Notes under the pieces: generated by a model
Databases searched by the model: none
Seen by the model: only the letters and a program-made list of their open reading frames with translations
Told to the model about the DNA's origin: nothing
Source of the DNA: a virus
Lineage: Duplodnaviria; Heunggongvirae; Uroviricota; Caudoviricetes
Length of the DNA stretch: 9,660 bases
Strand: one strand, 5' to 3'
IMG/VR virus record: IMGVR_UViG_2706794662_000014
Made by a program: the position numbers and the translations under genes
Part shown: piece after piece, positions 1-9,660 of the stretch
Layout of the letters: each line of letters opens with the position of its first letter
How positions within the stretch are numbered: the first letter of the stretch is position 1

Positions 1-83
1 AGGGACAGCTGATAGAAACAGAAGCCACTGGAGCACCTCAAAAACACCATCATACACTAAATCAGTAAGTTGGCAGCATCACC
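1..83 (-). mobile_element. IS1 insertion sequence, partial (left inverted-repeat end; element continues left of the window)
   Basis: Positions 1-83 read as the reverse complement of the first ~83 nt of IS1 as I recall it; terminal repeat GGTGATGCTGCCAACTTACTGAT appears as ATCAGTAAGTTGGCAGCATCACC at 61-83. insA 5' end lies on the minus strand from ~28 leftward. From memory, not a search. Confidence 0.9.
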
Positions 84-235
84 CCGCCACAGAACAATTA
101 TTGCTTTTGCCGTTGATGACAATAAAGTTTTTATCGCAGGCGTATACCACGGTGGGCAAATCTATGAAACCGATTTTTTATCCAGTGCACCGTAAAACCC
201 CCATCCTTCAGGGCGTGGCGGATATCAAACTTTGG

Positions 236-1318
236 TCATTTTCTCTGGCTGATCTTTACCGGATAACCATCCCGAAGATCAATTAAGTGCTCCGGTTCAG
301 AAGCAAACCATGCATAAGATCCCCACGCCAATTCTGGTATTGCCTTTTTAAAAGGCAGAGCACTTCTGTCCATAAATGCCGTAAGGAATGCAAGATTTTT
401 CTCGCTGAACCCAGCGTCAATAGCCAAATGAGTGAGAGTAACTTTTCGTTCCCTGTTTATAGGCCCATCTGTCGCAACTACTTCAGTGAAAACTACAAGC
501 ATGTCCGAACCCGTTCGGTCCTCTCCCAAATCAATCAAAATAATATCTGGAAGTGCTTTTGAGGCATCAATATTCAGCCCCAATGCTTTTGCCAATACAT
601 CATCCTGAGCAACAACTTTATTCCCGGATTCAGACAACCAGAGCACAGTTGGATTCTTAAGAAAATTAGGAGCAAAAACTTCGATGACGGCCTTAGCTAT
701 TGTACTTGACGGGCCCGGAGCTAAAGTTCTCTTCTCTCCATTTGGGAAAGTGACGACTACGGCATCAGCAGCAATCACTGCCCCTGATTTCAATAAACGC
801 AACCTAGCAAGAGCGGCTTTGTTCAAATGATTTTCTTGCCAGGAACTTATTGCACTCAGCAGCGAATCTCCTTCAAGCCCGGCATCAAAGAGTGCTGCAA
901 AAGAGCGATTCAAACTGTAACGAGGACGAGAGGATGTGGTGGGTATACCTTTACGCTCAACAATTGCATTGCAAGGTATTAGGCCATTTTTTATAGTTTC
1001 ATCACGTATTGGCTCACGCGTATTTTCCGCATACCATGCATCAGCAGGCCTTATCTTTTGTTTAGAGAAAGTCATCTTTACCCAGCTTTCTCTGGACGCA
1101 TCATCAGTAAGAGCAGCCTGCGAATCTCCCATACTTACAACCTGGCTGGGCCTTATCCATCGCCCCAGCCCCTCAACCGCACCAGCATAAAACATGACAA
1201 AAATTGTTTTTGCAGCTATTTCCCGAATTAAATATCCACGATTCTCAGTCCCTTCAGGGAAAATTAATTGTAATCTTTCCCGGATAACATTCAATGGGGG
1301 AACAACAGGCAGATTCAT
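236..1318 (-). CDS. Putative type II restriction endonuclease, PstI/BsuBI-like
   Basis: 360-codon ORF. ATG (1318-1316) overlaps the methyltransferase TGA stop (ATGA at 1315-1318), GGAG ~9-12 nt upstream. C-terminal segments LPDIILIDL...LVVFTEVVATDGPINRERK and AWGSYAWFASEPEHLI resemble my recollection of PstI-family enzymes (LPDVVVYD...LFLIEAVTSHGPISPKR). Position directly downstream of a methyltransferase. Family assignment is unverified recall. Confidence 0.6.
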   Translation of the reverse strand: MNLPVVPPLNVIRERLQLIFPEGTENRGYLIREIAAKTIFVMFYAGAVEGLGRWIRPSQVVSMGDSQAALTDDASRESWVKMTFSKQKIRPADAWYAENTREPIRDETIKNGLIPCNAIVERKGIPTTSSRPRYSLNRSFAALFDAGLEGDSLLSAISSWQENHLNKAALARLRLLKSGAVIAADAVVVTFPNGEKRTLAPGPSSTIAKAVIEVFAPNFLKNPTVLWLSESGNKVVAQDDVLAKALGLNIDASKALPDIILIDLGEDRTGSDMLVVFTEVVATDGPINRERKVTLTHLAIDAGFSEKNLAFLTAFMDRSALPFKKAIPELAWGSYAWFASEPEHLIDLRDGYPVKISQRK

Positions 1319-3147
1319 GCAATCATCACTCCATAGAAACCAGCGATAGTTCTCTCAATAATCCGTCTGTGGACGCCAGCATCAATTAACGATTGAATCT
1401 CCATCACCTGCTCCAGAGAAGGCAACGGGATTGAATTCAATTCATAGGCCGAAACAGCAACACTTCCGCTTATACACCTGAACGCCCGATCGACAACATG
1501 CGAATTAAGTAGCATATCAATAACATCAGGGCGAACCGCAGAGAACAATCCGTTTGAATATACAATATTAATATGGTTTTCAACTACTACGCCACCAGTT
1601 TCATCTATAAATCCCTGAGGTAAAATTGCCGCTAAAATCCTTCTGTCCTGTTCCTTCGATGTTGTCCGCTGAACAAGCACACATTCAGATTTTGTCACAA
1701 GGAAACCCTGTTGTGGGGTTATATCGATATAGGGAACATGATTTTTTCTGTCTGCACTAAAACGAAAACCAGCTGAAGTTATTGATTCCGCCCAGACTAA
1801 TGGGTAGCTATTTTTTCCTTTCGTCGTACGCAACTGCGACTTAAATCGATTCCAGACTAACTGACCTGTAGAGACTGAGTATCCCAGATCAGCTAAACGC
1901 GTAGACATCTGTTTTAATACATTAAGAAAACAGGCATCATCTTTAACGCGTGGCAAAAGCCACGTTGCTCCACCTTTTTCTATATCAACATTACCTATTT
2001 TCTCAATTTTTGCTTTGTTCAACCCCTTAGGGACAAGTGAGGATACCTGGGCCCGAACTTTATGTTCTCCCGCCTTGAATGCTGTCAACATTGTTTCCTG
2101 GAGAACATCGTCAAAGACCCCATCCCTGTCAGTGACGAAATCAAGGGCATACGGAGTAGTTTTTTCGGTCAAAAGGGTTCGCAGCGCGGTGAAATACTGC
2201 CCACCAAGAAAAGAAGTTGGCGTAAGAAATGCAATAACTCCTGTTTTCTCTTTAACCATGCGAACAGCTAAGTCGGTGAACAATCCATATAGATTTGCAT
2301 GACCAAATAACGAACGAGAATATTTTTCTCTCGTTTTAATATCGAGAGTGACACGTCCGTAAGGCGGATTCCCTACCACAAGATCATAACCAGAAAATTT
2401 ATCTTGCTGAAGCGCATCAGCAACAATAATTGTATCTTCAGGCAATCTACGTTTTACCTTTACACATAGTGGCATTAGTACAGATTCGAGCAATACCAAA
2501 CTCATCCAAGCCGCAAATGGATCGATTTCTATCCCCTTTAAACGACGACTGATTCTCCTCAACATCCATTCAGGGGAAGACCCCTTGTCTTTTTTTAACA
2601 TTCGAATGGCTACTGGTGCCAAAAATGCACCGCCACCACACGCAGGATCAATAACCGATGCATGAGAAAAATCAACACCAGACTTTTCAGCCAGGTCCAA
2701 GAGACGCGCTACCAAAGGTGGGGGGGTATAGTAAGCCCCCAATTCCGAACGGTAAGCGGATGGCAGCATTACCGTATAAATTGACCCAATCAGATATCCA
2801 GCGTCCTCCGCCGGAAATTGAGCAATAAGCTCACCTGTTCGTTCAGCGAGCTCGCGTGCATCACATGGAATGTCTTCTATGTAAACAGTGTGCGGTACTG
2901 CCCTCATTTTAATGCTGCTTTTTTGCTTTTTTGCAAGGGTATCCCAATATGCAGCTACGATGCTGAAGCAGTATGAGCGGGCATGCATCAACCTTGACTG
3001 CCCGGTTTTGTAATTGCCCGCATAACCTTTGGCCATGGCTTTACAAGTTTGATATCTTTCCAGATTAGAAAACTCATTATCTGTAAAAAAATCAAAATGT
3101 TGCACATTCATAATGTAAAATCCTAATGTATCAAACATGCGGGCCAT
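1315..3147 (-). CDS. N6-adenine (amino) DNA methyltransferase, gamma class, with large C-terminal target-recognition region
   Basis: 610-codon ORF. Motif X GAYYTPPPLV, motif I (AdoMet) VIDPACGGGAFL, motif IV VGNPPYG, in gamma-class order. About 330 aa follow motif IV. Start uncertain (ATG at 3147, 3138 or 3111). Confidence 0.85.
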   Translation of the reverse strand: MARMFDTLGFYIMNVQHFDFFTDNEFSNLERYQTCKAMAKGYAGNYKTGQSRLMHARSYCFSIVAAYWDTLAKKQKSSIKMRAVPHTVYIEDIPCDARELAERTGELIAQFPAEDAGYLIGSIYTVMLPSAYRSELGAYYTPPPLVARLLDLAEKSGVDFSHASVIDPACGGGAFLAPVAIRMLKKDKGSSPEWMLRRISRRLKGIEIDPFAAWMSLVLLESVLMPLCVKVKRRLPEDTIIVADALQQDKFSGYDLVVGNPPYGRVTLDIKTREKYSRSLFGHANLYGLFTDLAVRMVKEKTGVIAFLTPTSFLGGQYFTALRTLLTEKTTPYALDFVTDRDGVFDDVLQETMLTAFKAGEHKVRAQVSSLVPKGLNKAKIEKIGNVDIEKGGATWLLPRVKDDACFLNVLKQMSTRLADLGYSVSTGQLVWNRFKSQLRTTKGKNSYPLVWAESITSAGFRFSADRKNHVPYIDITPQQGFLVTKSECVLVQRTTSKEQDRRILAAILPQGFIDETGGVVVENHINIVYSNGLFSAVRPDVIDMLLNSHVVDRAFRCISGSVAVSAYELNSIPLPSLEQVMEIQSLIDAGVHRRIIERTIAGFYGVMIA

Positions 3148-3361
3148 AACATCTCATGGTGGCGCATAGCAAACTGGCCCGAAGAATATCACGCACCAAG
3201 TCGATCTCATAACCCGTTATGACAATAAATCTTTGTAGCTGAACTCACTTGGTGATTTGTCAATCATTCCTGGCCTCCAGTTCGTCCTGAATCTCTTTAT
3301 CGAGTTCACCGTATTTGTTAGTCCTCATCACTCACGACTTGACTTCCAGAAATAACCTTGA

Positions 3362-3718
3362 TTATTCGGGGCTATATTTTGTCACCCTGCGTATCCGCGC
3401 TTTCGCATTACGCTCAATCTGGATTAGCTTTTCTATATTTTTTCGCCTTTCCCGCTCCTCCTGGCGCAAGAGCCTTACATCATCTGCCAGTCTGGTTTCT
3501 CTTTTCGCCACAGAGAGCATCCAGTCAAATGGCTCCACAACTGCACCGCAAATTTTACAGCGGACCTGACGCTCTTTTTCGTCAACCCGGACAGAAGCGT
3601 GATGGCAATATGGTCTTTCCGATGGCTCATAAAGAAAATTAACCTGATTACGAGGGTTATCCTCTTTTACCGGAAATAAAACAATATTGCTTAACTCATC
3701 TTCTGGTTTTATTTCCAT
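3362..3718 (-). CDS. Hypothetical prophage protein with Cys-rich zinc-ribbon-like motif and basic coiled-coil tail
   Basis: ORF track 3362..3775 starts at a non-ATG codon. Internal ATG at 3718 (MEIKPEDE...) has a strong RBS AGGAGAGGAG 5-8 nt upstream. Motif C-H-H x15 C-K-I-C; C-terminus rich in R/E/K. TAA stop at 3362-3364. Confidence 0.55.
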   Translation of the reverse strand: MEIKPEDELSNIVLFPVKEDNPRNQVNFLYEPSERPYCHHASVRVDEKERQVRCKICGAVVEPFDWMLSVAKRETRLADDVRLLRQEERERRKNIEKLIQIERNAKARIRRVTKYSPE

Positions 3719-3775
3719 GCTCCTCTCCTTTGATGCGAATGCCAGCGGTAATTGAAGCCTGATAGCTAATTTCAC

Positions 3776-4198
3776 TCACAGTACCGCCTCCTGAAAATCA
3801 CCCTGATAGAAAGCCGGTACACGCTGCATAACTTCACTCTTCCGGCACTCGCGACAGATTATGTTCTGATGTCTGTCGTAGCGGCGTATTTCTCCGTCTG
3901 GTAATGACCAGATAAGGTCCGGATCAACCACAGATGGTTTCTTCAGCTTTGCCCTCGAGAGTTTTTTGCGGGCGTTTTGCCAGTCCTTACGAGCCTGTTC
4001 AGACGGGAATAACCCGTAGCCAGAGTTGTATACATCCCCACTGGCAACCAGCTCTCTGGCGAGAACGCTTATTAAATATCTTGTCGCCCCGGTTTTAGCT
4101 TCCAGTTGTCGTAACGTCTCGCGCCCACTCTGGCGTACGAGTTCAACAACCTGCCCCTTAATTTTTTCCCGCTCTTCCTGTGTAAATACTTTTGCCAT
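3776..4198 (-). CDS. Hypothetical prophage protein, winged-helix-like N-terminus plus CxxC
   Basis: ORF track starts at TTG 4213; ATG at 4198 (MAKVFTQEE...) is the first ATG. HTH-like segment ETLRQLEAKTGATRYLISVLARELV; C-terminal ICRECRK. No family recognised. Confidence 0.5.
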   Translation of the reverse strand: MAKVFTQEEREKIKGQVVELVRQSGRETLRQLEAKTGATRYLISVLARELVASGDVYNSGYGLFPSEQARKDWQNARKKLSRAKLKKPSVVDPDLIWSLPDGEIRRYDRHQNIICRECRKSEVMQRVPAFYQGDFQEAVL

Positions 4199-4213
4199 AA
4201 GCGCCCCCGGCAA

Positions 4214-4939
4214 TCACTTTTCCGACACAATACGACCGGAGGAATCGACAATCTGTCGAACAATATCCCGGTGCTTGTTCAGCTCCCGCAACGCGGCGCA
4301 GACACGCTCCCACTTCTGGACATGACTTTTCGCCCGACGCAGTTCGCGGTTTGCCATATGCAGCGATGGTAAAACCAGGTCATCCGCTTGCGTTTCGGTG
4401 AACGATGGCAACGACTGCACAATGTCCGCCACAGTTTCTGTTTTAATTTCTTCCTGTGTTGCAGCTTCCTGTACCGGTAACGCAACACCTGCTGGCTGAG
4501 GAAAGACTTTACCATCCGTTTCCGCTATGGATGCGGCTTTCGGCTCTGCCGGTAAATCAGCGCCCGGTATGCAGTACCGAAATTTACCGCCCTGATTCAC
4601 GCGAATCAGACGCCCTTTGCTGATTGCCATGGCCAGCGATGAATTCGCCCGGCGGGAGGTAATCCCGAACATCAGTGCCAGCTCATCCGCCGTTTGTGGG
4701 CCATGTTGTTCAATCGCCTCAGTCAGCATTTGCGCTGTCACTTTCGGTACCGGTGACACTGGTTCACTTTCACCAGCCTGAATCAGCCACCACATCGAAC
4801 CCTTGTTATCCGCTTCACCACGGCGCTTCAGTTTCCACAGTTCGTTGACCGCATCTTCACGGCTGATTCCAAGGCGGGACGCCACCACATGTGAAGAGGC
4901 TCTTTTCAGTGCTTTCAGTGCGTCAAATACAGTTTCCAT
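4214..4939 (-). CDS. Hypothetical prophage protein with two winged-helix-like repeats
   Basis: ORF track starts at TTG 4957; ATG at 4939 (METVFDALK...) has GGAGG 8 nt upstream (plus 4948-4952). Two similar HTH-like segments ([25 protein letters not shown] and [28 protein letters not shown]). TGA stop at 4214-4216. Confidence 0.55.
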
Positions 4940-4960
4940 TAAAACATCCTCCAACAAAAA

Positions 4961-5472
4961 TTACTTCACAACTCCCGGAAAGCTGACATTTGAACGCCAG
5001 CTATCCCAGTTAAACGTCACCCACCGACAACCGTTCATGGTCATGCGGTCCATAATCCTCTCACCAAGAAGCGTGCTCATTGCGGCATGATTCAGGTTTG
5101 TTAACATCCCGACACTGCACAGTGATGCTGTCCGGCGATCAATTATCTGGTGCAATACCACCTGCTCGTTTTTCGTCTCCCGCTGAATGCCTATTTCATC
5201 CAGGACCAGCAAATCAACCCCGCAAAGCTCCTGTAAAAATTTTTCACCGGATTTGCCGTTGTCGTAGCTGTCATGCAACACGCTCATGACATCAGACTCG
5301 GTGACGATAATCACGCTGCGCCCCTTCGCCATCAGCCGGTTACCCATCGCCGCTGCAAGGTGATTTTTCCCGGTGCCGGTTTTACCGCTGAACACAAAAT
5401 TCGTGCACCCGGTCATCAGTTCGTCAGCTATGGATTTGGCCTGGCTCAGCGCGTATTTTTGCCCGTCGTTCT
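4961..5472 (-). CDS. DnaC/IstB-like AAA+ helicase loader (phage P-position replication protein), 5' end lost in N gap
   Basis: Walker A GKTGTGKNHLAAA, Walker B LLVLDEIG, sensor-like TNLN. Lies downstream of the O-like gene. ORF-track residues upstream of the N run are artefactual. Confidence 0.8.
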
Positions 5473-5745
5473 GCACCTGATAANNNNNNNNNNNNNNNNN
5501 NNNNNNNNNNNNNNNNNNNNNNNNNNNNNNNNNNNNNNNNNNNNNNNNNNNNNNNNNNNNNNNNNNNNNNNNNNNNNNNNNNNNNNNNNNNNNNNNNNNN
5601 NNNNNNNNNNNNNNNNNNNNNNNNNNNNNNNNNNNNNNNNNNNNNNNNNNNNNNNNNNNNNNNNNNNNNNNNNNNNNNNNNNNNNNNNNNNNNNNNNNNN
5701 NNNNNNNNNNNNNNNNNNNNNNNNNNNNNNNNNNNNNNNNNNNNN
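5473..5745. other. Run of 273 N (assembly gap or masked sequence)
   Basis: Literal n characters in the sequence. It removes the 3' end of the O-like gene and the 5' end of the DnaC-like gene. Confidence 0.99.
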
Positions 5746-6722
5746 AACCAGGGGTTTTCAAAATTCCGGTCCGGCCCAAAAAACGTCGTCGCTCGCTGAA
5801 CAAATTCCGTTCCCGCTTTCCCGGTCGCCGCCAGGTATCTCGCGTAACGCCTCACACCATCCAGCATGGTCTCTGGTGGCACCCCCTCGCGCAATCTGGC
5901 CTTCCAGGCACTGAATGCGGATTTCTTCGGGTTTGCCCCGGCACGCAACGGGTATTCCCGCCAGACCTGTTCGAACACATCCGGATAATCCACTCGTCCC
6001 ACAGGCTGCCCGGTGTTTTCCGGGGCTACCCGATCGGCTTCCCGCTGAATGGCGGAATCGGCTTCAGGCTGCTGCAGTTGGAGTGATTGCTCCGGCCTTG
6101 CGGTCATCACCTGCTGCACAGCGCCCGAATCGGCTTTCAGCGCATACGCTGAATCGGCTTCCGGTGTCGAGCCTGCTGGCTGACCAGGATTGACGGTCTG
6201 AACATCCCCTGCCTGGTTCGTGGCGTTTTTTACGCCATGGACCATAGTGTTTTGATCTTCTTTATCTGTATCTTTATCTGTATCTGTCGTGACTCGTCGT
6301 GACATGTGCGTGACATTTCGTGACGCGCCGTGACAATCGCCATTTTGTTCCCGCTTTCTTTCCCTCTCTCGCTGCGCCCTCTTGCGCTCTGCAGGAGATT
6401 TTGCGGTTTGCGAAATATTGCCGTTGTCCTCTTTAAGCACCTGGCGTTTTTCCCATCCAGTGATTAAATCACCATCAAGTACCCGCCCCTGCATCGTCTG
6501 CAAAATTGAATCAATTACCTCTTCTGTCACGTCGAGCGCACTTGCCAAATCTTCTGTCGTGACATCAATGTGACCTCGCGTGACATTTCGTGACGCGCTC
6601 ACCAGGAGGTGGATATACACTGCCATCACTGTTGCAATTGGCTGCCCTGACACCCTGGCAATTGTTCGCCACTTAGGGTCATTTGGCATGTCATGCCATA
6701 ATCTGAGCCAGGCGTTAGCCAT
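5746..6722 (-). CDS. Phage replication initiation protein, O-like (YdaU-like), 3' end lost in N gap
   Basis: ATG 6722 (MANAWLRLW...) with RBS AGAGGTGA preferred over ORF-track GTG 6728. N-terminal HTH-like region, low-complexity acidic/Q-rich linker, C-terminal FEQVWREYP...KKSAFSAWKARL. Position between cII-position gene and DnaC-like loader; contains iteron arrays. Confidence 0.65.
6259..6334. repeat. Iteron array plus AT-rich 12-bp tandem repeat: candidate replication origin inside the O-like gene
   Basis: CGTGAC cores at 6288, 6298, 6309, 6319, 6329 (spacing 10-11 bp), preceded by TCTTTATCTGTA x2 (6259-6282). Confidence 0.6.
6523..6598. repeat. Second iteron-like cluster, in the N-terminal coding region of the O-like gene
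   Basis: CGTGAC at 6558, 6579, 6589; TGTGAC at 6569; inverted GTCACG at 6526-6531. The 21-mer GCGTGACATTTCGTGACGCGC at 6578-6598 is identical to 6308-6328. Confidence 0.55.
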
Positions 6723-6793
6723 ACTCACCTCTTCTGATACCGAATCTTTTTACTCACGAGTTGCCGGGAGCGATTCGATATGGCTATTGTCAG

Positions 6794-7219
6794 TCAATGT
6801 ACTGCCACAGCATTTCCTGCCGGGCCACCACGGTTCATCTGATTGAAACCGGCGATTGCCACTGCGACAAAATCATCAGCGTCTCTCACCAGTCGTTCAT
6901 GCGTCTCCACCAGTTCCCGAAAATAAGCTGAACTGTGGCTGCGCATTCGAGCCACCAGCGGAGGTGGCATTGCCCTTTCGATCGCAGGTAACAACGCCTG
7001 AATTTTTTCAACAGCGTCAGGGGTGTCTTTATCCAGCCAACGGAAAATCTTTTGGGTGTTGAGATAAAGCGTGTTGTGCTTGCTGTCGTTATGCAGAACC
7101 GGAAACGTCATTCCCAGTTCGAAATAAACCCTGGTTATTTCAGCTGCCGGAACTTTTTCACCGTCCGGATGCGCCCAGGCTTTCATCGCCATGCGGATGT
7201 GTTCATGCTTGATTTTCAT
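6794..7219 (-). CDS. cII-position protein, possibly YdaT-like
   Basis: 141-codon ORF, ATG 7219-7217 overlapping the Cro-like stop (ATGA). Sits between cro-like and O-like genes. YdaT assignment is from synteny and vague recall only. Confidence 0.6.
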   Translation of the reverse strand: MKIKHEHIRMAMKAWAHPDGEKVPAAEITRVYFELGMTFPVLHNDSKHNTLYLNTQKIFRWLDKDTPDAVEKIQALLPAIERAMPPPLVARMRSHSSAYFRELVETHERLVRDADDFVAVAIAGFNQMNRGGPAGNAVAVH

Positions 7220-7479
7220 GAATCAACCCCCGCCGATGGTTGTGTGTTAGCCTGAAACTCAGCAGGCAAGCCGTCAGTTGGGTTGGGGTAGGTTTTACTG
7301 TCAATCTCATGTGGGGTCACCACCCATCCCGTTGCTTCACACCAACGTAATATTTTTTCTCCTGTAAGTTTTGCACGCCCCGTTATAACGTGGCTGACCA
7401 TCCCTTGGGATGCGCCAACAATCTCAGCAAATGAACTCTGGGTTATATGAAAATGATGCAAATATTCTCCAAGATTCAT
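7216..7479 (-). CDS. Cro-like HTH transcriptional regulator
   Basis: ORF track starts at TTG 7506; first ATG at 7479 (MNLGEYLHH...). HTH segment SSFAEIVGASQGMVSHVITGRAKL. Divergent from the repressor gene, downstream of the PR-like promoter. Confidence 0.7.
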   Translation of the reverse strand: MNLGEYLHHFHITQSSFAEIVGASQGMVSHVITGRAKLTGEKILRWCEATGWVVTPHEIDSKTYPNPTDGLPAEFQANTQPSAGVDS

Positions 7480-7513
7480 AATCCGCCCTATGTGATGTGT
7501 TACCAATGCATAA

Positions 7514-7542
7514 TTAATAGCACTGTTATTTTTAAAAGTAAA
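7514..7542 (-). promoter_or_regulatory. PR-like promoter for the cro-like operon
   Basis: On minus strand: -35 TTTACT (plus 7537-7542), 17-nt spacer, -10 TATTAA (plus 7514-7519); ~27-nt leader to ATG 7479. Confidence 0.45.
7516..7530. promoter_or_regulatory. Operator-like 15-bp palindromic site OR-a (AATAGCACTGTTATT)
   Basis: Half-sites AATAGC / AATAAC around a 3-bp centre; overlaps the PR-like -10. Member of a four-copy motif family. Confidence 0.6.
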
Positions 7543-7555
7543 TAGTGATGCTATT
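7541..7555. promoter_or_regulatory. Operator-like 15-bp palindromic site OR-b (AATAGTGATGCTATT)
   Basis: Centre 25 bp from OR-a; overlaps the PR-like -35 and abuts the PRM-like -35. Confidence 0.6.
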
Positions 7556-7583
7556 TCAAAGTGATTAGCAATCTTATTAGAAT
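7555..7583 (+). promoter_or_regulatory. PRM-like promoter for the repressor gene, possibly giving a leaderless transcript
   Basis: -35 TTCAAA (7555-7560), 17-nt spacer, -10 TAGAAT (7578-7583); predicted start ~7590, at the ATG (7591). No clear Shine-Dalgarno before ATG 7591. Confidence 0.4.
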
Positions 7584-7590
7584 TGGATGT

Positions 7591-8091
7591 ATGAAAAGAA
7601 AATCATTGTCAGACACCGACCTCAACGCCGCCAGAAGACTGAAAGAAATCTGGATGGCAAAGAAATCTCAGTTGGGATTGACTCAGGAACGTGCGGCGGA
7701 AATTATGGGGTTTTCAACACAAGGGGCGGTAAGTCACTACCTAAATGGTCAAACCCCACTAAACCTTGAGGCTGTTCTAAAGTTTGCTGGCTTACTGAAA
7801 GTTCCCCCTGAGTCAATCAGGCCAGACATGGTAGATTTGCTGCAAATTGCAAGGATGTATTGTCGAGAACCACAGCAAGATAACATAGTCGCATTACCAG
7901 CAGACACAGAACAAACAGAGGATGAACTACCGTTTGCCGTAGAGCCGATGGAACGAGATTTAATCCATACGTTCAGAGCTTTTCCGAAAGAAGATCAAGA
8001 ACACATGCTTCAGGAGATGAAAGATAAAAAAGAATCAATGGATCGTACGGTTGCGCGGTGGTTAGCTGCACAAAAAGGCCGTCGCGCCTAA
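7591..8091 (+). CDS. Prophage repressor, lambda cI N-terminal-domain-like HTH, no S24/LexA-type cleavage domain; possibly PaaR2-like regulator of the downstream toxin-antitoxin pair
   Basis: ATG 7591 (MKRKSLSDTDLNAARRLKEIW...) preferred over ORF-track GTG 7561. First ~80 aa parallel lambda cI as I recall it ([35 protein letters not shown] vs LSDTDLNAARRLKEIWMAKKSQLGLTQERAAEIMG). Total 166 aa; C-terminal half acidic with no Ser/Lys peptidase motifs. Confidence 0.75.
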   Translation: MKRKSLSDTDLNAARRLKEIWMAKKSQLGLTQERAAEIMGFSTQGAVSHYLNGQTPLNLEAVLKFAGLLKVPPESIRPDMVDLLQIARMYCREPQQDNIVALPADTEQTEDELPFAVEPMERDLIHTFRAFPKEDQEHMLQEMKDKKESMDRTVARWLAAQKGRRA

Positions 8092-8110
8092 ATCAGAGGA
8101 GATATGTAAA

Positions 8111-8305
8111 ATGAGTACAGTCCTTTCCCCAATGGTTTCAGAATTTGAGACAGTTGAGCAAGAAAATAGTTACAACGAATGGCTGCGGGCCAAAGTAGCA
8201 GCAAGCCTCGCGGATCCCCGCCCGGCGATTCCGCATGATGAGGTAATGGCGGAAATGGAACAAATTATTGCCCAAATTGCTGCTGCAACTCACAGAGGTG
8301 AATAA
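8111..8305 (+). CDS. paaA2: Type II antitoxin, PaaA2-like, partner of ParE-family toxin
   Basis: 64-codon ORF, RBS AGAGGAG (8095-8101) 9 nt before ATG, TAA stop overlapping the toxin ATG (TAATG at 8302-8307). Sequence LSPMVSEFETVEQENSYNEWLRAKVAASLADPRPAIPHDEV matches my recollection of PaaA2 from E. coli O157:H7; symbol is from memory. Confidence 0.7.
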   Translation: MSTVLSPMVSEFETVEQENSYNEWLRAKVAASLADPRPAIPHDEVMAEMEQIIAQIAAATHRGE

Positions 8306-8595
8306 TGTTACCCGTTTTATGGCTACCATCTGCTCGTGATGATTTGCGCCAGATCGTAGCCTACATAGCTAAAGAAAATCCCGCGGCAGCACGCAGAATG
8401 AAAATTCGAATTGAAACATCCGTTTTGCCGCTCACAGAGCATCCTTACCTGTATCCTCCAAGCGAGCGAGTTCTTGGTCTTCGTGAAATTGTAACTCATC
8501 CTAACTACATCATCCTTTACCGAGTAACAGCATCAAGCATAGAAGTAGTAAATATTGTGCATTCTCGAAGACAGTATCCAGGCAAAAACAGTTAA
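8305..8595 (+). CDS. parE: ParE/RelE-superfamily toxin (ParE2-like)
   Basis: 96 codons. Typical ParE pattern: MLPVLWLPSARDDLRQIVAYIA...PYLYPPSERVLGLREIVTHPNYIILYRV...IEVVNIVHSRR. Translationally coupled to the upstream antitoxin. Confidence 0.85.
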   Translation: MLPVLWLPSARDDLRQIVAYIAKENPAAARRMKIRIETSVLPLTEHPYLYPPSERVLGLREIVTHPNYIILYRVTASSIEVVNIVHSRRQYPGKNS

Positions 8596-8611
8596 TTATT
8601 CCCGCCGACAG

Positions 8612-8636
8612 AACCACCTTAGGGTGGTTTTTTCTT
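8612..8636 (+). terminator. Rho-independent terminator ending the repressor/toxin-antitoxin transcript
   Basis: Stem AACCACC (8612-8618), loop TTAG, stem GGTGGTT (8623-8629), then T-tract TTTTTCTT to 8636; 17 nt after the parE stop. Confidence 0.75.
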
Positions 8637-8651
8637 GCCCCAACAAAAAAC

Positions 8652-8666
8652 AATAGCGATGCTATT
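8652..8666. promoter_or_regulatory. Operator-like 15-bp palindromic site OL-a (AATAGCGATGCTATT)
   Basis: Perfect palindrome around a GAT centre; overlaps the -35 of the PL-like promoter. Confidence 0.6.
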
Positions 8667-8694
8667 TACATCAAAAAAATAATGATGCTATTGT
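8665..8694 (+). promoter_or_regulatory. PL-like early promoter
   Basis: -35 TTTACA (8665-8670), 18-nt spacer, -10 TATTGT (8689-8694); both hexamers overlapped by operator sites; sits just downstream of the terminator. Confidence 0.45.
8678..8692. promoter_or_regulatory. Operator-like 15-bp palindromic site OL-b (AATAATGATGCTATT)
   Basis: Centre 26 bp from OL-a; overlaps the -10 of the PL-like promoter. Confidence 0.6.
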
Positions 8695-8873
8695 TTCAGG
8701 CGTCAACCCTCCCCGCCCCACAGAATGCAGGGCAATACTTCGAGTTACCAGACAGTGGTCAGGGGTTAAGTAGCCAGCCCGAGGCGTAAGAACATGACGG
8801 CAGGGTTCAATCTTTAACTATGCAGCAGGTTTTTTGTTCCGCCACCCCGGCGTTAAGGGGAAATGAGGTCAGC

Positions 8874-9026
8874 ATGGATACTATCGATCTTGGCAACAAC
8901 GAATCTCTGGTGTGCGGCGTGTTCCCTAACCAGGATGGAACGTTTACCGCCATGACGTATACCAAAAGCAAAACGTTTAAAACCGAATCTGGCGCGCGTT
9001 GCTGGTTAGCCAGAAACACTGACTGA
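8874..9026 (+). CDS. Small hypothetical protein (50 aa), first gene after the PL-like promoter
   Basis: ATG 8874 with GAGG (8865-8868) 5 nt upstream is preferred over the ORF-track ATG 8820, which has no RBS. TGA stop overlaps the next start (TGATG). One Cys pair, no recognisable motif. Confidence 0.45.
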   Translation: MDTIDLGNNESLVCGVFPNQDGTFTAMTYTKSKTFKTESGARCWLARNTD

Positions 9027-9403
9027 TGAGGCTGACGATGGAATTTAAAGATTTACCGTCTGATGTACAGAAAACAGCAGCTCATACATTGCATTCTGTG
9101 CTGCGAGAAATCGGGAAAGATATTGCAAGCGAGCCAGCAAAAGATCTGGCCCGGAAAATCAAGACCGCTTTCGTTGAGCTTTATAATGTTGGCACTGACT
9201 CTGAAACTGTCGAGACCAAGACCGTAAGTTCACCAATATTCTCACTTGAGCCAAGCGTATTATCAGGTGAAATATGCACCGAGATTTCCAGCGAACTGCT
9301 TCCGGTAATACGAGAAGCAATTCGCCGTCGCGGTTTGGATGGAAGTTATGATCATGACGTTCTGCAAGTTCTCAGGACAATGGTGACTTCACTGGGGATT
9401 TGA
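9026..9403 (+). CDS. Hypothetical protein (125 aa; or 121 aa from ATG 9038)
   Basis: ATG 9026 overlaps the upstream stop; alternative ATG 9038 has GAGG (9028-9031) 6 nt upstream. Acidic, helical-looking; not arginine-rich as lambda N would be. Confidence 0.5.
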   Translation: MRLTMEFKDLPSDVQKTAAHTLHSVLREIGKDIASEPAKDLARKIKTAFVELYNVGTDSETVETKTVSSPIFSLEPSVLSGEICTEISSELLPVIREAIRRRGLDGSYDHDVLQVLRTMVTSLGI

Positions 9404-9535
9404 TCCCTGCGTCCTCTAAGCTTTTGATATAGCGGTCCTCCAAGAAGCGGTAAATTTTGTCGAAATCATCTTTTCCCTCTGGTTTATTCAGAGGATTACA
9501 GGACCCGTAAGTAGCGGCATACATTTCAACCGTTT

Positions 9536-9660
9536 GGTAATGACTCCAACTTATTGATAGTGTTTTATGTTCAGATAATGCCCGATGACTTTGTCATGCA
9601 GCTCCACCGATTTTGAGAACGACAGCGACTTCCGTCCCAGCCGTGCCAGGTGCTGCCTCA
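9536..9660 (-). mobile_element. IS1 insertion sequence, partial (right inverted-repeat end; element continues right of the window)
   Basis: 9536-9660 reads as the reverse complement of the last ~125 nt of IS1 as I recall it (GGTAATGACTCCAACTTATTGATAGTGTTTTATGTTCAGATAATG...). insB 3' end on the minus strand, TAA at 9551-9553. Same orientation as the copy at 1-83. Confidence 0.9.

Follow-up and report, generated by a model that had tools for sequence, protein, structure and literature searches.

The window analyzed here, the whole 9,660-nucleotide stretch of DNA, very probably holds (we put this at about 92%) what is left, in situ, of the middle of a lambdoid prophage (Qin/Rac/CP-933P type) that insertion sequences have trimmed on both sides in a chromosome of Shigella sonnei type. 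Its 9.5-kb segment was produced by IS1 eroding the prophage step by step, and is neither a composite transposon nor a cointegrate. The original prediction had offered an IS1-eroded cryptic prophage in a Shigella-type genome as one of two alternatives, and it is this one that collinearity with intact prophages, location at the Qin site and the pattern of target-site duplications uphold. Such an IS-trimmed remnant is an ordinary, already known and well-understood sort of genome decay.

The IS1 copies and the segment they enclose

As reference we used the two complete 768-bp IS1 copies of S. sonnei FORC_011 (locus L017; 234-1001 and 10511-11278), which are identical to each other and code for InsA (PF03811 and PF12759) and an IS1 DDE transposase (PF03400, E = 6e-78). 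The reverse complement of window positions 1-83 is identical at 83/83 bases to IS1 positions 1-83 (IRL and the start of insA), and that of 9536-9660 corresponds to IS1 positions 644-768 (the end of insB and IRR), with 9537-9660 identical at 124/124 to the 3' end of the complete copies and base 9536, the terminal G of GGTAATGAC, taken straight from the sequence. Matches of such length and exactness are not a chance event. Both copies lie on the minus strand and are thus direct repeats, enclosing exactly the interior (84-9535) that had been predicted, which measures 9,509 bp in L017 versus 9,452 bp in the window with its 262 masked N. The boundary features and the masked run are:

1-83, minus: left IS1, IRL end and first insA bases, the remainder lying outside the window start
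85-195, plus: parE' stump, the final 36 codons plus stop of a ParE of 103 aa from a ParD/ParE pair
5484-5745: masked run of 262 N, whose L017 counterpart (6402-6719) has 318 nt
9527-9535: inner copy of the 9-bp target-site duplication of the right IS1, CAACCGTTT, found on both sides of this IS1 in sister loci
9536-9660, minus: right IS1, termed IS1(a), IRR end and insB 3' end, the remainder lying past the window end

IS1 is highly repeated in such genomes and short-read contigs break there, so a repeat-induced misjoin might place IS1 ends beside an unrelated contig. This is barely credible here: the right inner junction recurs as a 161-nt exact match in 12 S. sonnei-type loci, and all 12, which are chromosome-scale sequences (4.8-5.0 Mb) from different assemblies, carry the two inner junctions exactly. 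Because the window ends inside both IS1 copies, its outer flanks were inferred from these 12 sister chromosomes.

Its gene content marks the interior as a lambdoid prophage's block of early, immunity and replication genes. The restriction-modification (R-M) pair, iteron replication module and ParE toxin-antitoxin that had been read from the letters were all recovered (236-3147; CGTGACA repeats within 6298-6585; 8111-8595):

236-1318, minus: type II restriction endonuclease, BsuBI/PstI family, 360 aa (PF06616 E = 9e-45; PF17728 E = 1e-30)
1315-3147, minus: N6-adenine DNA methyltransferase, 610 aa, with 598 aa if a later start is used (PF07669, PF02384; PADLOC MTase_II E = 2e-300)
3362-3775, minus: small phage protein, 118-137 aa (phrog_1621 E = 2e-54; weak zinc-ribbon signal, weak PF08271)
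3776-4213, minus: DUF977 protein, "Ren-like exclusion protein" in PHROGs (PF06163 E = 3e-30; phrog_142)
4214-4957, minus: DUF1627 (YdaW-like) protein (PF07789 E = 4e-93; phrog_630)
4961-5483, minus: DnaC-like helicase loader, its C-terminal part visible and its N-terminus beneath the N mask
5746-6722, minus: O-like replication initiator, visible part (phrog_3729, replication initiation protein, E = 3e-250)
6259-6594: putative origin within the O-like gene, with iteron-like (G)TCGTGACA repeats grouped in two clusters (6286-6335 and 6525-6594)
6794-7219, minus: YdaT, CII-like regulator (PF06254; phrog_163; structures 3C4R E = 4e-79, 8BT1 E = 3e-70)
7209-7226: predicted YdaT operator TTGATTTTCATGAATCAA, perfect motif match, across the ydaS/ydaT junction
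7216-7479, minus: YdaS, Cro-like HTH regulator, 87 aa (weak HTH_3; phrog_35; the 87-aa call comes from sister loci)
7591-8091, plus: PaaR-like repressor in the cI/dicA position, 166 aa (PF01381; lambda CI N-domain structures E = 2.5e-9)
8111-8305, plus: PaaA2-type antitoxin, 64 aa (PF21217 E = 3e-23; PaaA2 structures 3ZBE and 5CW7 E = 1e-23)
8305-8595, plus: ParE2-type toxin, 96 aa (PF05016 E = 2e-17; ParE2 structure 5CW7_B E = 7e-37, about 70% identical)
8874-9026, plus: YdfA-like DUF1391 protein, 50 aa (PF07151 E = 1e-28)
9026-9403, plus: 125-aa phage protein (phrog_33007 E = 5e-80)

This block is collinear with intact lambdoid prophages that run beyond both IS1 positions (L001, L006, L014 and L018), leftward through ParE, ParD, DUF968, RusA, Q, lysis and head genes (L001, L006) and rightward through rha, dicB, exo, xis and int (L014, L018). 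In the 12 S. sonnei-type chromosomes it sits between ydfI and ynfF, which are the outer flanks in about 5,300 Escherichia coli genomes, at the site and in the orientation of Qin in E. coli K-12, where late genes point toward ydfI and dicA-ydfA-dicB toward the ynf genes. In a prophage-free E. coli (L022) the breakpoints fall at 20233/20234 and 30704, 10,470 bp apart, with ydfJ, rspBA, ynfA-D, speG and ynfE between them. The integrase and att sites have been lost and the nearest intact relatives (L001, L013, L014) are integrated beside potC, not ydfJ, so the in situ origin rests on collinearity with Qin and on flanking synteny.

A replication initiator, iteron-like repeats and two plasmid-style stability modules would also suit a plasmid or phage-plasmid with one IS1, fused to the chromosome by replicative transposition, since such cointegrate events do leave direct IS copies at the flanks. 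We regard this origin as highly improbable, given a lambdoid early-region gene order that continues unbroken past both IS1 positions in relatives, outer ends without a duplication, and IS1 copies apparently acquired separately. A search of 72,556 plasmids and 5,426 E. coli genomes returned no record covering at least 80% of the window; plasmid records cover at most 29%, through prophage-like regions, and a circular replicon with such a gene set and a single IS1 was not found among them.

Formation of the two junctions

On the right, ordinary transposition brought IS1(a) into a small ORF lying downstream of the 125-aa gene, with a 9-bp duplication as the result. Five loci (L005, L008, L009, L012, L016) keep CAACCGTTT intact on both sides, and the site stands empty in E. 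coli; in L014 and L018 it is empty with a single copy of the motif. A second copy, IS1(b), has the same orientation and sits within the 3' end of rha, where in L016 it is flanked by a separate 9-bp duplication, TTTCCGGTT. Strains fall into three groups by what lies just outside the right IS1, which is either the duplication in its intact state, the rha/dicB side of IS1(b), or the interior of ynfF. L003 and L015 carry the IS1(a) x IS1(b) recombinant junction, in L012 IS1(b) adjoins ynfF, and in L002, L004, L007, L010 and L017 the inner flank of IS1(a) is joined to the ynfF outer flank. That direct IS1 pairs favor deletion by homologous recombination had been proposed beforehand, and the junctions expected from it are present at this locus in sister strains. 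We propose that both the rha/dicB-side and ynfF-inside forms arose by recombination between direct IS1 copies, and that in addition ynfF was reached by one IS1-anchored deletion or through a third IS1; for this step, recombination of IS1 copies cannot be distinguished from an adjacent deletion promoted by IS1.

Through the left IS1, the middle of parE runs straight into the ydfI-ydfJ spacer at a point 48 bp upstream of ydfI. Translated, the parE' stump reproduces without change the C-terminal end of L001's intact ParE (11801-12112); in L001 the ParD and ParE have Pfam matches (both genes are also called in L006), and parD and the first 67 parE codons are missing through IS1. Also absent are ydfJ and the antiterminator, lysis and structural genes found past parDE in intact relatives. 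This junction probably formed likewise, by IS1-adjacent deletion or by IS1 x IS1 recombination; a left-junction intermediate, namely an IS1 with its duplication in parE or in the ydfI-ydfJ spacer, was not found. Contig L018 begins 5 nt inside the left junction and is without IS1(a), so that this type appears to have the left junction though the right IS1 is missing, and the two IS1 copies appear to have come at different times.

Identical direct IS1 copies around a passenger segment are the architecture of Tn9, and the second alternative of the original prediction had been a translocatable unit stabilized by its addiction modules. As a composite transposon, the two IS1 and 9.5 kb between them would have moved as a unit into the ydfI-ynfF region. 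The junctions make this very unlikely. The left IS1 of L017 has TGTTATATG outside and CCGCCACAG inside, and its right IS1 has CAACCGTTT inside and CGACCCGTG outside; the outer 9-mers, TGTTATATG and CGACCCGTG, are unequal, and the ends of the unit carry no target-site duplication. Moreover, the outer flanks lie 10.47 kb apart where the prophage is missing, whereas transposition spares target DNA from deletion; sister strains show a 9-bp duplication belonging to the right IS1 alone, beyond which the same prophage continues; and the L018 type apparently carries the left junction without the right IS1. The segment was found at a single location, with no second one in the same plasmids and genomes, and comparison of flanks, duplications and sister loci gave no evidence of movement. 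Unlike Tn9, the passenger is resident prophage DNA. The suggested checks of target-site duplications and of genomes lacking the IS1 copies accordingly return independent insertion followed by deletion.

Retained functions and persistence of the remnant

The remnant is transcriptionally self-contained, with a divergent PaaR versus YdaS/YdaT switch accompanied by PaaA2-ParE, an O-like/DnaC-like module and a type II R-M system. In L017 the DnaC-like gene is complete (5879-6625; 248 aa; PF01695, PF00308, phrog_50) and the O-like initiator reaches its full size of 354 aa; its L001 homologue bears the RefSeq name "phage replisome organizer". Beside the iteron-like clusters lies an A+T-rich TCTTTATCTGTA tandem repeat (6259-6285), and CGTGACA occurs 6 times in the window versus 0.96 expected, always inside 6298-6585, a count that 0/200 shuffles reached. 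The PaaR-like repressor combines a lambda-CI-type N-terminal HTH with a weak DicA C-terminal match, and comparison of domains and structures found no S24 peptidase domain in it.

The R-M pair forms the left limit of the remnant. Its genes overlap by 4 nt, and their GC content is 41-46% versus 50-54% in the replication genes. The endonuclease matches PADLOC REase_II (E = 3e-128) and the SdaI structure 2IXS (E = 2e-16). As in PstI/BsuBI/SdaI-type systems, including the prophage-borne EcoGIII type of Stx2 phages, a two-domain BsuBI/PstI endonuclease adjoins an N6-adenine methyltransferase, and like the EcoGIII type the pair is a moron in a lambdoid prophage. Its identity to the BsuBI-like endonucleases that Stx2 phages carry is, however, no more than 27-28%, and CTGCAG recognition therefore cannot be assumed.

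With two identical direct IS1 left, the whole 9.5 kb could be deleted in one more recombination event. A refinement of the erosion reading, which we hold as possible though doubtful, is that erosion came to a halt at these limits and such loss is counter-selected, because cells losing R-M or PaaA2-ParE would be killed. The IS1 lies only 152 bp past the endonuclease stop codon, the PaaR-PaaA2-ParE module is intact in every locus examined, IS1 x IS1 deletions fall just outside the segment at rha, and the segment occurs in very many assemblies (4,192 index blocks). On an unstable plasmid the homologous module of CP-933P behaves as an addiction system, and a role in restraining rearrangement of the prophage immunity region has been put forward for it (PMC8630535). 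Against this, the authors of that study did not detect ParE2 activity in single cells (PMC8630535), and clonal descent alone could explain persistence. In L016, moreover, the methyltransferase gene has lost its first ~144 codons and promoter while the endonuclease ORF is full-length with one substitution (S62G), so the R-M pair is either not an absolute barrier or already inactive.

Relation to known prophages and to genome reduction in Shigella

With the cryptic prophage CP-933P/Sp12 of E. coli O157:H7 the remnant shares the paaR2-paaA2-parE2 and ydaS-ydaT architecture beside an O homologue, in which the position and role of YdaS have their parallel (PMC8630535). Its PaaA2 and YdaT match solved structures, and it too has a perfect YdaT operator motif, TTGATTN6AATCAA (PMC9986795), at the ydaS/ydaT junction. 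The proteins are nonetheless diverged alleles, and the regulation and toxicity demonstrated for CP-933P might hold here as well.

Qin (Kim) of E. coli K-12 shares the site (beside ydfI, in ydfJ), the orientation, ydfA (DUF1391), the dicB-side gene order and a toxin-antitoxin pair between Q and the immunity genes, and is likewise IS-truncated at its int end, by IS2 in K-12 and by IS600 in S. sonnei strains. In contrast to Qin, which has DicA and DicC immunity, the remnant has PaaR, YdaS and YdaT, is IS1-bounded, and holds a replication module and an R-M pair, and it has lost every late gene, int and 10.5 kb of neighboring chromosome.

IS-driven reductive evolution in Shigella proceeds through IS1 expansion as well as deletions between IS copies that are homologous, with speG as a known convergent loss (Hawkey et al. 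2020, PMC7373316). The loss of speG falls at the remnant's own locus, which does not differ in kind and provides one worked example of this decay with its intermediates kept in sister strains.

IS1 ends and gene content of the segment

Both ends of the window are bona fide IS1. This element is ~768 bp long, has imperfect inverted repeats of ~23 bp at its two ends, starting GGTGATG and GGTAATG, and codes for InsA and an InsAB' DDE transposase, with frameshifting at an A6C motif. Junctions were read straight from the sequence and by pairwise DNA alignment, using as reference the two complete, mutually identical 768-bp IS1 copies of the Shigella sonnei FORC_011 locus (L017 234-1001 and 10511-11278). 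The left end of the window matched these copies at 83/83 bases and window 9537-9660 at 124/124, with base 9536, the terminal G, read off the sequence, and both end types (IRL and IRR) are present. The ends of the reference copies agree at 18 of 23 positions as read from the sequence, and full copies encode InsA (PF03811, PF12759) and a DDE transposase (PF03400, E = 6e-78), with the frameshift site TTAAAAAAC found in the IS1 consensus and full copies. Both copies lie on the minus strand and are thus direct repeats. The original prediction of a direct-orientation pair bracketing the window therefore stands: we examined whether the ends might not be IS1, or might be in opposite orientation, and found IS1 in the same orientation, with interior bounds of 84-9535 that are exact from the alignment.

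Features of the window
1-83, minus: left IS1 end, IS1 positions 1-83, IRL, starting GGTGATGCTGCC...
85-195, plus: ParE toxin stump of 36 codons, with the same amino acid sequence as the C-terminal end of full-length ParE from E. coli prophage L001
236-1318, minus: type II endonuclease, BsuBI/PstI family
1315-3147, minus: N6-adenine methyltransferase
3362-4957, minus: three small phage proteins (phrog_1621, DUF977/Ren-like, DUF1627)
4961-5483, minus: DnaC-like helicase loader, visible part
5746-6722, minus: O-like replication initiator, visible part
6794-7219, minus: YdaT (CII-like)
7216-7479, minus: YdaS (Cro-like)
7591-8091, plus: lambda-CI-like HTH repressor without peptidase domain, in the cI/dicA position
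8111-8305, plus: PaaA2-type antitoxin
8305-8595, plus: ParE2-type toxin, ~70% identity to PDB 5CW7_B
8874-9026, plus: YdfA-like DUF1391 protein
9026-9403, plus: 125-aa phage protein
9536-9660, minus: right IS1 end, IS1 positions 644-768, ending ...GGAGTCATTACC (IRR)

The interior is a defective lambdoid prophage of the Qin/Rac/CP-933P type; its immunity and toxin-antitoxin region resembles that of CP-933P, and it carries a restriction-modification moron. A repressor gene diverges from cro-cII genes; O-like and DnaC/P-like replication genes come next, then nin-region morons, all collinear with intact phages. At the DNA level, window ~3,300-9,000 is 84-95% identical to Rac-like and other lambdoid phages of E. 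coli. No integrase, lysis or virion genes lie between the IS1 copies; the related E. coli prophages L001 and L006 have them. No RNA families were found in the window (Rfam). A mask of 262 N (window 5484-5745) hides the stretch where the O-like gene ends and the DnaC-like gene begins; its counterpart in FORC_011 measures 318 nt (L017 6402-6719), giving a real interior of 9,509 bp, and the 56-nt discrepancy reflects either a mask shorter than the true sequence or a 56-nt deletion in the source.

Within the O-like gene, all six CGTGACA sites of the window cluster at 6298-6585 beside an A+T-rich tandem repeat, against a chance expectation of 0.96 and with none of 200 shuffles reaching six. As this clustering goes beyond chance, the iterons that had been ascribed to a replication module are real as a sequence feature, and clustered short direct repeats in an O-like gene next to an A+T-rich stretch are the arrangement of a lambda-type origin, making this a putative origin.

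As a separate observation, intact ParE in L001 is preceded by ParD, and window 85-195 is the leftover of a second toxin-antitoxin system (parDE) whose antitoxin and toxin N-terminus were lost together via an IS1-associated deletion.

Chromosomal site and history of the junctions

Exact-protein look-ups led to 12 chromosome-scale sequences that carry both exact inner junctions, one of them S. sonnei FORC_011 (CP010829.1), and since these come from different assemblies, the chance that the arrangement is an assembly artefact is negligible. In 12/12, the genes beyond the left IS1 are ydfI, ydfZ, rspR, ydfG and dcp, and the right side leads to ynfF, ynfG, ynfH, dmsD and clcB. In the prophage-free E. 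coli chromosome L022, the corresponding breakpoints fall in the ydfI-ydfJ spacer (20233/20234) and in ynfF (30704), 10,470 bp apart, with ydfJ, rspBA, ynfA, ynfB, speG, ynfC, ynfD and ynfE between them. All of these genes are lost around the remnant (L022 20234-30703 compared with L017), and some strains have also lost the first 448 codons of ynfF; the truncated YnfF' has 311 aa. In Shigella, speG loss is a recognized case of convergent pathoadaptation. The cryptic prophage Qin of E. coli K-12 occupies the same site in the same orientation, with its late genes toward ydfI and dicA-ydfA-dicB toward the ynf genes. We infer that the prophage already occupied the Qin site and was not imported, with the caveat that the remnant has neither int nor att sites and that the closest intact relatives are integrated beside potC. 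It may correspond to the PHAST region 75/02pp8 reported for S. sonnei 75/02 (PMC5447701).

Insertion of IS1 produces a target-site duplication of ~9 bp, and these duplications record how the right boundary came about. In L017 the 9-mers flanking the left IS1 are TGTTATATG (outer) and CCGCCACAG (inner), and those flanking the right IS1 are CGACCCGTG (outer) and CAACCGTTT (inner), so there is no duplication around either copy, nor around the pair as a unit. In the S. sonnei-type sister loci L008, L005, L009, L012 and L016, the right IS1 of the remnant, IS1(a), has CAACCGTTT on both sides, followed by more prophage (rha, dicB and beyond), and the empty site with a single CAACCGTTT is preserved in the E. 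coli prophage L014 and in contig L018. A second direct copy, IS1(b), lies in the 3' end of rha in L016 with its own duplication, TTTCCGGTT. The check for duplications thus returned a private 9-bp repeat for each of IS1(a) and IS1(b) in sister strains and none at the outer ends of the unit, and the comparison with relatives lacking IS1 found the IS1(a) site empty in L014 and L018 and L022 prophage-free at the locus. These repeats show that the two insertions were independent simple transpositions.

Subsequent exchange between the copies is recorded in the remaining loci. L003 and L015 carry one IS1 whose inner flank is that of IS1(a) and whose outer flank is that of IS1(b), the product expected from homologous recombination between the two. 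L012 already has ynfF sequence on the outer side of IS1(b). In L017, L002, L004, L007 and L010, one IS1 has this L012-type ynfF flank on its outer side and the IS1(a) flank on its inner side, as expected from the same recombination in an L012-like ancestor; the recombinant junctions are those that IS1 x IS1 exchange should give. In strains that keep the rha-dicB arm, the prophage stops at an exonuclease fragment that adjoins IS600, upstream of ynfF. On the other side, the left IS1 links the ydfI-ydfJ spacer to the middle of parE; Q and the lysis and virion genes, found past parDE in L001 and L006, are missing. The left junction, like the extension into ynfF, would be the result of adjacent deletion promoted by IS1 or of recombination with one more IS1 copy; no intermediate for either was found. 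Contig L018 (DAKIQP010000124.1; 1-180, 9361-9600) begins 5 nt inside the left junction and runs through rha, dicB and exo, yet its right IS1 site is empty, which suggests that the left truncation is older than the right IS1 insertion. The window ends inside both IS1 copies, an exact scan of a genome-contig collection for the left inner junction gave no match, and from the three right-flank forms of the sister strains we predict that the outer flanks of its source are ydfI on the left and one of CAACCGTTTTATC..., TTTCCGGTTTTATC... or CGACCCGTGATGG... on the right.

Two readings had been offered for the segment, an IS1-eroded cryptic prophage in a Shigella-type genome or a translocatable composite transposon, and the evidence favors the former: the insertions were independent, the junctions are of IS1 x IS1 type, and the prophage continues past the IS1 positions in relatives. 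Though two direct, identical IS1 copies bracketing a passenger are what Tn9-type composite transposition would leave, and the remnant resembles the Tn9 arrangement, it is not a member of that class. The outer 9-mers differ in L017, none match among the outer flanks of other strains, the two outer flanks of L017 are 10.47 kb apart in the prophage-free chromosome, and the IS1 copies apparently arrived separately. No second location was found either: all 12 chromosomes carry the unit beside ydfI, and a search of 72,556 plasmids and 5,426 E. coli genomes gave no record covering at least 80% of the window; we consider such transposition very improbable. An IS1 cointegrate of a plasmid is equally improbable, as gene order runs on past both IS1 positions in relatives.

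The observation of a bracketed segment is thus correct, well explained and ordinary. IS1 expansion, inter-IS deletion and speG loss are established in Shigella evolution (PMC7373316), and apart from bookkeeping the locus has little import. It cleanly illustrates how a prophage and its chromosomal neighbors are trimmed in Shigella by IS1 insertion, IS1 x IS1 recombination and IS-anchored deletion, with intermediates of this erosion surviving in sister strains. In most assemblies that have the endonuclease, it sits on contigs of 5-10 kb (2,158/4,192 index blocks). This is the pattern that breaks of short-read S. sonnei assemblies at the two IS1 copies should produce, leaving an orphan contig of ~9.5 kb that can be mistaken for a plasmid or transposon.

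Restriction-modification and toxin-antitoxin modules

The two addiction-type modules originally proposed are both present. The first, at 236-3147, is a predicted restriction-modification pair in which a BsuBI/PstI-family endonuclease with N-terminal and catalytic domains adjoins an N6-adenine methyltransferase. Its GC content is 41-46%, against 50-54% in the neighboring replication genes, and it is missing in most related prophages (e.g., L014); both features are consistent with a horizontally acquired moron, and megablast gave no match among phages for block 84-3290. PstI and BsuBI recognize CTGCAG. A reading of the pair as an EcoGIII/PstI isoschizomer was dropped, because the endonuclease shares only 27-28% identity with its Stx2-phage homologues (tblastn), from which specificity cannot be inferred.

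The second module spans 8111-8595 and follows the PaaR-PaaA-ParE order, with an HTH regulator (7591-8091; PF01381), an antitoxin (8111-8305; PF21217) and a toxin (8305-8595; PF05016); the module has PDB matches to 5CW7 and 3ZBE. PaaA2-type antitoxins have no DNA-binding domain. The architecture is that of the CP-933P immunity region of E. coli O157:H7, where PaaR2, YdaS and YdaT play the CI, Cro and CII roles and paaA2-parE2 is an embedded addiction module; ParE toxicity, PaaA neutralization, PaaR repression and addiction are established for the O157:H7 homologue only (PMC8630535). A putative YdaT operator, TTGATTTTCATGAATCAA, perfectly matches the motif TTGATTN6AATCAA at 7209-7226 across the ydaS stop and ydaT start, and a YdaT-activated internal promoter has been reported at the ydaS/ydaT junction in CP-933P.

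Whether these modules stabilize the remnant by limiting its loss is a tentative proposal that we regard as possible but doubtful. All loci keep an intact PaaR-PaaA2-ParE module, whose O157 homologue is addictive, but in L016 (CP060117; 5380-5600) a clean 1.85-kb internal deletion, equivalent to window ~2716-4562, has removed the first ~144 codons of the methyltransferase and its promoter, fusing the remainder to the 3' half of the DUF1627 gene, while the endonuclease open reading frame is full length with one substitution, S62G. Judged from sequence, this suggests that the restriction-modification pair is not strictly addictive, or that the endonuclease is inactivated. We also propose, as a much less likely variant, a selfish 'addiction island' in which IS1 x IS1 recombination would loop out a circle of ~10.3 kb with one IS1, a phage-type origin, the O-like and DnaC-like genes and the restriction-modification and toxin-antitoxin modules; the circle could replicate or re-enter via IS1 homology, and cells losing it would be killed. 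If this were true, these modules would set the limits of prophage erosion in S. sonnei. As a natural test bed, the locus lends itself to asking whether cryptic prophage DNA is lost more slowly where restriction-modification and toxin-antitoxin modules are present.

Two minor observations concern the immunity region. Between ydaS and paaR, window 7516-7555 holds an imperfect inverted repeat, AATAGCACTGTTATTT / AAATAGTGATGCTATT, which is a candidate PaaR/YdaS operator. In one assembly (L020 6333-7730; AAVEHV010000132.1), an IS91-family insertion with a Y2 transposase splits ydaT; the remnant is still eroding internally.

Follow-up and report, generated by a model that had tools for sequence, protein, structure and literature searches.

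The DNA analysed here is a 9,660-nt stretch (the window) from Shigella sonnei, representing a defective lambda-like prophage remnant of about 9.5 kb that lies between two direct copies of IS1. Two overlapping genes on its minus strand encode a DNA methyltransferase (M) and, following it, a restriction endonuclease (R), a pair which databases already annotate as a restriction-modification (RM) system of the PstI/BsuBI family (Table 1). Just beyond R the prophage is cut short by IS1 sequence, 100% identical to IS1 termini of phage P1 and of E. coli entries, and in complete S. sonnei genomes chromosomal genes follow the IS1. What the insertion has left of a convergent toxin gene can be aligned with the terminal part of the RelE/ParE toxin gene in E. 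coli FDAARGOS_943, in which ParD and ParE are both intact. As the IS1 copies are direct repeats, the remnant could go by a single recombination, and S. sonnei is undergoing IS-driven genome reduction.

Table 1. Features of the RM locus (coordinates are those of the window)
Feature	Coordinates	Strand	Basis
IS1 end truncating the prophage just downstream of R	1..83	minus	Sequence identity
Remaining 3' part (112 nt) of a convergent parE toxin gene truncated by IS1	84..195	plus	Alignment
RM cargo cassette, replaced by unrelated DNA in a syntenic RM-less prophage	182..3357		BLAST comparison
R gene: BsuBI/PstI-family Type II restriction endonuclease, 360 aa	1318-236	minus	Pfam, PADLOC, SdaI match
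ATGA overlap of the M stop codon and the R start codon	1315..1318	minus	Read from sequence
M gene: gamma-class N6-adenine DNA methyltransferase, 598 aa	3111-1315	minus	Pfam, PADLOC, cassette comparison, AF2 model
C7 homopolymer in M (codons for YTPPP, motif X), allele-specific	2720..2726	minus	Cassette comparison
Conserved proximal leader of the cassette	3112..3225	minus	Four-cassette comparison
Perfect TTGACA in the non-conserved distal leader	3263-3258	minus	Read from sequence

The motifs of M (numbered on the 598-aa protein) run in the order X (GAYYTPPP, residues 125–132), I (DPACGGGAF, 155–163) and IV (NPPY, 248–251), followed by a C-terminal target-recognition domain, which is the order of the gamma class, and the protein matches the Pfam families Eco57I (1.7e-13) and N6_Mtase (2.1e-09). 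Its last ~250 aa are homologous to BsuBI-type and Alw26I-type C-termini, and residues 248–584 share 26% identity (E 7e-27) with a Stx-phage methylase annotated as ‘modification methylase BsuBI’. The AF2 model of M (pLDDT 84.5, pTM 0.82) matches CamA (E 5e-19), M.TaqI (TM-score normalised to M.TaqI of 0.74–0.78) and M.BseCI, three enzymes that have the fold and domain order of M and conserve NPPY and the AdoMet motif at 14–20% identity; M differs from them in possessing an additional helical N-terminus of about 120 aa, in which C23, K24, R40, R45, C48 and W56 are invariant. Motif order, Pfam matches and the M.TaqI/CamA-like model all bear out the gamma-class amino-methyltransferase proposed in the preliminary description, the class being that of the N6-adenine enzymes.

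The length of M given in that description does need amending. The 610-aa reading frame on which it was based exists as the longest M ORF (3147..1315, minus strand), and the 214-bp gap at 3148–3361 is real when measured from its start, but it is the ATG at 3111, with AGGA ahead of it, that is conserved as the start, giving 598 aa. In three other cassettes indels and an ATG-to-ATA change fall between the candidate starts, and the upstream ATGs are out of frame or lost; because these upstream ATGs are not conserved across the cassettes, we place the start at 3111 and not at 3147. M homologues are nearly all 593–598 aa long.

R matches both Pfam domains that were defined on PstI and BsuBI, and does so well above the cut-off, which is 27 bits for each: PF17728 (the N-terminal HTH/winged-helix DNA-binding domain) in residues 10–172 (E about 1.2e-30, 107 bits) and PF06616 (the C-terminal catalytic domain) in residues 188–349 (E 9.3e-45, 152 bits, covering 151 of the 154 model positions). 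The predicted architecture is accordingly that of an N-terminal winged-helix DNA-binding domain joined to a C-terminal PD-(D/E)XK nuclease domain. It is also the architecture of SdaI (PDB 2ixs), the one BsuBI/PstI-family member with a solved structure, which is the sole significant match of R in sequence (1.8e-16, ~22% identity) and whose N-terminal domain is some 30–40 aa shorter. The putative catalytic acids of R, P257-D258 and E279, align with P232-D233 and E248 of SdaI; the subfamily alignment (A1) shows no variation at PD and E, and all of the ~130 invariant columns of a 16-member subfamily alignment are retained in the window protein. A fold search with the AlphaFold model of R returned SdaI as the sole significant PDB match (E 8e-14, probability 1.00; TM-score 0.36–0.41, rmsd 18 Å), a comparison that we take as supportive only, the model having been built on a shallow alignment, with pLDDT 80–90 in the N-terminal part and a low-confidence catalytic half (pLDDT 35–65).

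At the position of SdaI K251, R has Ala282. This residue is Ala across the subfamily and Thr in the active EcoGIII-type enzyme, and we therefore reject the missing lysine as a sign of a dead nuclease; judging by these alignments, the residue at K251 is not a family-wide feature.

Beyond Pfam, M is matched by PADLOC MTase_II PDLC03338 over the full length of the model (1.8e-300) and R by REase_II PDLC03589 (2.8e-128), dedicated subfamily models that fit far better than the PstI-size models (2e-50 for M, in residues 131–602 only, and 2e-28 for R). The profile search suggested at the outset thus does place the 360-aa protein in a nuclease family (PF06616, PF17728, PDLC03589), and the PstI-family motifs that had been attributed to it are upheld by the two Pfam domains and by the match to SdaI in sequence, with the fold search as support. 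The subfamily of the pair is large and catalogued, is spread over Proteobacteria and has its own full-length PADLOC models.

The junction of the two genes reads ...gattgcATGAatctg, the stop TGA and the start ATG overlapping by 4 bp, and GGAG lies 10 nt upstream of the R ATG. This overlap, correctly read in the preliminary description, is kept in 62 of the 76 scorable homologous loci across Proteobacteria, and because of this conservation we judge it to be more than chance. Linkage of the genes is similarly tight, with M adjacent to R in 76 of 80 loci and the divergence of M correlated with that of R (r = 0.87). The DNA flanking the 80 loci is for the most part mobile and of recent acquisition.

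Comparison by BLAST with E. coli DG341-1 delimits the element that carries the pair: the window flanks 84–181 and 3358–4201 align at 89–92% identity, the interior does not align, and in DG341-1 1.16 kb with three small ORFs stands in place of window 182–3357. The pair is therefore replaceable cargo with sharp boundaries, missing from an otherwise syntenic relative. GC content is 0.40–0.46 within the cassette versus 0.50–0.54 in the adjacent early region, and lambdoid prophages of Kluyvera and Citrobacter have an equivalent cassette (81–89% identity) that likewise separates the replication genes from the RusA/DUF968/Q genes, in keeping with the nin-region-like position first assigned to it. The cassette holds M and R alone: no C-protein-type small HTH controller gene is present in 182–3357, and the 137-aa ORF upstream is not part of the cassette and is unmatched in PADLOC. 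Of what the term ‘prophage moron’ implied when it was applied to the pair, the dispensable cargo stands, whereas the scan found neither a consensus promoter nor a terminator belonging to the pair, two elements that a strict moron would possess.

The proximal ~110 nt of the leader hardly vary among four cassettes taken from different prophages, and the sequence farther upstream diverges. Within the leader we note a near-palindrome ATAAC-GG-GTTAT (3220–3209), a GATC, a possible extended -10 element TGaTATTCT (3191–3183) and the AGGA Shine–Dalgarno sequence (3124–3121). Conservation of the leader with the cassette across unrelated flanks suggests that the cassette brings its own expression signals, and the leader may well carry the promoter. 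A scan of it for a sigma-70 consensus promoter detected none, and the minus strand showed no terminator-like site from the R stop (236) as far as the end of the convergent parE gene (195). The perfect TTGACA pointed out in the preliminary description is indeed present on the minus strand; it is unsupported as promoter evidence, and we rule it out as a -35 element, given that the hexamer 17 nt downstream is AGCTAC with no usable -10 at 16–18 nt, that the site is ACGACA in Kluyvera and unalignable in the two other cassettes, and that TTGACA occurs three times in the window versus 6.5 expected by chance. A structured RNA leader finds no support either (fold z = -0.69, not significant; no Rfam match).

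These observations bear on whether the pair is expressed in the lysogen at all. It could instead lie on the early-right transcript and be made after induction only, through readthrough from PR, then modifying progeny phage DNA and degrading host or competitor DNA. M and R do have the orientation of the cro/O/P operon in every prophage examined, and such a reading would fit the outcome of the scan, in which the leader had no consensus promoter and no terminator was seen upstream. We nevertheless regard it as unlikely: the leader travels with the cassette between unrelated flanks, members of the subfamily are frequent on plasmids and in chromosomes, which lack a phage promoter, and the S. sonnei remnant encodes a repressor and has nonetheless retained the RM genes intact. 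Expression from the cassette's own leader is the reading that we prefer.

PstI and BsuBI are the founding Type IIP systems and recognise CTGCAG; the PstI genes are divergently transcribed and do not overlap. EcoGIII, which Stx2a-converting lambdoid phages carry in E. coli O104:H4, O145 and O111, is a PstI-like Type II system that methylates and cuts CTGCAG and restricts lambda-like phages (PMC6602927, PMC3893438), and it has in common with the window pair a lambdoid prophage as carrier, the order M then R and a 4-bp overlap. Its R is of the BsuBI/PstI family, with a PD...E that also aligns with that of the window R, and its M is a gamma-class N6-adenine enzyme homologous to the window M from NPPY to the C-terminus. 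The two systems differ, however, in size (489 aa for M and 317 aa for R in EcoGIII versus 598 and 360 aa), in the ~120-aa N-terminal helical extension, which EcoGIII M does not have, and in location, EcoGIII lying beside cI in the immunity region and the window pair after the replication genes. With an identity of 26–27% and a different position in the phage genome, the window pair is ruled out as an EcoGIII orthologue. Since both proteins are distant homologues of an active EcoGIII/BsuBI-type pair, we infer that they form an RM pair, and in our view the locus is very probably a Type IIP RM operon of the BsuBI/PstI family carried as prophage cargo.

The preliminary description had warned, from the size of the methyltransferase, against assuming a specificity, and its caution was justified both by the 26–27% identity to CTGCAG systems and by the extra N-terminal region of M. 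As a default guess, the recognition sequence would be CTGCAG or else some different site built around TGCA. That the enzymes are true PstI isoschizomers, recognising exactly CTGCAG and cutting CTGCA^G, we hold tentatively, as a proposition somewhat short of an even chance. The characterised family members that we identified (PstI and BsuBI, as in the Pfam description, EcoGIII, as in PMC6602927, and SdaI) all recognise CTGCAG or CCTGCAGG, the latter being the site of SdaI (PMC3424549, reference 90), and the 3.1-kb cassette is free of CTGCAG, a count that is in itself uninformative (two sites in the window versus 2.35 expected). Set against this are the low identity to the CTGCAG enzymes, the separation of the PADLOC models of the subfamily from the PstI-size, SdaI-size and fused types, and SdaI itself, which shows that specificity can shift inside the family. 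In the literature available we found neither a recognition sequence nor methylome or cleavage data for this large proteobacterial subfamily: the S. sonnei methylome literature yielded nothing specific to the window pair, E. coli MRE600 had no matching methylation motif, a Burkholderia methylome paper did not mention a system of the window type, and a PLoS Biology supplement gave counts of methylation patterns and no motifs. A CTGCAG system of P. syringae was rejected as a member of the subfamily, as it spans 2.4 kb and is thus PstI-sized.

We propose that M acts as a monomeric gamma-class methyltransferase which most likely N6-methylates adenine on each strand of a short palindrome, and that R, built of two domains as is SdaI, would cut the same site when it is unmethylated. 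Both genes would be co-transcribed from the conserved leader, and ribosomes ending M may re-initiate on R at the overlapping start, a coupling that would make R synthesis dependent on, and later than, M synthesis. Lodged as exchangeable cargo between the replication and RusA–Q modules of lambdoid prophages, the cassette could shield the lysogen from unmodified phage and plasmid DNA, and loss of the element may be penalised via post-segregational killing. In S. sonnei the carrier prophage has decayed to its IS1-flanked remnant, in which both RM genes are still intact.

The RM pair is nearly fixed in S. sonnei and rare in E. coli (complete genomes: 2 of 5426). An identical R protein is found on at least 1000 contigs, mostly of S. 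sonnei, and a PADLOC survey of 994 S. sonnei genomes counted 982 Type II systems (PMC13293514). The pair is represented by the records WP_000113425.1 and WP_001053102.1, with homologues in Citrobacter, Klebsiella and NCTC E. coli strains, for many of which PacBio data exist. The system could, of course, be silent or decaying in this species, with R inactive or unexpressed and at most an orphan methyltransferase left in a dead prophage, as might be thought from the IS1 truncation, the failure of the scan to find a consensus promoter, the allele-specific C7 in M and the frameshifted or fragmentary M of one assembly and of the 53G draft. In other cassettes the residues encoded by the C7 run are coded with C runs of 2–5, and one S. 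sonnei assembly has C6 in its place, splitting the M gene beside an intact R, a combination that would be lethal if R were active. We do not accept this C6 as a natural M-minus R-plus variant or as phase variation; it is probably a homopolymer error, the same assembly having several further split genes. In complete S. sonnei genomes both proteins have their full length and do not vary; they share 99% identity with those from intact E. coli prophages, and every subfamily-invariant residue is kept. S. sonnei is a young clone, so that the intactness of the genes, taken alone, says little about selection. A silent system is, to our mind, very unlikely, and we favour a functional RM operon.

A further suggestion, which we put forward as doubtful, is that the site is other than CTGCAG and that the pair acts in S. 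sonnei as an addiction module together with the neighbouring PaaR2–PaaA2–ParE-like toxin–antitoxin set. If so, addiction would explain the persistence of the IS1-flanked 9.5-kb remnant in about 99% of S. sonnei genomes, and a private, species-wide methylation mark could curb the exchange of DNA by S. sonnei with E. coli. For fundamental biology the consequence is small, PstI-family Type IIP systems being well understood and EcoGIII already characterised in lambdoid prophages. Almost every genome of S. sonnei appears to have this pair as its one Type II RM system, and the pair probably shapes the entry of phages and plasmids into the species and the ease with which it can be manipulated genetically; given its rarity in E. 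coli, the pair could prove useful as a lineage marker, or could hinder gene flow.

The best-supported reading of the two minus-strand genes, M (methyltransferase) and R (endonuclease), is a Type IIP restriction–modification (RM) operon, and the preliminary description, a coupled PstI/BsuBI-like pair carried as cargo by a prophage, proved a real finding correctly interpreted, with minor corrections. In particular, R matches both Pfam domains that define BsuBI/PstI restriction endonucleases, the N-terminal HTH domain (PF17728, E 1.2e-30) and the catalytic domain (PF06616, E 9.3e-45). Its sole relative of solved structure is SdaI (sequence match E 1.8e-16), with whose P232-D233 and E248 the R residues P257-D258 and E279 align. 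A structure model of R from a shallow alignment (mean pLDDT 65) is good in the N-terminal and poor in the catalytic domain, and a fold search with this model, poor catalytic domain included, gave SdaI alone as significant (E 8e-14). Ala282 of R occupies the position of SdaI K251; since it is invariant among 16 members of the R subfamily and since the active system of Stx2a phages (PMC3893438, PMC6602927) has Thr at the equivalent position of its R, we rule out that it represents a lesion.

The assignment of M to the gamma-class amino-methyltransferases likewise held, given its matches to Pfam Eco57I and N6_Mtase, the gamma order of its motifs (GAYYTPPP, DPACGGGAF, NPPY, then a C-terminal recognition domain) and a confident structure model (pLDDT 84.5) with a fold near M.TaqI and CamA and resembling also M.BseCI, MmeI and BrxX. 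In contrast to PstI-size methylases, M begins with an additional helical region of ~120 aa (residues 1-120, window ~2752-3111) which is conserved in the subfamily, with invariant C23, K24, R40, R45, C48 and W56, and which found no match in Pfam. Considering that dedicated full-length PADLOC models fit both proteins (MTase_II PDLC03338 at 1.8e-300 for M, REase_II PDLC03589 at 2.8e-128 for R), whereas those of PstI size give weaker matches, on M over residues 131-602 only, the size of M, rightly noted earlier as exceeding that of M.PstI-like enzymes, is a trait of the subfamily. A C7 homopolymer in the YTPPP codons of M (2720-2726, minus strand), unique to the allele shared by Shigella sonnei and E. 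coli, is a potential hot spot for frameshifts; one S. sonnei assembly has C6 there, giving a split M beside an intact R, and the S. sonnei 53G draft lists an M fragment of 441 aa, both probably sequencing errors.

Features of the window (M, methyltransferase; R, endonuclease)
Feature	Position	Strand	Remark
ORF 1 (M)	3147..1315	-	610 aa counted as longest ORF
ORF 2 (R)	1318..236	-	360 aa
IS1 ends bounding the window	1-83 and 9536-9660	both -	
RelE/ParE-family toxin gene remnant, last 112 nt	84-195	+	cut by IS1 insertion
DUF1627 gene, 247 aa	4214-4957	-	between DnaC-like and DUF977 genes
HTH regulator (176 aa), PaaA2-family antitoxin (64 aa), ParE toxin (96 aa)	7561-8595	+	in a row, Pfam

Both ORFs, their 4-bp overlap and a perfect TTGACA on the minus strand at 3263-3258 had been correctly located; the junction reads ...gattgcATGAatctg, the stop of M overlapping the start of R. 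The length of M is to be revised. When its upstream regions were aligned from four cassettes (those of the window, Kluyvera, Citrobacter and a metagenomic contig), the ATGs at 3147 and 3138 were absent or out of frame in two, the ATG at 3111, preceded by AGGA, was kept throughout, and nearly all M homologues have 593-598 aa, so that M most likely comprises 598 aa. In this alignment, conservation of the leader upstream of M is limited to its proximal ~110 nt (about 3225-3112), which include a near-palindrome ATAAC-GG-GTTAT, a GATC and, as a possible extended -10, TGaTATTCT. The TTGACA does not stand as promoter evidence: it falls in the divergent distal leader, the hexamer at the expected -10 position reads AGCTAC, and its frequency is no higher than by chance. 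A scan of the leader found no consensus promoter or terminator, its RNA fold was not significant, and it had no match in Rfam. A short upstream ORF of 9 codons, ATGTTATGGCCCGCATGTTTGATACATTAG (window ~3120-3149, minus strand), whose TAG overlaps the AGGA Shine-Dalgarno of M, is conserved in three of these cassettes, the fourth having a shorter version; it may encode a leader peptide or merely be a conserved untranslated region.

The R subfamily comprises >3700 clusters in the protein search, and is spread over Proteobacteria; conjugative plasmids, Burkholderia and Xanthomonas being among their hosts, carry members too. Of 80 loci examined in different species, 76 have a ~600-aa M homologue directly 5' of R, and 62 of these 76 have a 4-bp overlap (ATGA, GTGA or TTGA); M and R diverge in a correlated way (r = 0.87). 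The adjacency, kept overlap, correlated divergence and plasmid occurrence support an RM unit that is functional and mobile, with co-evolving genes and an overlap under selection, which would be consistent with translational coupling.

The window is one entire contig, and its ~9.5-kb segment between the IS1 ends corresponds to the early genes of a lambdoid prophage, in the order repressor-like HTH gene (with PaaA2 and ParE), cro, YdaT-type gene, replication genes, DUF1627, DUF977, small ORF, M and R. Complete S. sonnei genomes have the same segment between two direct IS1 copies, followed directly by chromosomal (ydf-region) genes (mannitol dehydrogenase, ydfZ, a GntR regulator, dcp); a prophage remnant between direct IS1 repeats resembles a composite transposon. 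At the position of the convergent parE gene truncated by the left IS1, E. coli FDAARGOS_943 has an intact ParD-ParE pair. Intact versions of the prophage, found in 2 of 5426 complete E. coli genomes, continue downstream with ParDE, DUF968, RusA, Q, lysis genes and HK97-type head genes. Cargo of the nin region is well supported, since one otherwise syntenic E. coli prophage lacks M and R and has three small ORFs instead of window 182-3357, since Kluyvera, Citrobacter and other prophages carry 81-89% identical homologues in the same slot and orientation, and since the GC content of the cassette is below that of neighbouring early genes; the scan yielded neither a consensus promoter nor a terminator of its own, as a strict moron would have. 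The regulator/antitoxin/toxin trio stands opposite cro and the YdaT-family gene, and presumably resembles the three-component paaR2-paaA2-parE2 module of an E. coli O157:H7 cryptic prophage. The FDAARGOS_943 prophage, 99% identical apart from this, has no DUF1627 gene, an instance of the usual mosaicism of lambdoid phages, and a run of 262 N (5484-5745) marks an assembly gap in the replication genes, where complete genomes have ~318 bp.

The pair belongs to a known, already catalogued kind, and RefSeq gives both proteins family-level names. Lambdoid prophages offer a characterised precedent in EcoGIII, the PstI-like system of Stx2a phages, which both methylates and cleaves CTGCAG and acts in restriction of lambda-like phages (PMC6602927, PMC3893438). 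An EcoGIII-type pair taken from one Stx2a phage shares the M-then-R order and 4-bp overlap, but is only 26% identical for R and 26% for M, the similarity of M being confined to NPPY through the C-terminus. Considering this distance (26-27% identity to CTGCAG systems) and the shift of specificity that SdaI shows within the family, CTGCAG would be only a default guess for the recognition site, and the earlier caution against assuming specificity was justified. CTGCAG counts are uninformative on this point, and literature searches found no methylome for S. sonnei or any member of this subfamily.

Finally, we suggest that M would methylate adenine in each strand of a short palindrome and R would cut the same site when unmethylated, translation of R being coupled to M so that R stays dependent on it; such a unit would defend the lysogen and stabilise its carrier. 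The exact M and R proteins occur on at least 1000 contigs, overwhelmingly of S. sonnei, and a pair nearly fixed in this species fits the 982 Type II systems tallied by a PADLOC survey among 994 S. sonnei genomes, the system not being identified there (PMC13293514). The most interesting possibilities are that the pair may have a new specificity and that it may help to retain the IS1-flanked remnant in S. sonnei.

Follow-up and report, generated by a model that had tools for sequence, protein, structure and literature searches.

Three small genes between a helicase loader and a restriction–modification pair, here called g1, g2, and g3, belong to the common early genes of lambda-like prophages in E. 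coli and Shigella, are shuffled independently of one another, and are in that sense ordinary. They lie in a 9,660-nucleotide stretch of Caudoviricetes DNA (IMG/VR record IMGVR_UViG_2706794662_000014), referred to in full as the window. We favor the reading that a lambdoid prophage of the Rac/Stx type carries them in its ren/nin region as separate, delayed-early accessory genes, and that they are probably neither a cooperating system nor cargo expressed in the lysogen.

An earlier note on this DNA had described three tightly packed genes at this site, and their coordinates were confirmed (Table 1). The order in the window is O–DnaC–g1–g2, with g3 next and then the restriction–modification pair; an N run at 5484–5745 masks the upstream part of the DnaC/YdaV-like loader. 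The three genes share the minus strand with the replication genes and continue the early-right operon, with gaps of 15–57 nt. From the stop of the loader to the g1 start there are 21 nt, from g1 to g2 15 nt, and from g2 to g3 57 nt, while 214 nt separate g3 from the methyltransferase start at 3147. Ribosome-binding sites precede all three genes, including a GGAGG 7 nt 5′ of the g1 start and AGGAGAGGAG for g3. The mechanically called open reading frame for g3 is 137 aa long, starting at a GTG at 3775, and homologues in ten genera all use the 118-aa start. A simple consensus scan, which can miss weak or non-sigma-70 promoters, showed no promoter- or terminator-like site on the minus strand between 3000 and 5100.

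Table 1. Coordinates of the three genes, their predicted domains and the neighboring genes in the window
Feature	Position	Strand	Details
g1	4214–4939	minus	241 aa; ATG 4939, stop 4214–4216
g1 winged helix 1	4775–4939	minus	aa 1–55; AlphaFold2 helices aa 4–11, 16–23, 27–39, pLDDT about 80–86
g1 winged helix 2	4565–4741	minus	aa 67–125; AlphaFold2, pLDDT 84–89
g1 C-terminal helix	4220–4372	minus	aa 190–240; near-invariant across mosaic alleles
g2	3776–4198	minus	140 aa; ATG 4198, stop 3776–3778
g2 C-terminal motif common with lambda Ren	3806–3865	minus	aa 112–131, NIICRECRKSEVMQRVPAFY
g3	3362–3718	minus	118 aa; ATG 3718, stop 3362–3364
g3 predicted zinc ribbon	3533–3613	minus	aa 36–62; C38, H40, C54, C57
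g3 long basic helix	3374–3532	minus	aa 63–115; ...LRxEExxRRxNIEKLIQIERNAKARIR
DnaC/YdaV-like helicase loader, C-terminal part	4961–5483	minus	NCBIfam PRK12377 and DnaC PRK07952 matches
Type II restriction–modification pair	236–3147	minus	Pfam and PADLOC matches
Eco57I/N6 methyltransferase	1315–3147	minus	Pfam and PADLOC matches
BsuBI/PstI endonuclease	236–1318	minus	Pfam and PADLOC matches

Compared with homologues of 78–95% nucleotide identity, all three genes are under purifying selection, with dN/dS values of 0.27–0.29 for g1, 0.08–0.29 for g2, and 0.07–0.14 for g3. These values indicate that they are genuine genes rather than chance open reading frames. NCBIfam gave no match to any of the three, PDB sequence searches with the three proteins returned no match below E = 0.35, and a literature search with their family identifiers found no functional study. 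Rfam detected zero RNA families in the window. The earlier note had placed none of the genes in a named family. This held for g3, which has no curated family, and not for g1 and g2, which fall into DUF1627 and DUF977/PHROG 142, respectively.

By its sequence, g1 is a full-length form of the DUF1627/YdaW protein. It scores 309.8 bits against Pfam DUF1627 (PF07789; gathering cut-off 28.1, E = 3.9e-93), with aa 82–236 covering model positions 1–155 of 155, and matches PHROG 630 at E = 1.7e-121. BLASTP aligns it to YdaW of the E. coli K-12 Rac prophage with 57% identity over aa 1–139 (E = 2e-56). YdaW (b1361) occupies the same position, directly after a ydaV/DnaC-like loader, but is cut short at 186 aa, without the conserved C-terminal helix, whereas g1 is intact. 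Treating YdaW as a DUF977 protein was rejected because YdaW aligns to g1, not g2. In an overexpression screen, the truncated K-12 homologue ydaW scored as a candidate 'blocker' of the retron-Sen2 toxin RcaT (bioRxiv 10.1101/2020.06.22.160242).

The two winged-helix-like repeats that had been read from the g1 sequence were recovered by AlphaFold2, and Foldseek agrees with this assignment. The first coincides with the part of g1 relatives for which PF08279 (HTH_11) is precomputed; the second is modeled with helices at aa 69–79, 84–91, and 95–107 and a β-hairpin at aa 112–123. Compared with PDB and BFVD by Foldseek, the g1 model gave only generic winged-helix or tandem-winged-helix matches, with E about 1e-3. 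A disordered linker separates the winged helices from a C-terminal helix that spans aa 193–240 in the model, and PHROGs 29124 and 1888 are matched by the C-terminal segment alone. This conserved helix probably mediates oligomerization or partner binding. Alignment by hhalign of winged helix 2 with the winged helix of g2 and Ren gave a probability of 57% (E = 1e-4). The idea that g1 is a duplicated Ren was rejected, given that this probability is only 57% and that it concerns one winged helix only.

We assign g2 to DUF977 as a predicted longer relative of lambda Ren. The match to Pfam DUF977 (PF06163) runs end to end, aa 6–141 on model positions 1–134 of 134, at 105.7 bits against a gathering cut-off of 22.1 (E = 2.6e-30). 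PHROG 142, 'Ren-like exclusion protein', is matched at E = 2e-46 over profile positions 1–115 of 116, and lambda Ren (96 aa) matches the same profile at E = 1.6e-41 over positions 11–110 of 116. With the Pfam DUF977 model, lambda Ren gives no match at E ≤ 0.1. A MAFFT alignment of g2 and Ren has about 30% identity with large gaps, and BLASTP recovers the C-terminal 20-residue motif only (10/20 identical, E = 1e-5). Apart from this motif, the link between g2 and Ren rests on PHROG profile membership. Both proteins have an N-terminal winged helix and share the C-terminal motif N[IL][IV]x[RK]ECRxSxxMxRVxAxY. They differ in that g2 is 44 residues longer and has an N-terminal extension; about 35 of its extra residues make up a basic stretch (ARKKLSRAKLKK...) inserted after the winged helix and ahead of the C-terminal motif.

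The earlier note had seen a helix-turn-helix segment and a CxxC in g2. The former is supported as a winged helix by Pfam DUF977 and hhalign, in agreement with earlier recognition of DUF977 as a winged helix (PMC2686095). The CxxC is present as C115-x2-C118 and is kept in five DUF977 sequences, but its first cysteine is a phenylalanine in lambda Ren, and C118 alone is unchanged when DUF977, Ren, and a Klebsiella Ren-like protein are compared. It is thus unlikely that the g2 monomer has a zinc site with four ligands, and the protein offers no further ones. Phage records call g2 homologues 'LygF', the name that DUF977 bears in Salmonella and E. coli prophages; nothing structural sets g2 apart from this family, and 'LygF' is a locus name only.

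The position of g2 is also that of ren: in the early-right (PR) operon, both come after the replication genes. The lambda order is O–P–ren, whereas in the window g1 sits between the loader and g2. Lambda Ren shields the phage from Rex exclusion rather than excluding others. The earlier note's view of this region as one known for anti-defense functions agrees well with the presence of lambda ren at exactly the g2 position. The result that this note had named as speaking against an undescribed function, namely that each of the three genes be confidently homologous to lambdoid proteins with established roles, was obtained in part only, for g2 (Ren-like) and for neither g1 nor g3.

Homologues of g3 are present in ten genera of Enterobacterales, and the wider family comprises at least 1,654 representative clusters (50% identity) at E ≤ 1e-3. 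It has no Pfam or NCBIfam family and matches PHROG 1621 only, at E = 1.1e-54. An N-terminal NVVxFP peptide is common to the family, as are a zinc ribbon of the form C-x-H...C-x2-C and a basic helix (ERNAKARIR) that is nearly invariant. The C-x15-CxxC pattern given in the earlier note was refined to C38-x-H40-x13-C54-x2-C57. C38, C54, and C57 are invariant in both of our alignments, of 34 closer and 48 distant sequences, and H40 is invariant in the closer set, with conservation of 90% or more in the distant one. The AlphaFold2 model has β-hairpins at aa 43–46, 51–54, and 60–61, followed by a single long helix over the segment listed in Table 1, with pLDDT above 90. The model thus contains four conserved predicted ligands and two β-hairpin knuckles, as in a generic zinc ribbon, and the long conserved basic helix probably forms a coiled-coil dimer.

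A β-hairpin zinc ribbon with an adjoining long helix is reminiscent of TFIIB-type, MqsA/YgiT-type, and DksA/TraR-type zinc fingers. However, the g3 ligands are C-H-C-C, not the C4 of zinc-ribbon regulators, and the order of ribbon and then helix is the reverse of that in DksA/TraR. Pfam Zn_Ribbon_TF (PF08271) is matched at 21.1 bits (E = 2e-4), below its gathering threshold of 29, and only 5 of 48 family members match it at E ≤ 0.01. A profile of distant g3 relatives gave coiled-coil noise only against the PDB. Neither profile nor fold searches linked g3 to any characterized protein, the fold matches being generic.

The earlier note had treated the three genes as a block, and their distribution speaks against this. 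Close copies occur in complete E. coli genomes at unequal frequencies (g1 44%, g2 76%, g3 31%). The phage database holds 24 records with g1, 24 with g2, and 19 with g3, of which 12 have g1 and g2, 4 have g2 and g3, and none has g1 and g3. Upstream sequence of at least 1.3 kb was available for 70 close g3 loci: 35 contain g2 but not g1, 29 contain both, and 6 contain g1 but not g2; 15 g3 loci in other genera have neither gene within up to 6 kb. Phage and prophage loci with g2–g3 lacking g1, g1–g2 lacking g3, g1 alone, and g3 alone all occur. Consistent co-occurrence of the three across genomes was not found, and partial combinations are common. Assortment is independent, and the three do not make up a linked system.

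Records of E. coli and of phages place the genes after 'replication protein P', ydaV, or O and ahead of nin-type genes (rusA, ninG, Q). Many prophages have O and then g2 without g1, or the loader and then g1 without g2, and DnaC–g2 directly adjacent also occurs. The closest relatives are in Shigella sonnei. Shigella phage 75/02 Stx and Rac-SA53 carry g1 and g2, and Stx2a phages and ArgO145 carry g3; all of these are inducible or functional phages.

In the reading we favor, the early-right promoter would drive g1–g3 along with the replication genes in lytic growth, and each product would bind DNA or a protein partner where the phage genome is being replicated. The g2 protein would work as Ren does, associating with replication and contacting Rex-type abortive-infection proteins so that the phage escapes exclusion, while g1 may play a similar part against a toxin or defense system. 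Our best guess for g2 is a role like that of Ren, in replication or against abortive infection. The generic winged-helix and coiled-coil fold matches do not separate transcription factor, replication accessory, and anti-defense roles.

One alternative casts g1 and g2 as sequence-specific transcription regulators, in the lysis–lysogeny decision or in late-gene timing, with g3 as a zinc-finger co-regulator. The closest folds to g1 in Foldseek are ArsR/MarR/TrmB repressor winged helices, both g1 and lambda Ren match 'MarR family' and 'transcriptional regulator' PHROGs, and a list of predicted E. coli transcription factors includes YdaW (PMC9308461). The sub-threshold TFIIB zinc-ribbon match of g3 together with its basic helix would fit a co-regulator, as would a distant g3 relative that lies next to Ea22 in the exo-xis region of 933W, a region implicated in lysis–lysogeny control. 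Nevertheless, winged helices are equally common in protein-binding roles, ScpB and ESCRT-II being matched by g1 as well, and no operator-like repeats or cognate promoters were identified. Free reassortment with different immunity and replication modules also disfavors a co-evolved regulator–operator pair, and we regard this alternative as unlikely.

It is similarly doubtful that the genes are strict replication accessories with no counter-defense role, which would assemble or remodel the complex of O, helicase loader, and DnaB at the origin, g1 as a tandem-winged-helix adaptor and g2/Ren as a partner of O. In all E. coli and Shigella loci examined the genes lie directly 3′ of initiator or loader genes, and the tandem winged helix of g1 resembles ScpB and, weakly, 'replisome organizer' models. 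Lambda ren is part of the PR transcript together with O and P and has been described as 'likely involved in DNA replication', and Ren is grouped with O as Rex-interacting by a two-hybrid assay (bioRxiv 10.1101/2021.04.19.439022). Against strict accessories stand the dispensability of lambda ren for replication and the finding that alleles of g1 and g2 are freely combined with various alleles of O and DnaC and that each gene often occurs singly, so neither is an obligatory co-adapted part of the replisome. Outside Escherichia, g3 is found far from replication genes, as in Klebsiella phage ST15-VIM1phi2.1, where it lies between ninG and Q.

A further proposal concerns g3 foremost. As a large phage family that no curated library describes, it could target a single, highly conserved component of host or phage, for instance by inhibiting a host protein of defense or DNA transactions. 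With the Ren-like g2 and the YdaW-like g1, the stretch that follows the replication genes would then be a counter-defense hotspot. Relatives of g3 recur directly after Ea22-like genes, and in this proposal that recurrence hints at a functional link with the exo-xis/Ea22 module. We hold the proposal to be rather improbable.

Finally, it is very improbable that g1–g3 form a single prophage moron for defense or exclusion that would be expressed in the lysogen to protect it from other phages, despite the genuine defense moron adjoining them (the restriction–modification pair), the PaaA2–ParE toxin–antitoxin pair in the immunity region of the window, the frequency of defense genes in prophage accessory regions generally, and the label 'exclusion protein' that PHROG gives the g2 family under 'moron, auxiliary metabolic gene and host takeover': assortment is independent and prevalence unequal, PADLOC-DB v2 gave no significant model match (none for g2 and g3; best E = 0.0099 for g1, with no qualifying stretch), the scanned strand has no promoter-like site, little space parts g1–g3 from the replication genes, the genes occupy the ren/nin position of a lytic early-right operon, and Ren itself guards the phage. 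The earlier description of the genes as cargo is likewise hard to square with their continuation of that operon, the lack of promoter- and terminator-like sites in the scan, the PADLOC result, and the relatives in inducible Stx phages.

Taken alone, the finding has little significance. Close copies of g1–g3 rank among the commonest E. coli prophage genes, and two of the three already have Pfam entries; the value lies in corrections and leads. Since DUF977 is tied to lambda Ren through the PHROG profile, DUF977 proteins are candidates for acting against Rex-like abortive-infection systems. A second lead is that K-12 YdaW is a truncated DUF1627 protein, and a third is the large g3 family. Learning what such abundant early genes do would close a genuine gap in the biology of lambdoid phages, to which the window brings no special evidence.

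The restriction–modification pair follows g3 at no more than 4 of the 70 loci counted above and has a GC content of 0.40–0.45, compared with 0.53 for g1; it is the true rare insertion at this site.

The ORF list and family scans show that the window comes from a Rac/Stx-type lambdoid prophage, namely from its immunity and replication region. The early-right operon runs on the minus strand in the order Cro-like HTH protein, YdaT-family protein in the cII position, O-like initiator, DnaC/YdaV-like helicase loader, and then g1, g2 and g3, the three genes studied here, named in order of transcription. The YdaT-family protein at the cII position is Rac-like, unlike a lambda-type CII. The O-like and DnaC-like ORFs in the ORF list are artificially lengthened with X residues across a run of N, and their true ends are hidden. 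The closest protein relatives are from Shigella sonnei, where g1 is 99–100% identical, and one IMG/VR contig (L036) carries O, DnaC, g1, g2, g3 and the restriction-modification pair, each 100% identical. The PaaA2–ParE toxin–antitoxin pair shares the strand of the cI-like repressor gene and lies directly 3' of it, and is therefore probably lysogen-expressed.

Features of the window, by position and strand
Feature	Position	Strand	Remarks
BsuBI/PstI-type endonuclease	236-1318	minus	
Eco57I/N6-type methyltransferase	1315-3147	minus	214 nt beyond g3
g3	3362-3718	minus	118 aa
g2	3776-4198	minus	140 aa
g1	4214-4939	minus	241 aa
DnaC/YdaV-like helicase loader	ends at 4961	minus	
Run of 262 N	5484-5745		masks O-like initiator/DnaC-like loader junction
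O-like initiator		minus	junction with loader masked by N run
YdaT-family protein in cII position	6794-7219	minus	PF06254 'toxin YdaT', E = 5e-9
Cro-like HTH protein	7216-7506	minus	
cI-like repressor	7561-8091	plus	
PaaA2-ParE toxin-antitoxin pair	8111-8595	plus	antitoxin 64 aa, PF21217, E = 3e-23; ParE-family toxin 96 aa, PF05016, E = 1.8e-17
Two further ORFs	8820-9026, 9026-9403	plus	68 aa, 125 aa; 3' of toxin-antitoxin pair, toward early-left operon

The positions and lengths that the earlier note gave for g1–g3 agree exactly with the ORF list and the sequence. Each gene has a Shine-Dalgarno sequence, and the intergenic gaps are 21 nt (loader–g1), 15 nt (g1–g2) and 57 nt (g2–g3). Low dN/dS values (0.07–0.29, against diverged homologues) and nearly gap-free cross-genus alignments indicate that all three are genuine protein-coding genes. 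They are additional members of already known, uncharacterised families. We infer their function from architecture and context. The earlier note, which could assign no named family, held that homology of all three to lambdoid proteins with established roles would speak against an undescribed function; such homology was found in part, for g2 only.

g1 belongs to Pfam DUF1627 (310 bits, cut-off 28) and also matches PHROG 630. The two winged-helix-like repeats predicted for it are present (aa 1–55 and 67–125), followed by a disordered, allele-variable linker (aa 131–186) and a conserved C-terminal helix (aa 193–240), and g1 is itself an intragenic mosaic of allelic segments. Across its first 139 residues, g1 is 57% identical to YdaW of the E. 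coli K-12 Rac prophage (L007:4253-4813), a truncated DUF1627 copy that keeps both winged helices but, unlike g1, lacks the C-terminal helix. Reported ydaW phenotypes therefore concern a fragment without this helix. The only functional lead for g1 comes from an overexpression screen in which K-12 ydaW scored as blocking RcaT, the toxin of retron-Sen2 (bioRxiv 10.1101/2020.06.22.160242). Phage records use 'YdaW family' for g1-type proteins and 'LygF' or 'Ren-like exclusion protein' for g2-type proteins. K-12 YdaW was rejected as a DUF977 protein, as it does not align with g2. The tandem winged helices of g1 resemble DNA-binding repressors and also protein-binding adaptors such as ScpB, and it is unlikely that g1–g3 are plain transcription regulators.

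g2 also has a named family, Pfam DUF977 (106 bits, cut-off 22), and matches PHROG 142, 'Ren-like exclusion protein', from end to end (E = 2e-46). Ren of phage lambda (NC_001416), whose gene follows O and P, matches PHROG 142 as well (E = 1.6e-41). Because direct BLASTP of g2 and Ren gives a common 20-residue C-terminal motif only, and Ren gave no match to the DUF977 model at E ≤ 0.1, the kinship is real at the profile level yet distant. From these comparisons, g2 is best described as a probable extended Ren relative occupying the ren position. The HTH-like segment and CxxC proposed earlier for g2 correspond to a winged helix and C115-x2-C118. The latter was not accepted as a zinc site, the first cysteine being phenylalanine in lambda Ren and further ligands being absent. 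By classical genetics, Toothman and Herskowitz in 1980 reportedly defined ren through resistance to Rex exclusion. Lambda ren shares the PR transcript with O and P and is described as 'likely involved in DNA replication', and a two-hybrid assay showed interaction of Rex proteins with O as well as with Ren (bioRxiv 10.1101/2021.04.19.439022). That g1–g3 are strict replisome accessories, a reading that also places them in replication, is distinctly unlikely. Given ren transcription, the two-hybrid data and the Rex-resistance genetics, a Ren-like, replication-associated anti-Rex role is the best-supported guess for g2. As a putative replication-associated winged-helix protein, it would stop the replicating phage from triggering, or dying from, Rex-like abortive infection.

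The three genes are among the most abundant E. coli prophage genes annotated without a function. At megablast stringency, g1 was found in 2,396, g2 in 4,103 and g3 in 1,679 of 5,426 complete E. coli genomes, and any part of the block in 4,283. They do not form a unit, since they assort independently in the phage collection, the IMG/VR loci and the E. coli genomes. The curated phage collection has g1 in 24 records, g2 in 24 and g3 in 19, with overlaps of 12 (g1+g2), 4 (g2+g3) and 0 (g1+g3). Shigella phage 75/02 Stx has DnaC, g1 and g2 and lacks g3; vB_EcoS-813R8 has O, then g2, then g3; and in PPompW phages g1 comes directly behind the loader, with unrelated genes after it. A Klebsiella phage has the order NinG, g3, YlcG, Q, with a 100-aa Ren-like 'MarR' gene in its ren position. 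In the 70 IMG/VR loci that hold a close g3 copy and sufficient sequence upstream of it, 35 carry g2 only, 29 g1 and g2, and 6 g1 only, often with ~1 kb of other DNA between g2 and g3. Another 15 g3 loci (Erwinia, Yersinia, Photorhabdus, Phytobacter and others) are without g1 and g2 up to 6 kb. This is the classic lambdoid mosaic accessory-gene pattern, as opposed to a co-dependent system. At L009:2890-4423 and ~25 IMG/VR loci (e.g. L052, L063, L084), g2 follows the O-like initiator within ~190 nt, and no DnaC/P-type helicase loader gene was detected between them.

The reading of g1–g3 as cargo is disfavoured by their same-strand continuation of the early-right operon, their short gaps and their relatives in inducible Stx phages. 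A consensus scan, which weak promoters can escape, found no promoter- or terminator-like site on the minus strand between 3000 and 5100, and no Rfam element was found. A lysogen-expressed defence cassette fits the data worst and is highly improbable. The true insertion here is the restriction-modification pair, which sits behind g3 in the nin region. Directly after g3, most E. coli prophages carry a 60-aa acidic DUF7167 gene (L001:7711-7893) and a 58-aa hypothetical gene; DUF7167 is next in 63 of 110 g3 loci, and in the window the restriction-modification pair stands in its place. The pair follows g3 in 4 of the 70 close loci, all with g3 99–100% identical, so the insertion is recent and rare. 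Its GC content is 0.40–0.45, versus 0.53 for g1. The 610-aa methyltransferase is of the Eco57I/N6-adenine type (PADLOC MTase_II, E = 1.8e-300). The gap upstream of the pair showed no clear sigma-70 promoter.

Of the three, g3 alone lies outside Pfam families, and searches of Pfam, NCBIfam, PADLOC and the PDB gave no relative. Its zinc-ribbon-like motif and basic tail were upheld as C38-x-H40-x13-C54-x2-C57 and one long, highly conserved basic helix. The near-invariance of this helix across genera suggests a single conserved partner; fold and profile searches returned generic coiled coils only. g3 matches PHROG 1621 (E = 1e-54), with homologues in Escherichia, Shigella, Salmonella, Klebsiella, Kluyvera, Yokenella, Erwinia, Serratia, Pluralibacter and Yersinia. 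Searching 1.84 billion representatives with a profile gave at least 1,654 clusters at E ≤ 1e-3, a large family absent from curated libraries. In 48 distant members, none assigned to a Pfam family, the ribbon recurs together with an N-terminal NVVxFP-like peptide and an 'ERNAKARIR' helix end. A distant copy lies in the exo–xis (early-left) region of Stx phage 933W. In 21 of 110 g3 loci, the g3-family gene is immediately 3' of an ead/Ea22-like gene, as in 933W (L113:2295-2765), ArgO145 (L011:2989-4357) and Tyrion (L005:4022-5297), and some ORFs appear to be in-frame fusions of an Ea22-like part with g3 (proteins listed with the Ea22–g3 cases: P0006, P0010, P0043, P0362). This arrangement hints that the zinc-ribbon protein and Ea22 may be functionally linked, a lead and not an explanation.

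Follow-up and report, generated by a model that had tools for sequence, protein, structure and literature searches.

Background

In the Bacillus phage SPP1 the origin oriL lies within the gene of its own initiator (gene 38), in the part that encodes the linker between the N- and C-domains, where short direct repeats approximately 11 bp apart are followed by an A-rich 9-bp tandem repeat that encodes NNNDNNENNDNK, a low-complexity peptide of N, D and K. The AB boxes of SPP1 bind G38P (gp38), the AT tract is the unwinding element, and a 356-bp oriL fragment suffices for replication in vitro (PMC5737612, PMC6316719); the repeats in the gene 38 linker lie where these two studies place the AB boxes and the unwinding element. 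The SPP1 initiator lacks an AAA+ domain and is followed by a separate loader gene, and the phage brings its own helicase.

In phage lambda, ori is positioned in the middle of the initiator gene, within the map order cI, cro, cII, initiator and loader, and iterons, an AT-rich tract and an inverted repeat follow one another in the direction of transcription. The lambda tract, which encodes DTKDTITKEKRKD, is 41 bp long with 78% AT and a sense strand that is 73% purine, and in Stx phages extra iterons lengthen the initiator protein (PMC7466680). The lambda iterons are four imperfect palindromes of 18 bp, about 20-24 bp apart and each bound by an O dimer, and the loader is P.

Helically phased direct repeats, a winged-helix initiator and an adjacent AT-rich unwinding element also characterize the origins of theta plasmids such as pSC101, R6K, F and RK2. 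Their iterons are roughly 17-22 bp long, lie outside the rep gene and are usually accompanied by DnaA boxes.

A further locus of this kind of map position is that of the Rac prophage (ydaU-ydaV, oriJ), for which the reference list of PMC11014345 points to reports of oriJ-based plasmids. In the literature that we searched, no origin was found described for the initiator family studied here, for lambdoid replisome organisers with DnaC, or for ydaU/oriJ at the sequence level, and there was no report of binding, unwinding or autonomous replication for the element presented below.

We report that positions 6214-6594 of a 9.66-kb stretch of prophage DNA (the window, i.e. the whole stretch that was analysed) are likely, on the basis of comparative sequence analysis, to constitute the prophage's origin of theta replication, embedded in its own initiator gene. 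It would very probably be an origin of a known kind, composed of iterons and an unwinding element, in a family for which we found none described.

Results

Gene context of the window

The window comes from a lambdoid E. coli prophage and covers its early region; the genes of relevance here are the following.

7561-8091, plus strand: cI-like repressor gene (HTH)
7216-7506, minus strand: cro-like gene
6794-7219, minus strand: YdaT/cII-like gene
5746-6722, minus strand: replication initiator gene (phrog_3729), ATG at 6722, 3' end hidden by a run of N
5484-5745: masked run of 262 N, beneath which the initiator gene ends and the DnaC-like gene begins
4961-5483, minus strand: DnaC-like helicase loader gene, 5' end hidden by the run of N

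Beyond the DnaC-like gene, which ends at 4961, there are DUF1627 and DUF977 genes and then a restriction-modification pair (236-3147, minus strand) that consists of an Eco57I/N6-type methyltransferase (1315-3147) and a BsuBI/PstI-type endonuclease (236-1318, minus strand). On the opposite side the cI-like HTH repressor gene is followed by genes for a PaaA2 antitoxin (paaA2, 8111-8305, plus strand; PF21217, E 3e-23) and a ParE toxin (8305-8595, plus strand; PF05016, E 2e-17), and 7561-8595 (plus strand) looks like a three-gene toxin-antitoxin unit of the paaR2-paaA2-parE2 type within the immunity region.

The initiator gene is near-identical in phages Tritos, Evi and others. Megablast matched it in 2221 of 5426 complete E. 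coli genomes, 1647 of which carry at least 80% of the gene, and in the plasmid collection the records with the gene were of at least 150 kb or were chromosomes filed as plasmids, with no natural minimal replicon among them. The part coding for the C-domain has 24-nt-spaced repeats at 6033-6068 and 6129-6164 (sense strand GAAGCCGATTC; peptide EADS/KADS), and in this region a variant from an O157:H7 prophage is one 8-residue unit shorter.

Iteron arrays and the adjacent AT-rich tract

Within the initiator gene we distinguish five elements, listed in the direction of transcription.

6558-6594, minus strand: iteron array I, where four copies in the same orientation follow each other every 10-11 bp within the codons of the N-domain (residues 43-57)
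6526-6531, plus strand: single inverted iteron (GTCACG), about 30 bp downstream of array I in the direction of the gene, coding for part of DVTE
6288-6334, minus strand: iteron array II, in which GTCACG (sense strand) recurs five times in direct orientation every 10-11 bp, within the part of the gene that codes for the linker
6244-6287, minus strand: AT-rich tract, purine-rich on the sense strand, candidate DNA unwinding element, encoding TDTDKDTDKEDQNT
6214-6244, no strand assigned: inverted repeat (TGGCGT-aaaaa-ACGCCA core, extended), directly after the AT-rich tract

On the plus strand the cores of array II read CGTGAC and start at 6288, 6298, 6309, 6319 and 6329 (spacings 10, 11, 10 and 10 bp), and Tandem Repeats Finder places a period-10 array at 6286-6335. 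Five copies of one hexamer within 50 bp is the maximum for the window; in 300 first-order Markov simulations the same-hexamer maximum per 50 bp was 2 (158 runs), 3 (140 runs) or 4 (2 runs), and never 5. Moreover, all nine GTCACG/CGTGAC sites of the window fall in 6288-6594 (307 bp), with 3.2 expected for the window as a whole. Array I comprises CGTGAC at 6558, 6579 and 6589 together with a tGTGAC copy at 6569/6570 (5/6 matches). The two arrays are approximately 225 bp apart and both contain the 21-mer GCGTGACATTTCGTGACGCGC; array I is adjoined by no AT tract. Due to the 10-11 bp period the cores rotate through the three reading frames, and those of array II are translated as CH, SR, VT, SR and VT. 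No other iteron cluster or comparable feature was detected in the 9.66-kb window, and a search of 5746-7300 for the DnaA box TTATNCACA with at most one mismatch gave none near the arrays and a single one-mismatch site far off, at 7089.

The AT-rich tract (6244-6287; 73% AT and 70% purine on the sense strand) contains the 12-mer TCTTTATCTGTA twice, at 6259-6282, and Tandem Repeats Finder reports it as a perfect repeat of 2.2 copies at 6259-6285. The 12-mer stays in frame and codes for TDKD repeats. Among 40-bp segments, only two in the 9.6 kb are less stable than 6244-6283 (z 2.7), and within the initiator gene none is; the region drops out of the least stable set of the window when stability is measured at 60 bp. 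The inverted repeat that follows (6214-6244) has a predicted fold of -8.7 kcal/mol as single-stranded DNA (z -2.9), and its position, which is like that of the palindrome in lambda ori, makes it a possible third origin element. The locus has what iteron-type theta origins have, i.e. at least three repeats phased with the helical repeat and a flanking candidate unwinding element.

The initial annotation of this DNA had listed five CGTGAC cores at 10-11 bp intervals and two copies of the 12-mer at 6259-6282. The positions of both are confirmed, also by Tandem Repeats Finder, but array I (6558-6594) and the inverted copy at 6526 had been overlooked, and of the two repeats said to stay in frame the 12-mer does so whereas the iterons pass through all three frames.

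With respect to smaller features of the tract, there is a GATC (Dam) site at 6254, and the commonest allele among the relatives has two such sites. GATC is also present in the 13-mers of oriC, of which the site in the tract is reminiscent; the match to the 13-mer consensus, judged by eye only, looked weak. Through a variable repeat of 6/12 nt, the length of the tract ranges from 39 to 93 nt in 86 close relatives, with the window among the shortest alleles (39 nt by the same measure), and the number of 12-mers varies from 2 to about 7 (L013, L025, L023, L018 and other close relatives). Many database proteins of the initiator family are labelled 'partial' and have some 150-220 residues, which may reflect assemblies that break at the 12-mer repeat.

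The initiator protein

The initiator was assigned to phrog_3729, 'replication initiation protein' (E 4e-227). A disordered linker joins its N-domain (approximately residues 1-95) to a C-domain with a relationship to DnaT/DnaD-like loaders. With the whole protein, Pfam gave no family at E <= 0.01. The N-domain aligned end-to-end, with scores below the family cut-offs, with PF09681 (Phage_rep_org_N; E 0.008, 16.6 bits versus a cut-off of 23.3) and TIGR01714 (E 0.013, 15.7 bits versus 49.8), and PHROG families termed 'replisome organizer' matched the initiator at E 1.9e-5 and 3.5e-4. A profile comparison of the initiator with SPP1 gp38 using hhalign was not significant, a PDB sequence search with the family profile returned no match, and a Foldseek search of the PDB with the initiator model gave nothing significant (best E 0.35), the weak matches being a mixture of winged-helix regulators, sigma factors and other folds. 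The protein is no homologue of lambda O; it falls in no Pfam family at this threshold, and its likeness to O is confined to map position.

In the AlphaFold model (mean pLDDT 75), residues 10-95 form a helical N-domain, modelled with confidence, that also contains a short strand element; the N-domain is predicted to be helix-rich and is possibly of the winged-helix type. When the DNA elements are mapped onto the model, array I falls on the end of helix 29-45 and on the loop formed by residues 46-55, while array II and the AT-rich tract encode residues 128-154 (130-160 by another count), which are disordered and lie between the N- and C-domains. In four metagenomic relatives (P0042, P0060, P0073 and P0101) the same N-domain is fused to an HNH nuclease domain, which replaces linker and C-domain; such fusions could be site-specific nucleases that target the iterons.

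Conservation, covariation and selection at the DNA level

Relatives were identified by tblastn with the N-domain, and a further 63 loci came from a scan of one genome per species (Proteobacteria, Acidobacteria and others). The N-domain identity was 74% for Aeromonas phage pAEv1818, 73% for Pseudomonas Detrevirus phages, 47-48% for spring-water phages, 38% for Ralstonia phages and 32-35% for cyanophages. A phased array of an exact hexamer was present in the linker zone of relatives among Aeromonas, Pseudomonas, Ralstonia and environmental phages and of 41 of the 58 evaluable genome loci. From E. coli through Ralstonia phages and Acidobacteria the layout is the same, with array I in the N-domain loop, array II in the linker and then an AT- and purine-rich tract, and the inverted iteron is found at the same place in the Aeromonas and Pseudomonas phages and in many of the genome loci. 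Of the spacings within arrays in 20 related loci, 47 measured 10 bp, five 11 bp and one 9 bp. For the two cyanophage relatives that were scanned for repeats (L008 and L009) the k-mer scan gave no clean array; by eye, L009 has about three GCAACG-like copies.

The core varies with the lineage (GTCACG, GTAACG, CGAACG, GAACGC, ACTACG and GTGACG), and the hexamer of the linker array was GTCACG in 20 loci, GTAACG in 8, CGAACG in 7 and GAACGC in 6. In each of these four groups the N-domain zone is enriched in the very hexamer that makes up the gene's own linker array (on average 3.7, 1.9, 2.6 and 2.0 copies, respectively), with off-diagonal means of at most 0.38 apart from the CGAACG/GAACGC pair, which overlap by five bases and are cross-counted; loci sharing a core are phylogenetically related, so that this covariation represents few independent lineages. 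A concerted change of both arrays is what would be expected of sites bound by one protein.

The use of the core is not dictated by the peptide. In the 20 related loci GTCACG occurs in frames 0, 1 and 2 with 25, 22 and 26 copies, respectively, and GTC-ACG is the spelling of 36 of the 60 Val-Thr pairs in array I, where codon usage elsewhere in the genes would predict 3.6. Array II has five copies in 84 of 86 close relatives, and array I has 3-6 copies in relatives, where changes in number alter the loop of the protein.

With respect to the AT-rich tract, the 40 nt after the array are on average 21 percentage points richer in AT than the gene in 41 distant loci, with an excess of at least 10 points in 34 of them; purines account for 75% of the tract's sense strand, and the median position of the tract is in the top 0.8% of the 40-nt windows of its locus. 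It is always found directly after the iteron array and on the downstream side only. Since a charged linker is A-rich anyway, we examined two-fold codons: K/E/D/N/Q codons end in A or T in 79% of cases in the tract versus 47% elsewhere (Fisher p 2e-29), in 75% versus 29% in GC-biased hosts, and in 9 of 10 versus 45 of 85 in the window itself. This synonymous bias indicates that the AT-richness is selected beyond the need of the peptide and, together with the use of the core in three frames and the codon bias towards it, that selection acts on the DNA. The comparison of these loci shows that repeats and tract are non-random, under selection at the DNA level, and covary with the N-domain across distant phages.

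Stem-loops are common after the array also in relatives, with perfect stems of at least 7 bp within 130 nt in 46% of loci versus 11% of control windows. Hairpins that have a T[GA]NC loop in common but not the sequence of the stem were present in 12 of 62 loci (L105, L108-L111, L114, L117, L124, L128, L132, L135 and L136), at 0.81 per kb versus a background of 0.038 per kb (about 21-fold). They are located just after the AT-rich tract (gene nt 440-560) and have a perfect stem of 5-11 bp, while the 4-nt loop is conserved, which suggests a conserved DNA or RNA structure.

Natural domain swaps

Naturally occurring chimeras separate the parts of this region. A prophage of O157:H7 shares the C-domain and has DnaC-like and YdaT-like proteins that are 95% and 81% identical, respectively, yet its N-domain is another one; its repeats differ as well and are of the sequence AAGGGGCTT, with an 11-bp period, in two arrays about 256 bp apart that are followed by (GAACAG)n. 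Strain SA53-3 has the same N-domain and GTCACG iterons together with a different C-domain and a loader of the lambda-P type, and its array I is extended to six copies, which adds seven residues to the initiator. The breakpoints of the mosaic, as seen with megablast, fall at 6253-6265. From the swaps and the breakpoints it follows that the repeats belong with the N-domain and that the tract is a module junction. On the evidence of the chimeras we also reject the YdaT-like protein and the loader as binders of the repeats.

Comparison with described origins

Among described origins, SPP1 oriL comes closest to the element in anatomy and lambda ori in map position, and the element would work in the manner of these two. 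As in SPP1, the putative origin is situated in the initiator's own gene, in the linker between the N- and C-domains, where short direct repeats and an adjacent AT-rich candidate unwinding element are found within a gene in the position of the replisome organiser; the A-rich repeat tract codes for a low-complexity peptide, and an initiator without an AAA+ domain is followed by a separate loader gene. There are also differences. The locus has a second array in the region coding for the N-domain, whereas a simple k-mer scan found none in gene 38; the DnaC-like loader would have host DnaB as its target, whereas SPP1 supplies its own helicase; the host is Gram-negative; and there is no significant sequence relationship between the initiator and gp38.

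With lambda the locus shares the map order cI, cro, cII-like gene, initiator and loader, a position between the domain-coding parts in the middle of the initiator gene, and the succession of iterons, AT-rich tract directly downstream and inverted repeat. The tracts are similar in size and composition, that of the window having 44 bp, 73% AT and 70% purine, and both encode a linker rich in D, T and K; extra iterons lengthen the protein in SA53-3 as they do in Stx phages. The iterons differ in type, since lambda has inverted repeats of 18-19 bp and the window has direct 6-bp cores with a 10-11 bp period in two arrays; the loader is DnaC-like instead of P, and the initiator is not a member of the O family. 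Compared with the theta plasmids, the cores are short, lie within coding sequence and have no DnaA box near them.

Rac has a corresponding map position, and its second gene, too, is DnaC-like. In the linker-coding part of ydaU (L158, E. coli K-12, gene nt 400-560) we noted degenerate repeats of the GTT-AAC type, spaced roughly 10-13 bp, followed by the same AAAGATACAGATAAAGAT tract as in the window and then by an inverted repeat (C7/G5). The N-domain of YdaU is DUF1376, whereas the initiator of the window has no Pfam family, and the repeats are different. The element in the ydaU linker may mark oriJ.

These comparisons bear on how the locus had been described in the initial annotation, which called the gene O-like, ascribed to the repeats the same layout as lambda ori, proposed a candidate origin and pointed to Rac and other lambdoid prophages for comparison. 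The name O-like holds for the map position and fails for homology to lambda O. The likeness to lambda ori extends to the order of elements, the strand asymmetry and the position in the linker, but does not include palindromic iterons or an O homologue, both of which define the lambda family. Rac agrees in position and in the tract, but not in N-domain or repeats. The candidate origin itself gains support from the conserved layout, the covariation of the cores, their use in three frames, the codon bias towards the core and towards A/T in the tract, the chimeras, and the agreement in order and strand asymmetry with lambda ori and SPP1 oriL.

Discussion

We propose the following route to initiation. 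After transcription from an early promoter of the rightward type, the N-domain of the initiator would bind the GTCACG iterons. With a period of 10-11 bp the copies of an array would be presented on approximately one face of the helix, which would favour a cooperative array of protein that bends or wraps the DNA, and one nucleoprotein complex may bridge arrays I and II over the approximately 225 bp that separate them. The resulting strain, combined with negative supercoiling, would melt the adjacent, strand-asymmetric AT-rich tract at 6244-6287, and the C-domain would then recruit the DnaC-like loader encoded downstream, so that host DnaB would be placed on the melted DNA.

Other explanations of the repeats were considered. 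They might be sites of the initiator that serve mainly in control, by autoregulation, titration/handcuffing or fork arrest, with the origin elsewhere. Bound gp38 has been proposed to stall forks at SPP1 oriR (PMC6316719), and array I, without an adjacent AT tract and as a second array with no obvious unwinding role, would fit a control site; yet array II is flanked by a tract that is selected at the DNA level and recurs in 34 of the 41 loci, the window has no rival iteron cluster, and the order of the elements matches two proven origins (lambda ori and SPP1 oriL), and we therefore regard a function mainly in control as unlikely. It is very improbable that some other protein than the initiator, be it the YdaT/cII-like protein, Cro, CI or a host factor, binds to the GTCACG repeats. 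A promoter-like match does overlap array II on the antisense strand (6310-6337), but the counts in the promoter/terminator scan are those of chance (promoter-like matches: 2 versus 1.7 expected), the repeats track the N-domain and are entirely different in the O157:H7 prophage despite its similar YdaT-like and DnaC-like proteins, and the phages of Pseudomonas, Aeromonas and Ralstonia keep the layout with other neighbouring genes.

The AT-rich tract could alternatively be a recombination linker that joins exchangeable modules (N-domain on the one side, C-domain and loader on the other) and doubles as a flexible charged linker, with no part in unwinding. The mosaic breakpoints within it, its variable repeat number, the predicted disorder of the protein linker and the presence of AAAGATACAGATAAAGAT also in the ydaU linker of Rac, despite the different N-domain there, are in keeping with such a function. 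The synonymous bias towards A and T, however, exceeds what the amino acids need even in GC-rich hosts and fits easy melting, and the tract invariably follows the array on its downstream side. The two functions are compatible rather than exclusive, and we consider it quite unlikely that the tract is a recombination linker and not an unwinding element. Finally, repeats can arise as a by-product, from a low-complexity protein linker or from neutral slippage, and lack any function as DNA, as the in-frame 12-mer (TDKD repeats) with its freely variable copy number might suggest. The frame and codon analyses led us to reject the idea that the repeats simply code for a protein repeat: the iteron core yields unrelated peptides in its three frames and is favoured by codon choice, the copy number of array II is stable, and the same core recurs 225 bp away in a structured domain, where it covaries with the linker array. 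We accordingly attach almost no probability to this explanation, and retain the reading of 6214-6594 as an origin.

A broader proposal, which we advance tentatively and regard as possible but doubtful, is that the locus exemplifies a widespread class of bipartite origins in temperate phages of Gram-negative bacteria. Such origins would have one array in the loop of the DNA-binding domain and a second in the linker, which change in concert, next to a tract selected at the DNA level and, in many members, a hairpin of variable stem and conserved T[GA]NC loop as the third element. We found no description of such a bipartite class in the literature searched, and the bipartite, self-encoded arrangement of iterons may merit one. 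If the class exists as outlined, a change of specificity rewrites a loop of the protein.

Conclusions

The general picture of how phage origins function is unchanged by these findings. A defined origin would help to predict which 'cryptic' prophages still replicate, to read copy-number peaks after induction and to build compatible phage-derived vectors. The comparative set also amounts to a table of N-domain variants with their likely DNA cores (GTCACG, GTAACG, CGAACG, GAACGC and AAGGGGCTT), which is a start for studying how specificity changes in winged-helix-type initiators. Finally, the locus is a clear example of overlapping codes: part of a protein is dictated by a DNA signal that is used in three frames and to which this protein probably binds.

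Follow-up and report, generated by a model that had tools for sequence, protein, structure and literature searches.

A putative accessory iteron array within the folded-domain codons of a prophage replication initiator gene

We found that two arrays of one short repeat lie within the replication initiator gene of an E. coli prophage, and that the second array (cluster 2), which lies in codons for a folded domain, is probably a selected initiator-binding array. The gene is on the minus strand of the window, the stretch of 9,660 nucleotides of viral DNA that was analyzed. The first array (cluster 1) lies in the part of the gene that encodes a disordered linker, C-terminal to a basic helix. Together with the adjoining AT-rich tract, it looks like the core origin. 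The arrays and their surroundings are as follows.

4961-5483, minus strand: DnaC/IstB-like AAA+ helicase-loader gene, immediately downstream of the initiator gene (Pfam IstB_IS21, E = 5e-18)
5746-6722, minus strand: 5' 977 nt of the replication initiator gene, probably of replisome-organizer type (ATG at 6722)
6214-6244: inverted repeat with a 13-bp stem and a 5-nt loop, just past the AT-rich tract
6240-6287: AT-rich tract, putative DNA-unwinding element (GC 30% at 6240-6279)
6283-6338: linker array (cluster 1) of five direct iterons (CGTGAC at 6288, 6298, 6309, 6319 and 6329)
6308-6328: copy 1 of the 21-bp repeat (two iterons and the spacer between them), exact match
6363-6392, minus strand: codons 111-120 (AERKRAQRER) of basic helix 110-127, a helix in the structure model
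6525-6531: single inverted iteron, TGTCACG on the plus strand, encoding D64-V65-T66
6553-6598: N-terminal array (cluster 2) of four direct iterons (CGTGAC at 6558, 6579 and 6589, TGTGAC at 6569, plus strand)
6578-6598: copy 2 of the 21-bp repeat, exact match

The two arrays share a 21-mer, GCGTGACATTTCGTGACGCGC, that occurs exactly twice in the whole window, at 6308-6328 and 6578-6598, offset by 270 bp. The identity ends at base 21 and could not be extended by one base on either side. Allowing up to 3 mismatches still gave two matches, where 0.01 were expected and none of 200 shuffles did as well. The core CGTGAC occurs 9 times in the window (3.2 +/- 1.9 expected; at least 9 in 0 of 200 shuffles), and all nine copies are confined to the two arrays within the one minus-strand gene. 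Cores are spaced 10, 11, 10 and 10 bp apart in cluster 1 and 11, 10 and 10 bp apart in cluster 2. The units are 10-11 bp long with an asymmetric core of 6-7 bp and a single orientation, except for one inverted copy. This copy, TGTCACGTCGAG (6525-6536), is complementary to 6293-6304 at 11 of 12 positions and is a genuine iteron copy; its nearest direct iteron is 33 bp away, centre to centre. These results reproduce the exact repeat, the CGTGAC and TGTGAC cores at 10-11 bp and the inverted GTCACG at 6526-6531 that had been described in the original prediction.

The offset of 270 bp is divisible by 3, so both 21-mers are in the same reading frame. On the minus-strand ORF, cluster 2 is translated as SRNVTRGHIDVTT and cluster 1 as SRNVTHMSRRVTT, in agreement with the repeated SRNVT-type peptide noted earlier. 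The cluster-2 cores read GTCAC(G/A) on the coding strand. In the structure model, the array encodes amino acids 43-55 (A-SRNVTRGHIDVT), which form the end of helix 29-45 and the loop 46-55 of the winged-helix domain, and D64-V65-T66, encoded by the inverted iteron, is the turn joining helices 56-63 and 67-77.

The gene product is a replication initiator, probably of the replisome-organizer type, and not a homolog of lambda O. Its 3' end is masked by 262 N (5484-5745), and the same run masks the 5' end of the loader gene. Relatives with an identical N-terminal 160 amino acids (L050-L054) have full-length proteins of 354-356 amino acids. A full-length relative used as query matched PHROG 3729, "replication initiation protein" (E = 5e-255), and relatives are labelled "phage replisome organizer" in RefSeq. 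A Pfam search with the 325-amino-acid product gave no family at E <= 0.01. Phage_rep_O was absent even at E <= 10; this rules out a lambda O homolog, and the lambda O homology implied by the earlier term "O-like protein" is not borne out. Phage_rep_org_N (Pfam PF09681) scored 15.9 bits (E = 0.013), below its cut-off of 23.3, in an alignment of residues 5-123 with profile positions 1-119 of 121. Two further PHROG labels, "replisome organizer" (E = 6e-6 and 2e-4) and "DnaD-like helicase loader", matched weakly, and the N-terminal fold is a winged helix of the DnaD-NTD type.

In relatives, replication protein P or DnaB helicase comes after the initiator gene. Upstream are a YdaT-family gene and a cro-like gene (6794-7506). 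A link to oriJ of the K-12 Rac element was considered and rejected. K-12 YdaU belongs to DUF1376 and has another kind of N-domain, so the oriJ literature is not directly applicable. As a separate observation, the initiator contains an EADS peptide encoded by four copies of ATCGGCTT, at spacings of 24, 72 and 24 nt.

Cluster 1 is probably the core origin array. Its repeat is phased with the helical turn and sits beside an AT-rich tract, as in iteron-type origins. The AT-rich tract contains a tandem repeat of two 12-bp units, TCTTTATCTGTA, at 6259-6282, and encodes a low-complexity linker, TDTDKDTDKED. The regional GC minimum comes right after cluster 1, and in relatives (GATAAA)n, (CAGATA)n or AT runs are found directly behind the linker array. 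The inverted repeat at 6214-6244 folds as DNA with -10.9 kcal/mol (z = -4.8; 0 of 200 shuffles were as stable) and is retained in relatives that share the C-terminal module. Apart from this palindrome, nothing in a scan for promoters and terminators exceeded chance, and DnaA boxes were not enriched near the origin (24 matches, 21 expected).

Comparison of homologs indicates that both arrays are conserved as DNA sites and not as a peptide repeat. The sequence GTCAC in cluster 2 is translated in all three frames, as S-R, V-T, G-H and V-T. We compared synonymous sites in 19 species with a GC content of 34-69% and approximately 60-70% amino-acid identity. In these, the codons that make up the cluster-2 cores were nearly fixed: TCA for S44 in 18/19, ACG for T48 in 19/19, GGT for G50 in 19/19 and CAC for H51 in 18/18. 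Invariant residues outside the cores used 2-6 codons each, and R49, between two cores, used 4. The mean fraction of the top codon was 0.94 in cores versus 0.50 outside (Mann-Whitney p = 4e-6). In protein alignments S44, V47, T48, G50, H51, V54 and T55 are invariant, and these residues coincide exactly with those encoded by cores. Apparently essential invariant residues may be translated binding sites, a caution for inferring protein function from conservation.

Changes in the cores point the same way. Homologs L027 and L029 have the same V-T dipeptides, encoded by GTA-ACG in L027 and GTC-ACG in L029, in both arrays, and the inverted copy is GTT-AC in the former and GTG-AC in the latter. In the class of homologs with GTGAC cores, one core is read as V-T, C-D, G-D, R-D and S-D. 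Array length changes in steps of 21 bp, that is, two repeats or 7 amino acids (L002, L006 and L199), and in the GTGAC class the array has grown to 10-13 cores with a loop longer by 26 amino acids. The comparisons thus indicate selection on cluster 2 at the DNA level. The original prediction had offered two alternatives, a DNA repeat kept as a second cluster despite its coding role or a duplicated DNA-binding peptide segment. The first has strong comparative support from the three reading frames, the fixed synonymous sites, the joint core changes and the 21-bp steps. All cores of the second array can be removed by synonymous changes, which makes its DNA role separable from its protein role. Natural variants have 0, 4, 6 or at least 10 sites.

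We found that the repeats co-vary with their cognate initiator across relatives, the behaviour that marks determinants of replicon specificity. Core classes differ by lineage (GTCACG, GTAACG, GTGACG, GCAACG and CGAACG) and are always common to both arrays of a gene; some of the joint changes consist of synonymous changes alone. A single host genus, Pseudomonas, has different classes. In the GTCAC and GCAAC classes alike, cds 129-160 holds four direct copies and cds 193-195 an inverted one. The inverted core at cds 193 is present in most GTCAC-class homologs and takes the form GTTAC in the GTAAC-class homolog L027. Across hosts and neighbourhoods, the sole constant genetic partner of the arrays is the initiator itself, and the arrays move with its N-terminal part through mosaic exchange of the C-domain and of neighbouring genes. 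A second type of N-domain (unrelated or highly divergent), joined to the same C-domain, also has its own repeat in a pair of arrays. AAGGGGCT makes up one array at cds 185 and 196 and another at cds 441, 452 and 463, conserved to 78% identity. In this type, the layout falls elsewhere in the protein structure.

The basic helix is the likely reader of the iterons, judging from how its residues follow the core class. Raw counts, which ignore kinship, give K..Q with GTCAC cores in 55/61, T..Y/W with GTGAC in 9/9, A..W with CGAAC in 5/5 and S.. with GCAAC in 12/12. The association holds in both major clades, with or without cluster 2. The corresponding motifs, RKRxQR (amino acids 113-118 here) for GTCAC, RTRxYR for GTGAC and RA(K/R)xWR for CGAAC, amount to a testable recognition code. 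A more radical version, in which the iteron-encoded loop itself reads the iteron, is disfavoured because there are relatives with a GTCAC linker and no such loop, and because the core class tracks the basic helix.

Cluster 2 is an accessory array that, by comparison among relatives, is not needed for origin function in general and would be dispensable for initiation. We sampled 110 non-redundant relatives with an automated screen for a periodic 5-mer in the linker. (A first scan of viral contigs gave near-identical E. coli prophages only; a divergent member then headed the alignment used as query.) The linker array was found in 103/110, including relatives that lack cluster 2. At least two forward copies of the linker 5-mer were present in the ~100-nt loop-coding region of ~66 of the 103, where the rough chance for a given 5-mer is ~0.005; the 5-mer was mislabelled in L017, L020, L138 and L200, which makes these counts approximate and, if anything, underestimates the two-array state. 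Approximately 30/103 had no copy in the N-terminal region and retained the linker array, and it is for this reason that we regard cluster 2 as not generally needed. As with control iterons, cluster 2 is also set apart from the origin array, by ~230 bp, and no separate AT-rich tract accompanies it.

The two-array layout is found in ~60% of the 103 sampled relatives and in approximately one third of complete E. coli genomes. The original prediction had called a bipartite layout unusual for lambdoid origins; the layout does differ from that of lambda but is common within this initiator family. Relatives occur in Pseudomonas, Bordetella, Ralstonia and other genera. Rules found here would apply widely to prophage replication and to the annotation of prophage origins. 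The related phage Tritos, with a complete genome of 46 kb, has at least 3 cores per 60 nt only at these two arrays, and there is no third, distant array like SPP1 oriR. In the literature searched, we found no report of a bipartite in-gene phage origin for this initiator family, nor any results from binding, footprinting, ChIP or replication experiments.

We suggest the following mechanism. Both clusters would be iterons for the initiator of the same gene, with the coding-strand core GTCACG presented once per helical turn. The core origin would consist of cluster 1 (6283-6338), the AT-rich tract next to it (6240-6287) and the palindrome (6214-6244), a layout like that of lambda ori or SPP1 oriL. 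Cluster 2 and the inverted copy would form an accessory array ~230 bp upstream, in the codons of a permissive surface loop of the winged-helix domain. The initiator would bind both arrays; it would probably read the core with RKRxQR in the basic helix behind the winged helix, and probably oligomerizes through the DnaD-NTD-like winged helix. Proteins on both arrays would then come together, and the DNA between them would loop or wrap. Our preferred guess is that this gives a larger and stabler initiation complex, which melts the AT-rich tract, and that the C-terminal domain then recruits the neighbour-encoded DnaC-like loader and host DnaB. The stimulatory loop, taken alone, we hold more tentatively, at slightly worse than even chances. 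The helical phase between the two arrays is moderately conserved (R 0.60-0.70), a value confounded by shared ancestry and suggestive only.

A broader reading is possible, and we are about as tentative on it. Initiators of this superfamily may have repeatedly written a second array of sites into their own folded N-domain, with several core classes, at least two N-domain types and a loop of ~230 bp to the origin array. The second array would then be the half of a bipartite origin that sets efficiency, directionality or auto-limitation. If so, a stretch of protein is dictated by the DNA that the protein binds, and the loop gains 7 amino acids for every two sites.

Origins inside initiator genes are textbook knowledge (lambda O, SPP1 gene 38), and in the lambda origin an inverted repeat comes after the AT-rich tract. 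What is distinct here, judged from the comparative data, is a second array within the codons of a structured domain, where the DNA code overrides the protein code. Cluster 1 is arranged as in lambda: it is inside the initiator ORF with an AT-rich tract next to it, between an N-terminal part with a putative role in origin specificity and a C-terminal part that would interact with the loader, and the N-terminal part and the iterons travel as one specificity module. In lambda, each iteron is a near-perfect inverted repeat of about 19 bp to which a dimer binds, and the initiator sites adjoin an AT-rich tract of ~40 bp (PMC5043065). In contrast, we found direct repeats with cores of 6-7 bp every 10-11 bp, and no 19-bp inverted repeats. 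Lambda has one contiguous array, whereas here a second one lies ~230 bp upstream in folded-domain codons. The O proteins of Stx phages have 6 iterons and are 13 amino acids longer (PMC7466680); likewise, extra iterons lengthen the protein here, by 7 amino acids for two.

SPP1 oriL lies within gene 38 and has direct repeats (AB boxes) beside an AT-rich unwinding element, and these repeats form a second array at another place that is also bound by the initiator, G38P (PMC6316719, PMC5737612). The probable initiator type (replisome organizer), the direct repeats within the gene and the existence of a second array are alike. However, oriR of SPP1 is intergenic, ~13 kb away on the circular map, and has its own AT-rich region, whereas the second array here is in the same gene, ~230 bp away, without an AT-rich tract of its own.

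Iteron plasmids have short direct repeats in helix phase beside an AT-rich region (PMC5043065). Those of P1, F and RK2 resemble the present case in these helix-phased repeats and in having two arrays associated with the initiator gene. In P1 (incC/incA) and F (ori2/incC), one of the two arrays that accompany the rep gene is outside the minimal origin and dispensable. The plasmid arrays flank the rep gene and are non-coding, whereas both arrays here are translated; the Rep proteins of plasmids have two winged helices and no relation to the initiator described here, and the elements here are prophages. The satellite phage P4 has a bipartite origin of ori and crr, ~4.5 kb apart, which cooperate and are both bound by the initiator. 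P4 is like the present case in its two clusters of one short repeat. It differs in that its alpha protein is a primase-helicase unrelated to this initiator, and in that crr is required, whereas the second array here is missing in approximately one third of relatives.

Cluster 2 might restrain replication rather than stimulate it, which we consider unlikely, though the evidence at the DNA level is the same as for our main explanation. It could pair with the origin by looping or handcuffing, titrate the initiator, or block RNA polymerase in the 5' part of its own gene and so auto-limit the synthesis of initiator and loader and transcription into the origin. It would then resemble P1 incA, F incC or, as a barrier, SPP1 oriR. 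Its location outside the minimal origin and its absence from one third of relatives are like those of control iterons, and its place in the gene is ~125 bp from the initiator's start codon, upstream of the gene for the loader. The single inverted copy, at a distance of 33 bp from the last direct one, also fits: plasmid Rep proteins usually repress their own genes at operators made of inverted iteron halves. Zzaman and Bastia (2005; in the reference list of PMC5043065) reportedly described negative control through looping between two plasmid iteron arrays. The second array bound by G38P in SPP1 has been proposed to stall forks (PMC6316719). However, the elements are overwhelmingly chromosomal prophages (5452 places, versus 13 on plasmids), so copy-number control matters little, and the linker array by itself would already be a transcription roadblock.

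Cluster 2 might also be a by-product, copied repeatedly from the selected linker array, by gene conversion, slippage or duplication, into a nearby loop-coding segment where nearly any sequence is tolerated. Gene conversion or duplication between the arrays does occur, because exact identities of 17-21 bp between the N-terminal and linker arrays, spacers included, were found in 9 loci of several core classes, in addition to this window. Such events could maintain cluster 2 without a function of its own. The loop varies in length and sequence, and the ~30 of 103 relatives without the array fit this possibility. Among 80 close E. coli relatives, one core was lost in 6. Core SNPs were not significantly depleted in this set, with 1 of 20 variable sites falling in the 60 of 440 nt that are core, too few variable sites for a strong test. 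We found no variant with an in-frame deletion of the 270 bp between the 21-mers: all matches listed for a junction query were in two pieces, ~378 nt in all, the normal arrangement, and 80/80 viral loci have both arrays.

We nevertheless regard a by-product as improbable. In most lineages, the arrays share only the 6-8-bp cores, the longest common string of 7-11 nt being at background level, yet synonymous sites within the cores are fixed while others are saturated. This pattern points to selection on the cores and not to recent conversion tracts. In addition, the detailed layout of four direct copies and one inverted copy is kept in the GTCAC and GCAAC classes, and the second N-domain family has the same layout at another position in the protein. 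Natural variants have 0, 4, 6 or at least 10 sites.

That a protein other than the initiator binds the arrays is very improbable. The identity of the iteron-binding protein comes from comparison, and a host protein or a phage regulator (Cro, CII or YdaT-like) might be considered, as YdaT-family and cro-like genes are directly upstream (6794-7506). However, the arrays stay with the initiator's N-terminal part when the C-domain and neighbouring genes undergo mosaic exchange, core classes vary inside one host genus and follow the initiator's basic-helix residues, and boxes for the host protein DnaA are not enriched.

Finally, it is hardly credible that an SRNVT or VT peptide is required twice, once in the DNA-binding domain and once in the linker, with the DNA likeness a consequence: although the 21-mer is in the same frame both times, giving SRNVT twice, and the seven core-encoded residues are invariant in alignments, one DNA word is read in three frames (S-R, V-T, G-H) and, in the GTGAC class, in five ways, codons are fixed where 2-6 would serve, relatives with a GTCAC linker and no cluster 2 have an unrelated loop of equal length (ASxxxxRGxxGxxD), and the true peptide repeat of this protein, EADS, behaves otherwise, with all its copies in one frame. 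The duplicated peptide segment of the original prediction is rejected on the same grounds, as L027 and L029 keep the peptide while the codons of both arrays switch together. Homologs with the peptide repeat and no nucleotide repeat had been named as the outcome that would refute a DNA site, and the same pair of homologs gave the opposite result, with the nucleotide repeat kept.

We found that the two clusters are arrays of one short direct repeat, both within the coding sequence of a minus-strand initiator gene. The 21-mer GCGTGACATTTCGTGACGCGC occurs exactly twice in the window, at 6308-6328 and 6578-6598, and the match can be extended on neither side. With up to three mismatches allowed, these two sites were still the only matches (expected 0.01; none in 200 shuffles). 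CGTGAC is present nine times in the window (expected 3.2 +/- 1.9), a count reached by no shuffle, and all nine copies are confined to the two arrays. The exact repeat was thus as originally predicted, as were the further CGTGAC/TGTGAC cores and the single inverted copy in cluster 2 and the peptides that the repeats encode. The inverted copy has 11 of 12 bases in common with a cluster 1 iteron.

Features of the initiator gene and its neighborhood
ATG at 6722, minus strand: initiator gene, holding both arrays
6288, 6298, 6309, 6319, 6329: CGTGAC cores of cluster 1
6558, 6579, 6589: CGTGAC cores of cluster 2
6569: TGTGAC core of cluster 2
6526-6531: inverted copy of cluster 2
6369-6389, minus strand: motif R113-K114-R115-A116-Q117-R118 (basic-helix stretch 6363-6392)
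Upstream in the direction of transcription: cro-like HTH gene and YdaT-family gene; divergent cI-like repressor gene farther out
Directly downstream of the initiator gene: DnaC/IstB-like loader gene

Inducible coliphages (e.g., Tritos and Evi) and E. coli prophages are close relatives (93-95% identity), in which the gene is annotated as a replication protein or phage replisome organizer. A 1.5-kb query had matches in 3069 of 5426 complete E. coli genomes, and the sequence across both arrays was found in 1786 genomes. The protein was assigned to PHROG 3729 ('replication initiation protein'), and its sole Pfam match, full-length but sub-threshold, was to Phage_rep_org_N. With no Phage_rep_O match, homology to lambda O was rejected, and the earlier description of the protein as O-like does not hold. 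In an AlphaFold2 model, a confident winged helix (residues 1-98) and a basic helix (110-127) are followed by a disordered linker, in whose coding sequence cluster 1 lies. Cluster 2 codes for residues 43-55, at the end of helix 29-45 and in the loop after it, and the inverted copy for D64-V65-T66. At 5484-5745, a run of 262 N hides the initiator gene's 3' end along with the start (5' end) of the DnaC-like loader gene. Lengths judged from relatives do not quite add up, so this run may differ from the true gap length.

Comparisons with relatives showed that the repeats are selected as DNA. Coding-strand GTCAC starts at positions 129, 139, 149 and 160 and at 389, 399, 409, 420 and 430 from the ATG, so that every reading frame holds cores, translated as S-R, V-T, G-H and V-T. 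The N-terminal domain family had 826 matches, in Enterobacteria, Pseudomonas, Bordetella, Chromobacterium and others, and in protein alignments the invariant residues within positions 43-66 were exactly the core-encoded ones. We compared codons in genomes from 19 species (GC 34-69%; first 120 codons free of indels).

Codons of core-encoded residues
A43: GCG in 17/19 genomes
S44: TCA in 18/19
T48: ACG in 19/19
G50: GGT in 19/19
H51: CAC in 18/18
T55: ACG in 18/19

The mean top-codon fraction was 0.94 in cores versus 0.50 elsewhere (p = 4e-6) in this set, which was picked for GTCAC at two positions, the reported fixed codons lying outside that selection except at bases 1 and 2 of T48 and T55. 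Four codons were used for R49, between two cores, and two to six for each invariant residue outside cores. An Enterobacter locus (L027) and an Erwinia locus (L029) have identical V-T dipeptides encoded by GTA-ACG versus GTC-ACG in both arrays; their inverted copies read GTT-AC versus GTG-AC. This joint switch beneath unchanged dipeptides answers the check suggested with the original prediction, and favors a DNA site. The original prediction had offered a duplicated DNA-binding segment or a second site cluster kept despite coding. The former is rejected, as one core is read in three frames, synonymous sites are fixed and codons switch jointly; the latter is strongly supported by the comparative evidence.

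Another repeat, ATCGGCTT, occurs four times in the C-terminal half (6033, 6057, 6129 and 6153, window 6033-6160; expected 0.33), with spacings of 24, 72 and 24 nt. It stays in a single frame, encodes (E/K)ADS repeats and, in contrast to the iterons, appears to behave like a true peptide repeat.

The two arrays vary in step with one another and with the initiator. In lineages with other cores, a gene's loop-coding array always had the same core as its linker array.

Cores common to both arrays in other lineages
GTAACG: loci L027, L035, L037
CGAACG: loci L032, L034, L036, L043
GCAACG: Ralstonia phage Hennie and relatives
GTGACG: loci L137-L152

In an unbiased pass, 103 of 110 non-redundant loci had a periodic linker 5-mer. 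Approximately 66 of the 103 carried their own linker 5-mer two or more times in forward orientation in the ~100-nt loop-coding region and ~30 had none, counts that underestimate the two-array state because the automatic choice of 5-mer mislabelled a few loci. Array length changed in steps of 21 bp, that is, two iterons or 7 aa (loci L002, L006 and L199). Loci of the GTGAC class have expanded the N-terminal array to 10-13 cores and lengthened the loop by 23-26 residues (e.g., viral contigs L140 and L147, about 120-290 from the ATG), and the single DNA word is translated V-T, C-D, G-D, R-D and S-D. TGTGAC (read C-D) is also scattered in the helix-turn-helix coding part of these two contigs. The full 4 + 5 layout was present in 74 of 80 close E. 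coli relatives, the other 6 having lost one core; SNPs were too few for a population test. Helical phase between arrays was moderately conserved (R 0.60-0.70), a value confounded by ancestry. The complete Tritos genome contained no core clusters besides the two arrays.

Two positions of the basic helix (R-X1-[KR]-x-X4-[RK]) tracked the core class in both major clades (L005-L209).

Residues at X1 and X4 by core class (counts ignore phylogeny; the association is present in distant clades)
GTCAC: K..Q (RKRxQR), 55/61
GTGAC: T..Y/W (RTRx(Y/W)R), 9/9
CGAAC: A..W (RA(K/R)xWR), 5/5
GCAAC: S at X1 (RS...), 12/12

X1 and X4 are a candidate recognition code for the core. The iteron-encoded loop was rejected as recognition element because relatives have linker arrays with an unrelated loop.

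The probable core origin consists of the linker array and the AT-rich tract; cluster 2 is accessory. Many relatives keep linker arrays (GTCAC, GCAAC, GTGAC or AACGC cores) but have an equal-length loop of unrelated sequence, ASxxxxRGxxGxxD, so cluster 2 is apparently not a general requirement of the origin. GC content falls to its regional minimum after cluster 1 (30% at 6240-6279, with a 2 x 12-bp tandem repeat), and cluster 2 overlaps a permissive loop. Beyond the AT-rich tract is a palindrome (6214-6244; 13-bp stem, 5-nt loop; DNA fold -10.9 kcal/mol, z = -4.8), retained in relatives sharing the C-terminal module, and in its outer stem in locus L003. This order resembles that of lambda ori: iterons, AT-rich tract, palindrome. 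DnaA boxes were not enriched.

Two loci, L039 (Serratia) and L041 (Pantoea), have a candidate GIY-YIG-type insertion right behind the winged helix (...YVYYVATTDGDVVRVGISRNPWAR..., judged by reading the sequence). ACTACG/CGTAGT repeats there replace the usual linker array, and the N-terminal array is absent.

The initiator would occupy the two arrays at one protein for each helical turn, with the basic helix reading the core and a DnaD-NTD-like winged helix mediating oligomerization. Protein at one array may contact protein at the other, looping ~230 bp of DNA. Our preferred guess, held tentatively, is that this interaction aids opening of the AT-rich tract. The C-terminal domain would then recruit the DnaC-like loader and host DnaB. 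A serious if rather unlikely alternative is that cluster 2 restrains replication, through a melting-blocking loop, titration, or a barrier to transcription or forks; the single inverted copy and the position of the array early in the initiator's own gene would fit such a role. That cluster 2 is a neutral by-product of gene conversion is quite improbable: identities of 17-21 bp, spacers included, in nine loci of several classes indicate that sequence is sometimes copied between arrays, but in most lineages only the cores match (the longest shared string being no more than background) and are nevertheless fixed at synonymous sites, which argues for selection on the cores rather than recent copying alone.

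The two-array layout is not restricted to one domain family. The L003 prophage initiator (2413-3528, minus strand) has the window's C-terminal module, a different N-terminal domain (MRDYAKVSPRFW..., PHROG 1701) and no copy of GTCAC. It has two arrays of its own, 256 bp apart: AAGGGGCT, spaced by 11 bp, at 185 and 196 from its ATG (helix-turn-helix coding part) and at 441, 452 and 463 (linker). This layout is kept down to 78% identity (L003, L210-L289). K-12 Rac ydaU is a weak analogue only (TGTTCAA at 149, 393 and 426 from the ATG). The N-domain with both arrays is also joined to two or more other C-terminal modules (DnaT-like in L002), and the mosaic junction lies at the AT-rich, DK-repeat tract (about 6250-6272). 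These combinations are consistent with exchange of an origin-specificity module as one unit.

Second arrays of initiator sites include P4 crr and the non-coding P1 incA and F incC, which flank the rep gene. We found no description, in the literature searched, of the origin of this initiator family, or of a second array within the coding sequence of an initiator's folded domain, although this does not prove novelty. An iteron origin within the initiator gene is of a known kind. Cluster 1 has the layout of lambda ori and SPP1 oriL, with the origin in the initiator gene and repeats beside an AT-rich element (PMC5043065, PMC6316719, PMC5737612). The direct, helix-phased repeats are of the plasmid kind, unlike the 19-bp inverted repeats of lambda (PMC5043065). 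SPP1 oriR is a distant, intergenic second array (PMC6316719). Stx phages are a precedent for iteron gain lengthening the initiator: they have six iterons, and their O protein is longer by 13 aa (PMC7466680). The two-array feature recurs, is widely distributed and lends itself to experiments.

The early region of the prophage contains a restriction-modification pair (window 236-3147, minus strand).

236-1318, minus strand: BsuBI/PstI-type endonuclease
1315-3147, minus strand: Eco57I/N6-adenine methylase-like protein
Upstream of the pair: DUF977 gene, DUF1627 gene and zinc-ribbon ORF

Follow-up and report, generated by a model that had tools for sequence, protein, structure and literature searches.

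Our goal was to understand the role of two overlapping genes, adjacent to the immunity repressor gene of a Caudoviricetes virus (IMG/VR record IMGVR_UViG_2706794662_000014). An earlier note, made from the sequence alone, had likened the pair to ydaS-ydaT of the Rac prophage. Hence, it was proposed that the genes might form a second module that inhibits growth unless restrained by an essential repressor. Does the locus encode such a module, or does it encode regulators? All analyses used the surrounding 9,660 nucleotides of DNA, hereafter the window, and features of interest are listed in Table 1. Note that a related region, ydaS-ydaT/paaR2-paaA2-parE2 of prophage CP-933P, has been described by Jurenas et al. 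2021 (PMC8630535) and Prolic-Kalinsek et al. 2023 (PMC9986795; PDB 8bt1). CP-933P, also known as Sp12, is a cryptic prophage of E. coli O157:H7 in which PaaR2, YdaS, and YdaT act as analogues of CI, Cro, and CII, with bistability (PMC8630535). We find that the two genes very probably belong to a lambdoid prophage switch of the CP-933P/Rac type, for which they encode Cro-like and CII-like (YdaT) regulators. Homology, gene order, operator and box sequences, and purifying selection all point this way.

Table 1. Genes and regulatory elements of the immunity region, by position in the window
Feature	Position	Strand	Description
Replication initiator / replisome-organiser gene	5746..6728	-	Directly downstream of ydaT, lambda O position; phrog_3729 2.8e-211
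ydaT	7219..6794	-	141-aa CII-like tetrameric POU/HTH transcription activator, assigned by homology
YdaT-box (OM)	7209..7226		TTGATT-CATGAA-AATCAA on coding strand; ATGA overlap in spacer
Cro-position gene	7479..7216	-	87-aa XRE-type HTH protein, not YdaS family; ATG at 7479
OR1-like operator	7516..7530		AATAGCACTGTTATT; overlaps putative PR -10 TATTAA (7519..7514, -)
OR2-like operator	7541..7555		AATAGTGATGCTATT; between putative PR -35 TTTACT (7542..7537, -) and PRM -35
PRM-like promoter	7555..7583	+	TTCAAA-17-TAGAAT, from promoter scan
Weaker OR3-like operator	7564..7578		ATTAGCAATCTTATT; inside PRM spacer; 3 mismatches
Immunity repressor	7591..8091	+	166 aa; lambda CI-like N-terminus, PaaR2/DicA-type C-terminus, no S24
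paaA2-like antitoxin	8111-8305	+	PF21217 3e-23; PDB 3zbe 1.4e-23
parE2-like toxin	8305-8595	+	PF05016 1.8e-17; PDB 5cw7 6.7e-37
Hairpin	8607..8634	+	Inverted repeat AACCACC-TTAG-GGTGGTT plus T-run; conserved in relatives; missed by terminator scan
OL-like operators	8652..8694	+	8652-8666 exact palindrome AATAGCGATGCTATT; second at 8678-8692
PL-like promoter	within 8652..8694	+	TTTACA-18-TATTGT; overlapped by OL-like operators; points to ydfA-like genes

The overlapping genes are under purifying selection

In the open reading frame listing, the genes for the 87-aa and 141-aa proteins share four bases (ATGA, 7216-7219). The arrangement is the same for E. coli RMDEC465 in RefSeq, where both CDS, their starts, and the 4-base overlap are identical; the 87-aa protein is also 100% identical. 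Hence, this part of the earlier description is borne out. The listing offers the Cro-position gene an alternative upstream start, a TTG codon at 7506, which would generate a protein of 96 aa. Use of this codon is unlikely, because the predicted -10 element of the rightward promoter is located at 7514-7519.

Comparison with an 82% identical locus (L003) gave dN/dS ratios of 0.14 (cro-like gene) and 0.20 (ydaT), at dS of 0.39-0.75. Across all four genes tested (cro-like, ydaT, repressor, and parE) values were between 0.08 and 0.20. We conclude that the cro-like gene and ydaT are real genes under purifying selection. Note that ATGA overlaps are common in bacterial operons and, alone, are not statistically remarkable. 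Here, it is the YdaT-box across the overlap that fixes it. Among relatives, the spacing of the gene pair varies: the genes overlap by 4 or 17 nt, or are separated by 10 or 22 nt.

The 141-aa protein belongs to the YdaT family

The 141-aa protein matches Pfam family PF06254 (YdaT) at E 5.1e-9, its score of 36.9 bits exceeding the cut-off of 21, and phrog_163, 'CII-like transcriptional activator' (3.1e-40). Matches to PDB entries 3c4r (3.9e-79) and 8bt1 (3.1e-70) align end to end, and the protein is 77% identical to the crystallised CP-933P/Sp12 YdaT. The earlier note called for alignment to the K-12 proteins and, for YdaT, the expected similarity was found over the full length (33% identity to Rac YdaT, E 3e-16). 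By homology, the 141-aa protein is thus a true YdaT, with a predicted POU-like HTH and C-terminal tetramerisation helix. The recognition helix segment, NTQKIFRWLD, is identical to that of CP-933P YdaT. Residues R60 and W61 align with the conserved R57 and W58 of the Rac recognition helix; the His preceding this Arg-Trp in Rac is absent here, and likewise in CP-933P. In the hydrophobic core of the tetramerisation helix, compared with that described for CP-933P (PMC9986795), five of seven residues are identical and the other two are conservative changes (L103, L110, V111, A114, F117, V118, and A121, against I103, L110, V111, V114, F117, V118, and A121). None of the Pfam, PHROG, or NCBIfam family searches linked YdaT to lambda CII. 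Note that Wons et al. describe the YdaT recognition helix as similar to that of lambda CII. Pfam and RefSeq still label the family 'YdaT toxin'.

The 87-aa protein is a probable Cro-position regulator unrelated to YdaS

The 87-aa protein gave a sub-threshold match to Pfam HTH_3 (20.8 against 23 bits) and matched phrog_35 (8e-17). A PDB search with the sequence returned a single, marginal, match (2auw, E 0.07). An AlphaFold model was then informative. Residues 1-52 have pLDDT scores of 80-93 and the model consists of four helices, with block-mean pLDDT of ~79-93 over residues 1-50. In fold searches, the model superposed on P22 c2, HigA, and 434-type HTH domains, with rmsd of 0.8-1.0 Å over 48-49 residues; for P22 c2, HigA, and ClgR, probability was 1.00 at the same rmsd. 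The modelled fold is that of an XRE/434-type helix-turn-helix. The C-terminal tail is predicted to be disordered and carries a conserved motif (YPNPTDG[LI]P). NCBIfam HTH models of the HigA/HipB type scored below threshold (22 bits against a cut-off of 47.7). We read this as generic XRE similarity, which does not point to an antitoxin.

The protein is also not a YdaS, as had been supposed. BLASTP produced no alignment with K-12 YdaS at E<=100, and none with Sp12/CP-933P YdaS at E<=10. As a positive control, the Sp12 and K-12 YdaS proteins aligned with one another (2e-9). Similarly, there was no match to the YdaS family PF15943 (COG4197) at E<=0.01, and BLASTP gave no alignment to the Cro-position protein of Sp11. 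Its homologues (~51-53% identity) are instead encoded in the Cro position of phages Rac-SA53 and Lyz12581Vzw, opposite dicA and a LexA-type cI respectively. As in these homologous phages, the 87-aa gene is the first of an operon divergent from the immunity repressor. Taken with the predicted fold, this identifies the 87-aa protein as a Cro-position XRE-type HTH regulator, as found in lambdoid phages.

Operators and promoters of the immunity region

The pair had also been described as divergent from a repressor with no cleavage domain, and this proved correct. For the 166-aa repressor, Pfam detects HTH_3/HTH_31 alone, and no Peptidase_S24 domain. Residues 2-81 are homologous to the N-terminal domain of lambda CI (E 2.9e-9). 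At the other end, the final 44 aa share 52% identity with the C-terminus of PaaR2, and there is a match to the DicA C-terminus (7e-8). No BLASTP similarity to RacR was detected. From the sequence, the paaA2-like and parE2-like genes are predicted to be co-transcribed with the repressor gene, and the hairpin beyond them is a probable terminator for the resulting repressor-TA operon.

Palindromes of the form AATAGC-N3-GCTATT occur four times in the window at two mismatches or fewer (0.41 expected). With a fifth, weaker, site (the OR3-like operator), they form two clusters, as in lambda, with three operators between the divergent promoters (OR, 7516-7578) and two past paaA2-parE2 (OL, 8652-8692). 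Taken alone, the OR3-like operator does not exceed chance expectation. It fits the other two in position and in spacing (23-25 bp), and is conserved in relatives. In three related loci (L001, L003, and L004) the half-sites of the OR operators are kept while the centres vary; the OL-like half-sites are conserved in the same three loci. Since neither the Cro-like protein nor the DNA-binding domain of the repressor is homologous to tested CP-933P or Rac proteins, we infer operator binding by both from the repeat structure and position.

The proposed rightward promoter, PR (TTTACT-17-TATTAA), is weak and was assigned by reading the sequence and by its conservation in relatives; a consensus promoter scan reported no rightward promoter. 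On the opposite strand, the -10 element of the PRM-like promoter ends at 7583, with the repressor ATG at 7591, and no Shine-Dalgarno sequence. With the start site placed from spacing, transcription from PRM probably begins at the ATG, or 1 nt before it, implying a leaderless mRNA. A leaderless paaR2 mRNA has been demonstrated experimentally in CP-933P (PMC8630535).

Elsewhere, a search of 6500-9660 with Rfam returned nothing at E<=0.1. RNAalifold analysis of the conserved leader at 8704-8863 identified no covariation, the sequences being too similar. The 3' part of the replication gene is hidden by a run of N (5484-5745); in relatives, this gene is annotated 'phage replisome organizer' or 'DnaT-like'.

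A YdaT-box spans the gene overlap

In CP-933P, YdaT recognises TTGATT-N6-AATCAA, a site defined by footprinting and verified by ITC (PMC9986795). The window contains a single exact match, at the gene overlap, and none of 200 shuffles gave any. This box, and the 5' sequence of ydaT that follows, are identical in CP-933P. The box is also identical to that of Rac at 17 of 18 bases. Footprinting and ITC likewise established the box as the site of Rac YdaT, and the Rac and CP-933P proteins each recognise the box of the other (PMC11879457). Both of these proteins have been shown to activate a reverse promoter directed at the repressor gene. Between 7050 and 7620, allowing up to four mismatches, no further convincing YdaT sites were found, neither low-affinity OL/OR equivalents nor intergenic sites, and we found no PRE-like promoter from the sequence.

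Comparison with known switches

Resemblance to CP-933P extends to gene order, orientation, the 4-nt ATGA overlap, and the replication gene after ydaT. PaaA2 and ParE2 are 75% and 67% identical respectively, and identity reaches 92.6% over the 160 nt of leader that follow PL. Conversely, nucleotides 7231-8025 (the cro-like gene, the operators, and the N-terminal and central parts of the repressor gene) have no nucleotide homology to CP-933P. The Cro analogue is of another family. The operators, 15 bp palindromes here, are 18 bp palindromes built on GTTTAGTAA in CP-933P. The repressor differs too: its N-terminus is lambda CI-like and it is 166 aa long, whereas PaaR2 has 123 aa. Hence, the locus is a heteroimmune variant of CP-933P. 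One mosaic boundary between the two falls precisely at the YdaT-box.

The Rac comparison drawn in the earlier note holds in part. Shared with racR/ydaS-ydaT of E. coli K-12 are the layout (a divergent repressor with no S24 domain, an HTH gene, a YdaT homologue in the cII position, and downstream replication genes), the position of the ydaT ATG in the spacer of the YdaT-box (PMC11879457), and a conserved leader upstream of the DUF1391 gene (84%). However, the HTH protein does not resemble YdaS and the repressor does not resemble RacR. Furthermore, Rac has a 22-nt gap in place of the overlap, and no TA pair after the repressor. Toxicity data belong to the Rac proteins only.

In position and predicted logic, the locus resembles the lambda cI/cro-cII region, with divergent PR and PRM promoters, three spaced operators, and a second cluster at PL. 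Also shared are the CI-like repressor N-terminus and a site for the activator where the cII-position gene begins; a leaderless repressor mRNA, as in lambda, is predicted. The Cro analogue is, however, an all-helical XRE HTH protein, and does not have the lambda Cro fold. Similarly, YdaT binds an inverted repeat whereas lambda CII binds a direct repeat (TTGC-N6-TTGC). There is no RecA-sensitive, self-cleaving, S24 domain in the repressor, and a TA pair occupies the rexAB position.

In Escherichia phage Rac-SA53 (KU052037) the equivalent region is dicA/'dicC'-ydaT. The gene for a Cro-position protein, 51% identical to that described here, directly precedes ydaT and replication genes. The two loci have in common the box and the 3' end of the cro-like gene. 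Differences are a 10-nt gap rather than an overlap, a right box arm of AATCAG, another repressor, and no annotated paaA-parE.

Growth inhibition is not the favoured explanation

We next weighed whether the pair could be a toxin-like module, with unrepressed expression harmful, and the repressor conditionally essential, as in Rac. This is improbable, although several observations are compatible with it. The family name in Pfam and RefSeq is one. In Rac, racR silencing, or expression of ydaS/ydaT, is toxic according to two reports (PMC5700373, PMC5700377). Inducing Rac YdaT in a Δrac host lowers CFU by four orders of magnitude, activates rcsA, and damages membranes (PMC11879457). Because box and recognition helix match those of CP-933P, and the Rac and CP-933P systems cross-recognise, the 141-aa protein could conceivably bind the host rcsA site. 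In CP-933P, growth also suffers when PaaR2 or YdaS is over-expressed for long periods, a growth defect being the only effect seen for YdaS (PMC8630535).

The closest characterised system argues otherwise. No toxicity was detected for CP-933P YdaT, the nearest characterised homologue of the 141-aa protein (PMC8630535). With the cloned CP-933P locus, most growing cells are ydaST-on, and paaR2 stop mutants were studied as growing, uniformly ydaST-on, populations (PMC8630535). The YdaT fold is that of a DNA-binding POU/HTH protein, not a toxin (PMC9986795). The Rac YdaS reported to be toxic is of no relation to the 87-aa protein. Excess lambda CII is toxic as well, yet CII is not counted as a toxin (PMC5917428). 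Hence, we do not favour the proposal of a second growth-inhibitory module under an essential repressor. Assignment as a type II toxin-antitoxin pair is likewise not supported; both proteins are HTH DNA-binding proteins, and the CP-933P homologue was judged experimentally not to be a TA system (PMC8630535).

By analogy with Rac, a CP-933P-type YdaT such as this might also bind a box-like site in the host, for instance upstream of rcsA, and be lethal on loss of the repressor. We think this doubtful. If true, ParE2 and YdaT would be two independent devices for addiction or growth arrest within the immunity region, and the cell would conditionally depend on the S24-less repressor.

It is very improbable that the pair is a decaying, functionless, remnant of a cryptic prophage with a merely inherited overlap and box: relatives do sit in defective prophages (with frameshifted integrase and IS insertions), FDAARGOS_943 has a frameshifted Cro-position gene of the Cro/CI family opposite a different, LexA-type, repressor, and the window shows no late genes, but both reading frames are intact with the low dN/dS ratios noted above, operator half-sites are conserved while centres drift, the YdaT-box is exact, and induced phages carry ydaT and replication segments that are ~90-94% identical.

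Discussion

The pair is best read as part of a switch of known type, already characterised in E. coli O157:H7, and not as a new toxin module. By analogy with experiments in CP-933P and Rac, we would expect DNA binding, promoter activation, and bistability to combine as follows. The rightward early operon of the immunity region would start with the cro-like gene and ydaT. During lysogeny, the CI-like repressor would occupy the AATAGC-N3-GCTATT operators between the divergent promoters and so turn off the rightward promoter. Simultaneously, it would maintain its own expression, and that of PaaA2-ParE2, from the PRM-like promoter. Should repression lapse, the Cro-like protein would be made and, expected to act at the same operators, would shut off PRM. 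A G-rich Shine-Dalgarno sequence of its own would serve the translation of YdaT, which the ATGA overlap may couple to that of the upstream gene. A YdaT tetramer would then bind the box straddling its own start codon, and activate a reverse, PRE-like, promoter. Transcription from here would run back through the cro-like gene and into the repressor-TA operon. The outcome would be a bistable switch. In such a scheme, if forced expression inhibited growth, this would be incidental to the action of a regulator, rather than the function of the pair. Note that the role of YdaT may not be purely phage-internal, given the lethality of Rac YdaT and its action on a host target, rcsA.

The main result is a correction to annotation, since the label 'Toxin YdaT family protein', beside an HTH gene, invites a toxin-antitoxin reading. 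The real TA pair is paaA2-parE2, which here is also controlled by a switch of the prophage lysis-lysogeny type. A specialist would expect no surprise from the locus. Even so, it is a natural heteroimmune variant: YdaT, the box, the repressor C-terminus, and the TA cargo are as in CP-933P, with the cassette for Cro, operators, and repressor DNA-binding swapped. Hence, the locus is a handy comparator for separating those parts of the bistable switch in CP-933P that rely on immunity specificity from those that do not.

The overlapping genes and their divergent repressor

The two genes lie on the minus strand, where an 87-aa ORF (ATG 7479, end 7216) precedes one of 141 aa (ATG 7219, end 6794). Positions 7216-7219 are TCAT on the plus strand, hence ATGA on the coding strand, and these four bases are common to stop and start. 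In E. coli RMDEC465, RefSeq annotates both CDS with the same overlap; that locus matches ours over 1.9 kb at 96.7% identity, and its 87-aa protein is 100% identical. Of 5426 complete E. coli genomes, about 72 have at least 80% of this 1.9-kb region and 3068 have parts of it. Compared with the related locus L003, which is 82% identical, dN/dS is 0.14 for the cro-like gene (dS 0.75) and 0.20 for the 141-aa gene (dS 0.39). Hence, both are real genes under purifying selection. For the divergent repressor, Pfam gives HTH_3/HTH_31 only, with no S24 peptidase domain. The earlier note described ATGA-coupled ORFs opposite a repressor without a cleavage domain, and was correct in every part of that description.

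The 141-aa protein is YdaT

We identify the 141-aa gene product as YdaT. It scores 36.9 bits against Pfam YdaT (threshold 21) and aligns end to end with the solved structures 3c4r (E 3.9e-79) and 8bt1 (CP-933P YdaT; E 3.1e-70). Identity is 77% to YdaT of Sakai Sp12, which is CP-933P, and 74% to the Sp11 copy. The proposed resemblance to K-12 Rac YdaT holds over the full length (33% identity, E 3e-16), and the PHROGs class is 'CII-like transcriptional activator' (3e-40). The recognition-helix segment NTQKIFRWLD does not differ from that of CP-933P YdaT. Residues R60/W61 align with R57/W58 of Rac YdaT, in which mutation of R57 together with H56 abolishes DNA binding. In the hydrophobic core of the tetramerisation helix, five of seven residues are identical to CP-933P and two are conservative changes. 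Strong divergence is confined to the alpha2-alpha3 loop, already called variable in the structural paper (PMC9986795).

The Cro-position protein is not YdaS

We rejected the 87-aa protein as YdaS. BLASTP gave no alignment with K-12 YdaS at E<=100, nor with CP-933P YdaS at E<=10, so the likeness claimed earlier is not borne out. As a control, the two YdaS proteins match each other at 2e-9. A Pfam search returned no PF15943 match, and HTH_3 fell slightly under threshold. The AlphaFold model, from an alignment of 14 homologues, has four confident helices within residues 1-52, which superpose on P22 c2, HigA, ClgR and 434-type domains at 0.8-1.0 A. Residues 55-87 (7216-7320, minus strand) are predicted to be disordered (pLDDT <50). 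In E. coli, Salmonella and Raoultella homologues this tail carries a nearly invariant VTPHE...YPNPTDG[LI]P motif, which could serve dimerisation, or recognition by a partner or protease. Homologues form 27 clusters and occur in Enterobacteriaceae only (E. coli, Shigella sonnei, E. albertii, Salmonella, Raoultella). Stx2a phage Lyz12581Vzw has one in the Cro position, opposite a LexA-type cI. Similarly, phage Rac-SA53 has a 51%-identical homologue opposite 'dicA' and directly upstream of ydaT. By this position in phages and the modelled HTH fold, the 87-aa protein is a Cro analogue; its family is not that of YdaS.

Note that the further ydaT copy in Sakai Sp11 (L005 8556-9937; 74% identical to ours) is preceded by an 80-aa Cro-position protein, again unrelated. 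Opposite, in the repressor position, is a 112-aa protein annotated 'phage repressor protein'.

A YdaT-box spans the gene junction

The published high-affinity YdaT site is 5'-TTGATT-N6-AATCAA-3'. Binding of CP-933P YdaT to this site was followed by footprinting, ITC and native mass spectrometry (PMC9986795). In Rac, the site was footprinted and is needed for ~29-fold activation of the reverse promoter toward racR (PMC11879457). The window has a single perfect copy, at 7209-7226 (coding strand TTGATT CATGAA AATCAA); no perfect copy arose in 200 shuffles. The final cro-like codons (V-D-S) fall in the left arm, the spacer holds the cro-like TGA and the ydaT ATG, and the right arm encodes K-I-K of YdaT. 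Sp12 has exactly the same box and subsequent 5' ydaT sequence, and the Rac box shares 17 of 18 bases. Because the box sequence is the same, the 87-aa protein and CP-933P YdaS, otherwise unrelated, both end in GVDS.

Among homologues P0002, P0009 and P0012-P0018, and loci L004, L005 (Sp11) and L009, the Cro-position protein ends either ...VDS, with a 4-nt overlap, or ...(N/I)HENQA. The latter gives a 17-nt overlap, since the other frame runs through the box. In Sp11 and vB_EcoS-640R1 the left arm is degenerate (GGGATT). In Rac the two genes do not overlap but are 22 nt apart, and in Rac-SA53 they are 10 nt apart. The ATGA overlap is thus a by-product of box and frame, and not something that is conserved because it is required. 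As read from the sequence, ydaT has a putative Shine-Dalgarno sequence of its own in a G-run 8-12 nt ahead of its ATG.

Operators, promoters and neighbouring genes

The 111 bp between repressor and cro-like gene contain three candidate operators, with spacing of 25 and 23 bp. Allowing at most 2 mismatches, four operator matches were found where 0.41 were expected; 200 shuffles never gave as many as four. In relatives 82% identical, the half-sites are retained and the central bases drift. As in lambda OR, operator 1 lies over the -10 element of PR, 2 between both -35 elements, and 3 within PRM, both promoters being putative. Our PR proposal was not reported by the consensus promoter scan. The PRM-like start would fall at or beside the repressor ATG, which has no Shine-Dalgarno sequence. 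This predicted arrangement resembles leaderless paaR2, known from experiment, and lambda cI.

Features of the immunity region and its surroundings
Feature	Position	Strand	Sequence	Basis or remark
OR1-like operator	7516-7530		AATAGCACTGTTATT	Repeat search
OR2-like operator	7541-7555		AATAGTGATGCTATT	Repeat search
OR3-like operator	7564-7578		ATTAGCAATCTTATT	Repeat search; weaker
OL-like operator	8652-8666		AATAGCGATGCTATT	Perfect palindrome; downstream of TA genes
Second OL-like operator	8678-8692			Downstream of TA genes
PRM-like promoter	7555-7583	+	TTCAAA-17-TAGAAT	Promoter scan
Putative rightward promoter PR	7542..7514	-	TTTACT-17-TATTAA	Our reading of the sequence; conserved, weak
PL-like promoter				Promoter scan; overlapped by OL-like operators; toward DUF1391/ydfA-like genes
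Repressor, 166 aa	7591-8091	+		ATG 7591; Pfam HTH_3/HTH_31 only
PaaA2 homologue	8111-8305			75% identity; downstream of repressor
ParE2 homologue	8305-8595			67% identity; follows PaaA2 homologue
Hairpin, then T-run	8607-8634			After parE2-like gene
Replisome-organiser gene				Lambda O position, downstream of ydaT; phrog_3729, 2.8e-211
BsuBI/PstI-family type II endonuclease, 360 aa	236-1318	-		Name from FDAARGOS_943 locus
SAM-dependent methyltransferase, 610 aa	1315-3147	-		Name from FDAARGOS_943 locus; overlaps endonuclease gene

Homology to the lambda CI N-terminal domain covers repressor residues 2-81 (E 2.9e-9). At the other end, the last 44 residues share 52% identity with the C-terminus of PaaR2, and the DicA C-terminus matches too. 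Nucleotide homology to Sp12 starts within the gene, at 8026, and the repressor appears chimeric. Judged by these features, the surroundings make up a complete lambda-like immunity region.

Farther out, 262 N (5484-5745) cover the place where the replisome-organiser gene (to 6728, minus strand) meets a DnaC-like ATP-binding gene (from ~4961). Because the N run masks this junction, both ORFs look fused, or have X residues, in the ORF list. A prophage-borne restriction-modification pair (236-3147) shares the strand of the cro-like/ydaT operon; its names were taken over from a 96.8%-identical locus in E. coli FDAARGOS_943. There, the endonuclease gene has a ParD/ParE pair directly upstream. At its left edge (1-195, plus strand), the window appears to retain the cut 3' end of another RelE/ParE-family toxin gene. 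Full-window megablast found matches in 5330 of 5426 E. coli genomes, ~14,900 plasmid places included, with 4692 records at >=99% identity. Hence, the window must contain a short segment that is very widespread, for example a fragment of an IS or repeat.

Mosaic relationship with CP-933P

Nucleotide comparison with Sp12 found homology over 6805-7230 (ydaT and the box), none over 7231-8025 (cro-like gene, operators and most of the repressor), and homology again from 8026 (repressor C-terminus, paaA2 and parE2). There was none at the OL operators, and identity was 92.6% over 8704-8863. Megablast matches to induced E. coli phages likewise end at 7224-7231. One example is vB_EcoS-640R1, where the ydaT-position gene is annotated 'activator protein cII'. 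By these homology blocks and match ends, the window has a heteroimmune variant of the region known from CP-933P. What has been swapped is the specificity cassette (Cro analogue, operators and repressor DNA-binding domain), with one junction at the YdaT-box.

The non-coding segment 8704-8863 (plus strand) separates the PL/OL-like operators from the DUF1391 (ydfA-like) gene and is more conserved than flanking genes. Identity is 93.5% to vB_EcoS-640R1 and 84% to Rac of K-12, between racR and ydaG. Neighbouring operators and repressors are unrelated in the relatives that share it. It had no Rfam match and, the sequences being too similar, no covariation by RNAalifold. The segment could act as a nutL-like or antitermination leader, or represent some other RNA element.

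Probably a switch pair rather than a toxic module

In CP-933P, the operators of PaaR2 and YdaS overlap, and through them the two proteins repress a PL-like promoter as well as both divergent ones; YdaT switches on an otherwise silent PRE-like promoter, and the locus is bistable (Jurenas et al., PMC8630535). The same study detected no YdaT toxicity. With the cloned locus, growing cells were mostly ydaST-on, and paaR2 stop mutants gave a uniformly ydaST-on population. Its authors concluded that YdaS-YdaT is not a TA pair, and Jobling argued the same for Rac from genetic context. The best-supported reading, and in our view a highly probable one, is therefore that the window pair comprises the Cro and CII analogues of a bistable prophage switch.

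The earlier note had instead proposed a Rac-like growth-inhibitory module checked by the repressor. Its YdaT homology and layout stand; the YdaS homology does not. That the pair inhibits growth when unrepressed is a minority possibility, which we consider unlikely. Induction of Rac YdaT plainly kills cells, delta-rac hosts included, via rcsA activation and envelope damage, and the Rac and CP-933P proteins recognise each other's box (PMC11879457). However, the growth of ydaST-on cells with the cloned CP-933P locus, and its YdaT without detected toxicity (PMC8630535), do not favour a toxic module. If derepression of the prophage is harmful, candidates outside the pair include replication genes; dicB, which relatives have on the PL side, is another. 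The window locus adds a new, heteroimmune member to a kind of system that has been characterised before.

Follow-up and report, generated by a model that had tools for sequence, protein, structure and literature searches.

The closest described relative of the locus analyzed here is the paaR2-paaA2-parE2 gene set of the cryptic prophage CP-933P/Sp12 of E. coli O157:H7. In that prophage, the role of CI is played by its analogue PaaR2 and those of Cro and CII by YdaS and YdaT, respectively, and the paaA2-parE2 pair replaces rexAB; PaaR2 has no autocleavage domain (Hallez 2010; PMC8630535; PMC9986795). Experimental proof of PaaR2 as a CI analogue, with the OR/OL/PL layout, the missing peptidase motif, and a bistable switch, was provided by Jurenas 2021 (PMC8630535). 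According to the same work, PaaR2 represses PL933P, was reported to form an octamer, and is described as having no sequence similarity to CI, while the paaR2 mRNA is leaderless, as determined by 5' RACE. ParE2 activity was not detected in either state of the CP-933P switch (PMC8630535), so the addiction role rests on plasmid-stabilisation assays only. The YdaT site, TTGATTN6AATCAA, is positioned at the end of ydaS (PMC9986795).

The window, i.e., the whole 9.66-kb stretch of DNA (9,660 nucleotides) that was analyzed, represents a Shigella sonnei prophage remnant with IS1 at its boundaries. This ~9.4-kb fragment contains no integrase, lysis, or structural genes. The prophage is decayed and lambda-like, and, as the remnant has no lytic genes, its "immunity" is vestigial. 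The region described below is very probably an immunity (lysis/lysogeny) switch, that of a YdaS/YdaT-type (Qin/CP-933-like) lambdoid prophage, in which the repressor is followed by a PaaA/ParE cargo. It is a real, functional-looking, and ordinary member of the PaaR-PaaA-ParE switch type. The association of such a repressor with a toxin-antitoxin (TA) pair is not new: it has already been published for E. coli O157:H7, and the locus is therefore another heteroimmune member of a known system. The IS1-bounded fragment also carries an R-M system.

The immunity repressor gene (7591-8091, plus strand) encodes a 166-aa protein and occupies the cI position, next to a divergent cro-like gene, as seen from synteny in 18 loci. 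The order proposed in the sequence-only reading, a 166-aa repressor, a 19-bp gap, an antitoxin, and a ParE toxin, is present exactly as described there. The only Pfam matches of the repressor are HTH_3 and HTH_31, both at aa 27-75. The protein consists of a lambda-CI-like N-terminal domain (aa 1-90), a disordered linker (aa ~92-112), and a helical C-terminal module of the DicA/PaaR type (aa ~119-166). Its description as similar to the cI N-terminal domain held up in sequence and structure comparisons, with a phmmer match to the lambda domain (1lmb) at 2.9e-9 and Foldseek matches to structures of that domain with TM scores of 0.81-0.93, rmsd of 1.1-2.0 A, and 37-40% identity. The AlphaFold model (a monomer model) contains five N-terminal helices and a long C-terminal helix. 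The repressor has the CI-type five-helix DNA-binding domain, a true homologue of the N-terminal domain of lambda CI. Identity to lambda CI is ~40% over 80 aa, the KRK N-terminal arm is conserved, and the positions of lambda Gln33, Glu34, and Asp38 are retained as Q32, E33, and E37; however, the recognition helix differs from that of lambda, with a 1-aa insertion, and the 15-bp operator has another sequence. Whereas PaaR2 has been described as dissimilar to CI in sequence, the N-terminal domain of the repressor studied here is a detectable homologue of it.

The C-terminal part of the protein has a different affinity. Lambda CI carries an S24 (LexA-like) C-terminal domain, whereas no Peptidase_S24 match was found in the repressor with Pfam, in agreement with the claim that it has no LexA-type autocleavage domain; RecA-mediated cleavage is therefore not expected. 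A hidden LexA/S24 domain was considered and rejected, given the Pfam result and the AlphaFold model, which shows just two C-terminal helices. These helices occupy the last ~48 aa and are homologous to the DicA/PaaR tail, which means that the repressor is not a full member of the (LexA/S24-type) CI family. The C-terminal module is 56% identical to that of PaaR1, 52% to that of PaaR2, and 29% over 51 aa (2e-6) to that of K-12 DicA. In the alignment, the motif L-L-x-x-F-x-A-F/L-P-E-x-x-Q ... A-R-W-L-A-A-Q-K follows the HTH, as in DicA and PaaR. The NCBIfam DicA model matches aa 106-162 at 7e-8; owing to the different N-terminal domain, this match does not reach the cutoff for the whole protein. 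Alignments with PaaR1 and PaaR2 are confined to the C-terminal 44-64 aa (52-56% identity, E values of 4e-15 to 6e-23) and leave out the N-terminal DNA-binding domain, which does not align with that of PaaR2. Full-length orthology to either protein was consequently rejected, and membership in the PaaR family would apply to the C-terminal module and not to the protein as a whole. No solved PaaR2-like structure was identified for the repressor by sequence, and Foldseek searches against the PDB matched its N-terminal domain only.

The 19-bp gap between the repressor stop codon (8089-8091) and paaA contains a GAGGAG Shine-Dalgarno sequence. The paaA gene (8111-8305, plus strand) encodes a 64-aa antitoxin that matches PaaA2 both in Pfam (PF21217; 3e-23, 81.9 bits with a cutoff of 27) and in the PDB (3zbe; 1.4e-23); it contains no second Pfam domain and no DNA-binding domain. 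The stop codon of paaA shares 1 nt with the ATG of parE (8305-8595, plus strand), which is translationally coupled to it and encodes a 96-aa toxin. The Pfam ParE_toxin profile matches ParE over all of its 89 positions (1-89; 1.8e-17), and ParE2 (PDB 5cw7) matches it over aa 1-93 (6.7e-37), so the pair is PaaA2/ParE2-like, as had been noticed. The proposed match to the complete PaaR2-PaaA2-ParE2 system was only partly sustained by the alignment of the three proteins with those of O157: it stands for PaaA (75% identity to PaaA2), ParE (67% to ParE2), and the gene order, and fails for most of the repressor, which aligns with PaaR2 over aa ~123-166 only (52% over the C-terminal ~44 aa). The TA pair is nearer to a second O157 copy (77% identity for PaaA; 86% for ParE, compared to 67% for ParE2). 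As in a three-component operon, the HTH gene is directly upstream and co-oriented, with no space for a separate promoter, and the promoter scan called no promoter-like site between 7707 and 8110. A candidate internal TA promoter, a single 9/12 consensus match at 7678-7706 inside the repressor gene, was treated as a chance match because the total of 4 promoter-like sites in the scan was no higher than in shuffled sequences (2.9 +/- 1.7).

Divergent from the repressor gene is a ydaS/cro-like gene (7216-7479, minus strand; 87 aa), whose start agrees with the RefSeq start in a related locus (L001) and whose product shows a weak Pfam match to HTH_3 and a match to the transcriptional repressors of PHROG 35 (8e-17). 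It is followed by a ydaT-type gene (6794-7219, minus strand; 141 aa), the functional CII analogue, with matches to Pfam YdaT_toxin (5e-9) and to PHROG 163, "CII-like transcriptional activator" (3e-40), and 75-87% identity to YdaT of O157-type loci. These Cro-like and YdaT/CII-like genes complete the immunity region. At the ydaS/ydaT junction, the YdaT operator TTGATTTTCATGAATCAA (7209-7226) matches the YdaT site with zero mismatches, is the sole perfect match in the window, and marks a PRE-like region. On the other side, the cargo slot is delimited by ydfA (8871-9026, plus strand; Pfam DUF1391, 3e-28), with which the PL operon begins. The fold of the conserved PL leader (8704-8875) is of no unusual stability (z of +0.86), and no structured RNA was detected in the window with Rfam at the gathering threshold.

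The candidate operators are 15-bp palindromes. Sequences matching AATAGCNNNGCTATT with up to 2 mismatches occur in the window at exactly four positions, 7516, 7541, 8652, and 8678, compared to 0.41 expected by chance; none of 200 shuffles reached four. They form two pairs, OR (7516/7541) and OL (8652/8678), and correspond to the operator-like sites that had been proposed at 7516-7555 and 8652-8692. The OR1-equivalent AATAGCACTGTTATT (7516-7530) overlaps the -10 element of PR, whereas the OR2-equivalent AATAGTGATGCTATT (7541-7555) abuts the -35 element of PRM, with its center at about -43. A weak OR3-equivalent, ATTAGCAATCTTATT (7564-7578), lies inside PRM; with 3 mismatches, it is tentative and not significant alone. 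A Citrobacter locus (L015) has a 2-mismatch site at the OR3 position (-27). The OL-equivalents are AATAGCGATGCTATT (8652-8666) and AATAATGATGCTATT (8678-8692). As these operators flank the repressor-TA unit, the regulator of the TA pair and the immunity repressor would be one and the same protein, in line with the sequence-only reading.

The PRM-like promoter, TTCAAA-17-TAGAAT (7555-7583, plus strand), was called by the scan as sigma-70-like. Its -10 element ends 7 nt upstream of the repressor ATG, placing the transcription start at about the ATG (7591), which agrees with the one transcript from ~7590 considered in the sequence-only reading, and the repressor mRNA is therefore predicted to be leaderless; the same -10-to-ATG geometry is seen in PaaR1- and PaaR2-type loci. 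Relative to this start, the operator centers are at about -68, -43, and -20, a lambda-like arrangement. A candidate PR (7514-7542, minus strand), with a -35 element TTTACT (7542-7537), a 17-nt spacer, and a -10 element TATTAA (7519-7514), was read by eye; it is weak by consensus and was missed by the scan because the last base of its -10 is A. The PL-like promoter, TTTACA-18-TATTGT (8665-8694, plus strand), was called by the scan, overlaps both OL sites, and reads into ydfA. The PR-like and PL-like promoters have the same layout relative to their respective operators. Just before the OL/PL-like region, the repressor-TA operon ends, as had been claimed, in an intrinsic terminator (8610-8636, plus strand), which consists of a 9-bp stem (8610-8631) and a T-run to 8636 and folds with -15.1 kcal/mol (z = -3.3; 1 of 200 shuffles folds as well).

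The resulting map has the same topology as the lambda immunity region (cro - OR - cI - rexA - rexB - OL/PL), and the TA pair has the repressor gene on one side and OL/PL on the other, i.e., it is in the rexA/rexB slot, where the sequence-only reading had placed it. As in lambda, the cargo is predicted to be co-transcribed with the repressor. However, a ParE TA pair replaces RexAB, YdaS/YdaT replace Cro/CII, and the distance between OR and OL is 1.1 kb, compared to 2.4 kb in lambda.

Taken as a working model, the 166-aa protein would be the CI-equivalent of the prophage, its N-terminal domain binding AATAGCnnnGCTATT at OR (7516, 7541, and the weak site at 7564) and OL (8652, 8678), with the DicA/PaaR-type C-terminal module likely providing oligomerisation in place of an S24 autocleavage domain. 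Bound to OR1 and OR2, it would shut PR (ydaS-ydaT), and bound to OL it would shut PL. Binding to the site centered near -43 probably lets it activate the leaderless PRM transcript that encodes it, with the acidic residues E33 and E37 at the lambda Glu34/Asp38 positive-control positions. The paaA-parE pair would be a cargo ("moron") of two genes that was inserted downstream of the repressor gene, ahead of OL. Having neither a promoter of its own nor a DNA-binding antitoxin, it would depend entirely on the repressor transcript, whose last part it forms and which runs from PRM or the YdaT-activated PRE to the 8610-8636 terminator. The lysogenic state would then supply labile PaaA continuously, and loss or replacement of the immunity region would free ParE, a post-segregational "addiction" that may stabilize the region. 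DNA binding, the leaderless mRNA, octamerisation, bistability, PaaA lability, and addiction may be transferred to this locus from the CP-933P homologue, an extrapolation (for binding, the transcript map, toxicity, and addiction) between repressors that share only the C-terminal ~45 aa.

With CP-933P, the locus shares the gene order and spacing, the neighbors (ydaS and ydaT on the left, ydfA/DUF1391 on the right), the predicted leaderless repressor mRNA, the OR/OL/PL layout, the missing S24 domain, and the YdaT site at the ydaS/ydaT junction. However, the repressor is longer (166 aa versus 123 aa in PaaR2), its N-terminal domain and its Cro-like partner are unrelated in sequence to those of CP-933P, and its operator is AATAGCnnnGCTATT instead of the GTTTAGTAA-type repeats, which makes the two switches heteroimmune. 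The second O157:H7 copy mentioned above (locus L002, strain ATCC 43894) is presumably the CP-933M homologue to which PMC8630535 refers; it has the closest TA pair (ParE 86%, PaaA 77%). Its DNA homology to the window is continuous from 7964 to 9017, and the C-terminal 64 aa of its repressor are 56% identical, but this 133-aa repressor has a different HTH N-terminal domain, and its operators, terminator, and ydaS differ as well. The DicA-DicC switch of the cryptic prophage Qin (E. coli K-12) has a homologous repressor C-terminal module and a ydfA with 90% DNA identity; its N-terminal domain and operators differ from those of the present locus, and ydfA comes directly after dicA, with no cargo between them. 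The TA pair is therefore an insertion relative to Qin. The chromosomal neighborhood, on the ydfZ side, is similar to that of Qin on the K-12 map.

Comparison of related loci reveals how these parts are combined. In 7 of 7 related loci with this N-terminal domain, operators are present at -75 and -50 from the repressor ATG, and second operator site(s) are found directly past the cargo, at +190 where there is no cargo, +561 with the TA pair, about +1000 with HigBA (a single site), and +2194 with HipA_2/DUF3037. The operators were not found in loci with other N-terminal domains; operators and N-terminal domain co-vary, and the former track the latter across the related loci. YdaS is 61-99% identical in loci with this N-terminal domain and at most 37% identical, or without a match, elsewhere. 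In PaaR1-type loci, DNA homology is lost across ydaS, OR, and the N-terminal domain (7290/7326-7963) and retained across the C-terminal module, paaA, and parE; the terminator-OL segment (8596-8700) is replaced in these loci, i.e., those with the other N-terminal-domain type. There are also metagenomic proteins of 244-255 aa in which both kinds of N-terminal domain, this type and that of L002, occur in tandem.

The retained block could be taken as a sign of an autonomous three-component TA system in the sense of Hallez 2010, in which the HTH protein would be a dedicated "split antitoxin" that mainly autoregulates paaA-parE and the prophage site would be incidental. The three genes are indeed co-oriented and tightly packed, PaaA has no DNA-binding domain, the DNA of the C-terminal module, paaA, and parE is conserved as a single block among heteroimmune loci, and, among complete E. 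coli genomes, the N-terminal-domain type is found in 72 and at least 80% of the repressor+TA query in 72. However, this repressor type or its C-terminal module precedes BstA, HigBA, HipA_2+DUF3037, unknown genes, or nothing in other loci, and the module is shared with DicA of Qin, where there is no TA pair. In addition, the second pair of operators is found at PL and not within the TA operon, the Cro-like partner changes along with the N-terminal domain, and the published CP-933P data (PMC8630535) speak against an autonomous system, which makes this explanation very unlikely. The frequency of the tail without the TA pair was estimated from about 18 loci, not a census, as the cross-species contig scan returned only 4 loci.

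The slot that separates the repressor gene from OL has a variable cargo: loci with this N-terminal domain contain PaaA-ParE, HigBA, HipA-like+DUF3037, or nothing there, and a Pectobacterium locus (L017) contains BstA, behind a related repressor that shares only the C-terminal module. Its place in the map, the lambda rexAB position, and some of its other occupants, namely BstA (PADLOC, 7e-125) and the candidate system PDC-M66 (HipA_2+DUF3037), suggest that PaaA-ParE might be an abortive-infection or defence module, protecting lysogens against superinfecting phages, with prophage stabilisation not being its main role. In this scheme, which has been proposed for other prophage TA pairs, ParE would be set free by host shut-off or by the breakdown of labile PaaA and would then abort the infection. 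As noted in PMC8585504, the interval between cI and N is a hotspot of defence genes under the strong lysogenic promoter, and the BstA-type genes described by Owen 2021 (PMC8585504) have the same place downstream of the repressor, presumably sharing its promoter, although BstA and PaaA-ParE are unrelated in proteins and mechanism. A phage genome record, that of phage Evi, also contains the module; it was the only phage with a ParE2-type copy by protein search, and its repressor is of the PaaR2 type. No isolated phage with the exact module was found at the DNA level. Against a defence role, PaaA, ParE, and the repressor had no match among the PADLOC models and so were not assigned to a known defence system, and the cited literature on PaaA2-ParE2 contains no phage-defence phenotype and no ParE2 activation in either switch state. 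To our knowledge, no defence phenotype is known for PaaA-ParE. We consider this role unlikely as the main one; it is compatible with the architecture of a repressor with a TA cargo and not exclusive of it.

The missing integrase, lysis, and structural genes of the ~9.4-kb IS1-bounded fragment could also mean that a dead prophage has left these genes behind to decay and that they no longer have a function. This is extremely unlikely, as all ORFs are intact and full-length compared to solved homologues, the operators, promoters, and terminator are intact, and the genes are under purifying selection, with dN/dS of 0.05-0.2 against diverged relatives (0.08 for the repressor, 0.05-0.16 for paaA, 0.06-0.13 for parE). 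Besides, about 6000 blocks of the assembly collection have an index entry for the exact repressor protein. The IS1-bounded remnant appears to be widespread in Shigella sonnei assemblies.

A further, doubtful possibility is that the slot between a DicA/PaaR-tailed repressor and OL is dedicated to conflict genes expressed in lysogeny, with PaaA-ParE acting as a repressor-coupled sensor. If so, silencing of PRM by a heteroimmune superinfecting phage, by recombinational replacement of the immunity cassette, or by IS1-IS1 deletion of the remnant would stop the supply of PaaA and release ParE. In that case, PaaA-ParE would serve for abortive infection and, at the same time, explain why the R-M-carrying IS1-bounded fragment persists throughout Shigella sonnei. 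The conserved block of C-terminal module, paaA, and parE could, moreover, reflect a physical coupling of the repressor tail to the PaaA-ParE complex.

The idea that the repressor is the regulator of the TA pair is already present in the O157:H7 literature; the locus therefore opens no new question, and its value is modest and comparative. The related loci show three modules that are shuffled independently of each other, namely repressor specificity (N-terminal domain, operators, and Cro partner), the oligomerisation tail, and the cargo. With the recognizable CI-homologous domain, what was published as a "functional analogy" of PaaR2 with CI becomes a homology that can be demonstrated for part of the family, and, with its well-defined operator AATAGCnnnGCTATT and lambda-like spacing, the system would be easy to dissect.

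The repressor gene (7591 to 8091, + strand) encodes a 166-aa protein in which Pfam recognizes only HTH_3/HTH_31 (aa 27 to 75). A 19-bp gap, in which GAGGAG forms a ribosome-binding site, separates it from a 64-aa antitoxin ORF (8111 to 8305, +; Pfam PaaA2, PF21217, 3e-23), which is followed by a 96-aa toxin ORF (8305 to 8595, +; Pfam ParE_toxin, 1.8e-17), whose ATG shares one base with the antitoxin stop codon. Searches against solved structures matched the antitoxin to O157 PaaA2 (3zbe; 1.4e-23) and residues 1 to 93 of the toxin to ParE2 (5cw7; 6.7e-37). The unit ends in a terminator at 8610 to 8636 (9-bp stem and U-run; −15.1 kcal/mol, z −3.3). All features described in the sequence-only reading were found where it had placed them. 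The view that the locus is an inert relic is contradicted by the intact genes and by purifying selection: compared with diverged relatives, the repressor, PaaA, and ParE have dN/dS values of 0.05 to 0.2, the synonymous sites being close to saturation. The repressor coding region also contains a perfect 12-nt inverted repeat, GATTGACTCAGG (7676 to 7687) and CCTGAGTCAATC (7807 to 7818), with its arms separated by 119 nt; no function is suggested for this repeat, which may be due to chance.

The sole match of the repressor among solved structures is the lambda repressor N-terminal domain (1lmb; 2.9e-9). The AlphaFold model (mean pLDDT 77) has three parts: five N-terminal helices (aa 8 to 90; pLDDT 83 to 93), a disordered linker (aa 92 to 112), and a tail that forms a helix-turn-long-helix (aa 119 to 165). 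Foldseek aligned the N-terminal domain with lambda N-terminal-domain structures (TM 0.81 to 0.93, rmsd 1.1 to 2.0 Å, 37 to 40% identity) and found no match for the tail. The tail region (aa 106 to 162) matches the NCBIfam DicA model (7e-8) and aligns with residues 80 to 130 of E. coli K-12 DicA (29%, 2e-6). Thus, the repressor is a lambda-CI-type DNA-binding domain fused to a short DicA/PaaR-type tail. When aligned with lambda repressor, it retains the basic N-terminal arm (KRK) and Gln33, and the acidic positive-control positions Glu34 and Asp38 correspond to E33 and E37; the roles of these residues are established in lambda genetics. The recognition helix is different, with a 1-residue insertion, which is consistent with a different operator sequence. 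As had been proposed from the sequence, there is no LexA-type autocleavage domain: Pfam detects no S24 peptidase domain in the repressor, in agreement with the description of PaaR2 as a protein that “lacks the peptidase motif” and is unresponsive to mitomycin C (PMC8630535).

The palindrome AATAGCNNNGCTATT, allowing up to 2 mismatches, is found at four sites in the window (7516, 7541, 8652, and 8678), compared to 0.41 expected by chance, and none of the shuffles reached four. Upstream of the repressor gene, operator centers lie at about −68 and −43 (taking 7591 as the start), with a weak third site (7564 to 7578; 3 mismatches) at −20, a spacing that appears to be the lambda OR1/OR2/OR3 layout. 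The promoter scan called a PRM-like promoter (TTCAAA-17-TAGAAT, 7555 to 7583) and a PL-like promoter (TTTACA-18-TATTGT, 8665 to 8694). The former ends 7 nt before the repressor ATG (7591), which predicts a leaderless repressor mRNA; the lambda cI mRNA is leaderless. The −10-to-ATG distance is identical in PaaR1- and PaaR2-type loci, and the paaR2 mRNA is leaderless by 5′ RACE (PMC8630535). Leftward, a PR-like promoter (−35 TTTACT, 7542 to 7537; 17-nt spacer; −10 TATTAA, 7519 to 7514) was recognized by eye, and its position relative to its two operators mirrors that of PL relative to the OL pair; as the scan missed this promoter, we infer it rather than assign it.

Of the two reference loci, L004 is of the PaaR2 type. 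Its regulator begins with MQKKE, the start sequenced in PMC8630535, and the 92 ParE residues that it encodes are all the same as in PDB ParE2. L002, the second copy in O157:H7 genomes, is presumably the CP-933M homologue. Identity to the window proteins is 86% (L002) and 67% (L004) for ParE and 77% and 75%, respectively, for PaaA. The repressors align with the window repressor in the C-terminal 64 aa (L002; 56% identity) or 44 aa (L004; 52%). In L002-type loci, DNA homology to the window is lost from 7290/7326 to 7963, i.e., over most of ydaS, OR, and repressor codons 1 to 124, but resumes at 7964 and extends through paaA-parE; the terminator-OL segment (8596 to 8700) has been replaced, and homology is seen once more from 8704 onward. 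The window locus is thus a heteroimmune relative: the Cro partner, operators, and N-terminal domain, which make up the specificity cassette, have been swapped, and the repressor tail and toxin-antitoxin (TA) pair are shared. The PL leader (8704 to 8870), which precedes ydfA, shares about 90% identity with some heteroimmune loci, although the immunity DNA on its flanks has been replaced or is about 76 to 80% identical; neither unusual structure (z +0.86) nor an Rfam match was found in this leader, and its conservation may reflect a nut-like site or a recombination joint.

Protein searches with this N-terminal domain retrieved 166-aa proteins of E. coli, E. albertii, and Shigella, a 154-aa protein of Salmonella diarizonae, and, among proteins P0013 to P0023, 244- to 255-aa repressors in which the window-type lambda-like N-terminal domain is followed by a PaaR1-like HTH and then the common tail. 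These tandem-HTH repressors occupy the cI position of related prophages (among L007 to L009 and L012 to L015), and the OR and OL sites at their loci are of the window type. An operator scan of all fetched loci found two sites, at precisely −75 and −50 relative to the repressor ATG, in all seven loci with this N-terminal domain, which also have a second operator set after the cargo, whatever that cargo is; where the N-terminal domain is of another kind, the fetched loci lack such operators at these positions. The operators therefore track the N-terminal domain, with which the Cro-like partner also covaries.

Counted from the repressor stop, the next operator sites lie at +190 with no cargo, at +561 with PaaA-ParE, and at +2194 with HipA_2 plus DUF3037, and a single site lies at about +1000 with HigB-HigA. 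The HipA_2-DUF3037 pair (L007, 4787 to 6360) matches the PADLOC candidate system PDC-M66; the HigB/HigA pair (L010, 4612 to 5339) is from S. diarizonae. In other genera, the slot behind tail-bearing repressors holds BstA (Pectobacterium locus L017, 4665 to 5582; PADLOC 7e-125), PDC-M66-like genes, unknown ORFs, or nothing, and in K-12 Qin ydfA directly follows dicA. Inserted between the repressor gene and OL, PaaA-ParE is one cargo among several that are interchangeable. The only hint that PaaA-ParE might have a rex/BstA-like defense role comes from these other occupants. Tail-bearing repressors that occur without a TA pair, and the operators at PL, contradict the idea that the HTH protein serves as a dedicated TA regulator.

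Divergent from the repressor gene, leftward, are genes for the 87-aa Cro-like HTH protein YdaS (7216 to 7479; PHROG 35 “transcriptional repressor,” 8e-17) and YdaT (6794 to 7219; Pfam YdaT_toxin; PHROG 163 “CII-like transcriptional activator,” 3e-40). The ydaS/ydaT junction (7209 to 7226) contains a site that matches the YdaT operator reported in the literature, TTGATTN6AATCAA, without mismatch; in CP-933P, it is in the same place, adjoining a PRE-like promoter (PMC9986795). Farther left are O-like and DnaC-like replication genes, DUF1627, DUF977, and a BsuBI/PstI-type restriction-modification pair, and ydfA/DUF1391 lies to the right, beyond the second operator pair.

The best-supported mechanism is that previously shown for CP-933P (PMC8630535); a dedicated TA regulator, a defense role, and an inert relic are less well supported. 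The repressor would bind OR and OL, repressing PR and PL, and would autoregulate its own leaderless PRM transcript, with YdaS acting as Cro and YdaT as CII on a PRE-like promoter. Lacking both its own promoter and an antitoxin that binds DNA, the TA pair would ride on the repressor transcript as an addiction module stabilizing the immunity region. For the window locus, we infer binding, transcripts, toxicity, and addiction by homology; this analysis adds sequence-level and comparative support.

The window and the Shigella sonnei chromosome share 99.9% identity, and the window's first 84 and last 131 bases (1 to 84 and 9530 to 9660) are IS1 ends. In S. sonnei genomes, it is a ~9.4-kb prophage remnant that lies between two same-strand IS1 copies (in L020, 1685 to 2382 and 11963 to 12660), adjoins ydfZ/ydfI, and lacks integrase, lysis, and structural genes. 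The remnant is composite-transposon-like and should be prone to IS1-IS1 deletion; yet the exact repressor protein is indexed in about 6,000 assembly-collection blocks, among which are complete S. sonnei chromosomes. In the S. sonnei genomes, IS1 directly follows a 125-aa ORF located after ydfA (9026 to 9403, +; PHROG 33007, function unknown, 5e-80), for which no Pfam family was matched. The BsuBI/PstI-family type II restriction endonuclease gene (236 to 1318, −) overlaps by 4 nt that of an Eco57I/N6-type methyltransferase (1315 to 3147, −), and the pair is potentially a second addictive module in the remnant. The methylase gene is annotated as two pieces in a single S. sonnei genome (L023). 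A run of 262 N (5484 to 5745) masks about 318 nt at the O-like/DnaC-like gene junction, and the long ORFs at 4961 to 5803 and 5424 to 6728 were rejected as read-through artifacts of this mask.

PaaA-ParE-like DNA is present in 842 of 5,426 complete E. coli genomes. This N-terminal-domain type was matched in 72 genomes; in a separate count, a query spanning the repressor and TA genes was at least 80% covered in 72 genomes. One phage genome record, phage Evi, contains a PaaR2-type module.

The proposal that the arrangement is of the three-component PaaR2-PaaA2-ParE2 type, with the TA regulator being the immunity repressor, is correct but had been published: the three-component operon was described in Hallez 2010, and PaaR2 is known as a CI analogue with OL/PL, a leaderless mRNA, bistability, and no peptidase motif (PMC8630535), taking the place of lambda CI (PMC9986795). 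PaaR2 has been described as having no sequence similarity to CI (PMC8630535). Particular to the window is a third specificity type, the N-terminal domain of which is a bona fide lambda CI homologue, and the modularity of N-terminal domain, tail, and cargo is clear in the fetched loci.

Follow-up and report, generated by a model that had tools for sequence, protein, structure and literature searches.

A probable set of repressor and Cro operators in the immunity region of a lambdoid prophage of the CP-933P kind

Genes and regulators of the immunity region

The stretch of DNA analysed here, referred to as the window, comprises 9,660 nucleotides of the IMG/VR virus record IMGVR_UViG_2706794662_000014 and constitutes the immunity region of a CP-933P-type lambdoid prophage of E. 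coli/Shigella. Its genes and control regions are arranged in the order ydaT (the cII analogue), cro-like gene, OR, repressor gene, paaA-parE, terminator, OL/PL and ydfA. The ydaT gene (6794-7219, minus strand) encodes a CII analogue that is 77% identical to the YdaT of CP-933P. The high-affinity YdaT operator OM, defined by footprinting in the work on CP-933P YdaT (Prolic-Kalinsek et al. 2023, PMC9986795), is found as TTGATTTTCATGAATCAA with an exact TTGATT-N6-AATCAA at the cro/ydaT junction (7209-7226). The adjacent cro-like gene (7216-7479, minus strand) encodes an HTH protein of 87 aa (Pfam HTH_3, E 4e-4), the functional analogue of YdaS and Cro, which gave no alignment with the YdaS of CP-933P.

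Directly downstream of the divergently transcribed repressor gene (7591-8091, plus strand), for which the initial annotation had picked the right open reading frame, lie genes for a PaaA2-family antitoxin (8111-8305, plus strand; PF21217, E 3e-23) and a ParE toxin (8305-8595, plus strand; PF05016, E 1.8e-17). The repressor-paaA-parE operon ends in an intrinsic terminator on the plus strand (about 8610-8637), a hairpin followed by a T-run (dG -15.1 kcal/mol, z -2.9) that is kept in the relatives. Farther along the plus strand, the PL leader (8703-8873) is conserved among heteroimmune prophages, and the immunity-specific DNA stops just 5′ of it. A known or strongly folded RNA was ruled out for this leader, as it had no Rfam match at gathering score (only weak, chance-level matches with E up to 1) and by its folding energy was no more stable than shuffled sequence (z +0.86). 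The first gene of the PL operon is ydfA (DUF1391; 8874-9026, plus strand), identified by the annotation of near-identical loci. No deposited phage with this immunity region was found by megablast, the matches covering the PL leader and ydfA only. Most of the queried stretch was contained in 72 complete E. coli genomes, and thousands of assemblies are indexed for the relative that has the most records in the protein collection (78% identity).

The repressor (166 aa) consists of an HTH domain (1-91), a disordered linker (92-111) and a helical C-terminal domain (119-166). The N-terminal five-helix HTH domain matched lambda CI (PDB 1lmb) in sequence (phmmer E 2.9e-9) and in structure (Foldseek target TM-score 0.85-0.93, rmsd 1.0-2.3 A), and residues E34 and D38, the positive-control residues of lambda CI, aligned with E33 and E37 of the repressor. 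The HTH region is invariant among E. coli relatives that are about 80% identical in DNA. A tblastn search of deposited phages revealed no N-terminal domain of more than 60% identity, the best being those of Rac-SA53 (57%) and of a Stx2-phage CI (52%). The C-terminus is made of two helices homologous to PaaR2, PaaR1 and DicA. Its last 44 aa are 52% identical to PaaR2 (E 5e-15), with no alignment between the DNA-binding domains; identity to PaaR1 is 56% over the last 64 aa, and the segment is 29% identical to DicA (E 2e-6). The repressor is thus, judged from its sequence, a domain chimera with a lambda-CI-like N-terminal and a PaaR2-like C-terminal domain. As only the C-terminal 44 to 64 aa align, it is neither PaaR2 nor PaaR1 itself; the PaaR1 of Sp4/CP-933M has 133 aa and different operators. 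Pfam returned only HTH_3 and HTH_31, and the S24/LexA-type cleavage domain is absent, so RecA-mediated induction is not expected.

Operator sites and predicted promoters

Four palindromic sites of 15 bp fit the consensus A(A/T)TAGCA-N-TGCTA(A/T)T: the OR1-like site AATAGCACTGTTATT (7516-7530), the OR2-like site AATAGTGATGCTATT (7541-7555), the distal OL2-like site AATAGCGATGCTATT (8652-8666) and the proximal OL1-like site AATAATGATGCTATT (8678-8692). The initial annotation had reported these four at two loci about 1.1 kb apart with centres spaced by 25-26 bp, and both statements were borne out, all four being present at those positions and the centres lying 25 bp apart in the OR pair and 26 bp apart in the OL pair. 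With its consensus and at most three mismatches, six strand-matches were counted in the window against 0.51 expected, a number reached in 0 of 200 shuffles, and the simpler pattern AATA-N7-TATT gave 4 matches against 0.13 expected.

The training set of a weight matrix consisted of 29 sites, all of them from six other lineages and none from this window. The top five matches of this matrix in the window were exactly the four main sites (18.7, 19.2, 20.6 and 17.1 bits for OR1, OR2, OL2 and OL1, respectively) and, at rank 5 with 13.7 bits, a weak OR3-like site, ATTAGCAATCTTATT (7564-7578); the next match scored 7.2 bits. Matches of at least 13.7 bits occurred in shuffled sequence at 0.07 per window, and one match reaching 12 bits was seen in 148 kb of control DNA, either unrelated or heteroimmune. 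In a near-identical prophage segment of 17.8 kb, the matrix found the same five sites and no others. The operator strings were absent from the literature searched.

The third site is real, as the initial annotation had proposed, but lies at 7564-7578, 2 nt away from the 7566-7580 given there. Nor does it continue a 25-bp register, its centre being 23 bp from that of the middle site; it occupies the PRM spacer and touches the -10 by one base only. Three related sites (starting at 7516, 7541 and 7564) are located between the divergent cro-like gene (to 7479) and repressor gene (from 7591).

The predicted PR was read by hand on the minus strand (7542-7514) as a -35 TTTACT (7542-7537), a 17-nt spacer and a TG-extended -10 TATTAA (7519-7514), upstream of the cro-like gene, ydaT and the replication genes. 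A consensus promoter scan missed it because its -10 ends in A, without the usual final T. The scan did predict PRM on the plus strand (7555-7583) with a -35 TTCAAA, 17 nt and a -10 TAGAAT (7578-7583), and PL on the same strand (8665-8694) with a -35 TTTACA, 18 nt and a TG-extended -10 TATTGT, upstream of ydfA and other early-left genes. Its overall yield, 4 promoters against 2.8 +/- 1.4 expected, was not significant. A promoter-like match on the minus strand over the proximal OL site (TTGACG-16-CATTAT, 8706-8679) was rejected, as its -10 is not kept in relatives. The PRM -10 ends 7 nt ahead of the repressor ATG at 7591 (6-7 nt in the lineages compared for this), and the repressor mRNA is therefore probably leaderless.

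Each site overlaps a promoter hexamer, as had been claimed, though the overlaps of the distal sites are small (1-2 nt). The last 4 nt of OR1, read on the minus strand, are the start of the PR -10, and OR2 shares 2 nt with the PR -35 and 1 nt with the PRM -35. These hexamers are predicted ones, and the arrangement is kept in eight lineages. The centre of OR2 is 43 nt and that of the OR3-like site 20 nt 5′ of the repressor ATG. At the other locus, the last 2 nt of OL2 begin the PL -35 and the last 4 nt of OL1 begin the PL -10. The initial annotation had rightly placed this second pair just after the terminator; the set lies 3′ of the hairpin with its T-run and over the predicted PL in all relatives, at any distance.

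The resemblance between the two loci might be ascribed to descent of two AT-rich promoters from one template rather than to selection for protein binding. PR and PL do share one template, and the entire OR region including the spacers is well conserved in close relatives. Every site is nevertheless internally palindromic, a feature that promoters do not need, and the third site lies outside any duplicated promoter. Among the E. coli relatives of about 80% DNA identity, the outer four positions of each operator arm varied in 0 of 32 columns, whereas the central columns varied in 14 of 28 (Fisher p = 2e-6), so that variation is confined to the centres and spares the arms; the motif also switches as a block whenever the HTH switches. 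Paralogy of promoters is accordingly a very improbable explanation, and the palindromes are, on this reading of the sequence, very probably binding sites of the prophage repressor and its Cro partner in a lambda-like layout.

The operator motif across lineages

In E. coli, Salmonella diarizonae, Citrobacter, Providencia and metagenomic contigs, the motif co-occurs with the N-terminal domain of the repressor (recognition helix TQGAVS[H/Q]YLNG) and with a Cro homologue (SQGMVSHV). Across eight lineages it tracks this domain and Cro irrespective of the C-terminal domain, which may be PaaR-type, tandem HTH or S24 LexA-like, and of the cargo between repressor and OL, which may be paaA-parE, higBA, hipA-like or none, with OL distances from 0.9 to 3.0 kb. 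The Cro-like protein was 54-83% identical in every locus with this operator type. Heteroimmune siblings with another HTH (CP-933P, Sp4 PaaR1, P0042 type) lacked the motif and had other repeats at the same places. Uliginosibacterium, with an N-terminal domain 60% identical, was dropped as a comparison lineage as it had only one matching site.

The geometry was nearly fixed in the eight lineages. The position of OR1 was shared in all of them, the distance from OR1 to OR2 was 25 bp (8/8) and from OR2 to OR3 23-24 bp, and the centres of OR2 and OR3 were 42-43 nt and 19-20 nt 5′ of the ATG, respectively. OR3 was kept as ATTAG...(C/T)TATT or CAAAT, both OL sites were also placed by the comparison, and the operator ends supplied PR and PL hexamers. 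The PR design (TT[T/G]AC., 17 nt, TATTAA or TAATAT) recurred in 7 of 8 lineages, and other lineages had the PL design with a TTGAC. hexamer at the -35. In 35 contigs of IMG/VR, 'site-TTKAC-site' composites lay on the two strands at a distance of 1123-1135 bp.

As a toxin-antitoxin operon lies between the two site groups, the sites could be read as an autoregulatory operator of paaA-parE, bound by the antitoxin-toxin complex in classical type II style. PaaA-type antitoxins, however, are without a DNA-binding domain (PMC8630535), and the same operators, in the same geometry, are present in loci where higBA, a hipA-like gene or no cargo replaces paaA-parE. Since the operators persist without paaA-parE, toxin-antitoxin autoregulation was rejected as their function, and we regard it as extremely unlikely.

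Whether both regulators read the sites was also considered. The sites might be read only by the Cro-like protein or another factor, with the 166-aa protein acting elsewhere or not being the repressor of these promoters. Every locus has both Cro and repressor, and their binding therefore cannot be separated by the comparative data. The N-terminal domain of the repressor is, on the other hand, clearly homologous to the DNA-binding domain of lambda CI, and the recognition-helix motif QG(A/M)VSH is common to repressor and Cro, as expected if they share a half-site. The repressor gene occupies the place of cI/dicA, the distance between its start and the centre of OR2 being constant at 42-43 nt, and in CP-933P there is a precedent for a repressor and a Cro analogue that both footprint one region (PMC8630535). 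Exclusion of the repressor from the sites is therefore improbable, and we consider it highly likely that the five sites serve as operators in the immunity switch of a lambdoid prophage. The lambda OR/OL logic with an operator sequence of its own, as suggested in the initial annotation, agrees with the order of the genes, the geometry of the promoters and the comparison between lineages.

The DNA-binding domain, Cro and the operators may, as a tentative and rather doubtful proposal, form one portable specificity cassette that has been joined to at least three control modules. The modules would be the LexA-type cleavable domain (Providencia), a short oligomerisation domain of the PaaR/DicA type (here) and, in Citrobacter and metagenomic contigs, a tandem arrangement that includes a second HTH of a different kind. 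If this were true, phages of one immunity type would differ in their mode of induction, tandem-HTH forms might repress two immunity types simultaneously, and the PaaR-type domain alone would have to supply both the pairwise and the OL-OR loop cooperativity. In lambda, pairwise and long-range cooperativity both come from the CI C-terminal domain.

Proposed switch and comparison with known systems

We infer operator binding, promoter start sites, the order of occupancy, PRM activation and looping as follows. Dimers of the repressor (166 aa), and at other times of the Cro-like protein (87 aa), would read the half-site A(A/T)TAGCA by a lambda-CI-type helix-turn-helix. In the lysogen, repressor at OR1 and OR2 would block the -10 and -35 of PR, turning off the cro-like gene, ydaT and the replication genes, and repressor at OL1 and OL2 would block the -10 and -35 of PL, turning off ydfA and the downstream early-left genes. 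In intact relatives, the early-left genes include the division inhibitor dicB. Bound to OR2, 43 nt ahead of its own probably leaderless mRNA, the repressor would be positioned to activate PRM like lambda CI, and the weak OR3-like site in PRM may serve to shut off PRM at high repressor level or by Cro. The spacing of 25-26 bp sets adjacent dimers on nearly opposite helix faces, and cooperativity between them would therefore need the flexible linker that the structure model predicts. The helical C-terminal domain, homologous to that of the octamer-forming PaaR2, could provide such cooperativity, and the same domain makes OL-OR looping across 1.1 kb plausible.

The region is a previously undescribed immunity type within a prophage family whose switch is known from E. 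coli O157:H7 (PMC8630535). It leaves the current understanding of lambdoid switches unchanged, supplies a precise operator map, open to testing, for an immunity type that prophages of E. coli and Shigella commonly have, and offers a natural comparison of one DNA-binding specificity with different oligomerisation or induction domains. The immunity type holds the ParE toxin and, in intact relatives, DicB under repressor control.

For the CP-933P switch (Jurenas et al. 2021, PMC8630535), PR, PRM, PL, OR1-3, OL1-3 and a leaderless repressor mRNA were described, leaderless paaR2 and cI both being covered there. Both PaaR2 and YdaS give footprints between the divergent genes and act as repressors of PR and PL, PRM is activated by low PaaR2, and the PaaR2 octamer in solution is cited in the same work (PMC8630535). 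The prophage investigated here is alike in the gene order ydaT, cro-analogue, OR, repressor, paaA, parE, OL/PL and conserved leader, in YdaT (77% identical) with an identical operator, in the repressor C-terminal domain (52% identical), in a -10 positioned for a leaderless repressor mRNA and in a second operator set directly after the toxin-antitoxin genes. It differs in that the DNA-binding domain is lambda-CI-like and unrelated to that of PaaR2, the Cro analogue does not align to YdaS, and the operators are of 15 bp, A(A/T)TAGCA-N-TGCTA(A/T)T, and not GTTTAGTAA-type repeats. The CP-933P locus contained zero motif matches, its repeats being of the GTTTAGT type, and three OL sites were proposed there against two clear ones here. 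With DNA-binding domain, Cro and operators all different, the two prophages are heteroimmune.

The DicA/DicC/dicBp system of Qin in E. coli K-12 (PMC10448788, PMC3441716) likewise has a short non-cleavable repressor, one set of operators between divergent genes and another at the ydfA...dicB promoter, and the same ydfA after PL. The predicted PL is the counterpart of both PL933P of CP-933P and dicBp of Qin. DicA has a different HTH and different operators, there is no toxin-antitoxin between dicA and dicBp, and most of the conserved PL leader is missing from Qin.

Lambda shares the homologous repressor N-terminal domain, the probably leaderless cI-type mRNA and a cargo operon between repressor gene and terminator, followed by OL/PL. 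The tripartite OR is spaced 25/23 bp here and 24/23 bp in lambda, and OR2 is centred at about -43 of PRM here and at -42 in lambda. Unlike lambda, the repressor has a short helical oligomerisation module of the PaaR/DicA type and no S24 autocleavage domain, the operators are of 15 and not 17 bp with another sequence, there are two OL sites, the CII analogue is YdaT, and OL and OR are 1.1 kb and not about 2.4 kb apart.

The Providencia and Rac-SA53-type repressors are uncharacterised and were found in this analysis. Their recognition helix is shared with the repressor described here or closely related to it, their operators belong to its 15-bp family, the 25/23 register is retained, and PR and PL are constructed alike. 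The Providencia repressors end in a classical LexA/S24 domain, the Rac-SA53 protein is shorter (153 aa), and neither is accompanied by paaA-parE.

Predicted operator sites and promoters of the window

The window is the early region of an E. coli/Shigella lambdoid prophage; an identical repressor sequence is on record from Shigella sonnei, and a segment of E. coli RMDEC465 is 98% identical to the window. The minus strand encodes a Cro-like HTH protein (7479-7216), YdaT (7219-6794) and, beyond ydaT, replication genes including a DnaC/IstB-like ATPase as well as DUF1627 and DUF977 genes. On the plus strand the 166-aa HTH repressor (7591-8091) is followed by a PaaA2-family antitoxin (8111-8305, E 3e-23), a ParE toxin (8305-8595) and, 3′ of a second pair of predicted operators, ydfA (8874-9026).

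The four main 15-bp sites proposed in the initial annotation were found exactly at their coordinates: OR1-like at 7516-7530 (AATAGCACTGTTATT, 18.7 bits by the weight matrix described below), OR2-like at 7541-7555 (AATAGTGATGCTATT, 19.2 bits), the distal OL2-like at 8652-8666 (AATAGCGATGCTATT, 20.6 bits) and the proximal OL1-like at 8678-8692 (AATAATGATGCTATT, 17.1 bits). The claimed centre spacings of 25 bp (OR) and 26 bp (OL) were likewise confirmed, as was the position of the second pair directly after a terminator on the plus strand (9-bp hairpin and T-run at ~8610-8637, dG −15.1 kcal/mol, z −2.9). The degenerate, weak OR3-like site (ATTAGCAATCTTATT, 13.7 bits) is present, but it lies at 7564-7578 and not at 7566-7580, and the OR2-OR3 spacing is therefore 23 bp instead of the 25 bp first proposed.

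The operator consensus is a 7+1+7 palindrome with the half-site A(A/T)TAGCA, found intact at least once in every window site. Allowing up to 3 mismatches, the originally proposed consensus gave 6 strand-matches against 0.51 expected, a number reached by none of 200 shuffles, and the frame AATA-N7-TATT gave 4 matches against 0.13 expected. A weight matrix trained on 29 sites from six lineages, with the window and its close relatives left out (information 16.7 bits), ranked the five window sites first (20.6-13.7 bits), the next match, starting at 3423, reaching only 7.2 bits. Shuffled sequence gave 0.07 matches per window at 13.7 bits or above, and 148 kb of control DNA held one match of at least 12 bits. 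Among E. coli relatives of ~80% DNA identity, 0 of 32 outer-arm columns were variable versus 14 of 28 central columns (p = 2.3e-6); the repressor HTH region was unchanged among the same relatives.

The predicted PR (7542-7514, minus strand; read by hand) consists of TTTACT (7542-7537), 17 nt and TG-n-TATTAA (7519-7514), its −35 starting with the final 2 bases of OR2 and its −10 with the final 4 bases of OR1. The predicted PL (8665-8694, plus strand) has the same construction, with TTTACA (8665-8670), 18 nt and TG-n-TATTGT (8689-8694), and its −35 is the canonical TTGAC(A/T/C) in other lineages. A composite pattern of site, TTKAC, gap and site occurred in 72 IMG/VR stretches, in 35 of them on both strands 1123-1135 bp apart, corresponding to outward PR and PL; the 166-aa repressor is encoded in 39 IMG/VR stretches. 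Another promoter-like match, TTGACG-16-CATTAT at 8706-8679 (minus strand), points towards the terminator and overlaps the OL1-like site; relatives do not conserve its −10, and the match is probably due to chance.

In lambda the operators are spaced 24 and 23 bp apart, and the centre of OR2 lies at −42 relative to PRM. Here, OR1-OR2 is 25 bp in 8/8 lineages and OR2-OR3 is 23-24 bp, with the OR2 and OR3 centres 42-43 and 19-20 nt upstream of the repressor ATG in the 8 lineages, so the geometry is practically that of lambda. A consensus scan predicted PRM at 7555-7583 on the plus strand (TTCAAA-17-TAGAAT), with 7 nt between the −10 and the repressor ATG (A at 7591), and the relatives compared at this position have TAGAAT or TAAAAT 6-7 nt before the ATG. 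This short distance makes a leaderless repressor mRNA probable; paaR2 has been shown to be leaderless, and cI is known to be (PMC8630535).

The repressor and its probable sites across lineages

The N-terminal 81-90 residues of the repressor are clearly homologous to the lambda CI DNA-binding domain (E 2.9e-9), and superposition of the predicted structure on crystal structures of lambda cI-NTD gives target TM-scores of 0.85-0.93. A disordered linker (92-111) and C-terminal helices (119-129 and 133-165) follow in the model. Only the last 44 residues are common with PaaR2 (52% identity) and only the last 64 with PaaR1 of Sp4/CP-933M (56% identity), while the C-terminal similarity to DicA is weaker. 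The repressor is a chimera, lambda-type in its N-terminal domain and PaaR-type in its C-terminal domain. The positive-control residues E34 and D38 of lambda CI align with E33 and E37 of the repressor. Pfam found no S24 domain in the repressor, so RecA is not expected to induce the prophage directly. Antirepressors inactivate related short repressors (PMC10448788).

The predicted recognition helices, TQGAVSHYLNG in the repressor and SQGMVSHVITG in the Cro-like protein, have a QG(A/M)VSH motif in common. That the sites serve Cro alone is unlikely, as both the common motif and the homology of the repressor to lambda CI speak against it.

Relatives were gathered by protein search, gene context, a representative-genome scan and from annotated genomes. 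All loci with this repressor N-terminal domain (TQGAVSHYLNG or TQGAVSQYLNG helix) encoded a homologous Cro, 54-83% identical and with an SQGMVSHV helix, and all had A(A/T)TAG-N5-CTA(A/T)T sites both between the cro and repressor genes and past the final gene of the repressor operon. This link between sites and domain persists despite differing C-terminal parts and cargo. The E. coli loci of the window type combine a PaaR-type C-terminal part with paaA-parE, and in Salmonella diarizonae higBA accompanies a repressor whose C-terminal segment can be aligned with the PaaR/DicA-type domain. A second HTH and a PaaR-type part are present in the metagenomic contigs L015/L016 (no cargo), in the contigs L017/L018 (hipA-like pair, OL-OR 3.0 kb) and in Citrobacter braakii, where two OL-type sites lie ~0.2 kb past the repressor stop. 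Providencia has a classical LexA/S24 domain, no cargo and an OL-OR distance of 0.89 kb, with operators and PR/PL design as in the window. Loci with another HTH (CP-933P, Sp4, the 132-aa P0042 type and Qin) lacked window-type sites and had other repeats at the same positions.

The toxin-antitoxin complex is excluded as an autoregulator acting on these sites, because they are also present at loci that lack paaA-parE and because PaaA has no DNA-binding domain. Nor does mere promoter paralogy explain the sites, as it leaves unaccounted for their internal palindromes, their invariant arms and the block-wise change of motif together with the HTH.

The repressors of L015-L018 and L020 (P0013-P0023) are 240-255 aa long and carry two different HTHs in tandem before the PaaR C-terminal domain, the window-type HTH first and then one like that of the 132-aa PaaR type; their loci carry window-type operators. 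In L022-L024 (Providencia) and L021 (Uliginosibacterium) the window-type N-terminal domain is joined to a classical LexA/S24-like C-terminal domain. By sequence, the Providencia case represents domain shuffling between cleavable and non-cleavable repressors. The finding of a single DNA-binding domain/Cro/operator cassette with three different C-terminal architectures is the more interesting by-product of this analysis.

Flanking genes of the early region

In intact relatives the operon past ydfA runs on to dicB and an exonuclease gene. Where relatives have ydfB and ydfC after ydfA, the window has a 125-aa ORF (9026-9403) without a Pfam match, and at ~9531-9660 one IS1 end, with 98.5% identity to plasmid IS1A copies, runs off the window. 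IS1 truncates the PL operon after this ORF, so that dicB and the other distal genes of relatives are displaced or lost.

Genes for a BsuBI/PstI-type restriction endonuclease (236-1318, minus strand) and an Eco57I/N6-adenine-type methyltransferase (1315-3147, minus strand) occupy the distal end of the early-right region. An N run at ~5480-5780 hides the junction of the O-like replication gene and the DnaC/IstB-like gene, and ORF calls spanning it are unreliable.

Proposed regulation and known prophages

The best-supported scheme of regulation is the following. The repressor on OR1 and OR2 would occlude PR, and on OL1 and OL2 it would occlude PL. At OR2 it would be positioned to stimulate PRM, which the weak OR3 would limit when repressor is plentiful or Cro is in control. 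Cro would act through the same sites as the repressor, and YdaT would use an operator of its own, located at the cro/ydaT junction. A loop across the 1136 bp that separate OL from OR is plausible by analogy with PaaR2, whose C-terminal domain is a homologue of the repressor's and which is cited as an octamer in solution (PMC8630535). At a spacing of 25-26 bp, adjacent dimers would sit on almost opposite faces of the helix, an arrangement that the flexible linker of 20 residues predicted for the repressor could allow.

The layout of the window is that of CP-933P in E. coli O157:H7 and of dicC-dicA-dicBp in the Qin prophage (PMC10448788). In CP-933P, PaaR2, YdaS and YdaT act as CI, Cro and CII analogues, and the promoters PR, PRM and PL, the OR and OL operators and the leaderless paaR2 mRNA have been defined (PMC8630535). 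YdaT of the window is 77% identical to that of CP-933P; the Cro-like protein gave no alignment with CP-933P YdaS. The high-affinity YdaT operator found by footprinting is TTGATT-N6-AATCAA (PMC9986795), and 7209-7226 (TTGATTTTCATGAATCAA), spanning the cro-like gene end and the ydaT start, matches it with 0 mismatches. The PRE-like control of CP-933P is therefore probably kept in the window.

The sequence from ~8703 to ydfA is common to the window, CP-933P, Sp4 and a fourth type. The window thus holds a swapped heteroimmune cassette within a conserved frame, the swapped block comprising the cro-like gene, OR, the repressor DNA-binding domain and the sequence through OL.

The PL-ydfA leader of ~170 nt (window 8703-8873) is near-identical in four heteroimmune prophage types, with copies in the comparison loci L012 (3987-4145), L037 (~7350-7185, minus strand) and L039 (~3000-3175); most of it is missing in Qin of K-12. 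It had no Rfam match at the gathering score and folded no better than shuffles (z +0.86); it may serve as a recombination joint or as a signal for processing or antitermination. Two more immunity regions are of the PaaR type: Sp4 of O157:H7 Sakai (L037, 8360-8480 and 7340-7420) has its own repeat families ACAATAAAAAACTGT / ACAGTTTTTTATTGT at OR and PL, and the P0042 type (L039, 1880-2004 and 2940-3010) has CACTTTTAAAGTTAGCT-like repeats at OR and PL. These repeats are candidate operators of PaaR1 and of the 132-aa type, respectively.

The operator consensus did not occur in the literature searched, and none of the deposited phages had this N-terminal domain above 60% identity. This particular immunity type appears to be undescribed; its architecture is already known from lambda, Qin and CP-933P.

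What the first reader, a model, noticed from the sequence alone, without database searches (positions are those of the whole stretch)
8695..9403. Early-left operon opens with a ~180-nt leader and two small coupled genes of unknown function
After the PL-like promoter there is a ~180-nt untranslated leader (8695-8873), then a 50-aa ORF and a 125-aa ORF joined by a TGATG overlap. Neither looks like an arginine-rich N-type antiterminator. Lambdoid early-left regions commonly encode Kil-like host inhibitors, superinfection exclusion or anti-restriction functions.
Basis: inference. Interest (0 to 1): 0.45.

Follow-up and report, generated by a model that had tools for sequence, protein, structure and literature searches.

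The report
Conserved structured RNA in prophage leader
The "untranslated leader" of this prophage's early-left operon is a folded, conserved RNA that sits in about two-thirds of complete E. coli genomes and in unrelated phages yet is not annotated or in Rfam, whereas the two small genes behind it are ordinary phage genes of unknown function.

Summary
The described features are real. A repressor-controlled PL-type promoter (8665-8694) is followed by a ~170-nt leader, a 50-aa ORF (DUF1391/YdfA family) and a second ORF. The second ORF's supported start is ATG 9038 (121 aa), not the TGATG-overlap ATG at 9026. Profile searches found no N, Kil, SieB, anti-restriction or defence match for either ORF.

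The leader is the notable part. Positions 8705-8807 form a multi-helix RNA domain closed by a helix that starts about 3 nt after the predicted transcription start. Across 56 distinct copies, 22 of 28 pairs show compensatory changes. Positions 8840-8860 form a covarying H-type pseudoknot just upstream of the ribosome-binding site.

The 5' domain has no Rfam match and is not homologous to HK022/HK639 put RNA. It occurs in 3693 of 5426 complete E. coli genomes, including K-12 Rac. It also occurs in N-encoding lambdoid phages (upstream of boxA-boxB), in Pasteurellaceae phages and in three T7-like phages. Close relatives such as Qin and mEp460 lack it.

Function is unproven. My best guess (~0.35) is a cis-acting RNA that modifies the host RNA polymerase elongation complex. 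Rivals are a trans-acting early RNA, a 5'-end stabiliser or ribozyme, and a riboswitch.

The parts
8612..8634 (+). Terminator-like hairpin (AACCACC-TTA-GGTGGTT followed by a T-run) ending the repressor-paaA-parE operon
   Evidence: Read from the sequence. Not listed by the simple scan.
8652..8694 (+). PL-type promoter (-35 TTTACA 8665-8670, -10 TATTGT 8689-8694) overlapped by two operator-like palindromes (8652-8666, 8678-8692)
   Evidence: The same palindrome occurs at PR/PRM (7516-7530, 7541-7555). Experimental analogy to PL933P from PMC8630535.
8705..8807 (+). 5' RNA domain (class I). Helices: P1 8705-8709/8803-8807; P1b 8710-8712/8799-8801; P2 8713-8714/8762-8763; P3 8718-8721/8755-8758; P4 8726-8732/8748-8754. 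P4 closes the conserved 15-nt loop CAAUACUUCGAGUUA (8733-8747). Conserved junction: AAGUAGCC (8768-8775), GCC/GGC hairpin (8773-8775/8783-8785), GUAAGAACAUGAC (8786-8798).
   Evidence: Covariation. Covariance-model hit of 114 bits, E 1e-35, the only copy in the window. P1 starts 10 nt after the -10.
8808..8839 (+). Linker: AU-rich stretch, conserved GCAGCAGG (8822-8829), U6 (8830-8835), GUUC (8836-8839)
   Evidence: GCGCAGYAGG-N-GUUCC recurs in 70 distinct 3' modules. The alternative hairpin plus U-run is weak: -8.8 kcal/mol, z -0.86.
8840..8860 (+). H-type pseudoknot: S1 8840-8843/8849-8852, S2 8845-8848/8857-8860, loop 3 UUAA. It lies 4 nt upstream of SD GAGG (8865-8868).
   Evidence: In 32 distinct variants S2 pairs 114/128 against 79.5 in shuffles (0/2000), and S1 pairs 119 against 112 (1/2000).
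8874..9026 (+). ORF1, 50 aa, DUF1391 (YdfA/YdaF family)
   Evidence: Pfam PF07151 at 98.9 bits (cut-off 27.3). PHROG 751. 303 close homologues. AF2 pLDDT 81.7, beta-beta-beta-alpha fold.
9038..9403 (+). ORF2, 121 aa (an alternative in-frame ATG at 9026 gives 125 aa). Conserved ~50-aa helical N-terminal module with a variable C-terminus.
   Evidence: PHROG 33007 at 4e-80 covering 1-121/121. Homologues start MEF. mEp460 annotation. AF2 model poor, pLDDT 57.5.
9372..9524 (-). Opposite-strand small ORF, truncated at its 5' end by the IS1 insertion
   Evidence: PHROG 34441 at 6e-36, matching only profile positions 17-66 of 66. Intact in mEp460.
9523..9660 (.). End of an IS1-family insertion sequence that cuts the early-left operon
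   Evidence: At least 5000 plasmid records and 15402 places match at 97-100% identity, and some are annotated as IS1 family transposase. The inverted repeat GGTAATGACTCC starts at 9534.

Best explanation
SHOWN: the leader of this PL transcript is built from two conserved structured RNA modules. Module 1 (8705-8807) is a self-contained ~105-nt multi-helix domain. It is closed by a helix that pairs nucleotides about 3-8 of the predicted transcript with 8803-8807. It carries an invariant terminal loop and an invariant junction core (AAGUAGCC ... GGCRUAWGAAC AUGA). Module 2 (8822-8860) is a GCAGCAGG-GUUCC motif plus an H-type pseudoknot placed directly 5' of the ribosome-binding site of whichever gene comes first.

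INFERRED, my preferred mechanism: module 1 folds co-transcriptionally on the RNA polymerase that makes it and, through a conserved host component, changes the properties of that elongation complex. That component could be RNA polymerase itself or Nus-type factors. The effect would be anti-pausing, anti-termination or anti-Rho activity. This would carry transcription through the long N-less early-left operon (ydfA-orf121-...-dicF terminator-dicB-recE in intact relatives). In that sense it works like HK022 putL without being a member of that family. Module 2 probably tunes translation initiation or stability of the first cistron.

The two ORFs are ordinary accessory early genes: DUF1391, possibly a small DNA-binding fold, and an uncharacterised modular protein.

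I put the existence of a functional structured RNA at about 0.95 and the elongation-complex mechanism at about 0.35.
For: Structure:
- On a sequence-only MAFFT alignment of 23 diverse copies, 17 of 28 pairs carry double changes. That is 81 cells against 35 in shuffles (0/500) and 14-36 when the partners are slid.
- On 56 distinct model-aligned copies, 22 of 28 pairs and 216 cells covary, against 80 in shuffles.
- RNAalifold independently recovers P1, the closing pairs of P4 and the GCC/GGC hairpin.

Position:
- Conservation begins sharply after the -10, while the promoters and operators upstream differ between copies.
- 44 of 61 distinct upstream contexts have a sigma70-like promoter whose -10 ends 6-17 nt before P1.
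- This is the placement reported for HK022 putL, just downstream of PL (PMC9378689).
- There is one copy, on the PL side only. Phage HK639 is likewise annotated with only a putL.

Host range and context:
- The same junction core occurs in Enterobacterales, Pasteurellaceae and Aeromonas phages, and in a second architecture, class II. This suggests a conserved host target.
- In independent lineages the domain is followed by an rrn-type boxA (GCTCTTTAAC). These are N-type Arsenophonus, Phlomobacter and Symbiopectobacterium prophages, class II lambdoids, and the T7-like phages Kaonashi and HMGUkp3. That links it to Nus-factor leaders.
- The Rac/Qin-type phages that carry it show no N protein. Their operon contains the dicF terminator, which must be read through to reach dicB (PMC10448788).
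Against: - No biochemical or genetic data exist for this RNA.
- The viable phage mEp460 and K-12 Qin have the same operon but replace the 110-nt domain with a 14-nt hairpin. The domain is therefore dispensable for expression of the operon.
- It coexists with a bona fide N gene plus boxA/boxB in several prophages. That would be redundant for a put-like element.
- There is no copy downstream of PR.
- Simple scans did not show strong intrinsic terminators downstream in Tritos or Evi.
- In Aeromonas phage LAh1 the only promoter passing the scan lies just after, not before, the element.
- Folding energies are no better than shuffled sequence.
- The G-U versus A-C strand test is inconclusive, so orientation rests on context.
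Confidence: 0.35

Rival explanations
1. Trans-acting early RNA. The domain is cut out of the leader, for example at the AU-rich stretch after P1, or made as a short transcript. It then acts in trans as the first phage product after infection or induction, as a decoy or inhibitor for a common host protein or RNA.
For: - It is self-contained and closed by P1, and it is independent of what follows. Downstream it is joined to the pseudoknot plus any of several first genes, to boxA-boxB-N, or to a second promoter.
- It is optional between close relatives, as accessory anti-host functions are.
- There is one copy per genome.
- In T7-like phages it lies in the non-coding stretch before the first early genes.
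Against: No processed species has been observed. No complementarity to a host RNA was tested. Known phage and prophage sRNA families in Rfam do not match. Very high prevalence (68% of E. coli genomes) argues against a strain-specific defence target.
Confidence: 0.2
2. 5'-end protection or processing element. The P1-closed domain shields the 5' end of the early-left mRNA from RppH/RNase E. Alternatively it is a small self-cleaving ribozyme that creates a defined 5' end.
For: - P1 starts about 3 nt from the predicted 5' end.
- Relatives without the domain carry a plain 5' hairpin (ACACCGCACGGUGU) at the same place, as expected for a stabiliser.
- Two architectures share one invariant junction core with variable arms, a pattern typical of small ribozymes.
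Against: A stabiliser needs no invariant loop or junction conserved from E. coli to Actinobacillus and Aeromonas phages. There is no match to any Rfam ribozyme. No cleavage site can be inferred.
Confidence: 0.2
3. Ligand-sensing riboswitch. The P1-closed junction is an aptamer for a host metabolite or alarmone, and ligand binding decides whether the early-left operon is expressed.
For: The architecture has conserved junction nucleotides, covarying peripheral helices and variable downstream sequence. In the window and its closest relatives, the P1/P1b 3' strand can instead pair with GCAGCAGG ahead of a U6 run.
Against: - That alternative hairpin is weak (-8.8 kcal/mol, z -0.86).
- The U-run is absent in K-12 Rac, Pasteurellaceae and class II copies.
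- The SD is not sequestered.
- In N-type and T7-like contexts no expression platform is visible.
Confidence: 0.08
4. The leader is functionally unimportant. Its conservation would reflect recent common ancestry or a DNA-level site, and the biology of the locus would lie in the two ORFs.
For: E. coli copies are 90-99% identical to each other. ORF1 belongs to a very widespread family.
Against: Compensatory double changes occur across copies as low as about 40-60% identical, found in several bacterial orders and two phage groups. The module recombines independently of ORF1. The conservation boundaries coincide with the transcription start and with P1.
Confidence: 0.03

Closest known systems
HK022 / HK639 put RNAs (cis-acting RNA antiterminators that bind the RNA polymerase beta' zinc-binding domain)
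   Same: A structured RNA encoded immediately downstream of PL in lambdoid phages lacking N. HK639 is annotated with a left-operon copy only. The 5' nucleotides of the transcript are part of the fold (PMC9378689).
   Different: There is no sequence or structural homology. The covariance model finds nothing at HK022 or HK639 putL, and the sequences differ by eye. This element is a ~105-nt junction rather than two ~35-nt stem-loops. It coexists with N and nut in some phages. Its function is untested.
Lambda nutL (boxA-boxB) and rrn-type boxA leaders
   Same: A promoter-proximal RNA signal in an early operon. In many relatives the domain sits directly 5' of boxA (GCTCTTTAAC) with or without boxB, followed by a GGGGUGUGUGA boxC-like sequence and an N gene.
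   Different: The window has no conserved boxA or boxB. It has only a 2-mismatch boxA-like AATCTTTAAC at 8809-8818, which is at chance level and is not conserved in relatives. No N protein is present.
T7 early leader (between host promoters A1 and A2, upstream of boxA and RNase III site R0.3)
   Same: T7-like Melnykvirinae phages have significant model hits in the equivalent non-coding early region, and two of them have boxA downstream. T7 nt 523-600 shows a similar string, AAGTAGACAGCCTGA...ACGAA...TTGACA.
   Different: T7 itself does not score (5 bits, E 2.5). No function is known to me for that T7 segment (own knowledge).
CP-933P / Rac / Qin immunity regions (PaaR2-PaaA2-ParE2, RacR, DicA; dicBF operon)
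   Same: The gene order matches: repressor(-TA)-PL-ydfA/ydaF-like genes. PL933P is repressed by PaaR2 and YdaS (PMC8630535). K-12 Rac carries a full copy of the RNA domain (113.6 bits).
   Different: The window's immunity region is a rare variant: 2 genomes at 99% and about 63 at ~79%. K-12 Qin lacks the 5' domain. The published work on these loci does not describe the leader RNA.
DUF1391 (YdfA/YdaF)
   Same: ORF1 is a full-length member.
   Different: None. The family has no known function.

Membership tests
put RNA (HK022/HK639) | Sequence and secondary-structure homology to put (two stem-loops, ~70 nt) | tested here: not met
   Model R1 gives no hit at HK022 PL/putL or at the annotated HK639 putL at 34187-34312. 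The sequences are unrelated by eye.
put RNA (HK022/HK639) | Located just downstream of an early promoter, with the 5' end of the transcript inside the fold | tested here: met
   P1 starts 10 nt after the -10 in the window. 44 of 61 distinct contexts have a promoter 6-17 nt upstream.
put RNA (HK022/HK639) | Promotes terminator read-through in cis without a phage protein, and depends on the beta' zinc-binding domain | not testable with these tools
   Needs transcription assays and rpoC mutants.
N/nut antitermination (lambda type) | boxA plus boxB hairpin in the leader | tested here: not met
   Only a chance-level 2-mismatch boxA-like string at 8809-8818, with no GNRA-like boxB. Relatives do have CGCTCTTTAAC plus CGCTGAAAAAGCG after the same domain.
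N/nut antitermination (lambda type) | Arg-rich N protein encoded downstream | tested here: not met
   There is no Pfam N_peptide hit for ORF1 or ORF2. The same library scores the Arsenophonus-type ORF at 40.6 bits.
Any Rfam 15 family | Covariance-model match | tested here: not met
   No hit at E<=1 in 8600-8880, nor at the class II element of ST64B.
Transcriptional riboswitch / attenuator | Conserved mutually exclusive terminator or SD-sequestering helix | tested here: not met
   The alternative hairpin plus U6 gives -8.8 kcal/mol and z -0.86. The U-run is not conserved.
Structured non-coding RNA (generic) | Compensatory base changes above shuffled and slid controls | tested here: met
   5' domain; pseudoknot; class II.
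DUF1391 (PF07151) | Pfam score above the gathering threshold over the full length | tested here: met
   98.9 bits against 27.3, covering residues 2-48 of 50.
Kil / SieB / anti-restriction / defence proteins | Profile match in Pfam, PHROGs, NCBIfam or PADLOC | tested here: not met
   Searches give only function-unknown families.
AP2 / lambda-Int N-terminal-type DNA-binding fold (for ORF1) | Significant structural match | tested here: inconclusive

The most novel reading that the evidence does not exclude
The 8705-8807 domain and its class II relatives would represent a previously undescribed family of phage leader RNAs. It would be placed at the very start of host-polymerase early transcripts in both lambdoid and T7-like phages. 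It would bind a conserved gammaproteobacterial machine (RNA polymerase/Nus complex, Rho or RNase E), or be a new ribozyme or aptamer class. That would make it a new protein-independent way for phages to control early transcription or RNA fate, one sitting unnoticed even in E. coli K-12 (Rac).
Probability: 0.4. Interest if true: 0.85.

Novelty: new variant of a known kind. Interest (0 to 1): 0.66.

Why it matters
How N-less lambdoid phages of the Rac/Qin/ST64B types get through their early operons is unknown. Only the small put family offers an RNA-based precedent. A covariation-supported RNA at the first nucleotides of PL gives a concrete candidate that can be tested directly in K-12, whose Rac prophage carries a full copy. 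The same RNA is present in 68% of complete E. coli genomes and is shared with Pasteurellaceae and T7-like phages. Its function may turn out to be antitermination, early RNA stabilisation, a trans-acting decoy or ligand sensing. In each case it would add a new RNA class to phage early gene control and improve prophage annotation, since no record inspected here annotates it. It also shows that the two ORFs themselves are unremarkable.

Tried and rejected
- Rfam on the window and on ST64B found no family for the leader.
- tRNA/tmRNA scan found nothing.
- Homology to put was rejected by model search and by eye.
- The attenuator/terminator model was rejected because the hairpin is weak and not conserved.
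- boxA in the window is at chance level.
- A second copy near PR does not exist.
- Thermodynamic stability gave z-scores near 0, so it is uninformative.
- The strand test by G-U versus A-C counts was inconclusive.
- Literal-sequence and keyword literature searches found no description of the element. I checked the dicBF, PaaR2, YdaT and Pas-sRNA papers. King et al. 2011 on HK639 could not be read.
- The genome contigs pattern was too loose. Most of its 120 loci were chance hits, and only Enterobacterales loci survived the model.
- A simple terminator scan of Tritos and Evi found no strong downstream terminators.
- The ORF2 structure had too low confidence for a fold search.
- The ORF1 fold search gave no significant match.
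- A resemblance of the pseudoknot module to CRISPR I-F/I-E repeats was considered from memory and dropped as superficial. It was not tested.
- CsrA-type GGA motifs occur in class II only, by eye, and were not pursued.
Full report
SETTING. The window is the immunity and early region of a Rac/Qin/CP-933P-like lambdoid prophage. On the + strand lie an HTH repressor (7561-8091; HTH_3, weak DicA match), a PaaA2 antitoxin (8111-8305) and a ParE toxin (8305-8595). On the - strand lie ydaS-like (7216-7506) and ydaT (6794-7219) genes, followed by replication genes. This is the three-gene PaaR-PaaA-ParE arrangement studied in CP-933P, where PaaR2, YdaS and YdaT act as CI, Cro and CII analogues (PMC8630535). 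The window's version is a rare immunity variant: 2 complete E. coli genomes match at 99% and about 63 at ~79%.

THE OBSERVATION. After parE there is a terminator-like hairpin (8612-8634, read from the sequence). It is followed by TTTACA-18-TATTGT at 8665-8694. A 15-bp palindrome, AATAGCnnnGCTATT, overlaps the -35 and the -10 of this promoter and occurs twice more at the divergent PR/PRM region. That is 4 matches with at most 2 mismatches against 0.41 expected, and 0 of 200 shuffles reach 4. The promoter is therefore a repressor-controlled PL analogue. In CP-933P the equivalent PL933P was shown with reporters to be repressed about 100-fold by PaaR2 and YdaS, and the authors noted that no function could be assigned to the ORFs downstream. 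The ORFs are as described.

ORF1 (8874-9026) is a full-length DUF1391 protein of the YdfA/YdaF family (Pfam 98.9 bits; PHROG 751). ORF2 does have an ATG overlapping the ORF1 stop (TGATG, 9024-9028). However, PHROG 33007 aligns 1-121 of 121 from the ATG at 9038, and the homologues begin MEF. The intact phage mEp460_ev081 is also annotated that way, with an 11-nt spacer and GAGG upstream. Coupling by overlap is therefore unlikely. The operon is cut by an IS1 end from about 9523/9534. In mEp460 it continues to dicB, ydfD-like and recE genes.

THE LEADER IS A MOSAIC MODULE. BLAST of 8596-9535 showed that window 8704-8863 travels on its own. In phages Evi, 640R1 and 813R8 it precedes other genes, and Actinobacillus phage pPE4 has it at 76% identity. 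In each case it lies right after the repressor gene. Aligned copies are unrelated through the promoter and operators. They become nearly identical a few bases after the -10 and diverge again just before the SD. An exact-motif scan of viral contigs gave more than 120 loci with 78 distinct 160-nt cores. These are as little as about 40-60% identical to the window in a crude ungapped comparison. A caveat applies: loci were retrieved through an invariant motif, so the invariance of that motif within this set is partly by construction. The T7-like and class II relatives described below were found by other routes.

STRUCTURE OF THE 5' DOMAIN. Independent MFE folds of divergent copies converge on one architecture. 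P1 pairs transcript positions about 3-8 with the segment after GACGGCA (window AACCC/GGGUU; elsewhere ACAAC/GUUGU, AGCAAC/GUUGCU, UCACU/AGUGA). P1b is a short helix. A long arm, P2-P3-P4, ends in an invariant 15-nt loop, CAAKACNNNGAGUUA. The junction is conserved: YWAAGUAGCCAGCCYGAGGCRUAWGAACAUGA. On a sequence-only MAFFT alignment of 23 copies, 73% of cells pair against 63% in shuffles. Seventeen of 28 pairs carry double changes, and 81 cells covary against 35 in shuffles (0/500) and 14-36 when partners are slid. A covariance model (R1) aligned 65 copies, 56 of them distinct. On that alignment 81% of cells pair against 67%, 22 of 28 pairs show double changes, and 216 cells covary against 80 in shuffles (0/500) and 23-66 when slid. 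This alignment is fitted to the model, so the earlier MAFFT result is the less biased one. RNAalifold on the same alignment independently recovers P1 (14-23 double changes per pair), the two closing pairs of P4, and a GCC/GGC hairpin. Folding energies are not better than shuffled sequence, and the G-U versus A-C strand test is inconclusive. The evidence is therefore covariation plus context. Orientation follows from the promoter, the sharp 5' boundary and the co-oriented genes.

THE 3' MODULE. From GCAGCAGG (8822-8829) through GUUCC to 8860 the leader matches a unit found in 70 distinct variants: GCGCAGYAGG-N-GUUCCGCY plus a hairpin whose loop pairs with the sequence 4-5 nt downstream. Both stems of this H-type pseudoknot covary. 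Examples are CGCC/GGCG, CGUC/GACG and CACC/GGUG for S1, and CCCC/GGGG, GCUC/GAGC, GUCC/GGAC and GCCA/UGGC for S2. S2 pairs 114 of 128 against 79.5 in shuffles (0/2000), and S1 pairs 119 against 112 (1/2000). The register was chosen per sequence, which inflates absolute values, but the shuffle keeps the same halves. The pseudoknot always sits a few nucleotides 5' of the SD of whichever gene comes first. It is not sequestering the SD.

DISTRIBUTION AND CONTEXT.
- R1 finds one copy in the window (114 bits, E 1e-35) and none near PR.
- The 109-nt domain is present in 3693 of 5426 complete E. coli genomes (5931 places). No feature is annotated under it in any record listed.
- K-12 Rac has a full copy between racR and ydaG (113.6 bits).
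- K-12 Qin and phage mEp460 lack it. They have CAUCAAC, a 14-nt hairpin, CAGCAAACA and then the same 3' module and ydfA. The 5' domain is thus an optional, self-contained insert.
- In genomes it occurs in Serratia, Winslowiella, Superficieibacter, Symbiopectobacterium, Arsenophonus (several copies) and Phlomobacter.
- In the last three genera the order is cI-type repressor, promoter, domain, boxA (CGCTCTTTAAC), boxB-like CGCTGAAAAAGCG, GGUUUUGGGGUGUGUGA, then an Arg-rich ORF. That ORF matches Pfam N_peptide at 40.6 bits, above the 27.9 cut-off.
- 44 of 61 distinct upstream contexts have a sigma70-like promoter whose -10 ends 6-17 nt before P1.
- R1 also hits three T7-like Autographiviridae inside the ~1.2-kb non-coding stretch before their first early genes. 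These are LAh1 (43.5 bits, E 2e-12), Kaonashi (42 bits) and HMGUkp3 (23.8 bits, E 6e-6), all with compensatory P4 changes. Kaonashi and HMGUkp3 have boxA downstream.
- In LAh1 a strong promoter starts within the P1 3' strand, and the upstream promoter is seen only by eye. Transcription of the element in T7-like phages is therefore inferred.
- T7 and lambda themselves do not score, although T7 nt 523-600 shows a suggestive string.

A SECOND CLASS. A different pattern (AAGTAGC...GCATACGAA) uncovered 71 distinct class II cores. Each has P1, then ARGGCAGGAYGCCCACG, AAGUAGC, a 5-bp stem enclosing the loop GGCAUACGAANA, AUGA, and the 3' strand of P1. P1 comes in three complementary types (CCACC/GGUGG, UCAUC/GAUGA, GCGAA/UUCGC), and the stem shows GC/CG and GC/AU swaps. 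Class II occupies the same place in ST64B, SfII, SfIV, mEp237, SPN3UB, SEN34, phiNP, ZF40 and Yersinia, Klebsiella and Aeromonas phages, and is not annotated in them. It is usually followed by the same 3' module (71 of 88), and sometimes by a hairpin plus boxA. The shared core AAGUAGC ... GGCRUAYGAA ... AUGA inside a P1-closed junction is probably the functional centre.

COMPARISON WITH KNOWN ELEMENTS. Rfam 15 has no match. HK022 putL and the annotated HK639 putL are homologous to each other but unrelated to this RNA. It shares with put its position at the start of the PL transcript and, as in HK639, its presence on the left side only. It differs in size and architecture, in coexisting with N and nut in some phages, and in being dispensable in close relatives. 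The window has no conserved boxA or boxB. A riboswitch-like switch between P1 and a hairpin plus U6 can be drawn for the window, but that hairpin is weak and not conserved. The papers I could read on these loci (dicBF regulation, PaaR2, YdaT, Pas sRNAs, put structure) do not describe it.

INTERPRETATION. Shown: a widespread, unannotated, covariation-supported bipartite leader RNA at the 5' end of PL. Inferred: what it does.
- Preferred model (~0.35): action on the transcribing elongation complex, giving anti-pausing, antitermination or anti-Rho activity. The reasons are the promoter-proximal position, the conserved core across hosts that share the transcription machinery, the repeated linkage with rrn-type boxA leaders in three lineages, and the lack of N in Rac/Qin-type phages, whose operon contains the dicF terminator. 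Against it stand dispensability (mEp460, Qin), coexistence with N, no PR copy and no experimental data.
- Trans-acting early RNA (~0.2). This fits the modular, optional, context-independent nature of the domain.
- 5'-end stabiliser or ribozyme (~0.2). This fits the replacement by a plain 5' hairpin in relatives and the two-architecture core.
- Riboswitch (~0.08).
- No function (~0.03).
The remainder is unassigned.

VERDICT. The valuable result is the leader. I rate it a new variant of a known kind (phage early-leader RNA signals) rather than categorically new, because its function is untested. Interest is 0.66.

Noticed in passing
L330-L356, L255-L328 (viral contigs); ST64B L358:2494-2556; also SfII, SfIV, mEp237, SPN3UB, SEN34, phiNP, ZF40: A second architecture, class II, of PL-leader RNA shares the core AAGUAGC...GGCAUACGAA...AUGA. 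There are 71 distinct cores, with covarying P1 and stem, and none is annotated.
   Followed up: partly
L249:1968-2084 (Aeromonas phage LAh1), L248:1971-2091 (Serratia phage Kaonashi), L250:1966-2083 (Klebsiella phage HMGUkp3): T7-like Autographiviridae carry significant matches to the 5' domain in the non-coding region before their early genes. Two have an rrn-type boxA downstream. In LAh1 a 10/12 sigma70 promoter overlaps the P1 3' strand.
   Followed up: partly
T7 NC_001604 nt 523-600 (L251): The A1-A2 promoter spacer reads AAGTAGACAGCCTGATAAGTCGCACGAAAAACAGGTATTGACA, resembling the junction core. The model score is not significant (5 bits, E 2.5). T7 also has GACGCTCTTTAACAATCTGG at ~810.
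   Followed up: partly
NC_000913 1419505-1419622, minus strand (L247:3006-3123); L246:1843-2008: E. coli K-12 Rac has a full copy between racR and ydaG (113.6 bits). K-12 Qin (dicA-ydfA spacer) has only a 14-nt hairpin plus the 3' pseudoknot module.
   Followed up: yes
L358:2557-3190 (ST64B): About 640 nt of GC-rich non-coding sequence lies between the class II element and the first annotated early-left gene. It includes a sub-threshold Rfam STnc100 match (35 bits against a gathering score of 47) and a hairpin plus U-run.
   Followed up: no
L110, L132, L153, L190, L182, L231: In Arsenophonus, Phlomobacter and Symbiopectobacterium prophages the domain is followed by boxA, a boxB-like GAAAA-loop hairpin, a boxC-like GGGGUGUGUGA and an N_peptide-family ORF. 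This layout closely parallels the lambda N leader.
   Followed up: partly
window 9523-9660 and 9372-9524 (-): An IS1 end interrupts the early-left operon and removes the first ~16 codons of an opposite-strand PHROG 34441 gene.
   Followed up: partly
window 236-3147 (-): A BsuBI/PstI-type restriction endonuclease (236-1318) and an Eco57I/N6-type methyltransferase (1315-3147) lie inside the prophage, downstream of DUF1627 and DUF977 genes.
   Followed up: no
window ~5480-5800: The ORF translations across this stretch contain long runs of X, so the sequence is masked or undetermined within the replication genes.
   Followed up: no
window 7516-7555 and 8652-8692: Four copies of the operator-like palindrome AATAGCnnnGCTATT define OR- and OL-type sites of this rare immunity variant.
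   Followed up: yes
L007:4588-4681: One viral contig has a variant in which the whole P2-P4 arm is replaced by an unrelated short segment while P1 and the junction core are kept (56.6 bits).
   Followed up: no
lambda PL +1 (L252), Qin, L330, L331, L008: The transcription-start context CAUCA(A/G)C, and a GCAGCA(R) string both before and after the 5' domain, recur across leaders including lambda (AUCAGCAGGAC). This may be a trace of how the module was inserted (by eye).
   Followed up: no
window 8874-9026: The DUF1391 AF2 model (pLDDT 81.7) is a beta-beta-beta-alpha unit. Its best, non-significant superpositions are AP2/ERF and lambda Int N-terminal DNA-binding domains.
   Followed up: partly
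HK639 NC_016158 37910-37969: The record annotates an 'M3-like RNA' downstream of cII. I did not examine it.
   Followed up: no
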